A DNA stretch of 32,000 nucleotides from an archaeon. GTDB lineage: Archaea > Asgardarchaeota > Thorarchaeia > Thorarchaeales > Thorarchaeaceae. The notes under the pieces are model-generated. The model saw nothing but the letters and a program-made list of their open reading frames with translations, did no database searches and was not told where the DNA came from. Of this stretch, positions 1 through 32,000 are shown piece after piece (positions within the stretch are counted from its first letter, which is position 1; the number at the start of each line of letters is the position of its first letter). Both the position numbers and the translations under genes were made by a program. The stretch spans positions 16,586 through 48,585 of the forward strand of contig JAJRZD010000077.1 of the NCBI GenBank assembly GCA_024275415.1. Direction: 5' to 3'.

Positions 1-38
1 ATTGCTGTGAACATTCACTGACTCTTTGGTGGTACCTG

Positions 39-794
39 ATGAACCAAGATCTCGTATTGCAGATTGAGCGCATAAATGCCGATATGTGGGTTGCAGAAGA
101 GAACCACACGTTAGGTGGTTGGGTGTTGCGGTCGAATAGGGATGTGACATGGCGAGCCAACAGCGTTCTGCCCATGTCCTCACCCGGAATTGGACTTGAC
201 GAAGCAATCCACTACTGTGTCGATTTCTATAAATCAAGGGATATCACCCCAAAATTTCAGCTTACCGAGTTCAGCCAGCCATTGGGACTTGATTCCATCC
301 TTGAGCAGAAAGGATGGAGGAAAGGGATTGAAGTGGACGTCCAAACGAAAGACATCAGCAAGTATGAGCCTATGTCATTAGAATATCAGGTGGACATCCT
401 TGAAAGTCCCAGTTCGGAATGGCTAGATTGCTTTTTTGAGGGCACAGGGCATGATTCTCACGATCTTGAAGTGCGGCGTGAACTCATGCTTCGTTCCAAT
501 GTCCACAAGGCGTTTGCTCAGATTAGGGTCGGTGACGTCGTAGCATGTGTCGGAGTTGGGATGGCATTGGATGGATGGATTGGTCTTTTCCGAATTGGCA
601 CAAGACCCCATTTCAGGAGGCAGGGCCTTGCCCAAAGACTCAGCGAAGGGCTTCTCGAATGGGGATTGAGCAAGGGTGCATTTCGCGCCTTTCTACAGGT
701 CGAGTCTGACAACGACCACGCGAAGAAGCTCTACGCCAAGCTAGGTTTTTCCTCGCTCTACATGTACTGGTATCGTTATCTTCCTGATGAATAG
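39..794 (+). CDS. GNAT family N-acetyltransferase
   Basis: 251 aa. C-terminal GNAT acetyl-CoA motif A (IGTRPHFRRQGLAQRL) and motif B (LQVESDNDHAKKLYAKLGF). Confidence 0.9.
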   Translation: MNQDLVLQIERINADMWVAEENHTLGGWVLRSNRDVTWRANSVLPMSSPGIGLDEAIHYCVDFYKSRDITPKFQLTEFSQPLGLDSILEQKGWRKGIEVDVQTKDISKYEPMSLEYQVDILESPSSEWLDCFFEGTGHDSHDLEVRRELMLRSNVHKAFAQIRVGDVVACVGVGMALDGWIGLFRIGTRPHFRRQGLAQRLSEGLLEWGLSKGAFRAFLQVESDNDHAKKLYAKLGFSSLYMYWYRYLPDE

Positions 795-829
795 CAGGTA
801 TGGCGGAGGCTGTTTCTCCACCATTAGAA

Positions 830-1621
830 TCATACCCTCTTGAGCCACGACTCGTAAGATCTCTTGATATCTTGTGATTGCTCACTATCACCAAAGTTTG
901 ATGGTGTGATAGAAACATTGTTTCCTTCAAGCAATGCTTCAATGACCATTATTCCCGGTGCTTCTATCCGATATCCAGGGATGCCATTTCTTTCTATCTT
1001 CTCAACATACACGATATCGGTGTTCTTCACTGTGGCATATAGTAGATATGCAGCCTTTTTCTCAGCTGTGATGCTGGGCGTAGTGACCTTTAGGGTTGTC
1101 TTGCTTCTAGGAGCTGGCTCTACATCTTTCGCAACGACCTCAAATTGCCTTTTTGCCGTACTAGTATCTGGAGGGGGAGTTGTTGACGGCCTGGACTCGA
1201 TGATTTCCACAGGTTTTGCTTCGTATGAGATTGCCTGCGCTGGGTCATATGCAAGGATGCCATCATCAAAACTCCATTTTCGATTCAACAACTCCTTGAA
1301 ATTGGTGATGTTCATAGCAACATCAGGCTCGCCCTCATCTTTTTCCATAATCTCAATCAAGTGTGTTAATGACATACCAATCGTGGTCGCTCCCACTGAG
1401 TATCCCGTCTTTTGCAGGCTTTTGCTCATCCGCAAGGCATGCATCCGAGTGGGCATGCTTACACTTCTTCCAATCCATACCCAACAAGTGTCGTTATATT
1501 CATCAAGAACGATAAGTGCTGAATCGCTGCTAACAAGCCCTGGATCCAGCTTGATATGTGACAATTCTCCGGCGTCGTCTTGCAGCATCAGAACAAAAGG
1601 CTTTCTTGAAAGTGGCTTCAA
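830..1621 (-). CDS. Gelsolin-like domain protein with Pro/Thr-rich linker and uncharacterised C-terminal domain (Asgard 1DGelX-like architecture)
   Basis: LVSSDSALIVLDEYNDTCWVWIGRSVSMPTRMHALRMS matches the gelsolin repeat consensus L.S.D.(F/Y)ILD....(I/V)(F/W)VW.G..S...E...A. Start placed at TTG 1621 because GGAGG (1634-1630) lies 8 nt upstream; the track starts at 1636. Confidence 0.75.
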   Translation of the reverse strand: MKPLSRKPFVLMLQDDAGELSHIKLDPGLVSSDSALIVLDEYNDTCWVWIGRSVSMPTRMHALRMSKSLQKTGYSVGATTIGMSLTHLIEIMEKDEGEPDVAMNITNFKELLNRKWSFDDGILAYDPAQAISYEAKPVEIIESRPSTTPPPDTSTAKRQFEVVAKDVEPAPRSKTTLKVTTPSITAEKKAAYLLYATVKNTDIVYVEKIERNGIPGYRIEAPGIMVIEALLEGNNVSITPSNFGDSEQSQDIKRSYESWLKRV

Positions 1622-1743
1622 ACAATCAACCTCCAAATGAAAATTGGTCTCAGGTTGATTTCTTGTTACTCCTTTTTAACTAAATTTTAGACGAACTCTC
1701 TTGAGAGTGATTGTTCTGATAGAGAATACCTCGATATCTACTA

Positions 1744-2010
1744 TCAGTTTGCGAGACTCGTAGAAGTCATATCGATCTCGATATCTATCGCCATCAACGA
1801 CTGTGTATCGGTAGTCCCCGGGATAGTCCTGATCCTTTGTGTGATTATCTCTACTAATGTTTCCATGTCGCGTCCTCTGACCTCCGCAATGATGTCAAAA
1901 GGTCCAAACACCTTGTGGGCCTCCTCTGTATATGAGAGTTCAAGCAATTTTCGAAGCACGTGGTCTTCTTTCCCGCTCTCAGTCTTTATCAGAACATAGG
2001 CTTTGACCAT
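1744..2010 (-). CDS. Stand-alone Lrp/AsnC ligand-binding (RAM) domain protein
   Basis: 88 aa, MVKAYVLIKTESGKE...EAHKVFGPFDIIAEV; typical RAM fold pattern with no HTH. Confidence 0.88.
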   Translation of the reverse strand: MVKAYVLIKTESGKEDHVLRKLLELSYTEEAHKVFGPFDIIAEVRGRDMETLVEIITQRIRTIPGTTDTQSLMAIDIEIDMTSTSLAN

Positions 2011-2346
2011 GGTTATTCACCGGATGCATTGAAGCCCACCAGCATGTTGCTGATAACTCTTACCATTTGAGGGATGGTGCCTTCTTGATAGCAATAAACA
2101 TCTACACAATATCTCTATATATTCTATATCCTACTTGCTTACTTGGGATAAAGGCCGACAGATACGAATATCTGTATCCCTTTCTCTCGACATTGGGATC
2201 AACTGAATTCCTAAACATACCTTTAGGAACAATCAACGAGTCCCATTAACGTAACGCCACTGCCAATCACATCCCCCTCATAGCGGGTGGGATTTAACAG
2301 GAAGGGCTTTACAGAGCCTTTAGAACCACATAGGAACGTGATTGAC

Positions 2347-2880
2347 ATGATACCAGCACCAAGACGACCAGTGTTCAAGACTGTGTTAATCGGAGAAGGT
2401 GGCGTTGGCAAGACCAGTATCACCTTACGCTATACTGAAAACCGTTTTGACGAGGACATGAAAATCACTATTGGCGTAAACCTTGCCACCAAGAAGGTCG
2501 AACTCGAAGGTGGAGGTGCCACGTTGATGCTCTGGGATCTTGGTGGACAACCACGATTCCGTGATGTGGTTTCTGAGTATTTCAAAGGTTCACGGATGGC
2601 GTTGGCTGTATATGATGTGACACGATACTTCACCCTTGAACGTCTGAAGGACTGGATTGACAAGCTCAAAGAGAATGTATCCGGTTGTGAGCTGATATTC
2701 GTAGGCAACAAGATTGACGAACGCGACCCTGAAACGGGAATATCTCTAGACACGGGCCGCGAGTTCGCATCACGATATAATGCTCCTTGTGTGGAGGTTT
2801 CAGCCAAGACCGGCGAAGGTATCGAGGAACTTTTCCAAGTCGTGACTCGAAGTCTAATCGAGAAGCACATGCAGAAATAA
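2347..2880 (+). CDS. Rab-like small GTPase
   Basis: G1 GEGGVGKTS, G2 ITIG, G3 WDLGGQ, G4 GNKID, G5 SAK; RabF-like IGVNL, RFRDVV, YFKGS, AVYDVT. Likely start ATG 2347 (track starts at GTG 2287). No C-terminal Cys. Confidence 0.92.
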   Translation: MIPAPRRPVFKTVLIGEGGVGKTSITLRYTENRFDEDMKITIGVNLATKKVELEGGGATLMLWDLGGQPRFRDVVSEYFKGSRMALAVYDVTRYFTLERLKDWIDKLKENVSGCELIFVGNKIDERDPETGISLDTGREFASRYNAPCVEVSAKTGEGIEELFQVVTRSLIEKHMQK

Positions 2881-3235
2881 GACACAGATGTCGAACATCG
2901 ATTGGTATCGCATACTTCTCATTACATTTGGAATGTAGCAACGTATCATAACATGTGGATTTCATACAGCTGCGTAAAGATAAGAAACGGTCGCACATCT
3001 CTTAATCAATCCTCTGTGAAACATCGAAGGTTTCTAGGTACAGACCTCTAGAATGGGGACATGAGGTCGCTTGTATGCACTTCACAGAGTCAATCCGCTG
3101 CCGTTGTCTGGGAGCACAACATTCTGATGTTAAAACCCGTGCTACTTACAATGAAGGATAAAAGGAAAATCACATAGGGCTGAATGCAGGGATTACCTGA
3201 TTCGCCCTTGTACATTTCGAATAGGATTTGCTGTT

Positions 3236-3886
3236 CTAGATATTCTTGAATTCATCAATCCGTTCCATGTATTCGTCCCTACGGGTTCTTGGGAACATGA
3301 TGAATCTGCATTCTTTGTCGCCTGCTGCTTCACACATGATTTCCTCAGCTTCAAGATCGACACCTGCAACAACTGAGCACCAACCAGAGGAGTAACCTCC
3401 ATTGAAATAGCAGATATTATTCTGTGCACTTCTACCATCCTTCTTCCAGAGTTGCGCTTCAAAATTGTTTGGATGGTCGTACACTAGGAAGAACTCGTCA
3501 CCCTCTACAGGATTCGATCCAGGTAGTAGTCGTACTCTGACAAAACCTGAGTATGCCGCCCAAATCGGGCCAGCCGCGATTCTTTCCACAGGTGTTGATA
3601 GTCCAAGTTTTGGAAGCAGACGTTCTGCCTCAGACCTGCCAAACGATTGTCCTAGACGATAGATAAGAAGATCCCTTCCTGCTTCGCCGAGGACGGTGTC
3701 CAATTCGTCTTTTAGCGATAATGCCAATGTTCTAAGTCCTATGAACATCACATTGTCATCAAGAAGTTGGATTCGCCCTTCTTCAGGTATGAATTTTAAC
3801 TCATTCTTGAAAAACTCTTCATATTGGGTTTCGATTCGTTCAATCATCTCGCTCATTTCGGGGGGAGCTTCAACAGTCTTTACCAT
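3236..3886 (-). CDS. Stand-alone V4R (XylR-N/4-vinyl reductase) domain protein
   Basis: LKFIPEEGRIQLLDDNVMFI (XylR-N-like start), ICYFNGGYSSGWCS and EEIMCEAAGDKECRF (V4R Cys pattern). ATG 3886, or GTG 3895 as in the track. Confidence 0.85.
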   Translation of the reverse strand: MVKTVEAPPEMSEMIERIETQYEEFFKNELKFIPEEGRIQLLDDNVMFIGLRTLALSLKDELDTVLGEAGRDLLIYRLGQSFGRSEAERLLPKLGLSTPVERIAAGPIWAAYSGFVRVRLLPGSNPVEGDEFFLVYDHPNNFEAQLWKKDGRSAQNNICYFNGGYSSGWCSVVAGVDLEAEEIMCEAAGDKECRFIMFPRTRRDEYMERIDEFKNI

Positions 3887-3909
3887 TAATCGCACTTCCA
3901 GAATGATAT

Positions 3910-3939
3910 TTTTTAAATTATCAGAAATATTTAAATATT
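3910..3939 (-). promoter_or_regulatory. Candidate TATA boxes and 14-bp palindrome upstream of the V4R gene
   Basis: Perfect palindrome AATATTTAAATATT (3926-3939); TTTAAAAA on the minus strand (3917-3910), about 25-30 nt upstream of ATG 3886. Confidence 0.4.
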
Positions 3940-4176
3940 CTTGCTATTAACAGGATGTTGCCCATTATAATGGCTTTATTTGCTTTTTGTAACACTGGTT
4001 AATTCTTACACCGTGTTGCGGTCTTTTTTCTTGTATCTCCGCTGTTTATAGATTTCAACTGGATACCTGTTTATGTGTCGGTCATTGCACTCATAATTCA
4101 TATTTTTATGTTCTAAAATATAGAAAGATTCAAATTATTATGTGGGGCGATTATACCGTAGGATAGAGTGATTGAG

Positions 4177-4710
4177 ATGGCAGAACGAAACCCGGTATCA
4201 TTTTTCAAATTGGTTAGCCTGTGTAAGAAACACATTCAATGGGTTGGACTATCTGATGCATCTCTTGATATTCTGGCTTTGCTTCTTGCTGAGAAATATT
4301 GGTCAAAGGAGCCGATGTCCCCAGAGGAGATTGAAACAATCACTGGCTATTCAAGAGGGACTATCAGTGTCGCACTATCTCAATTGAAGGGTCTAGGATT
4401 CATCGATGGGATTCTTGATACGGCGCAGAAGGGACGAGGGCGGAAGAGAACGAAATATGCCATTAGCGGTGGTCTATCAGGGCTGATTGCGTTCGGTGTG
4501 AGAAAGCTGGATATCGAGTTGGGCTCGATGATCGAAGAACTTCAGGCCCTTATGGAAACAATCGGTGACGATGCTTCAGCAGAAAAGATGATCTCAGCAC
4601 TTGAAGAAGAAGCACGAACGAACATTTCCTTACTCAAAGATGCGTCTATGAAGATCCAAACGAATATAGCAAGGACGAACTCTATTACCAATGATAGTTC
4701 TGAGGATTAA
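4177..4710 (+). CDS. GbsR/MarR family winged-helix transcriptional regulator (copy 1)
   Basis: ILALLLAEK...PMSPEEIETITGYSRGTISVALSQLKGLGFI...GRGRKRTKY, followed by a helical coiled-coil-like C-terminus. ATG 4177 (GTG 4168 in track). Confidence 0.82.
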   Translation: MAERNPVSFFKLVSLCKKHIQWVGLSDASLDILALLLAEKYWSKEPMSPEEIETITGYSRGTISVALSQLKGLGFIDGILDTAQKGRGRKRTKYAISGGLSGLIAFGVRKLDIELGSMIEELQALMETIGDDASAEKMISALEEEARTNISLLKDASMKIQTNIARTNSITNDSSED

Positions 4711-4748
4711 TACGATTTTAAAACCACTTCTTTCAGTTCATTCTAAAA

Positions 4749-4776
4749 ATTTTGGATATTTCCAAAATATTTATAT
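4749..4776 (+). promoter_or_regulatory. Inverted repeat abutting a TATA-like box upstream of the Roadblock-GTPase operon
   Basis: ATTTTGGA-TATT-TCCAAAAT (4749-4768; 8-bp perfect arms, 4-nt spacer) followed by TTTATAT (4770-4776). Confidence 0.5.
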
Positions 4777-4912
4777 GAAAAAAAGATGATGTGAACTTTA
4801 GTCATGCATGGTGTTAATGAATTGGGATCTCTGAAGTTCCACGGGGACATTCACACTTCTTGATTGTTGATACCATTGCTAAACTATGAATGCTAAAGAA
4901 CTGGTGATTGAC

Positions 4913-5275
4913 ATGAGTGCCAAAATTAAGAAACTGGTTGATGTGTTGATGCAACTGGAACAAAACAGCGAAGTTGATGGCTGTGCCCTTGTAAGTGAAA
5001 GAGGACAGGTGATGGCTGCTGCACTCCACAAGGGGATTGATGAGAAGGCTGTATCTGCAATGGCTGCTGCTATTGTTTCAATCGGTGGTAGGGTTGGAGC
5101 TGCCCTTGACTCGGGCGAACCCCGAAACATTGTTTTGGAAGGAGAAAGAAAAACAATCATTGTCCGCAAGATCAGCAATGCTGCATTGATTGCTACTGCT
5201 CCCGCAGAAGCTAAGATTGGTCTCATTGACTTCGAGATGGACAAGACAGCCGGACAAATACAGGAAATCCTGTAG
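4913..5275 (+). CDS. Roadblock/LC7 (MglB/LAMTOR2-like) protein 1
   Basis: VDGCALVSERGQVMAAAL...AVSAMAAAIVSIGGRVGAAL..GEPRNIVLEGERKTIIV is canonical Roadblock. GGTGAT (4903-4908) suggests ATG 4913; track start 4886. Confidence 0.92.
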   Translation: MSAKIKKLVDVLMQLEQNSEVDGCALVSERGQVMAAALHKGIDEKAVSAMAAAIVSIGGRVGAALDSGEPRNIVLEGERKTIIVRKISNAALIATAPAEAKIGLIDFEMDKTAGQIQEIL

Positions 5276-5326
5276 CTTTTAAGATGGCCTTCATCTACTA
5301 ATTTTCCCTAAGAGGCAACTGACTTG

Positions 5327-5986
5327 ATGTCTTTGAAGAAACTGAAAACATACGATTACAAGATCTACGTCACAGGTCCTTTTCAAGCTGGGAAAACTAC
5401 CCTTATCCATACACTTGACCCTGATGCAATTTCTGTCGAGCGCGATATGAAAGAGGCATACCGTGGTGAAAAAAGCACGACCACAACGGGCTTCGACCTT
5501 GGGAGAGTCATCTGGGTGCGGAAAGAAGCAACCCATACCGGATTGATTGTACCGAAAAAAGAATACAATAGGGAAACGAGTGAATATGACGGATGGATTA
5601 CACGAGAGATAGAGCTTCGAGGAGTGCCAGGTCAGCTTCATTTCAAATTTGTCCGTGATACTATGAGGGTGAACACAGATGCCGTGCTGATGATAGTGGA
5701 TGCATCAGACCCCGGCATGATTGGAGACGCAAGTGCGATACTCGCTGAAACAACTGCGTCTTTTGGGGACATTCCTATGGTCGCTGTGGCAAACAAGCAG
5801 GATCGAGATGACGCTGCATCCCCCGAAGACATAGGACTCTGGCTTGGACTGCCACATGTCGTTGGTATGTGCGCAAGGAACCACGAATCTGCAAAGGATG
5901 CACTGTGCCTTCTCCTCAGAAAACTGGAGAAAAACATTCCACAGCAAAGGCAAGATACTGATACGATGATGACCCACAATTTTTGA
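5327..5986 (+). CDS. MglA/CvnD-like small GTPase
   Basis: KIYVTGPFQAGKTT (G1), TTTGFDLG (G2), GVPGQ (G3 variant typical of MglA/CvnD-type GTPases), ANKQD (G4), CAR (G5). Lies between Roadblock genes. Confidence 0.85.
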   Translation: MSLKKLKTYDYKIYVTGPFQAGKTTLIHTLDPDAISVERDMKEAYRGEKSTTTTGFDLGRVIWVRKEATHTGLIVPKKEYNRETSEYDGWITREIELRGVPGQLHFKFVRDTMRVNTDAVLMIVDASDPGMIGDASAILAETTASFGDIPMVAVANKQDRDDAASPEDIGLWLGLPHVVGMCARNHESAKDALCLLLRKLEKNIPQQRQDTDTMMTHNF

Positions 5987-5999
5987 GAACGGTGAGAAC

Positions 6000-6452
6000 A
6001 TGAGCAACCTTAACGATTTACCACCAATCATGGAGATCAGAAAACTGCTGTCCGATTTTGAAGTGAAAATACCCGTCTGGGGCTTGACCGTCTTCACAGT
6101 GGATGGCTACATTCTGGCACATCGATTATTCTCTGACGAAATGCCTGCAAATCTTGAAACCGCCATAAGCAGCATGTCCGCAGGACTGATTACGATCTCT
6201 GAGGACTTGATACGAATGGTTGATCCAAGTACGAGGTTCAGACAAGTACTTGTAGATGGTGAGGATGAACGAGGTGTTATCAGCTTCACAATACTGCTAA
6301 AGCAAGTGGCTGAAAATGTGATGCTTTCGTGCATCTTTCCCGTGCATGTGCAGCTTGGTCTGGTATCCTTTGAGATTGAGAATCTCTCGACTAGAATCTC
6401 AGACATTGTGGAACTCTGGGATGTCAAGCTACATGAGGAAACAGTAACATGA
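6000..6452 (+). CDS. Roadblock/LC7-fold protein 2 (divergent)
   Basis: WGLTVFTVDGYILAHRL...ETAISSMSAGLITISEDL...FRQVLVDGE...LSCIFPVHVQLGLVSFEIENL fits the Roadblock pattern; 13 nt downstream of the GTPase gene. Confidence 0.75.
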   Translation: MSNLNDLPPIMEIRKLLSDFEVKIPVWGLTVFTVDGYILAHRLFSDEMPANLETAISSMSAGLITISEDLIRMVDPSTRFRQVLVDGEDERGVISFTILLKQVAENVMLSCIFPVHVQLGLVSFEIENLSTRISDIVELWDVKLHEETVT

Positions 6453-6464
6453 TGGTGAATATCC

Positions 6465-6884
6465 ATGACACTTGGGAAACTAGACCAATTGAACGGGATT
6501 ATCCGGCAATTAATCAATACTTCAAAGGGTGCCATAACCAACTGCGTTGTAACTAACGAACGTGGTCTTGTGGTCGCAGGCGTATCCACCGACGGCTCAT
6601 CGCAGCAGGATTTAGCGGCGATGATATCCCTCCTTTCAGATACTGCTGTTCGCGTTAACGGGAATCTAGGCTTTGGAGCGCCAAAAGGAGTCCAGATTAC
6701 TGGATTAGGTGTATCTGTGTCTTTGCATGAATTCCTTGTACAGAACAGGCGATTTAAGATAGGGGCTATAGTGCAGGAAGGCTATCACTGGAGAACACTA
6801 TTCAGATCCAAGCCTGCCAGCCAGATTGTTGTCAATAAGCTGGAAAAAGCTGCAGGCATGATACGAAAAGTGCTGGAACAATGA
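6465..6884 (+). CDS. Roadblock/LC7 protein 3
   Basis: ITNCVVTNERGLVVAGV...DLAAMISLLSDTAVRVNGNLGFG..KGVQITG; 12 nt after the previous stop, with GGTGA upstream. Confidence 0.8.
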   Translation: MTLGKLDQLNGIIRQLINTSKGAITNCVVTNERGLVVAGVSTDGSSQQDLAAMISLLSDTAVRVNGNLGFGAPKGVQITGLGVSVSLHEFLVQNRRFKIGAIVQEGYHWRTLFRSKPASQIVVNKLEKAAGMIRKVLEQ

Positions 6885-7165
6885 GATGCTTCTGTAAATT
6901 GGGGCATATGCACATGTCACTATTTATTTCCATTCTGTCATCGCAACCGACACTCGGTGTCATTGACAGGGAGTGTTGCGTGGGATACACTCTTCGCATT
7001 GAAGAGTTGATTTCACACAAAGGTAGGAGAAACATTGCCCTCATAGGAATGAGAACACATTATATCTACATACATGTAGTTGAATCACACAACTACGGAA
7101 CAGATGCAAAAGTATCACCCAATAAGGACTTGGTTTTGTGGTTAGACTAAGGAGGATTGACCTGA

Positions 7166-7639
7166 ATGGATGACGCAACTCGGAGTAGTATGGAAAGTAT
7201 TACCAAACTATTACAGATCACAGCTGGAATGCTCGGACTGCAACGGTCAGCAGGTTCGGTTCTTGCGGCTTTGTACTTGAGCGATTTCGAGTCTGGTGGG
7301 CGTATGTCATCCAAGGAAGTTAGCGATGTCACTGGATTATCCAGAAGCATGATTTCTATGGTTCTCTCACAGCTTCAGTCATTGGATATAATCGATACGC
7401 ATCTGGATGTGACCAAGAAGCAGGGTGGGCGACGGACAATGCTGTACTCGTTGAGAATGGGTGTCCATGACCTTCTGAAGCTCGTCATCCAAAAGTATCT
7501 TGAACAGACACAAAGGATTTTGAATGACCTAGAACAGGTCAAGAGTGGACTTCCCGAAAGTGATATGGAGTCGCCCCTGATTCTAGACCGTGTGATGAGC
7601 GAACTTATTCTGTTTCTTGCTAATCCATGCGGCCTCTAG
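7166..7639 (+). CDS. GbsR/MarR family winged-helix transcriptional regulator (copy 2)
   Basis: GMLGLQRSAGSVLAALYLS...MSSKEVSDVTGLSRSMISMVLSQLQSLDII...GGRRTMLY; AGGAGG ribosome-binding site upstream. Confidence 0.85.
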   Translation: MDDATRSSMESITKLLQITAGMLGLQRSAGSVLAALYLSDFESGGRMSSKEVSDVTGLSRSMISMVLSQLQSLDIIDTHLDVTKKQGGRRTMLYSLRMGVHDLLKLVIQKYLEQTQRILNDLEQVKSGLPESDMESPLILDRVMSELILFLANPCGL

Positions 7640-7798
7640 GTCTCGGCTTCTTATGCTGGATGGAGATTTGAGCTCGCCTGAAAAAGGTCTATACGTTATA
7701 CTAAGAGCATTACCGGGTACGCTATCAAAATTCGAATCACTTGTTTGTCTAAAAATGATTTAAGGGCAAGTGAAACGTATTTGCTCTCAGGTCTTTGT

Positions 7799-8602
7799 AT
7801 GAAACTCGTTGGTCTGACACGTCCCTACATCATGGCACATCGAGGAGACTCCGCTTCAGCTCCCGAGAACACACTACTGTCCATGAAACGAGCAATCGAG
7901 ATTGGCGTTGATTTTATCGAAACAGATGTCAGGCTATCACGCGATGATGAACCGATACTTTTTCATGATGACACTCTAGAGCGAACTACAGGTGAGAAAG
8001 GCGCAATCCGTGACAAATCGCTGGAAGAATTGAAACAGATAGACTTGGGGTACGGGTTCACACCTGACGGAGGCGTGACATATCCCTATCGGGGTAAGGG
8101 TATGACAGTAGTGACTCTGCGTGAGGCATTCGAAGCATTTCCTGATGTCAACTTCAATTTGGACATGAAAGACCGAGAAACCCATGTGCCAGATGTGTTA
8201 GCATCCGTCATCGAAGAATATGACCGAGCGGATCGTGTGATAGTCGGTTCCTTTCATGACCACCAGACCTATCGTTTTCGAAAAATCATGCCCGCCGTGA
8301 TGACCAGCGCATATCCCGCGGAAGTGACACGATTCGTCTTTGCACTAAAGATGAGAGTCATCCGTTTCTATGCGCGAAATTGCAAGTTCGAGGCATTTCA
8401 GGTTCCTATTAAATACGGTATGATTAGAGTCGTTGACAGCAGATTCGTGAAAGCAGCCCACGAGCGAGGCATTGCCGTACATGTCTGGACCGTGAATGAA
8501 CCTGATGTGATGCATCAATTGATAGACCTAGGTGTGGACGGCATCTTCACTGACCGCCCTGCGCTCCTCAGGGATGTACTGACTAACCGAGGAATGCTTT
8601 AA
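7799..8602 (+). CDS. Glycerophosphodiester phosphodiesterase (GDPD family)
   Basis: IMAHRGDSASAPENT, FIETDVRLSRD..PILFHDDTLERTT, FNLDMK, VHVWTVN, GVDGIFTDRP. Likely ATG 7799 (track TTG 7745). Confidence 0.95.
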   Translation: MKLVGLTRPYIMAHRGDSASAPENTLLSMKRAIEIGVDFIETDVRLSRDDEPILFHDDTLERTTGEKGAIRDKSLEELKQIDLGYGFTPDGGVTYPYRGKGMTVVTLREAFEAFPDVNFNLDMKDRETHVPDVLASVIEEYDRADRVIVGSFHDHQTYRFRKIMPAVMTSAYPAEVTRFVFALKMRVIRFYARNCKFEAFQVPIKYGMIRVVDSRFVKAAHERGIAVHVWTVNEPDVMHQLIDLGVDGIFTDRPALLRDVLTNRGML

Positions 8603-8739
8603 TGACGCTCGTATGCGTTGTTGTGGGCATCTGCAAGATCCCCCATACAAAATCGGACGTTTCTTAGATGACAGGCTGCACAGACCGAAAATGAACGGTT
8701 TATTAGGGGACATGTATTTCCACAGGTGGGGGTTTCACA

Positions 8740-9342
8740 ATGGCTGAAATACCTGAGAATCAAGAGATGAGAAATTACAAAGTAGTACAGAAACTGCTGG
8801 CTATGAGGCCGGTCTACGAGATATACGACGAACAATCCGGTGAGATGGTGGCTATTGCCAAGCAGACGTGGATGAGCTTTCTGAGATCGACAATGCATAT
8901 CGAAGACCCTCAAGGGAATCGCTTGTTCACTGCAAAAGGAGGCTTTTTCGATAAGACATTCTGGCTTTTGGATGCGTCTGGAAATAAAGTTGCAAGACTG
9001 ACGCGGCCATGGATCGCTCTCAGACAGAATTTCACTATTTACTATCGTGAGGATATTGTGAAGGCACAGGGAGGCTTTTTCGCATGGGGCTTCGAGGCAC
9101 GCAATAGTCAGGGAATCTTTGCATTCAGATTGGACAAGAAGATTCTGGCTATCCGAGATCAGTTCCGAGTGCAGGTCGGAGAGTATATGAATCCTCTCCA
9201 TGCCGTTGCATCTGCGCTGGTTGTGGATCGGATATTCTTCAAAGGCAAAGGATGCGGATGCCGAACGCTCCTCTGTATCCTATTACTGATTGGATTTGGG
9301 ATATTAACGATAATATCCATGATATCGTCATTGCTGCCCTAA
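8740..9342 (+). CDS. LURP-one/scramblase (tubby C-terminal-like) family protein with C-terminal transmembrane anchor
   Basis: Repeating beta-hairpin pattern YKVVQKLLAMRPVYEIYD...MHIEDPQGNRLF...FWLLDASGNKVARLTRPWIALRQNFTI, a central helix ending ALVVDRIFF, then GCGC and a hydrophobic tail. Confidence 0.75.
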   Translation: MAEIPENQEMRNYKVVQKLLAMRPVYEIYDEQSGEMVAIAKQTWMSFLRSTMHIEDPQGNRLFTAKGGFFDKTFWLLDASGNKVARLTRPWIALRQNFTIYYREDIVKAQGGFFAWGFEARNSQGIFAFRLDKKILAIRDQFRVQVGEYMNPLHAVASALVVDRIFFKGKGCGCRTLLCILLLIGFGILTIISMISSLLP

Positions 9343-9610
9343 TCCTGATTTGGAGAGGACATCTTTGTTTCTCTCCATTCTCTTGCAGTTTCTATGAACG
9401 AAACAAAATGCATATCACCAAGTGTGAGTACAGCAATGGTTCACCTGAAATACTTGTACACCAAAAGGATATTTTCCCAGAGTTTGAAGCGTTTTGGTTG
9501 TGTAATATTATTGGAGAGCTAAGCCGAAATAGCTTAATATGCTAGTTCAGGATATTGAGTTCTGTGAGCGTATTTAGTTCTTTGAATGCGAATACGCCTA
9601 CGGTAGACCA

Positions 9611-9760
9611 ATGCGGTGTATAAACATGACATGTCCAGAGTATGACTCCGGTGAAAGCAAATGTGGTGTTGATGGATTCAAATTCTATGAGGGTATGAGC
9701 AAGCCTTGTGATACCCCTGGCATCAATAAGGACAAATGTCCGCGTTTTGCCATGAAATGA
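9611..9760 (+). CDS. Small Cys-rich hypothetical protein, 49 aa (absent from the ORF track)
   Basis: Hand translation MRCINMTCPEYDSGESKCGVDGFKFYEGMSKPCDTPGINKDKCPRFAMK; 5 Cys, protein-like composition, lies in an otherwise empty gap and is followed by a hairpin. Confidence 0.55.
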   Translation: MRCINMTCPEYDSGESKCGVDGFKFYEGMSKPCDTPGINKDKCPRFAMK

Positions 9761-9794
9761 TTGAATCCGGAAACCCTTGTATTATAGCTCCGAT

Positions 9795-9831
9795 GGTGCA
9801 GCTTCTATGCTGCACCTCTGCTGTTCTTTTT
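9795..9831 (+). terminator. Stem-loop with downstream T-rich tract
   Basis: GGTGCAGC-TTCTAT-GCTGCACC (9795-9816, perfect 8-bp stem) followed by TCTGCTGTTCTTTTT. Confidence 0.45.
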
Positions 9832-10157
9832 GCTCCACATTACTAGATGGGGTAATAACGAAAAAACTCATCATCGAGAGATCCCTTGCTGTTTGCCTAG
9901 CCTGATTTTACCCCAGCATTTCCTGTTATCCAGCCTATTATGTACAACAGGGCAAATCGCCAAATCAAGAGGACGAACGGCACCCGGGAACAATACAGAA
10001 TGATTGAGAGTGTCCAGAGTACGATGAACAGCGGGTTGACTGCGGTTCATTATGAATGAGAAAGTCATTCATCCCTCAACTTCGGATCCTATAATTCCCA
10101 AACGAGATACCATTGATGCCCTTACCGTTTTGAATAGGCGAAGAAATGCATCCCGCT

Positions 10158-10178
10158 CGGTGGTCTTAAGTACCACCG
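10158..10178 (+). promoter_or_regulatory. Inverted repeat enclosing a TATA-like CTTAAGT upstream of the SGNH gene
   Basis: CGGTGGT-CTTAAGT-ACCACCG; the TTAAG core lies about 30-35 nt upstream of ATG 10201. Confidence 0.45.
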
Positions 10179-10200
10179 TCAGGGAACATATGTCGATATA

Positions 10201-11058
10201 ATGTGGATTCTCATCATTGTTCTAGCCTCTATCGCGTTCATCCCAATGATCATCACAGTCTATGCATTCAAGAAGAGTGATATCCTTCCAGAGAGTCGAC
10301 CGGCTACCTACCTGAGGTTGGTTTCTTCGCAGGAGATAGTTCACCCAGTGGTTCTTTTTGCAGGCGATAGTCTTACACATGGAAAGGTCGGCGTTGGCTA
10401 TCTTGAACTTCTGGAGGAGAAACACAACAGACACAATATGACAATCATCAATGCAGGAATCAATGGCGATTTCGTGTGGAACCTGCTTCAGCGAATTGAT
10501 GAGATTGTCGAGTGTGCTCCTGACGCCATCTTCATTCTCATCGGAACAAATGATGCCCTAGCAACTCTTCCTATACGGTTCCTAGGAATCGCACAGAGAA
10601 GGAAAGGTCTCCCTCGCCCACCTGCTTTTGAGTGGTATATTGAATCCTTACGCTCTTTGGTCAAGAACTTGATAGAGCGGACGCCATCAAAGGTCGTACT
10701 GATGTCAATCCCCCCTATTGGTGAAACATTGGACTCGAAGGCAAATGTCGTCGCTATGGAATACAGTCGAGCGATTCGCGATATCGCCATGGAGATGAAT
10801 GTCGGTTTCATTCCGGTCAATGAAATGATGAATGCATATCTTGCAGAACACCCATCACATCCTGCATTCCCACTCAAAAACGCAATCAAAGGGATGTCTT
10901 TCGCATTGATACGTCACTACATTTTTGGGAAGGATTGGGACTCGTTATCTCAAGATTCAGGTCAAGTCCTTCACATAGACCATATTCATCTGAACTCAGC
11001 AGGTGCTCGGATCATCGCAGAACTAGTTTCATCTTATCTGTCAAAGCACTTTTTCTAG
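10201..11058 (+). CDS. SGNH/GDSL hydrolase with N-terminal membrane anchor
   Basis: Block I FAGDSLT, block II NAGINGD, block III LIGTND, block V DHIHLN; N-terminus MWILIIVLASIAFIPMIITVYAF is hydrophobic. Confidence 0.92.
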   Translation: MWILIIVLASIAFIPMIITVYAFKKSDILPESRPATYLRLVSSQEIVHPVVLFAGDSLTHGKVGVGYLELLEEKHNRHNMTIINAGINGDFVWNLLQRIDEIVECAPDAIFILIGTNDALATLPIRFLGIAQRRKGLPRPPAFEWYIESLRSLVKNLIERTPSKVVLMSIPPIGETLDSKANVVAMEYSRAIRDIAMEMNVGFIPVNEMMNAYLAEHPSHPAFPLKNAIKGMSFALIRHYIFGKDWDSLSQDSGQVLHIDHIHLNSAGARIIAELVSSYLSKHFF

Positions 11059-11613
11059 GTCTTTTCTTGCCCCCTTGAGAATCTTGCCAAGAATGACCGC
11101 TATGTTCCAAGCATCATCAACACCGCGATGATGTATACCCTCCAATGGAATTTCAAGAATCTTCAATGCCCCACTCATCCCAATTTCTCGCTTTAGTCCA
11201 TTGGAAACAGCGAAGAGAGTTTTAATGTTCAGATGCGTGTCGTTCAGCGGATATGGAATCCCCATCTCCTTGCATTGCCTTATGAACATCTTCCTGTCAT
11301 AATCGCCATAACTTCCCCATATTCTCCTACCTGATGTGAACCTATTCTTGAGAATGTCACAAGCATCCGAGAAGCTGATTCCCTTGTCCACATCCTCCTG
11401 AGTCAATGTGGTAAGCTCCGTGCAGAACTTGCTAATGCGAGATCTTGTCGGTCTGACAATAATCGAATGTTTCTCCAATGGTTCAAGATTGTTCACATCA
11501 AAGGTGCAGATACCAATCTCGATTATCTCGCTTACTTGTCCATCTGGTGTCTTACCATTCCAGCATGTGGATTCGATATCAATGACGTTTATGATATCAA
11601 GCAGTCTGACCAT
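11041..11613 (-). CDS. DEDDh 3'-5' exonuclease (ERI-1/KapD-like)
   Basis: ExoI VIDIESTCW, EIIEIG, ExoII WGSYGDYD, ExoIII HHRGVDDAWN. The 3' end overlaps the SGNH gene by 18 nt. Confidence 0.9.
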   Translation of the reverse strand: MVRLLDIINVIDIESTCWNGKTPDGQVSEIIEIGICTFDVNNLEPLEKHSIIVRPTRSRISKFCTELTTLTQEDVDKGISFSDACDILKNRFTSGRRIWGSYGDYDRKMFIRQCKEMGIPYPLNDTHLNIKTLFAVSNGLKREIGMSGALKILEIPLEGIHHRGVDDAWNIAVILGKILKGARKDLEKVL

Positions 11614-11724
11614 AATGTTTCATTCCTAGATTATCAACCTTGATTCTTGAACGATTTTAAACATTGGTCAGTCATGACAGGAAATGCCTTTCTTTCTGTT
11701 CAAGATCATCACATTCTTCAACAG

Positions 11725-11773
11725 CAAAACAAGATGAAAAAAGAGGTGCACTGGAGCAAACGACTGCTCCAGT
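11725..11773 (-). terminator. Probable terminator of the por operon
   Basis: 9-bp perfect stem ACTGGAGCA/TGCTCCAGT (11750-11773, 6-nt loop) 14 nt past the porB stop, followed on the minus strand by GCACCTCTTTTTTCATCTTGTTTTG. Confidence 0.6.
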
Positions 11774-11787
11774 ACTGATTGGTGTTA

Positions 11788-12744
11788 TTATATCCCACAT
11801 TTCTTCTTCAGCAGTTCCCATTCGTGGTTGATGTCCACTTGGATCTGCTTTCTGAACTCCTCCCACTCTGGCTTGAACAGATGCTTGAACTGCCCTTGAG
11901 TCTTCCAGTATTCCTCCATTGGGGTTAGTTCTTTCAGGCGCTTGCTTGGACCTGACATGATATACTTCTCTCCATCAATCACCTCGTAGAGCGGATGGAT
12001 GCCAGTTTGAACTGCTAGTCTTGAAAGCTCGATGCTTCGACCTGTTTCAGAGCGCCAACCTCGGGGACACGGCGAGTACGCATGTATGAATGCCGGACCC
12101 TCAACCTCAAGGGCCTTGCGGAACTTGGTGATGAAGTCTCTCTGGTATCCTGGTGACACTGTTGCGACATAGGGAATCTTATGGGCAGCCACTATCTCAG
12201 TCAGAGGCTTCTTCTTCTGTCTCTTGCCCGGCTCGACCTTCCCTGCCCACGATGTCGTGGTTTCTTGACCCGGCAATGTCCCTCCAGATCTCTGGATCCC
12301 AGTGTTCTGGTATGCGCCATTGTCATAGACCATGTACACTATATCATGGCCACGTTCAAGCATACCACTAAGGGAGCCGAAACCAATATCGAAGGTTCCA
12401 CCATCACCGCCAATGGCGATGACATCCACATGTTCGTGGGCGTAGTTACCCTTTGCATACATGGCTTTGGTCGCCTCGATGACTCCAGAAGCCACCGCAG
12501 AAGCGTTCTCGAATGCTACATGGATCCAAGGTATCTCCCATGCGGTGTAGGGATAGATTGTTGTCGCTACCTCAAGGCATCCCGTCGCCTCACATACGAT
12601 GGTAGGGCCACGAAGTGCCATGCCCATGAGCTTGACAACAGTAGGAGCTGCACATCCGGCACACATGCGGTGTCCGGCCGATAGCACTTGGTCACGCTTG
12701 AGCATTTCCTTGATAGCCACAGCTGGCTTGTCATATTCCACCAT
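11788..12744 (-). CDS. porB: Pyruvate/2-ketoisovalerate:ferredoxin oxidoreductase beta subunit
   Basis: GHRMCAGCAAP, ATGCLEV, TPP-binding GGDGGTFDIG...YDNGAYQNTG, SPCPRGW. Confidence 0.93.
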   Translation of the reverse strand: MVEYDKPAVAIKEMLKRDQVLSAGHRMCAGCAAPTVVKLMGMALRGPTIVCEATGCLEVATTIYPYTAWEIPWIHVAFENASAVASGVIEATKAMYAKGNYAHEHVDVIAIGGDGGTFDIGFGSLSGMLERGHDIVYMVYDNGAYQNTGIQRSGGTLPGQETTTSWAGKVEPGKRQKKKPLTEIVAAHKIPYVATVSPGYQRDFITKFRKALEVEGPAFIHAYSPCPRGWRSETGRSIELSRLAVQTGIHPLYEVIDGEKYIMSGPSKRLKELTPMEEYWKTQGQFKHLFKPEWEEFRKQIQVDINHEWELLKKKCGI

Positions 12745-13949
12745 TATTTTCGCACCCCCAGTGTTTCAAAGAAGGGAGCTTTCCCTTTCTTCAAGTACTC
12801 CTTGGTCTTCTCATACCCCTCGACAATGGTCGTGGGTGGGACATCTCTTCCTCCAAGTCCTATCACGAAGTCAGTCACCATGGGACGCTTCTCCAAGTCA
12901 TAAAGTGCCGTCCTGACTTCCATAGCTAGAGGGTTGGCGGGCGCGCCGAATGAGAGACACTTCTCAAAGACGACTACGGCTTTTGCATGCTTCACGGCTT
13001 CTGCAATTTCTTTTGCGGGGAACGGCCTGAACATGCGGAGCCTCAGGACACCGACCTTCTCCCCCTGTTCGCGCAATGCATCGACAACAGCCTTTGCTGT
13101 GCCTCCAGGACTGCTATGGGTGAACAAGATGATGTCTGCATCCTCTGTCTTGTACGTTTCAAACATGCCGTACTTGCGCCCGGTCATCTTCTCGAACTCG
13201 GCTTCTACTTTCTTGAAGACATCTGGAACGGCATTTATCGCATCAATTTGCTGTTGTTTGAACTCGAAGTAATAGTCTGTCAAGGCAAGAGGGCCCATGG
13301 TTATAGGCTTGGTAGGATCTAGTGCAATGAATGGCACTCTCTTGCCAAGGAACTTGTGTACCGCTTCAGTAGGTAGCATCTCTACACGTTCGACATTGTG
13401 GCTCAAAATGAACCCATCAATAGCAACTATGATTGGAAGGAGTACGTCGTGGTCTTCCGCAATCTTGAATGCCATGATAGTCGTATCGTATGCTTCCTGA
13501 CCGCTCTGGCAATAGATTTGGATGAATCCACTGTCGCGGGCACCATAAGTATCGCTCCAATCGTTGTGGATGTTGATGGGTGCTGATAGGGCACGGTTTG
13601 CGACAGTAAAGACAATTGGCATTCTCATGCCTGAAGCGCAGTATAACACTTCCCACATAAGAGCCAAACCAGCAGATGCAGATGCAGTTGCTACACGGGC
13701 TCCCACAGCCGATGCGCCAACACATGCAGACATTGCGCTGTGCTCTGATTCAACAGGAATGACCTTGGCATCAACTTCCCCATTTGCAGCGAATTTCTGA
13801 TAATCCTCCACAATGATGGTCTGTGGCGTGATTGGGTATGCTGCCAACACATCAAGATCGCATTGTTTGAGGGCATGAGCGATTGCTGCATCGCCGGTAA
13901 GGCCTTCCACAACAATCTGATCTTCTGGGACTCGTTCAACACTAGTCAT
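12744..13949 (-). CDS. porA: Pyruvate/2-ketoisovalerate:ferredoxin oxidoreductase alpha subunit
   Basis: AAYPITPQT, VESEHSAMSAC, TASASAGLALM, NRALSAPINIHND, LRMFRPFP; stop overlaps the porB start. Confidence 0.93.
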   Translation of the reverse strand: MTSVERVPEDQIVVEGLTGDAAIAHALKQCDLDVLAAYPITPQTIIVEDYQKFAANGEVDAKVIPVESEHSAMSACVGASAVGARVATASASAGLALMWEVLYCASGMRMPIVFTVANRALSAPINIHNDWSDTYGARDSGFIQIYCQSGQEAYDTTIMAFKIAEDHDVLLPIIVAIDGFILSHNVERVEMLPTEAVHKFLGKRVPFIALDPTKPITMGPLALTDYYFEFKQQQIDAINAVPDVFKKVEAEFEKMTGRKYGMFETYKTEDADIILFTHSSPGGTAKAVVDALREQGEKVGVLRLRMFRPFPAKEIAEAVKHAKAVVVFEKCLSFGAPANPLAMEVRTALYDLEKRPMVTDFVIGLGGRDVPPTTIVEGYEKTKEYLKKGKAPFFETLGVRK

Positions 13950-13951
13950 CC

Positions 13952-14248
13952 TTATTCGTCCTCCATGTGAATGCTATTTGTTGGACATTCGTTTGCACAG
14001 ATACCACATCCCTTGCAGTAATCGTAGTCGTATTCGTAGGAGTATTTTCCATCCTTCTCTATCAGTTTCACCGAGTTGTCAGGGCAATAGATCCAGCAAA
14101 GACCACAAGTACCGTTCTTGATCCAGAGGCAGGTTTCGTCCTTGTGTATTGGCTTCTTAGCTCGCCAACCGCCAGTCAAGTATCCTTTAGAATTGCCTGG
14201 CTCCACAATGTTGCCTGCAATAGGAATCTCATCGTACTTCTTGCTCAT
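13952..14248 (-). CDS. porD: Pyruvate/2-ketoisovalerate:ferredoxin oxidoreductase delta subunit (2x[4Fe-4S])
   Basis: TGGWRAKKP, TCGLCWIYCP, YCKGCGICANECP. Confidence 0.93.
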   Translation of the reverse strand: MSKKYDEIPIAGNIVEPGNSKGYLTGGWRAKKPIHKDETCLWIKNGTCGLCWIYCPDNSVKLIEKDGKYSYEYDYDYCKGCGICANECPTNSIHMEDE

Positions 14249-14820
14249 CCGACCTTTGCCTCCTTCATTGCCCGTTCCATCGCGGTCTTGTTCAGTTCTC
14301 CGACCTTGCCAGGATAGCGCCCAAGCACTTCGTTGATCACAGTTTCAGCGTTCACGATTCCTGTGAACTTCACGGCGGCAGCCATTGTAGGCATGTTGTA
14401 GAATGGTCTACCCATGACCTCCATGGCGATTGTGCTTGCGTCCACAGTGACTACCTTCCCAGTATCAAAACCAAACTTCTTTCTGATATCAGTGGGCTCG
14501 TTGACGGTGTTCACAACAAGAGTGCCTTCGGGCTTGAGACCCTCGGCAGGGTTCACGACGTCCAGGAGCGTCGGATCGATACAAACGACAACATCTGGCG
14601 CATATACCTGAGCATAGACCTGGATGGGCTTCTTACTAATTCTTAGGAACGCGCGTACTGGCGCCCCTGTTCGCTCCGGCCCGAATTCGGGGAATGCTTG
14701 GATATAGTTACCCTCAGCGAGAGCAGCCTTTCCTAGCATCTGGTTGGATGTGACGACACCTTGTCCGCCTCTTCCATGCCACCGGAACTCCGTAATGCCT
14801 TTACTAAAGTCCAGCGTCAT
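14245..14820 (-). CDS. porG: Pyruvate/2-ketoisovalerate:ferredoxin oxidoreductase gamma subunit
   Basis: EFRWHGRGGQGVVT, FPEFGPERTGAPV. ATG 14820 follows AGGTGA (track GTG 14832); ATGA overlap with porD. Confidence 0.93.
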   Translation of the reverse strand: MTLDFSKGITEFRWHGRGGQGVVTSNQMLGKAALAEGNYIQAFPEFGPERTGAPVRAFLRISKKPIQVYAQVYAPDVVVCIDPTLLDVVNPAEGLKPEGTLVVNTVNEPTDIRKKFGFDTGKVVTVDASTIAMEVMGRPFYNMPTMAAAVKFTGIVNAETVINEVLGRYPGKVGELNKTAMERAMKEAKVG

Positions 14821-14899
14821 ATCATATCTCACCTATAGGGAGAAGCTTCTGGTAATCGCGCCTTGGGGCTACTTATGAATTTGCTGGCATGGACACGTT

Positions 14900-16096
14900 C
14901 TATAGGAACCGCTTGATGAACACAAGCACCCCTAAAACGCCGATGATGCTTACGAGCGAGGCATAAAGCACATATTCTGTACCTTCACCTTCAAACAGGT
15001 TGACGAGGACTAGAACCTGTACCTCATCAGACGCTCTATTCCCTGCGGCATCAAAGAATACGGCAGTGTAATTATGTACTCCGAAGCTCATTTCTCTCAT
15101 CTTTATCTGTAATGTATGCTCGTACCAGTCACCGTACGACACAAACTGACCGTCTATCCACACTTGATAGAATGATAGATACTCGTCTGTCACGTTCCAA
15201 TGGATGTTTCTTAATGGATCATCAGCCTCCATATGGATATCATCGATGCCTGACACGGTCGGAGCAGAAATGTCTTGGAGGGGCATAGGATTAACAACAA
15301 TAGATTCTAAGCCAACATCGTAGTCACCGACCCCAGAATAGTCGCTCCACTGCACCGAATCCCACTTGTTTGCAAACCCATAGTCAATGACATTAAGCTC
15401 ACTTGTTATGACTCCATTCTCAAGAGGGCCGTTCCATCCAATGGTACAATCTGAAATCGTGTTATTCGTAGTGTCATAGTAAAACCAGATACCTGAATGG
15501 CGATTGGAGTACATCGTCGAGTGCACTATATCGTTGGCTGTACCATTTGAAACAAAAATGCCATCATTATTATGGTGCAATCCAACCTGATTGATTTCTA
15601 CTCCCGTAATGTTCCTTCCAAATATCCCAACTTTGCCTCCTCTAATTTCACTCTCCAAAACCCACACATCTCTAGCGTCTGACACAGATATTCCGTTCGA
15701 ACCTGTAGTTATGGTACAGTTTGATATTGTTCCATTAGATGTTGAAGAAAGGATTATTCCATGGCTTCCAGATGATATCCACGAATCGCGTATCACAAAA
15801 TGAGCCTTTGTTCCCTGGATCGAAATCGCAGTATCGCTACTCGTTATATTCACATTTGACAGGGTGTAAGGGTCTTCTGGAGTCCCCGACCCTGTGAATC
15901 CGTGGTCAACGAACCCAGAGTCGTTCGTGATAGTGATTGCTCCGTGGTCGATATAGTCCGTCGCAAGCCTGCCCTGTATATTAGGGCGTTCTACAGGTAC
16001 CCCGACTGACGAACCGAGGAAAATGAAATTCACTAAGAGTACCAGCATCAGACATGTTGAGGCGAGGTGATAATTTCGAATCTCTATTCCCTCCAC
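14900..16096 (-). CDS. Cell-surface protein: signal/TM segment, right-handed parallel beta-helix (NosD/CASH-like), Ig-like domain, C-terminal TM anchor
   Basis: Repeats GIILSSTSNGTISNCTI, GISVSDARDVWVLESEI, GIFVSNGTANDIVHSTM; beta-rich WNVTD..YQVWIDG..NYTAVFFDAAGNRASD; TM YVLYASLVSIIGVLGVLVFI followed by KRFL. Confidence 0.8.
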   Translation of the reverse strand: MEGIEIRNYHLASTCLMLVLLVNFIFLGSSVGVPVERPNIQGRLATDYIDHGAITITNDSGFVDHGFTGSGTPEDPYTLSNVNITSSDTAISIQGTKAHFVIRDSWISSGSHGIILSSTSNGTISNCTITTGSNGISVSDARDVWVLESEIRGGKVGIFGRNITGVEINQVGLHHNNDGIFVSNGTANDIVHSTMYSNRHSGIWFYYDTTNNTISDCTIGWNGPLENGVITSELNVIDYGFANKWDSVQWSDYSGVGDYDVGLESIVVNPMPLQDISAPTVSGIDDIHMEADDPLRNIHWNVTDEYLSFYQVWIDGQFVSYGDWYEHTLQIKMREMSFGVHNYTAVFFDAAGNRASDEVQVLVLVNLFEGEGTEYVLYASLVSIIGVLGVLVFIKRFL

Positions 16097-16111
16097 ACTC
16101 GCCTTGTATCT

Positions 16112-16735
16112 CTACGCTTTTCTATCTTCTTCTTTCAGCAGCTCGCTTGTCATGCTGTTTTCATTCAAAAACAAATCTCGATACGCTGGATTCTTTATGT
16201 GTATCACCACCTCGTCCTTGACATCATCGACAGACAGGAAACGAACACTCCGTTCCAGAGGCCTTGGGAAGAATCCATATGCTATATCGATGATAATTGC
16301 CAAGACCAATAGGAGAGCTGGAATTAGGGAGTCTAAGATTGGTCTAGAGTACTCGATGGCAACGATGAGTCCTAGAAGAAAATAGAGTAGCGGGTAGAAC
16401 AGAAACATGAATCCAGCAATTGACATTACTTTCTTGCCCGTCGTACTGATTGATCCGCTTCCATGAATTAGACATGCAGGAACCCAAAAAGTTGTGACAC
16501 CTCTAGCCTGAGCAAGTGCGATATCCACCTTGTCCTCTCCTCTTGCCCACCCACTTAGGAGTCCTTTCCTTTCGTCCCATCGGTTATCAGGGCCCGTAAA
16601 CACAGATAATGCAACTAGATCCTCTGCTTCTTCCATACACACCGGACAGAATTCAGGGAACCGGATATCCGTTATTTTTGCCTTTACCAATGTCTGCTTT
16701 GAATTATCCAGCGATTCCTTCTTTGCTGTCCCCAT
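16112..16735 (-). CDS. Hypothetical membrane protein with CxxC...CxxH putative Zn site and two TM helices
   Basis: FPEFCPVC, FWVPACLIHG; hydrophobic VMSIAGFMFLFYPLLYFLLGLIVAI and LIPALLLVLAIIIDIAYGFF. Confidence 0.75.
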   Translation of the reverse strand: MGTAKKESLDNSKQTLVKAKITDIRFPEFCPVCMEEAEDLVALSVFTGPDNRWDERKGLLSGWARGEDKVDIALAQARGVTTFWVPACLIHGSGSISTTGKKVMSIAGFMFLFYPLLYFLLGLIVAIEYSRPILDSLIPALLLVLAIIIDIAYGFFPRPLERSVRFLSVDDVKDEVVIHIKNPAYRDLFLNENSMTSELLKEEDRKA

Positions 16736-16759
16736 CAAGATTTCATCCTGCTCATCATG

Positions 16760-17134
16760 TCACTCAGGGGGGAGGATTACAATCTGGACACTGGTCAAAG
16801 GCTGGCCATCCATACTCTCGGATGCCTCGAACGTATCGAATGCCATCTGATACACGAATCGCTCCTCGAGTTTCTTTATTTCGTGTGCTATCCTAACACC
16901 TAGTCCAACACCTTTGAACCCATACCCCCTGACTGCAACTGTCTTTTTGTCGGCCCTAACAAGGTCACTTACAGTACGTGCTATCTTCGGAACATTGATT
17001 CTTCCAGCGTTGTGAGAAACTTCAATCAAGACATAATCGCCTGTGTCGAATACACCTACGTCGTCCTCCAGGGTTATGATGACTAGAGAGTCACTTAGTC
17101 TCAATTGTTCGGGGATTCTATCATGGAGGTTCAT
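16760..17134 (-). CDS. Divergent Alba-fold (Alba/SpoVS-like) nucleic-acid-binding protein with N-terminal extension
   Basis: TVAVRGYGFKGVGLGVRIAHEIKK and DGQPLTSVQIVI parallel Alba V.IKARG.AISKAVDVAEI.K and G....VS.IEI.L. ATG 17134 preferred because track GTG 17206 is only 3 nt from the divergent ORF. Confidence 0.55.
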   Translation of the reverse strand: MNLHDRIPEQLRLSDSLVIITLEDDVGVFDTGDYVLIEVSHNAGRINVPKIARTVSDLVRADKKTVAVRGYGFKGVGLGVRIAHEIKKLEERFVYQMAFDTFEASESMDGQPLTSVQIVILPPE

Positions 17135-17241
17135 ATCTGGTTGATAACTCTCATCACCTAAAAACTTCGTTGTCCGAGAAACATAACTCAAATCTCTTAT
17201 ATCCACTTAATGGATTCTTTGAGTAGGAGACGTTGTTCAAG

Positions 17242-18220
17242 AATGGAACGAAGAAAGACGTTTGCTATCATGCTAACTGTGGTTGTGATCTCCTCAATTG
17301 CGTTGGTCGCGCTGTGGTATCCCCCTTCACAGACGCCCACAGTCCGGATTGGTTATCTCTCTCAGGATTTGCATCAACTGGCACTCCGTGTGGCCATAGT
17401 GAATGGCTGGTTTGCAGAAGAGGGCATTGATGTGGAACTCCTCGTGTTCCAGAATGGGGGTTATGAGATGACCGGATTCCAAGCAGGACAAATCGATATG
17501 GGCTATTTGGGCGTTGCGCCTGCACTTGTGAAGAGTATCAATGCAGGGATTAACATCACCGTACTTGCCGCCGCGAACCTTGAGGGGTCATCAATCGAGG
17601 TTCTAAAGTCCGAATACGATGCGGGTAGGATAACAGAGGTTGCGGATCTTGCAGGAAAGACCATCTACCAACCAGGCCCATCAACCGTACAGAATTTCTT
17701 GATCCGATTGGCACTGAACCAGTCAGGCCTTGGTGTGGATGATGTAAGTCTTTCAACTACCGCTGTGCAAAACATGGCCGACCTTCTCACACCTGACGCC
17801 CCGGCATACATAGCATGGGAGCCTTTTCCTTCGCTTTCGAAGTACGAGAACATCACTGTGCCACTATTGCTGTCTGGTGACATCTGGCCACAGCATCCAT
17901 GTTGCGTTCTTGCAACAAACTCCATTTTTGCCCAAGACCATCCTGACCTAGTGCAGAAAGTAGTCGATATTCATGTGCGTGCAGAGTTGTGGATTGGCAA
18001 TCACCCCGAGGAGGCACTGGCTATTGCTGTCGATTGGCTGGGTATCGACGAAACGCCTGTTTCCACTGCCTTTGACAGGATCACCTACAATCACACACTC
18101 AATGTGGATGGTGTGGAAAAGTATCTTGATTTCCTCATTGACCAAGGGATTGTATCGATGAATGCTGCCGAGGCATCGACATTCCTTGCATCATTCATCA
18201 ACCTAGATTATCTTGGATGA
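17242..18220 (+). CDS. ABC transporter substrate-binding protein, SsuA/TauA/NMT1 family
   Basis: N-terminal TM, VRIGYLSQDLHQLAL, GQIDMGYLGVAP, LAGKTIYQPG.STVQ, YIAWEPF, WPQHPCCVL. Likely ATG 17242. Confidence 0.9.
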
Positions 18221-18270
18221 AGCAAAGCGACAGACACAAAAGCACACTACAATTTGCCGATTCGAGCACA

Positions 18271-19089
18271 ATGAACGAGAGGATCACGAGATTGAAGAAT
18301 GGTGTTCCCCGCCCGATGGATGTGCTACTGAAAGGTATCATCCCTCTCGTGATCCTGTTGTTTCTCTGGCAGACAATCCTTGCCATTGCCACCTCAAATC
18401 TATCGAAGCCATTGGGACTCCCCGATGTTGTTTCCTCCTTTATCGAGCTCGTTATTGAAGGGGACACGGAGGGTTATACTCTCGCCGAGCATGCTGCATT
18501 GAGCTTGTATAGGGTTTCACTGGGATTCCTTGCCGCATTTCTCACTGCATGTCCTCTCGGTATCGCCATTGGACGATACAAGATTGCCGATGCTATCATT
18601 GGTCCAGTAGTCGAGGCCATGCGACCGATTCCCCCCATTGCATGGATCCCCATATCGATTCTGCTCTTCAGGTCGAACTTCACAGGCGCGCAGGTCTTCA
18701 TTATCTGGGTCGGGGCTTTCTTTCCCATCCTTCTCAACACCAATGCAGGGGTGAAACGGACTAAGCCAGTCCATTTGGATGTAGCAAGTACATTCGGGGC
18801 GACAGAAATGCAGGTTCTTACAAAAGTGGTTCTGCCATCGGCCGCCCCTGAGATATTTGCAGGCCTTCGCATCGGCTTTGGCATCGGGTGGATGTGTCTT
18901 GTTGCTGCAGAGATAATTGGAGGCGGTCTGGGACTTGGATATCTTGTCCTCCAAACCGAACAACTGGGTCTTATCGGACAGACAATTTCTGCCATGATCG
19001 TGATTGGTGCTATTGGCTTCTTATTCAGCTATGTTTTCCTCAAGGCTGAGAGGCATCTCCTGCGGTATCGAGAAGAAATATCCGTGTGA
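18271..19089 (+). CDS. ABC transporter permease, SsuC/TauC family
   Basis: SLYRVSLGF, RPIPPIAWIPI, EAA loop LDVASTFGATEMQVLTKVVLPSAAPEIFAGLRIG, LVAAE. ATG 18271 or 18217. Confidence 0.93.
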   Translation: MNERITRLKNGVPRPMDVLLKGIIPLVILLFLWQTILAIATSNLSKPLGLPDVVSSFIELVIEGDTEGYTLAEHAALSLYRVSLGFLAAFLTACPLGIAIGRYKIADAIIGPVVEAMRPIPPIAWIPISILLFRSNFTGAQVFIIWVGAFFPILLNTNAGVKRTKPVHLDVASTFGATEMQVLTKVVLPSAAPEIFAGLRIGFGIGWMCLVAAEIIGGGLGLGYLVLQTEQLGLIGQTISAMIVIGAIGFLFSYVFLKAERHLLRYREEISV

Positions 19090-19091
19090 TA

Positions 19092-19889
19092 CTAACTCGC
19101 TAGAACCTTCTCCTGTTCTGCTCTCAAGACCTCAAGGATTTGGGCACGAAACACACGACTCTCACTGCTTGCACGTATTCTTGGTCGTGGCAGGTCTATG
19201 TCGTACTCTGCAATTATTCGTGCTGGCGCATTGCTCAACATGAGAATCCTGTCAGACATGAAGACAGCTTCGTCTACATTATGAGTCACGAACAGGATTG
19301 TGGAGCCGGTTTCTTCCCAAACCCGAAGGAACTCCTCCTGTAAATGATTCCTTGTCTGTGCATCCAGATTCGAGAAGCCCTCGTCTGAAGCTAGGACATC
19401 TGGGCTCACTATCAAACTTCTTGCCATCTCAGTCTTACGCGCCTGTCCCCCCGAGATCTCATGGGGATAGTGTTCCTCAAGTCCTTTGATTCCCACAAGA
19501 TCCATCATTCGGTCAGAAAGCATTTTTCGTTCGGCTGGCTTCATACCTTTCAGGGCAAGCCCAAACTCAATGTTACTTCGCACATCCAGCCATGGATACA
19601 GGGATTCCTGTTGGAATATGACCGCAACACGATTGTGTCCCAGTTCTGTTTCTTGACCGTCGATTAGTATTTTCCCCGCATCTGGCTTCATCAGTCCAGC
19701 GATGATTTTGAGCAATGTCGTCTTGCCACATCCTGATGGTCCAAGAATGCTAAGAAATTCCTTCTCTTTGACCTCAAAGCTGATATCATCCAACACGAGC
19801 TTCTTTCCGTTCTCTCCATTTTCATAGGATTTGGTGATGTTCCGAACAGAAAGCTTGGCCACACTTTGCACCTGATTGCTGTCCCCCAT
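19092..19889 (-). CDS. ABC transporter ATP-binding protein, SsuB/TauB family
   Basis: Walker A GPSGCGKTT, Q-loop FQQESLYPW, signature ISGGQ, Walker B variant VLASDEGFSNLD, H-loop FVTHNVDEA, C-terminal LPRPR. Confidence 0.92.
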   Translation of the reverse strand: MGDSNQVQSVAKLSVRNITKSYENGENGKKLVLDDISFEVKEKEFLSILGPSGCGKTTLLKIIAGLMKPDAGKILIDGQETELGHNRVAVIFQQESLYPWLDVRSNIEFGLALKGMKPAERKMLSDRMMDLVGIKGLEEHYPHEISGGQARKTEMARSLIVSPDVLASDEGFSNLDAQTRNHLQEEFLRVWEETGSTILFVTHNVDEAVFMSDRILMLSNAPARIIAEYDIDLPRPRIRASSESRVFRAQILEVLRAEQEKVLAS

Positions 19890-19945
19890 TTGCTCGTTAT
19901 ATATTGTACTTTCTATGAACAGGCTAGCAAACTAAAAAAGGGTGG

Positions 19946-22336
19946 ATGTTGAAGCTGATATCAGGTTCGGATGTAATATTAGACCATATTCATGAGATCT
20001 TGGATGCTTATCGAACCATACGGAGCTGCAAAGAAGTGATATCTCCGCGTATACTGTTTGAAATTGAAGACGAGCTAAGTACAAGTGCTATTGCTGTTGG
20101 GGATGTTACTGGATCTGGTTCATCTGAGTTATTGACAGGTGGCCGTGATGGAGTCATTAGACTATATAATGCGACAAGTACAGAAACCCAACTTCTTGCT
20201 CAATGTGATGTGACAGGTGCCATCCTATCTATCAAGATAGCCGATGCCAATAACGATGGCACGATGGAGATTGTCCTTGGTCGTAGCGTTGGACCTGGGG
20301 AACAACCTGGTACTTCTGGTACTGTGCAGGTCTATCGCTACACGCCAAGTGGGATATTAGAGCTTCTTGCAGAGTATGCTATAGATCGATTTGTCACTAC
20401 CGTCGTGGTCACTGATGTCACCGGCGATGGAAAGAACGAGATTGTCGCTGGAGGGAGCGACATGACTCTCAGGGTTCTTAGCCTTAGTCCTGACAACACA
20501 CTCACTGAGCTGTCAAAGAAGGTGCTCGATGATATGCCAATCGCGATTGGCACCTCTGATGTGATCGGTGATGAGATTGACGAGATTGTCACGGGGAACC
20601 GTGATGGGTCTCTCCGCATATTCAAATTATCCAATGGCACCCTAGACCAAATTGAAGCACTGGAACTTCCAAGCCCAGTCATCTCGATATCTTCTGGGGA
20701 TCTTCTCGGAGACCGTAAGATGGAGCTTGGAGTTGTGACTCATGATGGATCGATTCGGATTTACATAAATGAAGAAAGCAAGTTGGAATTGTTCTCCGAG
20801 CTCTCCAATGTCAATGCACTATCTATCCGGATGGCGGAGCTGAATGCTGACCACATGGACGAGGTTGTAGTGGCTACATCTGATTCCAAGGTTATCTTCT
20901 ACAACCTGTACATGGCAGAACTCCAACAAATTGGTGAAGTCGATATTGGATCTAAGATACTAGCGTTGTCAGTAGGCGATGCCACAGGAGATGACATGAA
21001 AGAAATCTTGACAGGCATCTCTGACGCCCCCCTTAAGGTCATCAAGGGTCTCTACCAACTGATACCTAAATTCGAGATAATTACAGAATCTGCATCTAGT
21101 ACAGAAATGAATGGTAGACTGACGGTGATCAATGTAAGTGATTCGCCTGTGCAGGGCGTGACTGGGAAGATCTATTGGTTTCCCAAAGCAAGCCTTGAAG
21201 TTGATCCCCAGCAGATCCACTTCGATATAGGTCCCAAGGAAACTCGGATGATTGATATCCGTTTAATCCCACGCGAGCAAGGCAGCGCAGTGATTCGACC
21301 AATCGTGCTGATGTGGACAGGTGACGATGGGAAAGTGAACCAAGTCACCACTCCTGAAACCGCTATCCTTGTAGATGAAGAGATGGTTCGAGCTGCTCCT
21401 GCCGCAACCCCTCCCGTTACCATACGCGCCGCTGAAACTATTATTGATCGAGATACGCCTCTTGAGTCAATTGAGGTGGAAGGGACTGGATTTGGTTCAG
21501 TCCTGTCCTCTGTTGGTGCCAAGAAAGTTCAGATAAAGACATCCAGCGGCTCATCGGAGTCCCTCAAAGAAGCTGAACGCCTTCTTGACCAGCTGTTTGG
21601 AGAAACATCCACTGCAACTGTGGATGAAGAGGTATCAGGTACTACCGGTGCAGCAACCGAAGCCGTCCCAGTAGTCGAAGAGAAACCCCCTGTAGAAGGG
21701 GTCGAGAGTTCGTTGGTAGCAGAGATTCGTTCCCGTCTTCCCAAACCCATGCGCCCTGGTGCAGATTCGGACTCGTATAGCTACCTGTTTAAGACCATGA
21801 TAATTGGTGAGGGTGCTGTTGGAAAAACGGCACTCGTGAACCGATATACCACAGGAGCCTTCGAAACTGACTACAAGACCACCATCGGTTCTCAGTTCGC
21901 AGTGAAGCTCACACACATATCACCTCCCGAAGAGCAGTATTCTGTTGGCATCAAAGTACAGGCGTGGGATGTTGCAGGACAGGCCCGATTCAAAGCAGTT
22001 CGGAAGATGTACTACAGTGGTGCGGCTGGGGTAATCCTTGTGTTCGACGTAACACGGCGTAGATCCTTCCAAGAGTTGACCAAATGGGTTCAAGAAGCCG
22101 ACGAATCCATTGGGATGCGCGTGCCTATGATCTGTGTAGGTAATAAGATTGACCTGCCCGACCGCGCGGTGCCTTCTGCAGAAGCCAAAGAATGGGCTGA
22201 ATCCCAAGGATTCCTGTATATGGAAAGCAGCGCAAAGACTGGAGAGGGTGTGGCTGATATGTTCACGGTGCTCTCCGAGATGATGTGGCGAGAAGCAAAG
22301 GAATCTGCTGAGGCAAAGAAAAAGGGGAAAAAATAA
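19946..22336 (+). CDS. Multidomain protein: 7-repeat FG-GAP-type beta-propeller, Ig-like beta-sandwich, low-complexity linker, C-terminal Rab-like GTPase
   Basis: Seven D-x-x-G-D-x-x-x-E-(I/L) repeats at aa ~50-368; beta-rich aa ~372-477; Ala/Glu/Ser/Thr/Pro linker aa ~478-610; GTPase aa ~611-785 (GEGAVGKT, TTIG, WDVAGQ, GNKID, SAK). Confidence 0.9.
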   Translation: MLKLISGSDVILDHIHEILDAYRTIRSCKEVISPRILFEIEDELSTSAIAVGDVTGSGSSELLTGGRDGVIRLYNATSTETQLLAQCDVTGAILSIKIADANNDGTMEIVLGRSVGPGEQPGTSGTVQVYRYTPSGILELLAEYAIDRFVTTVVVTDVTGDGKNEIVAGGSDMTLRVLSLSPDNTLTELSKKVLDDMPIAIGTSDVIGDEIDEIVTGNRDGSLRIFKLSNGTLDQIEALELPSPVISISSGDLLGDRKMELGVVTHDGSIRIYINEESKLELFSELSNVNALSIRMAELNADHMDEVVVATSDSKVIFYNLYMAELQQIGEVDIGSKILALSVGDATGDDMKEILTGISDAPLKVIKGLYQLIPKFEIITESASSTEMNGRLTVINVSDSPVQGVTGKIYWFPKASLEVDPQQIHFDIGPKETRMIDIRLIPREQGSAVIRPIVLMWTGDDGKVNQVTTPETAILVDEEMVRAAPAATPPVTIRAAETIIDRDTPLESIEVEGTGFGSVLSSVGAKKVQIKTSSGSSESLKEAERLLDQLFGETSTATVDEEVSGTTGAATEAVPVVEEKPPVEGVESSLVAEIRSRLPKPMRPGADSDSYSYLFKTMIIGEGAVGKTALVNRYTTGAFETDYKTTIGSQFAVKLTHISPPEEQYSVGIKVQAWDVAGQARFKAVRKMYYSGAAGVILVFDVTRRRSFQELTKWVQEADESIGMRVPMICVGNKIDLPDRAVPSAEAKEWAESQGFLYMESSAKTGEGVADMFTVLSEMMWREAKESAEAKKKGKK

Positions 22337-22341
22337 CCAAC

Positions 22342-22959
22342 TCAGGCCGTTCCTCTGGAGAGATTCCTCCCCATCTTCAATCCCGCGTCGAATGCCACTC
22401 GGTTTGGTCCTGTCAGCCCGACAATCTGCATGATGCCATGTTGGATGTCTTCAACCGAAAGCGGTAATCTATCCAGCCCTGCGAGGGCCCCGAGCATATA
22501 GACATTCAGTACTCTGTGTGTTCCAATCTGGTCAAGGAAAGGCGTTGTGTCGATGGCATAGACCTCACCACAGATATCCTCAAGAGAAGTGGCAATGGTT
22601 TCAATTTCCGGATAGGTATGCTCTTTTGAGGATGTGGCTGGACTGTGGATTGGTTCCATACTGAACACGGCTTGTGTCCTTTTTGAGCCGTATTGAACCG
22701 CAGCACGCAAACATTCAAGGGGCTCCATTCCAATTATCAGGTCTGCGTTTCCTCGCGGGATTAGAGGTCCTAGGTCGATGTCCGAGATTCGCAGATGCGT
22801 GAGAACACTCCCACCCCTCCTAGAAGCACCGAAAGTATCACCAAGAACTGGACGTTTTCCATTCCGGAACGCTGCAAGGGCGATGGATCTCCCACAAACA
22901 ATGTTCCCCTGTCCACCAACCCCAGCTATGAGAATGTTATAGGATTCTACCAATATCAC
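22342..22959 (-). CDS. iorB: Indolepyruvate:ferredoxin oxidoreductase beta subunit
   Basis: YNILIAGVGGQG, GASRRGGSVLTHLRI, NVYMLGA. GTG 22959 overlaps the iorA TGA (GTGA); the track extension to 23019 lies inside iorA. Confidence 0.9.
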   Translation of the reverse strand: MILVESYNILIAGVGGQGNIVCGRSIALAAFRNGKRPVLGDTFGASRRGGSVLTHLRISDIDLGPLIPRGNADLIIGMEPLECLRAAVQYGSKRTQAVFSMEPIHSPATSSKEHTYPEIETIATSLEDICGEVYAIDTTPFLDQIGTHRVLNVYMLGALAGLDRLPLSVEDIQHGIMQIVGLTGPNRVAFDAGLKMGRNLSRGTA

Positions 22960-24839
22960 TCCTCCCGTATTATCGCTCCATGTGGGCAAACCGTGATGCA
23001 GGCTCCACATCTGATGCATGCATATTCAATCACACTCGCATAATGGGCCATCCCATTCCAATCCAATGCGGGACATGCGAATCCATCAACACAGATCCTG
23101 CATTTCTCCCCCCAGCATATTCTCTCGTTCACAACAATAGGTGCAAGAATATCTCTTTCATGCCGTCCTTCTTTCAGACGACAAATGCTTTTCATCAAGA
23201 GCACCTTCAGCCCTTTTGTCTTGATGACCCTGTGAAGAGTTTCAATGATTTGGTCGATATCTGTAGTGTCAACGGTTTCGAACACATCAGGTTCCAATGC
23301 TCTGACAATCTTCTCGATGCTAACGAGAGTCCTACCTCCTTTTGTAGCCTGCGCCCCTGGATGCATCTGGAATCCAGTCATGGCGGTGGTTGCATTGTCC
23401 AAGATGAGGAATGTGATATCAGCATTCATATGGCGTGCGTTGACAAGTCCCGGGATACAGGCATGAAAGAATGTGGAATCTCCCGCGACCGCAATGACTT
23501 TCTTTTTGAACCCGAATCGGTGCAGTTGTCCCAGTCCCGATGCTGTTCCGATACCTGAGCCCATCGCCTGCATGGTATTCATTGCCTCGTCATAGAACAC
23601 TCCCAATGAATAACAACCTATATCACCAGCAACAATGATGTTGTCGTTGAGGCGTTTTCGCAACTTGCGGATCGCCCAGTACACATTGCGATGAGTACAT
23701 CCTGCACAGAACGTCAGGGGTCTCGGCACCAATAATCGAGAGGCTTTTTTCCTCGCTCGCTCGTCCGGACTCGCTTGGGCTCTTACCGGCTGATTCAACA
23801 CTTCTGATAGTGCATCAATGACAATATCGGTATTCAGCTCGCCGAAGGCTGGAACTACTCCGTTCCTTTTCCCGTAAAACTCGATGTTGCCCAAAACGTC
23901 ATTTTGTGACTTGTTCTTTGCATAGGCTGCGAGGATCTGTTCCTCTATGAAAGGATCCACTTCCTCCAGAAAAAGAACCCGACTGCTGTCTTGGAGCCAT
24001 CCCATTATCGTCTTTTCCGGAATTGGGTGAGTAGTCACTAGCTTGGCAATGGATACTGGTATCTGATGAAACGCGCTTTTTGCTTCCAATCCATATCTAA
24101 ATGACACACCACTGGCTATTATCAGGATCTCCGATCCTTCTATACGTTGGATCATGTTGTCGGCCAGTGATTCGAACTCATCTACAATCTTATCACGGAC
24201 ACCTATGAGCTCACCATGCCTTATATGTGGGTTCGGGACGTTGTAGAGCCTCTCAGGGATTTCGTCTGATGCATGAATTTCACTCTTTGTCAGATTCGGT
24301 AATTCAACAACAGCACTTGAATGGCTTAGTCGGGTCGTACTTCTGACTATGACCGGTATTTGGTATCTCTGTGATATCCCGAAAGCAATTCTTGTAAGAT
24401 CCTTAGCTTCTTGACATGATGTAGGTTCTAGCAGTGGGAGATATGATGCCTTGGCGTAGAATCTCGAGTCCTGCTCGTTGCTGGAACTATGACCTCTAGG
24501 GTCATCGCAGACCACAATGACCAATCCACCAGGACCACTCCCTGATAGGTTGAGATTGAGAAGGAAATCCGCTGCAACATTCAGCCCCAATGATTTCATT
24601 GGACATATAGCAGGGATACCCGCCCAGCTGGCGCCAGCACACGCTTCAAGTGCCACTTTCTCATTCGTGCTCCATTCCACGTAAATTCCACGTTCTTCTG
24701 CAACCTTCTCAAGCTCGGATACTATCTCTGTTGAGGGTGTTCCAGGATACGATGCACAAAAGCCCACTCCCGCCTCTAGTGCGCCTTGTGCGATGGACTC
24801 GTTGCCGCTCAGTAACACAGACGGGATCCTGTCACTCAT
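22956..24839 (-). CDS. iorA: Indolepyruvate:ferredoxin oxidoreductase alpha subunit
   Basis: LLSGNESIAQGALEAG, YPGTPSTEI, EWSTNEKVALE, RPLTFCAGCTHR, GDIGCY, GDSTFFH, DNATTAMTG, C-terminal ferredoxin CIRCGACITVCP. Confidence 0.95.
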   Translation of the reverse strand: MSDRIPSVLLSGNESIAQGALEAGVGFCASYPGTPSTEIVSELEKVAEERGIYVEWSTNEKVALEACAGASWAGIPAICPMKSLGLNVAADFLLNLNLSGSGPGGLVIVVCDDPRGHSSSNEQDSRFYAKASYLPLLEPTSCQEAKDLTRIAFGISQRYQIPVIVRSTTRLSHSSAVVELPNLTKSEIHASDEIPERLYNVPNPHIRHGELIGVRDKIVDEFESLADNMIQRIEGSEILIIASGVSFRYGLEAKSAFHQIPVSIAKLVTTHPIPEKTIMGWLQDSSRVLFLEEVDPFIEEQILAAYAKNKSQNDVLGNIEFYGKRNGVVPAFGELNTDIVIDALSEVLNQPVRAQASPDERARKKASRLLVPRPLTFCAGCTHRNVYWAIRKLRKRLNDNIIVAGDIGCYSLGVFYDEAMNTMQAMGSGIGTASGLGQLHRFGFKKKVIAVAGDSTFFHACIPGLVNARHMNADITFLILDNATTAMTGFQMHPGAQATKGGRTLVSIEKIVRALEPDVFETVDTTDIDQIIETLHRVIKTKGLKVLLMKSICRLKEGRHERDILAPIVVNERICWGEKCRICVDGFACPALDWNGMAHYASVIEYACIRCGACITVCPHGAIIREE

Positions 24840-24953
24840 TGTGTACCCCTGCTAGAGTGCAGGCTCTTGGCTTGAAAACACTTTCGAGAACAAAGAAATC
24901 TCCCCATTGGTAAGAATGAAAAGGAGTTTTGTATATCTGCACCGAGACAGGCT

Positions 24954-26003
24954 ATGGCATCTGTGAATAAGATTGACTCACTGCTTTCGATATCCCATGA
25001 CAAGGATGTGGACGGTCTGTGCTCTGCAGCTATTGTCTGGCGTTATGCCGAGAAGAAGGGACTGAAGCACGATGTCATGCTTACTGACTATGGTGGGTTC
25101 AATCAGGTCTTTTCCAAGGTTTCCCTGTACCGTAATACGCTCATTATCATCACAGATCTTGGCATGGACGAAGCCGAGCTGGACACGGTCAAGAACGGGC
25201 TCTCCCGTGCTGTCGCACAAGGCTGTAGAGTAGTCTGGCTGGATCACCATCAGTGGTCGCCTCGGTCTATAAAGGCTATCACTTCCTTAGAGAACAAACC
25301 CATTCTTCGAATAAACCATGACCATTGTGCCGCTGAGATAGCATTCAAAGTCCTGATGCCAAAGGATCCAATCTCTGAGGAACTGGCAACGATTGCGCAT
25401 GATACGGATTTTAACCTCCGTCAAATTGAGGCAGCGAATATATTGACGGATGCTCTTTCAGTGGTTCGGTTCGGAGCGTTGGATAAAAAGGAGGATCTGC
25501 TAGATGCAATCTTTCCCCTGCTGGAAGCGCTAGCAAAGAACGGCATCAATGGCGTGTGGAACCCAGAATCACAGACTCTCCATGACCCACTTCTCTCGAA
25601 AAAGGTCGCTCATTACCGTAAAGAGCGCCACAAGAAGATGAGGAAGGCAATCGCTGGGCATAATGATATGGAAATACACGGGAAACTAGTCCGTATCGTG
25701 GAGATTCCTCATGGCGTTACCACTACAGACCTTGGGACTTATATGGCTGAACCGAAGAATCTCAACAATGATGGTGGGAATCTCAAGGTTGCCGACTTGC
25801 TGATTACTGTTGGCCCCAGCGGAAAGCTTGGATTCAGGCGAGGGTCAGAAGAAGTTCTTTGCAATGCGGCAGCGAAGCTGTTCAATGGGGGTGGACATCC
25901 CTTTGCAGCAGGGGGCGAATGGGGGATGTATGAGGATTTTCAGGTTGTATGCACGGACATTTTCAATACTCTTTCAGAATCGCATGACTGGGTCGTTTCA
26001 TGA
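24954..26003 (+). CDS. DHH/DHHA1 family phosphoesterase
   Basis: SHDKDVDGLCSA, IITDLG, WLDHH, and DHHA1 GGGHPFAAG. Confidence 0.9.
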   Translation: MASVNKIDSLLSISHDKDVDGLCSAAIVWRYAEKKGLKHDVMLTDYGGFNQVFSKVSLYRNTLIIITDLGMDEAELDTVKNGLSRAVAQGCRVVWLDHHQWSPRSIKAITSLENKPILRINHDHCAAEIAFKVLMPKDPISEELATIAHDTDFNLRQIEAANILTDALSVVRFGALDKKEDLLDAIFPLLEALAKNGINGVWNPESQTLHDPLLSKKVAHYRKERHKKMRKAIAGHNDMEIHGKLVRIVEIPHGVTTTDLGTYMAEPKNLNNDGGNLKVADLLITVGPSGKLGFRRGSEEVLCNAAAKLFNGGGHPFAAGGEWGMYEDFQVVCTDIFNTLSESHDWVVS

Positions 26004-26951
26004 ATACCTCGTTATGGAATCATAGATGTCCTTATTGAGCGACTTTCCCCCGTTGAACACCCTATCGAATCTCTCGATCATGTTATCAAAGAGTATTGGG
26101 TTGTCCTCGCGATGTAACAAAGCCACAGATTCTGGGTCACACATGTTTGAGATGAATATGAATGCCTTCTCTGTGTTTAGAGCCATTATCAAGAAGGGCA
26201 TCGGTTCCCTTGGGACTCTAATATCTAACACATTGCTTGCCAGAGAATTCAGAATCAAACTTCTCTCCTCATTGAGGATCTTCCAAAATGATGCCATTCC
26301 ACCTCTAATGCCAGCTTTATCTTGATAATCCAAGATTCGAATTCGCACTCCCTTTTCTGTTGTCTTTAGAAGCATCTGGTCAAGAGGTATGCTATCCGTA
26401 TCCCTGCTAGCAATGGATGTCGACCTGTAGCTCATCCTGATAATATCGCCTGACTTTGACTGTTCACAGAGCTCAAAGGATATCGCACTTCTAATGTTAT
26501 CAACACCTTCGATTATCCCTGACCTCAACGGTGGTCTACCTCTCGATAGCCTGTCGACAAGCCAATATGCGAAGTCATAGGTATTCATTTTTTCAAGTTC
26601 GTCGATTTCTTGCTTGACCTCTTTCCTTCTTTGCTCCAAGTCCTTCAATCTCTGAAGAACCAACCTGTCAAGTCCTTTCCTGACATCGATTAGCGATGAA
26701 GCATACCTGATAGGCTTGTTTATCCTATCTACGGTGATCATCTGCTCATTTTCTAGATTCGCGAGGCATTTGTATATCCATTGTTTGCTAAACGGCTCTT
26801 CACGCTCTGCATTTACTGACTCTTCGATTTCTGCAAATGTAGGACTTCTGCCATTGTCTTGAAGAATCTCCAGTATCACTTTCAGAACTTGATAGTTCCT
26901 CGAATTGGTATTGACGCCGAGAATATCGAAGTACATGTCTTCAGAGCTCAT
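25998..26951 (-). CDS. TrmB-like protein paralogue 4 (winged helix, coiled coil, PLD-like domain)
   Basis: PTFAEIEESV...FSKQWIYKCLANLENEQMITVDR; heptads LKDLEQRRKEVKQEIDEL; GDIIRMS, KGVRIRIL, HREDNPILFDNMIERFDRVF. ATG 26951 overlaps the upstream stop by 11 nt (track start 27002). Confidence 0.7.
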   Translation of the reverse strand: MSSEDMYFDILGVNTNSRNYQVLKVILEILQDNGRSPTFAEIEESVNAEREEPFSKQWIYKCLANLENEQMITVDRINKPIRYASSLIDVRKGLDRLVLQRLKDLEQRRKEVKQEIDELEKMNTYDFAYWLVDRLSRGRPPLRSGIIEGVDNIRSAISFELCEQSKSGDIIRMSYRSTSIASRDTDSIPLDQMLLKTTEKGVRIRILDYQDKAGIRGGMASFWKILNEERSLILNSLASNVLDIRVPREPMPFLIMALNTEKAFIFISNMCDPESVALLHREDNPILFDNMIERFDRVFNGGKSLNKDIYDSITRYS

Positions 26952-27885
26952 CGAATCCCTCCTTGTAGTATTCAAGGTAGTCAATCCCTTGTTCGAAATC
27001 ACGGTCGAAACTGTTCACAGCTTCATCAATCAATGCGGCATTCGTTTCACGAGGGATCCATACTAGGATGAACGGTTCCTCGGAAACCAGAAGGATCAGA
27101 CTGTCCCTATTCAATGCGATTCCTTGATATGTGCGTACACCTTGTCTACTTTGGTTCGCAATCTTGTATTCGATGTCAGTACCTTCCTCTACGAGTTCTT
27201 GAAGTGCCTTGTATCGCCAAGCGACAATATCTGGTAACACTTGCCTCGGATGGTACTCCATGACACGTATCTTTGCTCCCTGCATTGCTGCGACCATCCT
27301 CTTGTACTGGCTTTCAAGCTGCTCCTTCACCTCAACAGGAATCCAATCCGTGGTTACTCTAAGCACATCACCTTTTGTGGTATTATAGCTTATCTCATTC
27401 TCGATGAATAGCAAGGCGTTTGATACACCCTTCACAGTCTTGGTTCTGACCTTTCTCTCAGGACCAACTAGACGCTCAACAAATCTTCGTGCCAGCCATG
27501 GCATCTCTACGCTCTTAAGCATCTCTTGTTCTACATCAATCCTGTCAATTTCTTGTTGGAGTTTGAGAAGCTTCTCGGTTTTGTATCTCTCAATGGCTTT
27601 TATTGTAGACTCGAAATTCACCGTGTACAGGTAAGGCTTGTTCGTTCGGTTGACCGTCATTAGCCCTGACTGTTCAAGTGCTTTTAGATGTCTATATATG
27701 AGCGGGCGTGTTGTCTTTTTTCCTCCAGCCATCTCACTTAGCTTTTTATCGATGGCATCGATTGTGACTCCTCTACCTAGACTCTCTTGAGATGACAAAA
27801 TGGCATTGAGAACCCTTTCTATCCCTGATGTTGGTATCAGGCCCAGCGACTTGATTAACTCGAGTTCGCCATCCGTTTCTTTCAC
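26941..27885 (-). CDS. TrmB-like protein paralogue 3 (winged helix, coiled coil, PLD-like domain)
   Basis: VTIDAIDKKL...TTRPLIYRHLKALEQSGLMTVNR; LLKLQQEIDRIDVEQEML; GDVLRVT, QGAKIRVM, PRETNAALIDEAVNSFDRDF. Confidence 0.7.
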   Translation of the reverse strand: MKETDGELELIKSLGLIPTSGIERVLNAILSSQESLGRGVTIDAIDKKLSEMAGGKKTTRPLIYRHLKALEQSGLMTVNRTNKPYLYTVNFESTIKAIERYKTEKLLKLQQEIDRIDVEQEMLKSVEMPWLARRFVERLVGPERKVRTKTVKGVSNALLFIENEISYNTTKGDVLRVTTDWIPVEVKEQLESQYKRMVAAMQGAKIRVMEYHPRQVLPDIVAWRYKALQELVEEGTDIEYKIANQSRQGVRTYQGIALNRDSLILLVSEEPFILVWIPRETNAALIDEAVNSFDRDFEQGIDYLEYYKEGFDEL

Positions 27886-27902
27886 ATCTTATCAACTCAT
27901 CA

Positions 27903-28955
27903 CTATCTTTGAATCAACTTCGAGCGAGTGACATCAGTCCTTGTATCTTCTCCAATTACATCCTTCAGGAACCCAAGCGCAGGAGAAATCTCCTGTTTCT
28001 GCTTCTTACTAGGGTTCACTATCGAGATGGCATCTTTCCATTTCTCATCAAAAACATTGACTGCTTCATCTATGAGGATCGAGTTGAAATCCCTCGAAAA
28101 GTATGTTGCAGTGACAGGGTCTTCTGTAATGATCAACACCATTGCACGATCATCCACTATAACATGGTTGAAAGGATTAGCTCCATTGAACACTCTGACA
28201 TCTATTCTCTTTCCACATCTGTTCATCTCCCCGAGCATTGTGAGAAGTGCGGGCACATCTCGAAGGTACTCGTGGGGGACTTGAGTTGATGCCAATGCAT
28301 TAAATGAAACCAAGTACCTGATATCAGCTCCTCGTTCTGCTGCATCGATGTATTTTTGGAACCTTTTAACCATGTTTTGATCTGCAAAGGGTCCAAACCA
28401 GCTCATTGTTGTTCTTATGATATTACCTGCTCCTGATGGGCGAAATATATTGTTCTTCAATGTGGCCTGCAGATATGAGAATCCATTGATGAACTGTGAA
28501 GTAGGCGTTTCTGTTCTTCCTGTGAGGTGTTGGATGATCTGCTGACTGATGACAGTGACATCTAATCCGTTTAGATACTCCTCTTCAATATCCAGCTGCT
28601 GCCGTTCAGTCCGAATCTGTTCTTTCTGCTGTTCAATACGCTTCTGAAGTCCCTGAGTGATTGTACCGAGATTTGCAATATATCGCTTTCTTGGCGTGTC
28701 TGGGTTCTCATAGCGTATGAATTCCGACTCCACAAGGTGTTTGAGGATTCTATGAATCCACCCTTTGCTTGCTCGTTGTATTCCTAACTCTTTGAGTTTC
28801 TCTGTGATATCTTGAAAGCTTGTGGCCCTTGAATGATCTCTGTTTGTGGACAGAATGATACCTAGAATCACTAGTGCTTTGTTATCCTTGCGACCGCTCC
28901 TGCAAAAACCAGCCACTTGGAGAATATCCGTGATATCTTGATCCATCTTGGACAA
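27903..28955 (-). CDS. TrmB-like protein paralogue 2 (winged helix, coiled coil, PLD-like domain)
   Basis: TSFQDITEKL...ASKGWIHRILKHLVESEFI; IEQQKEQIRTERQQLD; GNIIRTT, RGADIRYLV, HVIIVDDR, SRDFNSILIDEAVNVFDEKW. Alternative start ATG 28946. Confidence 0.72.
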   Translation of the reverse strand: MSKMDQDITDILQVAGFCRSGRKDNKALVILGIILSTNRDHSRATSFQDITEKLKELGIQRASKGWIHRILKHLVESEFIRYENPDTPRKRYIANLGTITQGLQKRIEQQKEQIRTERQQLDIEEEYLNGLDVTVISQQIIQHLTGRTETPTSQFINGFSYLQATLKNNIFRPSGAGNIIRTTMSWFGPFADQNMVKRFQKYIDAAERGADIRYLVSFNALASTQVPHEYLRDVPALLTMLGEMNRCGKRIDVRVFNGANPFNHVIVDDRAMVLIITEDPVTATYFSRDFNSILIDEAVNVFDEKWKDAISIVNPSKKQKQEISPALGFLKDVIGEDTRTDVTRSKLIQR

Positions 28956-29741
28956 CCCTCATCTCCTCATATCTAGTAATCCTCTTCGAATGTTGTCTCA
29001 GATAGCTTGATATACATTGAAAAACACGTTCCTTTTTAATCCTTTTACGAATAACAATCCTACTTGGGCACTTCCGTTCTTTGAAGGAATGCCCGCCCTT
29101 TGGCATGCTGCGGAGAAGGCCGGTTCGAGGTGGGGGGACCATCTATTGCTGTACGTGTTCGTAGATGCTTGTCCTGACATGTATGGACTTGATAGCCTCC
29201 AATATGGTACGTATGAGATGAATGCCCCTTCAAGGCATATATTTCAAGCACCGTTCATTTTTAGTTTGATAAACTTGGACAGAGTGTTGTACTCCCACGA
29301 ACGGCACTAGGTGGATCCTGCGAGGCCGTTTGCGTGTCATGTCGGCATCATACTCTTGTGGGAGTGGTCGAGTCTATAAAGCCCTATAATCTACTTCGAA
29401 TGTCCATCTAAGGGATGTCTGAGTTTGGGTACGTGTAGCGCAGCTGTCTGAAACCCTCACACCCGTCCGTATTCAATTGAAAGTTACTCCTCATTGGATT
29501 GTCTTGCAATTACAACAATACTTGCATGAGGCTGCGGTTTTTTGACACAGAGGCAGATCTGCATGTACTAATTTACAGAAAGTAACTATATGAATATTGA
29601 ATTAATCAACGTTTATTATTTTACCTGCACATATTCGTCTTGCTCTTGGTCTTCCTTGGATTCACATCAAACACAAGATCAAACTATCTTGTTTGGATTT
29701 CAAGGTAATCCTGGGCATGTTATCCGACCAGAGTACTACTC

Positions 29742-29776
29742 GAAGCAAAGCCTGCTGGGAGTTAGGGCTTTGCTTC
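29742..29776. terminator. 11-bp perfect stem-loop just downstream of paralogue 1
   Basis: GAAGCAAAGCC (29742-29752) and GGCTTTGCTTC (29766-29776), 13-nt loop, 18 nt past the stop at 29795. No clear U-tract, so the role is uncertain. Confidence 0.45.
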
Positions 29777-29794
29777 ACCATCAGGCTTCCTCCA

Positions 29795-30784
29795 CTATGA
29801 CAAATATTCCTTTATCCACTTGTCGTCAATTACCTCTGAAACCAGAAGCGATTTCTCCCATTGCTCGTCAAAGGTCTTGATGATATCGTCAATGAGGTCT
29901 GCGTTGAAGTCCCGTGTGATCCATGCCGCTGTAGGTGGCGATTCTGAGATCCAGAGCGCAACTACCTCGTTGTTCAAGCTTACAAACTGATGGCTCTTTG
30001 TTCCAGCTGGGTTGATTCTGAAGTGAAATCCTGGTCCTGTGTTTTTGAAAGGGACGACGGCACCAATGATTCTACGCACAAGCTCTTTTTGTGCGGTGTC
30101 TTCAAACAATTCGGATATCCTTAATGTTTCTGGAGGTACGGCATATCGAATCTCGACTCCCCTTTCTACAACACGGAACACCCTGACAAGGCGTTCAGTA
30201 TACCCATCCACAAATGCCGCAGCATTAGCAACAGATGTCCTAATGATATCGCCTTTTCTTGCCTTGTCGTATATTGTTTCGTTGGTTATCTTGTGGAACT
30301 CATTGATATCTTTCAAGAACCTGGAACTCGGCAACTGGACATGCCCTGTCAAATCCTGATACAGTTTTTGCGCTAAATTGTGGGTATCAATCGATATAAC
30401 AAGTTCTTTTCTTTGTTCGATTGCCTGCCTCTCATTCTCGATTCTTTGAAGGGCCTGTTCTTTCAGATGGTCTATCCCTGCAACGATAGTATTCACGTTA
30501 CACAAATACTTGGCTCGTCGCCCGTCCATCCCACTCGTGCCAACTAGATTCATATCAACCAGACTGCGCAACAACCTGTGAACCCATGCTTTGCTTGAAG
30601 GCTTGTCCTCCTGCTTCGTGAATGCATCGTAGATGTCTGCAAAAACTAGTTCAGGATGTCCTGACTCTTGGAGCGCCAGTAACACTCGAAGCAGGTCAAG
30701 GGCCTTTGTGGCTTTTGCTGACAAAAGGAATCCAATCATCTCGAGTTCTGTTCGGTAGGATCCATCCATAATGTTAGCCACCAC
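29795..30784 (-). CDS. TrmB-like protein paralogue 1 (winged helix, coiled coil, PLD-like domain)
   Basis: LVFADIYDAF...SSKAWVHRLLRSLVDMNLV; ALQRIENERQAIEQRKEL; GDIIRTS, RGVEIRYAV, TRDFNADLIDDIIKTFDEQW. Alternative start ATG 30772. Confidence 0.72.
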   Translation of the reverse strand: MVANIMDGSYRTELEMIGFLLSAKATKALDLLRVLLALQESGHPELVFADIYDAFTKQEDKPSSKAWVHRLLRSLVDMNLVGTSGMDGRRAKYLCNVNTIVAGIDHLKEQALQRIENERQAIEQRKELVISIDTHNLAQKLYQDLTGHVQLPSSRFLKDINEFHKITNETIYDKARKGDIIRTSVANAAAFVDGYTERLVRVFRVVERGVEIRYAVPPETLRISELFEDTAQKELVRRIIGAVVPFKNTGPGFHFRINPAGTKSHQFVSLNNEVVALWISESPPTAAWITRDFNADLIDDIIKTFDEQWEKSLLVSEVIDDKWIKEYLS

Positions 30785-30991
30785 ATAGGCTTATGAGATG
30801 TTTTCAGCTGCGTGAATAAGAATTCACTCTATTTCATGATTTGTTTTCTTATGAACGCACTCGATTAATGGATGCTCAAGAAGCAGATCATGTAGCATGC
30901 TGACCGTTTCTTTCAGACAAGCCTTTGCATTTCTCATATCAAATAATATTATCTATCCTGCCTAAACATTTAATCCTTTTTGGTTCTCGTT

Positions 30992-32000
30992 TCACAGCCC
31001 ACTGACAGCAATTGACTTCATGTATCCGAAACCTATCTTCATGACCATAGGTAGGAAATTAGACATGAGATTCATGTATGTTGATACACCAGCAGTCCCT
31101 TGGATCAACTCGTTCAGTGTCCTTGCGTCTAGCTCTCTAAGCACAATCTCTGCAGCAGCAATTGGATCATTATGCATGGCGAATTTGGAAACTGCCCACA
31201 TCCCTTTGCCTGTGTTTGTGATGTTGTCTGCAAGCTTTGTTCGGCGATAGGTTTCTTCATATCTCTTAACGCTTTTCTTTGAGAAATCGTTCTCGTCAAT
31301 CATCCTTTTTGCATGTCTGGCAAGCAACTGACCAGCATGGAAACATGTAGTTACGCCACCACCGACGATTGATGAGACCTGTCCTGCTGCATTCCCGCAC
31401 AGGGCTACCCCTGCATCGGTGAATCTAGGGATAATGCCTGCACACGGAACGACGCCCCCATTGACCGCAACGATCTTCGCGTTCTCAGTTTCCTTATGTG
31501 TCTTCATGTACTTTCTGAGGACATCTCGCATGGGTGGTAATCGTTCCCAGTTGTACTTGGATGACGGTACACGGCCAATCCCGAGATTGACCTCTGTTTC
31601 AGAGCGTGGATAGAGCCAAAGATAGCCTAACCCGACATCCTTTCCAACGTAGAAATAAGCCGTTTCAGCGTCAACACCCTTACAGTTAGCGAGCTTGAAC
31701 CTGTATCCGTACGATAGGAGCCACTTCGGATGGGTAAATCCTGCCGTGTCTGAAACTCTGCTGAAAGAACCATCAGCACCTACACTAAGAGGGGCGTGGA
31801 CTTCATCCCCCTGGTTGTATCGCAGCCCTACTACTTGTTTTCCTTCCTTGATGACAGAGGAAACCCTAGCATTATATCTGAACTCCGCTCCTTCTGCGAC
31901 TGCGCGGTCACGCATCAGCTCCTGACAAAGATCCTCATCGAGAAGGTACGAGTTGCCCAGAAGTGTCCTATCTACCACAATGTTTGATCCTGTATCTAGG
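30992..32000 (-). CDS. Geranylgeranyl reductase family FAD-dependent oxidoreductase (5' end beyond the window)
   Basis: The frame stays open to the window edge; VGADGSFSRV, YLWLYP....VNLGIG, GGVVP, LCGNAAGQVSSIVGGGV. The N-terminal GxGxxG motif is not in the window. Confidence 0.8.
   Translation of the reverse strand, partial: LDTGSNIVVDRTLLGNSYLLDEDLCQELMRDRAVAEGAEFRYNARVSSVIKEGKQVVGLRYNQGDEVHAPLSVGADGSFSRVSDTAGFTHPKWLLSYGYRFKLANCKGVDAETAYFYVGKDVGLGYLWLYPRSETEVNLGIGRVPSSKYNWERLPPMRDVLRKYMKTHKETENAKIVAVNGGVVPCAGIIPRFTDAGVALCGNAAGQVSSIVGGGVTTCFHAGQLLARHAKRMIDENDFSKKSVKRYEETYRRTKLADNITNTGKGMWAVSKFAMHNDPIAAAEIVLRELDARTLNELIQGTAGVSTYMNLMSNFLPMVMKIGFGYMKSIAVSGL

Follow-up and report, generated by a model that had tools for sequence, protein, structure and literature searches.

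A putative MglA-family GTPase and Roadblock operon flanked by paralogous winged-helix genes in a Thorarchaeota genome

A small GTPase gene that stands among three genes for Roadblock-type proteins and between two genes for winged-helix (wHTH) proteins raises the question of whether the regulators form part of the GTPase module and, if so, what they do there. The arrangement is found in the window analyzed here, a stretch of 32,000 nucleotides from a Thorarchaeaceae contig, as six co-oriented plus strand genes at 4177-7639. These are wHTH-A (an open reading frame at 4168-4710 from a GTG at 4168, whose likely start, fitting the orthologue alignment, is the ATG at 4177), RobA (4886-5275; 129 aa, Roadblock/LC7, MglB-like), the GTPase (5324-5986, with an ATG at 5327; 220 aa), RobB (6000-6452; 150 aa, Roadblock fold), RobC (6465-6884; 139 aa, a divergent Roadblock fold), and wHTH-B (7166-7639; 157 aa). 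The successive intergenic gaps are 175, 48 (51 from the GTPase ATG), 13, 12, and 281 nt; the first-pass annotation had given this order and core gaps of 12-51 nt, and both agree with the open reading frame list and the measured distances. A gene for a V4R-domain protein (XylR_N plus V4R, 219 aa) lies on the minus strand at 3236-3895, divergent from wHTH-A.

The GTPase and its Roadblock neighbors

The synteny set consists of 82 loci, namely 80 of 84 places outside genome G000, the window, and a paralogous locus on contig C66, the second GTPase locus of the window's own genome; 38 of them come from the window's Thorarchaeota family and 44 from other Asgard families. The full RobA-GTPase-RobB-RobC core is present in 27 of the 38 and in 9 of the 44, respectively, and because it recurs in related loci its gene order is not a matter of chance. 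Set beside these relatives, the locus in the window is a reduced version of a more extensive multigene signaling cluster retained by one Thorarchaeota family.

The MglA family was defined by Wuichet and Sogaard-Andersen in 2014, and its groups 2-5 are recognized by T-T in G2, GxPGQ in G3, and NKxD in G4 (PMC4316618). In the alignment, the window GTPase has GPFQAGKT (G1), TTTTGFD (G2), GVPGQ (G3), and NKQD (G4), with an insert between G2 and G3, and on these motifs it is classified as a predicted MglA-family protein of the group 2-5 type. It matches Arf in Pfam (1.1e-8), and its profile matches an Asgard Arf-like structure (8oun, 9.5e-16) and MglA (3t12, 1.9e-12) in the PDB.

RobA matches Robl_LC7 above the Pfam cut-off (1.3e-10) and RobB below it (1.3e-3); RobC has no Pfam match. 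Among PDB entries, the RobA family profile matches 9jue_D (1.5e-26), 7f8m_A (1.2e-24), cvnB5 (3leq, 3.6e-11), MglB (about 3e-7), and LAMTOR2 (about 1e-5). Profile-profile comparison (hhalign) connects RobB (98.9%, E 2.1e-17) and RobC (98.4%, E 5.2e-15) with the RobA family, and the RobC profile itself matches the Roadblock structures 9jue_D and 7f8f_A (1.1e-6) and cvnB5 (2.3e-4). On these sequence comparisons, all three are Roadblock-fold proteins. That they are three different Roadblocks, as had been proposed, is borne out by their separation into individually conserved orthologous groups with distinct residues in the β1-β2 turn: D-G in RobB (D35 and G36, invariant in 36 of 36), R/K-G in RobA (28 of 33), and R-G in RobC (25 of 31). 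These distinct turns fit non-equivalent roles. RobB, where found, is always directly 3' of the GTPase gene; in the synteny survey the two are adjacent in 30 of the 38 loci of the family and, for loci of the Promethearchaeota type, in 21 of 24.

Winged-helix genes and a conserved palindrome

wHTH-A and wHTH-B are 35% identical over 89 aa (BLASTP, E 2e-14), which upholds the earlier view of them as paralogues; the string of shared residues then listed is essentially correct apart from a small slip in its GR.R part. In Pfam they give subthreshold MarR_2/HTH matches only, whereas the family profile matches 1ku9_A (3.6e-8), also the best Foldseek match (4.7e-8) of an AF2 model of wHTH-A with pLDDT 89.4, and the orthologue alignment has a conserved basic GRGRR in the wing. 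The two proteins are winged-helix paralogues of the MarR/GbsR (MJ223) type. In the 25 family loci that can be assessed on both sides of the core, both wHTH genes are present in 9, one in 3, and none in 13; taken singly, wHTH-A precedes the core in 13 of the 28 family loci where this can be assessed, and wHTH-B follows it in 11 of 27. The proposed linkage of regulators and module therefore exists in related genomes but is confined to one Thorarchaeota family, neither gene being present in any of the 44 loci from other Asgard families. In 10 related loci, wHTH-B overlaps or abuts the gene before it (gaps of −34 to +27 nt) and is therefore the last gene of the operon there.

Two promoter-like regions precede the core. 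The first is a putative BRE/TATA-like element, AAGATTCAAAT, at 4125-4135 on the plus strand; the orthologous loci compared have the same element, as AAGATTTAAAT or close to it, about 40-60 nt before wHTH-A. The second lies between wHTH-A and RobA, where an operator-like inverted repeat (4744-4773, with 13-nt arms that are 92% complementary) has the core TTTTGGATATTTCCAAA at 4750-4766. A plus strand TTTATAT at 4770-4776, a candidate TATA box, follows this core after 3 nt and precedes the RobA ATG by about 110 nt, so that the 18-bp palindrome and the abutting box together span 4744-4776, ahead of the core operon; a box of the ATATATA type follows the palindrome in all orthologous loci. This conserved palindrome abutting a candidate TATA box at the putative core-operon promoter of wHTH-A loci is new here.

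Of 13 wHTH-A loci that can be assessed, 11 have the palindrome without a mismatch, but 9 of the loci so counted had served to derive the motif. In independent loci it is exact in L016, L030, and L018, with 2 mismatches in L013 and 3 in L010 and L027. It is absent from 19 wHTH-negative loci, where the best matches have 3-7 mismatches and are equivalent to background; in a set of 3000 random stretches of 260 nt, 1 has a match with ≤2 mismatches. The 3.5-Mb genome from which the window comes has exact sites at two places only, the window and the C66 locus. A search of 86 genomes gives 21 exact sites, against 4 for a reversed-pattern control; these operons account for 12 of the 21, and the other 9 are away from both GTPase loci and wHTH genes. 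Most of the wHTH-negative loci come from other genera, and in a quick tree their GTPases fall in a separate clade. The correlation of palindrome and wHTH-A is partly confounded by relatedness, as wHTH-negative promoters could differ through divergence alone. The most likely role of wHTH-A is control of the core operon through the palindrome as a putative operator. Of the two functions earlier suggested for the wHTH pair, output or control of the module, it is control that gains support from this element.

A different role would follow if the wHTH proteins were subunits of a G-protein complex like the DUF742 proteins CvnC and MfpC, acting as exchange factor for the GTPase rather than as transcription factors. 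The set of kinase, Roadblock, wHTH-like protein, and MglA-family GTPase encoded in related loci does parallel the four conservon proteins, and the available part of PMC11343762 calls MfpC a GEF. However, wHTH-A of the window has no DUF742 match, and DUF742 is not among the best 25 of 59 families matched by 23 members of the wHTH family; the best sequence and fold matches are to the DNA-binding MarR-type 1ku9, the wing is basic, the palindrome adjoins the wHTH-A gene, and the GTPase lacks the G4/G5 motifs of group 2, the conservon group. We regard an exchange-factor role as very unlikely.

Kinases and a V4R-fold component in related loci

The cluster had been described as self-contained, with no kinase. 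This is true of the window copy only, since 7 of 11 related loci have a PAS-HisKA-HATPase kinase gene between RobC and wHTH-B, and as the general state of the module it is contradicted by a REC-PAS(-HATPase) gene adjoining wHTH-A in 7 of 8 assessable loci. The 281-nt spacer of the window (6885-7165, plus strand) occupies the place of the relatives' kinase or fourth Roadblock. No remnant of either and no Rfam match was found in it; it contains GC-rich nested inverted repeats at 6935-7020 (RNA fold z −2.3), and a GGAGG precedes the wHTH-B ATG by 9 nt. In the quick GTPase tree, the window gene is placed beside that of L010, in which a kinase gene follows RobC, and both belong to a clade that takes in each of the 7 bracketed loci with a kinase (SH-aLRT 84 and 83), which hints at loss of the kinase from the window copy.

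The same loci permit the reading that the wHTH proteins belong with the histidine kinases, as their partners or regulators, rather than with the GTPase module, and were brought near the GTPase operon through these kinases and left over in the window after kinase loss. Besides the positions of the two kinase types, this is favored by a third clade of the wHTH family, single-copy in most of the 58 of 86 genomes in which the family is matched, whose members stand directly beside a histidine kinase and without a GTPase in 10 of 20 sampled loci; a wHTH gene of this type has the same setting on contig C97 of the window's own genome. The wHTH family is consequently not specific to the GTPase module; of its 4 members in this genome, 3 are at the two GTPase loci. 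A wHTH-A-type gene in genome G388, which is 96% complete and has no GTPase match, also favors the kinase reading. The palindrome, however, is situated at the promoter of the Roadblock/GTPase operon and not at kinase genes, and it is kept with both wHTH genes where there is no kinase (the window) or none inside the operon (L022 and L025). A primary association with kinases is a possibility to which we attach a minor share of probability, and it is compatible with an operator function of the palindrome.

The slot 5' of RobA is normally filled by a V4R/TRAPPC3-fold protein, a component new here and absent from the earlier reading of the locus. V4R orthologues are co-oriented with RobA and directly upstream of it in six related loci (L007, L012, L014, L021, L026, and L028), and a V4R-fold gene is within two genes upstream in 22 of the 38 family loci. 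The AF2 model of the relatives' 155-aa upstream protein (pLDDT 93.3) matches PoxR (5frz_A, 1.2e-4) and TRAPPC3 (6aq3_E, 2e-4) in Foldseek. The window V4R protein matches XylR_N above (2e-7) and V4R below (3.5e-6) the Pfam cut-off, and the MobR V4R region in NCBIfam (1.4e-11). Because its gene is divergent and wHTH-A lies between it and RobA, its membership of the module here rests on the synteny elsewhere.

An anti-phage or anti-mobile-element function for the combination of GTPase, Roadblock, and wHTH proteins appears remote. The available part of a preprint cites an earlier system of MglA, MglB-like, and wHTH-ABC ATPase proteins with a possible role against selfish elements, but in PADLOC both regulators show only a similarity to Csa3 of the generic wHTH kind (about 1e-4), and the six further proteins tested have no match. 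The cluster and its relatives show no effector-like gene (nuclease, TIR, etc.), the neighbors are sensor kinases and housekeeping genes with no defense-island or mobile-element setting seen for the cluster, and the core has been conserved by vertical descent among Asgard families.

Known systems and proposed working

Among the closest known systems is the MglA-MglB(-MglC) polarity switch of Myxococcus xanthus and Thermus thermophilus, where a small Ras-superfamily GTPase without the G3 Asp (xxPGQ) is likewise encoded beside Roadblock-fold partners; the available part of PMC13408092 refers to an AlphaFold3 prediction of an MglA/MglB-like pair from Thorarchaeota. The present cluster differs in having three Roadblock paralogues (four in relatives) per GTPase instead of one or two, T-T in place of an intrinsic Arg finger beside the G2 Thr, the G2-G3 insert, and a V4R-fold protein, PAS kinases, and two MarR-type regulators, with no RomR/RomX-type partners nearby. 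The actinobacterial conservons (CvnA-D, MfpA-E) share with the relatives a kinase, Roadblock(s), a winged-helix-like protein, and an MglA-family GTPase, and both are without a DNA-binding response regulator. The window copy, however, has no kinase, its wHTH proteins are of the MarR/GbsR type and not DUF742, its GTPase has canonical NKQD and not the group-2 NxFD/DAR motifs, and the relatives' kinases are cytoplasmic PAS types and not HAMP membrane kinases.

In PATAN(DUF4388)-GTPase-Roadblock-V4R operons of Anaerolineae, a GTPase about 30% identical to that of the window is encoded with Roadblock and V4R-domain proteins, sometimes near a kinase, and a V4R-labeled gene is beside the GTPase gene in 5 of 53 distant loci. 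A PATAN/DUF4388 protein (2.8e-21, 9.8e-28), missing from the Asgard loci, heads the bacterial version, which has one Roadblock rather than three and no MarR-type pair; MglA group 5 has PATAN neighbors (PMC4316618). The eukaryotic TRAPP core and Ragulator-Rag resemble the cluster in using several small Roadblock/longin-fold subunits as a platform on a small GTPase, and TRAPP contains subunits with the Bet3/TRAPPC3 fold found upstream of RobA in relatives (6aq3, 7b6d, and 3cue, TMq 0.57-0.62), although the matches of that protein to the bacterial phenol sensors PoxR and MopR are as good. The GTPase here is of the MglA type, neither a Rab nor a Rag, the members of the putative complex around it are Roadblock and not longin proteins, and TRAPP has no counterpart to the putative kinase/wHTH control. 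A conserved Asgard operon of LAMTOR1-like Roadblock, Rab-like GTPase, and DENN genes, described in the available part of a preprint by Liu et al. (10.1101/2020.10.19.343400), is similar as a Roadblock/GTPase operon but has a GTPase of another family; no DENN gene is seen in the window cluster, and V4R-fold, kinase, and wHTH genes are not named for that operon in the same part.

From directly observed gene content, folds, synteny, and operator conservation and specificity, we infer a joint working, including its binding events, direction of regulation, GAP or GEF roles, and cellular output, to which we give somewhat better than an even chance: a trimmed kinase-linked cluster in which the Roadblocks act on the GTPase, wHTH-A acts on the palindrome, and wHTH-B is a second regulator. 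Its core would be an MglA-type small GTPase with three non-equivalent, MglB-like Roadblock proteins, headed in most relatives by a V4R/TRAPPC3-fold, presumably ligand-binding, protein, accompanied by PAS histidine kinases, and flanked by the two wHTH proteins. A Roadblock dimer containing RobB would act on the GTPase as MglB does on MglA, and RobA, RobC, and the V4R-fold protein may extend or scaffold the RobB/GTPase platform. A wHTH-A dimer on the 18-bp palindrome at the TATA box would set transcription of RobA-GTPase-RobB-RobC, a control that adjacent kinases may influence in relatives, where wHTH-B, co-transcribed at the 3' end, would serve in feedback or output. As the window lacks both kinases and an in-operon V4R-fold gene, the divergent V4R gene would be its sole candidate sensor. 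The core stands without any wHTH gene in more than half of the fully assessable family loci (13 of 25), which weighs against this joint reading. With this locus, an archaeal GTPase and the proteins likely to regulate it can be tested as a matched set.

Gene content and conservation of the cluster

The six genes of the cluster lie on the forward strand of the window (contig C57, 16586-48585, in an assembly of 3.5 Mb and 127 contigs) in the order wHTH-A (4168-4710, 180 aa), RobA (4886-5275, 129 aa), GTPase (5324-5986, 220 aa), RobB (6000-6452, 150 aa), RobC (6465-6884, 139 aa), and wHTH-B (7166-7639, 157 aa), where Rob denotes a Roadblock protein; the successive intergenic gaps are 175, 48, 13, 12, and 281 nt. 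This co-oriented wHTH-Roadblock-GTPase-Roadblock-Roadblock-wHTH arrangement had been proposed in the first-pass annotation and is borne out by the list of open reading frames, Pfam, and profile-profile comparison. The ATG at 4177, which it gave as the start of wHTH-A, agrees with the orthologue alignment, and the two regulators are indeed paralogues (35 % identity across 89 residues, E 2e-14). The spacer between RobC and wHTH-B (6885-7165, 281 nt; RNA fold z −2.3) contains nested GC-rich inverted repeats (6935-7020) and a GGAGG 9 nt 5' of the ATG, and is peculiar to the window locus; at related loci its place is taken by a kinase gene or a fourth Roadblock, or the gap is 27 nt. A search of the region at 6850-7200 for a fourth-Roadblock remnant gave noise only, an 89-aa ORF at 6881-7150 matches none of the profiles used, an Rfam search of 3800-7800 returned 0 matches, and a sigma-70 and terminator scan, of a type ill-suited to archaea, stayed at chance level.

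Downstream of the cluster are genes for a glycerophosphodiester phosphodiesterase (7745-8602, GDPD 2e-49) and, at 8740-9342, for a protein of the LURP-one-related (LOR) type that has a hydrophobic tail; neither of the two recurs at related loci. A Ras/Rab-family GTPase (2287-2880, Pfam Ras 5e-41) is encoded two genes upstream of wHTH-A, and in three of four Hermodarchaeota-type loci the core (RobA-GTPase-RobB-RobC) is likewise preceded, at a distance of one or two genes, by a Ras-like gene; the window's own genome has 44 Ras-like ORFs, and this adjacency may be due to chance.

A survey of 400 genomes of the phylum (E <= 1e-20) found matches to the GTPase in at least 65, a lower bound because only 7 candidates per genome were scored. 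The loci taken were 80 of the 84 places outside the window's own genome, the window itself, and a paralogous locus on contig C66; the four places left out (G314:C450, G129:C114, G129:C63, and G153:C190) are within ~1 kb of a contig end. ORFs at all loci were labelled by profiles built from the window proteins. The full core order is present in 27 of 38 loci of the window's Thorarchaeota family, and RobC is downstream in 32 of the 38, the remaining six having a divergent GTPase paralogue and no Roadblock. Among the other Asgard families, 9 of 44 loci have the same order, and the families concerned include those with records named Hermodarchaeota, Heimdallarchaeota, and Candidatus Harpocratesius. 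A fourth Roadblock comes after RobC at many loci. The Promethearchaeota-type family has the set divided between two divergent operons: one encodes RobC (fused into a ~500-aa protein), RobB', RobA, and a 155-aa protein, whereas the other encodes GTPase-RobB and then a GNAT protein, in some cases HEAT-GNAT, and a PAS kinase. At one Promethearchaeota-type locus a TFIIB homologue (L063:8109-9011, TFIIB repeat 1.9e-32) directly follows GTPase-RobB, the position of the GNAT protein elsewhere. A ~285-aa protein with HisKA and receiver domains and no ATPase domain (L051:2547-3404 and its equivalents, x279-x292, in Promethearchaeota-type loci) is encoded beside a larger kinase, flanking the RobC-RobB-RobA-V4R-fold operon.

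The paralogous locus of the window's own genome (C66:4231-10738) encodes a GTPase 65 % identical to that of the window and has the order divergent REC-PAS-kinase, wHTH-A type, 155-aa V4R-fold protein, RobA, GTPase, RobB, RobC, and a 232-aa zinc-ribbon protein, the last of these taking the position of wHTH-B.

The GTPase, the Roadblock proteins, and the slot before RobA

The motifs of the GTPase were read from an alignment of 40 relatives. G1 (P-loop GxxxxGK[ST]) is GPFQAGKT, with G18, G23, and K24 invariant in the 40 sequences, and G2 is TTTTGFD, with T53 and T54 invariant and a Thr where group 1 has its intrinsic Arg finger. G3, which lacks the Asp, is R-G-V-P-G-Q, with P102 at least 90 % conserved and both G100 and G103 invariant; the third position is V, C, A, or S in the relatives but T in the description of MglA by Wuichet and Sogaard-Andersen 2014 (PMC4316618). 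G4 is ANKQD, of the canonical [NT]KxD type, with K158 and D160 invariant and N157 at least 90 % conserved. The available text of the same paper (PMC4316618) defines MglA groups 2-5 by a G2 Thr that replaces the group-1 Arg finger together with a GTPGQ-type G3, and distinguishes groups 2 and 3 by deviant G4/G5 motifs (NxFD, DAR), [NT]KxD being found in groups 1, 4, and 5. The group-2 motifs (NxFD, and DAR at G5) are absent from the window GTPase, which has NKQD and SAK-type motifs instead. By motif criteria the protein thus belongs to the MglA family and is of its canonical-G4 kind (group 4 or 5); the canonical G4 excludes it from groups 2 and 3 and hence from the conservon type, which is group 2. 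A profile of the GTPase family matches the Asgard Arf-like protein 8oun (9.5e-16), Arl1, and Thermus MglA (3t12, 1.9e-12) in the PDB, over the C-terminal half only.

RobA is recognized by Pfam (PF03259 Roadblock/LC7, 1.3e-10, 41.3 bits versus a cut-off of 23), the match of RobB is sub-threshold (1.3e-3, 18.9 bits versus 23), and RobC has no Pfam match. Comparison by hhalign with the alignment of RobA relatives nevertheless gives 98.9 % (E 2.1e-17) for RobB and 98.4 % (E 5.2e-15) for RobC, and a profile of the RobC family matches solved Roadblock chains (1.1e-6) and Streptomyces CvnB5 (2.3e-4) in the PDB. The three proteins differ, as the first-pass annotation had stated: the alignments separate them into three orthologous groups, each conserved on its own, and the turn between β1 and β2 is D-G (D35-G36) in 36 of 36 RobB sequences, R-G or K-G in 28 of 33 RobA sequences, and R-G in 25 of 31 RobC sequences. 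According to the available text of PMC4316618, the MglB proteins coupled to group 2-5 MglA have a conserved Asp-Gly pair, predicted to be close enough to reach the GTPase. Among the three paralogues, this pair is carried by RobB; its gene, an adjacent gene of the MglB type, is directly 3' of that for the GTPase in the window (13-nt gap), and it directly follows the GTPase gene in 30 of 38 family loci and 21 of 24 Promethearchaeota-type loci. The earlier idea that the three Roadblocks have non-equivalent roles fits these differences.

A further component, overlooked in the first-pass annotation, is encoded immediately 5' of RobA and is of two types, an orthologue of the window V4R protein (XylR_N + V4R) or the 155-aa protein; in 22 of the 38 loci of the family, one or other precedes the core at a distance of no more than two genes. 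The AlphaFold2 model of the 155-aa protein of the C66 locus (pLDDT 93.3) has its best structural matches with the V4R domains of PoxR, MopR, and DmpR and with TRAPPC3/Bet3 (E 1e-4 to 5e-3, TMq 0.55-0.62), the bacterial V4R sensors matching as well as TRAPPC3. On the basis of this model, the slot before RobA appears to be held by a protein of the V4R/TRAPPC3 fold. It should be noted that the fold of the 155-aa family was revealed by the fold search only, since Pfam and a PDB profile search returned nothing relevant and hhalign against the V4R family gave 0.6 %. In the window the slot is empty and the V4R gene (3236-3895, reverse strand) is divergent and beyond wHTH-A, as it is in the sister-genus locus L029; a tblastn search of 4000-8000 for a remnant of the 155-aa V4R-fold protein gave noise (E >= 0.27). 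At some loci the slot is filled by unlabelled proteins (Thor x188/x212, Hermod ~200 aa, Aigarchaeota ~210 aa, and Freya/Jord ~170 aa), for which local hhalign comparisons with the V4R-fold and Roadblock families were not significant, Pfam gave nothing, and the protein atlas gave nothing above 0.88.

More distant GTPases, ~30 % identical, are differently arranged. Those of Aigarchaeota/Nitrososphaerota are in the order x210-RobA-GTPase, and those of Anaerolineae have a DUF4388/PATAN protein ahead of the GTPase and a related V4R-Roadblock-GTPase triad. Among 53 distant loci a V4R-labelled gene is beside the GTPase in five, three of which also have a Roadblock label; the V4R label is supported by Pfam in one (L160, 6.8e-11).

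Regulators, kinases, and a candidate operator

The description of the two regulators as GbsR/MarR-type is a fair one. A profile of 23 members of the wHTH family matches the Methanocaldococcus MarR-like protein MJ223 (1ku9_A, 3.6e-8, positions 16-149), and the same structure is the top Foldseek match (4.7e-8) of the AlphaFold2 model of wHTH-A (pLDDT 89.4), in which four helices and a β-β wing are followed by two long helices. Models of GbsR also rest on MJ223. The wing has a conserved GRGRR. Each of the 23 family members has a match to Pfam MarR_2 with E <= 1 (best 2e-8), and the two window proteins score 21.6 and 18.3 bits, below the cut-off of 27; the NCBIfam scores are 40.5 for MreA (cut-off 100) and 16.7 for CudC (cut-off 218). 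A single-sequence PDB search with wHTH-B found nothing relevant. A PADLOC defence-system match reflects only generic wHTH similarity to Csa3 and was rejected.

Linkage of the regulators to the module, as claimed in the first-pass annotation, holds in related genomes but is confined to one clade. Where sufficient flanking sequence is available, wHTH-A is upstream in 13 of 28 family loci and wHTH-B downstream in 11 of 27; among the 25 loci assessable on both sides, nine have both genes, two only wHTH-A, one only wHTH-B, and 13 neither. In the other Asgard families, all 44 loci lack both genes. The association within the family is genuine and greatly exceeds chance. Taken overall, however, the wHTH family accompanies sensor kinases. 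It is matched in 58 of 86 genomes of the window's family, with three or four copies in genomes that have bracketed loci and one, of the C97 type, in most others. In the window's own genome its four members are the two in the window, one at the C66 locus, and one on contig C97, directly 3' of the gene for a 1227-aa kinase. Twenty C97-type loci were sampled, one per genome; ten have a kinase-labelled immediate neighbour, and no label for a GTPase or a Roadblock appears. A wHTH-A-type gene also occurs in one genome, 96 % complete, in which the GTPase has no match.

Kinases are also encoded at the core loci. By Pfam and labels, a PAS-HisKA-HATPase_c kinase is between RobC and wHTH-B in 7 of the 11 loci with wHTH-B; in these, wHTH-B overlaps or abuts the preceding gene (gaps of −34 to +27 nt), which suggests that it is the last gene of the operon in those relatives. 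A REC-PAS(-HATPase) gene, usually divergent, adjoins wHTH-A at seven of the eight loci with a visible neighbour (C66, L008, L010, L019, L024, L025, and L029), although three of the seven genes are cut by a contig or locus end, which leaves REC and PAS alone to be seen. The window departs from this pattern on both flanks. Searches of 4000-8000 by tblastn for a remnant of the kinase, of the PAS protein, or of the 400-aa downstream gene gave noise (E >= 0.27), and the 281-nt RobC-wHTH-B and 272-nt V4R-wHTH-A spacers contain no kinase remnant. In a GTPase tree from a quick search, the window gene is beside that of the same-genus locus L010, which has a kinase after RobC, and the two are inside a clade with all seven kinase-bearing bracketed loci, with modest support (SH-aLRT 84 and 83). 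Because relatives carry kinases and the tree places the window within a kinase-bearing clade, its kinase-free state is most plausibly, with moderate confidence, a secondary loss. The self-contained circuit without a kinase that had been proposed therefore appears to be an accident of the window copy.

Two other genes recur near the regulators in relatives. A ~430-aa protein with a weak N-terminal HTH_IclR match, two or three PAS domains, and no kinase domain is encoded 3' of wHTH-A (between wHTH-A and the 155-aa gene in L016, L017, L019, L023, and L030; also in L033); the window does not encode this additional sensor-like component. A conserved protein of ~400-450 aa is encoded 3' of wHTH-B in L016, L017, L022-L025, and L029; it has a HEAT_2 match in L022 and no Pfam match in L017 and L029. 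Its homologue in the window's own genome (37 % identical; C58:16162-17439) is outside the window, beside kinase genes.

The region 5' of the gene that opens the core, either RobA or, at loci that have it, the 155-aa gene, contains the motif TTTTRGATAYWWCMRAA, an 18-bp palindrome, TTTTRGATA/TATCYAAAA, located 77-140 nt 5' of the start codon, with an ATATATA-type box 3-5 nt further on. The window copy of the motif (4750-4766) is part of an inverted repeat (4744-4773) whose 13-nt arms show 92 % complementarity, and a TATA-like TTTATAT is 3' of the palindrome (4770-4776). The motif, derived from nine loci, matches exactly at 11 of the 13 wHTH-A loci that could be assessed; outside the derivation set there are 0 mismatches in L016, L030, and L018, 2 in L013, and 3 in L010 and L027, with the same layout in all. 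L024 (G375:C19) could not be scored because a run of N at ~8.2-8.6 kb covers the 3' part of wHTH-A and the core promoter. The best match in the equivalent 260 nt of 19 family loci that lack wHTH genes has 3-7 mismatches, which is background: of 3000 random 260-nt stretches of the genome, one has a match with <= 2 mismatches. Most of these wHTH-free loci, however, come from different genera and fall in a GTPase clade of their own. The window's own genome has exactly two perfect sites, in the window and at the C66 locus, the proteins of these two loci being only ~50-70 % identical. Across the 86 family genomes there are 21 perfect sites, 12 at core operons and nine elsewhere, as compared with 4 for a control in which the pattern was read backwards.

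Subject to the caveats noted, a palindrome that abuts a TATA box and accompanies the adjacent MarR-type gene is the strongest indication of what the regulators do: they, most simply wHTH-A, probably control the core operon through this candidate operator. The first-pass annotation had allowed for the regulators to be either the output or the control of the module; a role as controllers is better supported. Its view of a GTPase circuit tied to transcription thus stands as regards the link to transcription regulators but not as regards the kinase-free, self-contained picture.

The promoter of wHTH-A itself is different, with an ordinary BRE/TATA-like element, AAGATT(T/C)AAAT. Two exact copies of a direct repeat, ATTCAWATTWTTATGT, at 4096-4111 and 4128-4143 (32 nt apart), are just 5' of wHTH-A and overlap this TATA-like element, and are possibly an autoregulatory site; there are 4 matches to the repeat in the window at <= 3 mismatches versus 1.2 expected. 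A near-perfect palindromic copy of the operator is also present elsewhere in the genome (C117:35238-35254, 1 mismatch on either strand), ~40 nt 5' of a gene for a 438-aa protein with a family-1-glycosidase-like N terminus, and may be a further target or a chance occurrence.

Relation to known systems and implications

The cluster is predicted to encode an MglA/MglB-type switch that is conservon-like in its coupling to kinases. The pairing of MglA with MglB, its spread in archaea, and the conservon are covered in the available text of PMC4316618, and the conservon is the subject of further papers (PMC13343842, PMC13621833, and PMC11343762). In the actinobacterial conservon (CvnA-CvnD) the operon contains a sensor kinase gene, which is missing from the window but present in its relatives. 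The conservon also has a DUF742 (CvnC) protein, whereas the wHTH proteins here are of the MarR/GbsR type, with no DUF742 match for wHTH-A or among the 25 of 59 families listed for the 23 members, and its GTPase has the group-2 NxFD/DAR motifs in contrast to the NKQD of the window protein. TRAPP differs in having longin-fold subunits and a Rab substrate, as opposed to the Roadblock (not longin) profile matches and MglA-type GTPase found here.

Small GTPases and Roadblock/longin proteins number in the dozens in Asgard archaea. Tran et al. 2024 (PMC10933270) describe structures of the Asgard Rab-like, Roadblock, and TRAPPC3 types; according to the available text of that paper, the GTPase genes of MK-D1 do not as a rule share operons with those for Roadblock, longin, or TRAPPC3 proteins, which complicates the assignment of a GAP or GEF to a given GTPase. 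The accessible portion of PMC13408092 contains a predicted MglA/MglB-like pair from Thorarchaeota, and the conserved Asgard operons named in the accessible portion of the preprint of Liu et al. are the ESCRT and LAMTOR1-like/Rab-like/DENN neighbourhoods only. V4R was proposed as the ancestor of Bet3 by Podar et al. 2008 (PMC2253512), the main text of which contains none of the terms operon, GTP, MglB, or roadblock. In the literature searched we found no description of an operon of a V4R-fold protein, three Roadblocks, and an MglA-type GTPase with kinases, MarR-type regulators, and an operator, nor of the V4R/TRAPPC3-fold subunit slot or the wHTH-linked operator in particular, although the neighbourhood may be listed in the supplementary tables that accompany Liu et al. 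and Wuichet and Sogaard-Andersen.

A broader interpretation, which we consider unlikely but worth stating, is that the Asgard-wide operon encodes one physical GTPase-regulating platform (the V4R/TRAPPC3-fold protein, RobA, the MglA-type GTPase, RobB, and RobC), in which a ligand sensor of the Bet3 fold would be docked on Roadblock dimers as a counterpart of TRAPP/Ragulator, either an analogue or a distant relative, and which in Thorarchaeota would be wired to a kinase and MarR-type circuit via a dedicated operator. If true, this would be the first matched Asgard set of GTPase, GAP/GEF platform, sensor, and regulator. The cluster is a conserved, co-encoded set that can be directly expressed and assayed, comprising one GTPase, three Roadblocks, a V4R/TRAPPC3-fold protein, sensor kinases, two regulators, and a candidate operator, and it links three strands that have so far been separate, namely MglA/MglB switches, conservon-like kinase-coupled G-protein systems, and the V4R/Bet3 fold as the proposed ancestor of a TRAPP subunit (PMC2253512). 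If its parts do not form a single complex, it would still be a clean archaeal case of a predicted operator paired with a MarR-type regulator; if they do, it would bear on the origin of the multi-subunit GTPase regulators of eukaryotes.

Follow-up and report, generated by a model that had tools for sequence, protein, structure and literature searches.

Gene content and organisation of the locus

Do neighbouring, related regulator genes encode separate proteins or the parts of a single complex? The question is raised by four genes, P1 to P4, in a 32,000-nucleotide stretch of archaeal DNA (the window). An initial annotation described them as an array of four tandem TrmB/TrmBL2-like paralogues and a candidate heteromeric regulator or chromatin complex. 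Few archaeal regulators are as common as TrmB-family proteins and, to our knowledge, almost no transcription factor has been characterised in Asgard archaea. The family studied here is itself unannotated: its members are recorded as 'hypothetical protein' and no Pfam or NCBIfam model exists for them.

All four genes are open reading frames on the minus strand. P1 (29795..30784) encodes 329 aa, with an alternative ATG at 30769. P2 (27903..28955) encodes 350 aa, or 347 aa from an ATG at 28946, and opens a tightly packed unit. P3 (26941..27885; 314 aa) starts 17 nt past the P2 stop codon. P4 (25998..26951) encodes 317 aa from the ATG at 26951, its longest reading frame being 334 aa from 27002, and, counted from that ATG, shares 11 nt with the 3' end of P3. 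P1 stands apart, separated from P2 by 839 nt of spacer that carries a dispersed repeat, and is probably a transcription unit of its own. P2 is the sole basic protein of the four (pI 8.9); the other three are acidic to neutral (pI 5.6-6.0).

The upstream neighbour is a geranylgeranyl-reductase-like FAD oxidoreductase gene (GGR; 30992..31999, minus strand; Pfam GGR_cat, E 9.5e-12), truncated at the end of the window and parted from P1 by a spacer at 30785-30991. Downstream, and convergent with P4, lies a DHH/DHHA1 phosphoesterase gene (24954..26003, plus strand; Pfam DHH, E 1.6e-11). A search of the whole window found no Rfam families and no tRNAs.

Four paralogues in three orthogroups

The paralogy of the four full-length proteins was confirmed by BLASTP, in which six of six pairs were significant over nearly their full length at 20-28% identity, with E values from 4.8e-41 (P1/P2) to 2.4e-12 (P1/P4). 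Every motif block quoted in the initial annotation was found in the alignment of P1 to P4. The first reads GDIIRTS, GNIIRTT, GDVLRVT and GDIIRMS in the four proteins and the second GVEIRY, GADIRY, GAKIRV and GVRIRI; the third, R(D/E)xNxxL(I/F)DxxxxxFD, is common to all. P1 and P2 further share SKAWVHRLL/SKGWIHRIL, while P3 and P4 share TVNRTNKPYLY/TVDRINKPIRY.

These last motifs had suggested two pairs, of which one survives. A phylogenetic tree resolves three orthogroups, A, B and C (support 100, 97 and 100%), in agreement with gene position. P1 and P2 fall together in A, whereas P3 belongs to B (97%) and P4 to C (100%). B and C are separate clades and the BLASTP score of P3 is closer to P2 than to P4, so a pairing of P3 with P4 finds no support. 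The branch leading to P2 is long, and the nearest relative of P1, from genome G005, is 46% identical. A search of 1.84 billion proteins supplied 152 available representatives, each of which could be assigned clearly to A, B or C.

The array is therefore a three-gene operon, A-B-C, with a lineage-specific extra copy of A. We suggest that the ancestral unit was a three-gene operon of ancient paralogues, represented here by P2-P3-P4 with its own conserved promoter-like block. P1 would then be an old second A copy upstream, now parted from the unit by a spacer holding a mobile-element-like repeat.

Fold and remote homology to TrmB

AlphaFold2 models of P2 and P4 (pLDDT 91.2 and 90.5) contain a winged helix, a 35-residue heptad helix and a PLD-like alpha/beta domain, and end soon after that domain with one or two helices. 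The only full-length matches in the PDB are TrmBL2 and TrmB (3qph). TrmBL2 is the top match for P2 (Foldseek E 1.1e-10), and full-length TrmBL2 matches (VIA) for the P2 and P4 models scored Z 14.8 (244 residues aligned) and Z 12.7 (243 aligned). Within the TrmB effector domain (2f5t), the N-terminal subdomain also superposes well on the C-terminal domain (Z 14.6, rmsd 2.6, 130 residues), with matches confined to chain residues 110-243. Judged from the models, P2 and P4 lack the C-terminal subdomain with which TrmB binds sugars. The earlier suggestion of a bank of ligand sensors is weakened by this absence.

Profile comparison gave the same answer. A family profile built from 116 sequences was aligned by hhalign to five canonical TrmBs encoded in the same genome, from the winged helix through to the C-terminal domain (97.5% probability, E 5e-12, 246 columns). 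Together with the models and fold searches, this bears out the TrmB/TrmBL2-like layout first proposed. No Pfam or NCBIfam model scored above threshold for P1 to P4. Pfam TrmB (PF01978) matched P3 only, at E 0.09 and 13.1 bits (cut-off 25.6), and gave nothing for P1, P2 or P4; Regulator_TrmB (PF11495) was below threshold for all four. On the canonical TrmBs of the same genome the two models reach E values down to 1e-23. Membership of P1 to P4 in the TrmB family thus rests on remote methods. Weak winged-helix matches to Hop2 (E 0.005) and Mnd1 (E 0.059) were set aside as generic, since the full-length matches are TrmBL2 and TrmB.

The C-terminal domain shares the single-lobe fold of the PLD superfamily, including Nuc (1byr), NucT (6ehi), Zucchini and the FAM83 DUF1669 domain (Z 12-15, rmsd ~3, ~140 residues). 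Unlike the enzymes of that superfamily, none of the four proteins carries the catalytic HxKxxxxD motif, as the initial annotation had observed, and the motif occurs anywhere in the chain in only two of 63 related proteins. Because it is absent, and because the strand aligned with it reads TYxxVSLN in the family consensus, the domain is non-catalytic, like those of TrmB and FAM83. Its conserved residues include Asp178, Arg181, Arg254, Asn268, Arg288 and Asn291 (P2 numbering), which may line either a pocket or an interface.

TrmBL2 (TK0471/PF0496; PDB 5box, 5bpd, 5bpi, 5bqt), the best full-length structural match of both P2 and P4, is similar in combining a winged helix, a coiled-coil helix and a PLD-like domain without the sugar-binding subdomain. 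It differs in sequence, with 12-16% identity to the proteins described here, which are 50-85 residues longer. Their coiled coil is longer and is followed by an additional helix, and their C-terminal domain contains a helical insert. TrmB sensu stricto from Pyrococcus and Thermococcus (3qph, 2f5t), like the canonical TrmBs of this genome, shows end-to-end remote homology, but retains the sugar-binding subdomain missing here.

In TrmB the DNA-contacting residue pair is Tyr50/Asp51 (PMC4158304). Position 68 of the family (Y/H68) aligns by hhalign with a conserved tyrosine of the canonical TrmB recognition helix, which we take to be Tyr50. All B and C proteins (100%) have Tyr here and 79% of A proteins have His, while the acidic position aligned with Asp51 is instead Arg or Lys. 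The a/d hydrophobic positions of the long helix are conserved as a heptad pattern in all three orthogroups.

Conservation and loss of the A-B-C operon

Failure to find the array in relatives had been named beforehand as an outcome that would speak against the proposed complex. The result fell firmly the other way: the A-B-C operon is present in 78 of the 85 other genomes of one Thorarchaeota (Asgard archaea) family, and in none of the other 315 Asgard genomes searched. Invariably, a GGR-like gene stands on one side of the operon and a DHH gene on the other; they adjoin it in 19 related loci at identities of 69-83% and 54-74%, respectively. Gene order is kept in 20 loci, with intergenic distances mostly between -4 and +20 nt, and the 1:1:1 orthology, order and overlapping stop/start codons span 16 genera.

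Presence is all or none. Five genomes gave a single hit; four of these are truncated by contig ends, and the fifth (G378) has only a stray 164-aa C-type fragment in a different context. Inspection of these five revealed no solo copy of A, B or C on an intact contig. In G018 and G372, both near-complete (97% each), the GGR and DHH genes are directly adjacent and A, B and C are all gone. G018 is nested within the family in a tree of the DHH proteins. In one genome, G015, A and B are fused in a single open frame of 655 aa. Only there is the fusion intact: two other members of the genus encode A and B separately, and in a third, G345, the junction is frame-broken.

Within the family, A, B and C have a median pairwise identity of 25-31%, compared with 55-73% for the neighbouring genes. 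The operon changes at two to three times the rate of its neighbours.

A putative mixed-oligomer regulator

That one Thorarchaeota family keeps or loses A-B-C as a unit suggests that the products act as one mixed complex. We therefore favour, with a probability of about one half, a reading in which the family is a lineage-specific, very diverged branch of the TrmB/TrmBL2 type whose A, B and C products would assemble as a mixed-oligomer transcription regulator. Of the readings considered, a hetero-oligomer appears to fit best with the gene order, tight packing, all-or-none presence and the one A-B fusion. In the proposed mechanism, A, B and C would be made together, in fixed proportion, and would join through their coiled coils and PLD-like domains. 

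The mixed oligomer would bind DNA through non-identical recognition helices, bearing His in most A and Tyr in all B and C proteins, and would serve as a lineage-specific transcription regulator whose targets are perhaps its own operon or its fixed neighbours. A stricter version seems to us possible rather than probable. Here A, B and C would each be indispensable to a single mixed assembly of winged-helix, coiled-coil and dead PLD-like domains that reads asymmetric DNA sites, such as a hetero-hexamer or a dimer of unlike dimers.

Prediction of a P2+P3+P4 complex from orthogroup alignments speaks neither for nor against binding, with a score of 0.53 as compared with 0.73 for a control in which chain 1 had been replaced. 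Mirror-tree partial correlations among A, B and C (0.46-0.62) were no higher than those of unrelated neighbours (0.34-0.57).

A less likely reading is that three (here four) independent homo-oligomeric TrmB-like factors share the operon, each binding a separate DNA site and perhaps a separate ligand. Known TrmB-family proteins are all homo-oligomers, whether homodimers, tetramers or octamers (PMC4158304). Three homodimeric regulators acting separately would give the same sequence picture as a mixed complex, which counts against the latter. The His in A and Tyr in B and C at the recognition-helix position could mean different targets, and charge pairing at the g-e' positions of the coiled coil does not consistently favour either mixed or like pairs. 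Across 16 genera, however, independent paralogous regulators would rarely retain strict 1:1:1 orthology, a constant order and stop/start codons that overlap. The joint loss in G018 and G372, the lack of any solo copy on an intact contig and the missing sugar-binding subdomain also argue against independent factors.

A TrmBL2-type chromatin protein would be expected to be well conserved among relatives and to coat DNA as an abundant homotetramer. A comparable nucleoid-associated set, coating DNA without sequence specificity, would agree with TrmBL2 being the best full-length structural match and with the shared absence of the sugar-binding subdomain. This role, raised in the initial annotation, is nevertheless improbable given the fast evolution, the non-basic pI of three of the four proteins and the clean loss of the whole set from two near-complete genomes. 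TrmBL2 is a single gene and the most conserved TrmB-family protein in Thermococcales (82-92% identity; PMC4158304), in contrast to three co-inherited paralogues at 25-31% that are dispensable in some relatives. In A, B and C alike, moreover, the winged-helix domain carries a median net charge of ~0.

It is similarly improbable that the proteins are no DNA regulator at all and form a pseudo-enzyme scaffold or fast-evolving defence-like module on dead PLD-like domains, with winged helices for protein contacts: very fast evolution, variable presence inside the family and FAM83-like domains among the best C-terminal matches would suit such a role, but the context is fixed and housekeeping rather than a variable island, B and C keep the recognition helix together with the Tyr that aligns with TrmB's DNA-contacting Tyr, and no defence-system model matches, the best PADLOC hit (E 0.0018) being to the generic winged-helix part of Csa3 and the other three proteins giving nothing significant.

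The A-B-C products would be the first candidate for a heteromeric TrmB-type complex. If the stricter version is right, they would form the first heteromeric assembly among TrmB-like proteins, and an invention of one Thorarchaeota family. Its genes are flanked by a lipid-reductase-like gene and a DHH gene that it may control. The co-inherited trio would give a defined, testable regulator in Asgard archaea, and the ~180 representatives sorted into three orthogroups could support a new family model.

Promoter-like block and spacer repeat

A conserved block, TTTTCAATGTATAT..AGCTA (28999..29024, minus strand), lies ~50-80 nt upstream of the P2 start. Aligned with the sequences that precede the first A gene in G006 and G004, two genomes of the same genus, it hardly varies, and it is a putative TATA/BRE promoter, possibly with an operator. 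No operator conserved across genera was found in the GGR-A spacers of 20 loci. The sole enriched word in these spacers is CCTGCTTC, present in nine of 18 non-redundant loci, with its reverse complement in seven; it may fold into a hairpin downstream of GGR. The pattern TGTAAAC...AAGTAAGTA is present at only some of the GGR-A spacer loci, and this window lacks it.

The P1-P2 spacer contains a copy of a MITE-like dispersed repeat of ~210 nt (29250..29456). A decayed fifth paralogue was considered here and rejected, as a search of the spacer with the family HMM gave nothing. The repeat has no match in Rfam, and its reading as a TnpB guide-RNA end is not supported by two copies, which follow a histidine kinase gene and nrdD, not tnpB. 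Other contigs of the same genome hold 15 near-full copies at 77-85% identity (one of only ~150 nt), and 13 further partial copies are present in the genome. In eight aligned copies the borders are sharp and the flanks unrelated.

Identification of P1-P4 as TrmB-like proteins

The window encodes four diverged proteins on its minus strand: P1 (29795-30784), P2 (27903-28955), P3 (26941-27885) and P4 (25998-27002, with an internal ATG at 26951). That they are paralogues, as the initial annotation held, is borne out by pairwise BLASTP, in which all six comparisons are significant over nearly the whole length (E 4.8e-41 to 2.4e-12, 20-28% identity). The motif blocks it listed are all seen in the alignment of P1-P4, and HxKxxxxD, the catalytic motif of phospholipase D (PLD), is indeed missing from all four. 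The tight packing also claimed holds for P2-P3-P4, with 17 nt between the P2 stop and the P3 start and an 11-nt P4/P3 overlap when P4 is counted from the internal ATG, but P1 stands 839 nt from P2. P2 is the sole basic protein of the four (pI 8.9; the other three 5.6-6.0).

Pfam and NCBIfam searches of P1-P4 gave nothing above threshold and only weak winged-helix hints; canonical TrmB proteins encoded in the same genome match PF01978 at E 1e-23. A profile search run exhaustively against 1.84 billion representative proteins recovered only 179 relatives at E <= 0.001. The AlphaFold2 model of P2, built with a 116-sequence alignment, is confident (pLDDT 91.2, pTM 0.78): a winged helix runs to ~93, a single long helix spans 96-130, and a short helix then leads to an alpha/beta domain (~150-310). 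P4, which belongs to the most diverged group, has an identical layout (pLDDT 90.5). Foldseek ranked TrmBL2 (E 1.1e-10) ahead of TrmB and then single-lobe PLD-fold proteins. In a second look with VIA, only TrmBL2 and TrmB aligned over the full length: TrmBL2 with P2 (Z 14.8, 244 residues) and P4 (Z 12.7, 243 residues), and TrmB 3qph over ~200 residues. Taken by itself, the C-terminal domain can be superposed on the first subdomain of TrmB's effector domain (2f5t; Z 14.6 and rmsd 2.6 across 130 residues), and also on Nuc, NucT, Zucchini and FAM83. Finally, profile-profile comparison of the family with five canonical TrmBs of the same genome gave 97.5% probability (E 5e-12) across 246 columns, from the winged helix through to the C-terminal domain. 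On this evidence the family belongs to the TrmB world as a remote branch, and its TrmB/TrmBL2-like identity had been recognised correctly at the outset. Its domain content is TrmBL2-like; unlike TrmB, it lacks the sugar-binding subdomain.

Position 68 (P2 numbering) is aligned by hhalign to the conserved tyrosine of the canonical TrmB recognition helix. We take it to correspond to Tyr50 of TrmB, a numbering equivalence that we infer from the alignment; Tyr50 is listed as DNA-contacting in a TrmB review (PMC4158304). The residue is tyrosine throughout orthogroups B and C and histidine in 79% of A proteins (orthogroups described below). Whereas TrmB has an acidic residue after this tyrosine, the P1-P4 family has arginine or lysine. 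Hydrophobic a/d positions of the long helix are kept in all three orthogroups.

A conserved three-gene operon

The genome contains no family copies beyond these four. Among 40 relatives examined, 22 of the 24 same-family genomes carry three to five copies in tandem. Twenty related loci were fetched and their ORFs called, and a maximum-likelihood tree of 63 proteins resolved three clades (support 100, 97 and 100%) that match operon position exactly: first (and extra), second and third. These are orthogroups A (P1 and P2), B (P3) and C (P4). Each of the 152 available representative proteins can be assigned clearly to one of the three, its best score being about twice the second best. The spacing from one operon gene to the next is -4 to +20 nt in most cases. 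The finding of the initial annotation is real and conserved, but the four-paralogue array is more aptly called an operon of three paralogues with one of them duplicated. An extra A copy is seen in four genomes (G000, G005, G006 and G013). P1 and P2 share 28% identity and are placed in separate A sub-branches, so their duplication is old; P2 sits on a long branch.

Distribution and loss

Among 400 genomes sampled from the phylum, strong matches occur in 78 of the 85 others of the same taxonomic family, usually three per genome; the 315 from outside that family yielded single weak matches only (E about 1e-6), as expected from generic TrmB winged helices. Database names and Atlas clusters likewise assign the protein family to Thorarchaeota. 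It is unannotated and confined to one Thorarchaeota family, and our literature search found no paper describing it. Five genomes have a single match, and in four of these contig ends truncate the locus. The remaining one, G378, carries a solo 164-aa ORF (L083, G378:C1, 6838-7332) that comprises only the N-terminal half, winged helix plus coiled coil, of a C-type protein (E 1.8e-20), away from the usual gene context and adjoining a 2165-aa ORF on the opposite strand.

At 19 loci the operon is flanked by a co-oriented geranylgeranyl-reductase-like FAD oxidoreductase (GGR) gene and a convergent DHH/DHHA1 phosphoesterase (DHH) gene. A, B and C are all missing, with GGR and DHH directly adjacent, in G018 (L074, G018:C13, 8497-11027; 191 nt apart) and G372 (L086, G372:C4, 6692-9252; 215 nt apart), two genomes of the family that are each 97% complete. 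In the DHH tree G018 is nested inside the family with G019 as its sister; the B and C copies of G019 have diverged to an extreme degree. The operon is kept in 27 of the 28 genomes of G372's genus. These look like independent losses of the whole unit. Given such clean absence, the A-B-C unit is therefore dispensable and lost as a whole. Median pairwise identity across 16 genomes is 31% for A, 27% for B and 25% for C; for the neighbours it is 63% (DHH), 73% (GGR) and 55% (oxidoreductase).

A candidate mixed complex

We give a probability of about one half to the proposal that the A, B and C products form a mixed DNA-binding complex. Pointing towards it indirectly are orthology that is strictly 1:1:1, an unvarying gene order, stop and start codons that overlap, and all-or-none presence. 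A further indirect pointer is G015, where A and B are fused in a single open frame of 655 aa (L029, G015:C68, 5008-6975, which is protein P0006). Elsewhere in that genus the genes are separate in two genomes, and in G345 the junction is continuous but frame-broken. A mirror-tree test, coiled-coil charge pairing, one complex prediction and a search for sequencing runs gave no usable signal on the mixed complex. That the three proteins instead act as independent regulators is a distinctly less probable reading. A chromatin role and a role away from DNA are both improbable, and about equally so.

In the G015 fusion, the A-type part is joined to the B-type part via a linker of ~30 residues.

The P1-P2 spacer and neighbouring genes

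The spacer between P1 and P2 (28956-29794) contains a dispersed ~210-nt repeat (29250-29456) with sharp borders, starting ACCGTTCATT and ending GCAGCTGTTTGCAACCC. Other contigs of the genome hold 15 near-full copies (77-85% identity; one spans ~150 nt only) and 13 partial ones. Inspection of seven copies placed most of them between ORFs and showed a few to overlap a short predicted ORF at its end. Folding of the plus strand gives -54.5 kcal/mol, and an Rfam search of the repeat gave no match. It is probably a MITE-like element. That the repeat is a TnpB guide-RNA end was considered and rejected: two copies follow a histidine kinase gene and nrdD, not tnpB.

Downstream of the repeat, 50-80 nt before the P2 start, is the block TTTTCAATGTATAT..AGCTA, whose sequence is almost unchanged ahead of the first A gene in two further genomes of the genus. 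Its place and near-invariance would fit a promoter of P2-P3-P4, with P1 transcribed separately.

In GGR-A spacers of related loci, the word CCTGCTTC shows enrichment immediately behind the GGR-like gene (found in 9 of 18 non-redundant loci; shuffle maximum 7), and its reverse complement GAAGCAG occurs in 7. An example is the stretch near 30860-30890 of the window. A conserved hairpin or terminator following that gene is one possibility.

At the 19 loci, the neighbours that come next are an indolepyruvate/pyruvate oxidoreductase pair and, often, a Ras-like GTPase. In the window, 19946-22336 (plus strand) encodes a 796-aa protein that has FG-GAP/BBS-like beta-propeller repeats and, at its C-terminus, a small GTPase domain of Ras/Roc type (Pfam Ras, E 6e-46). 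Over the part of this protein that 13 related loci cover, identity is 62-86%.
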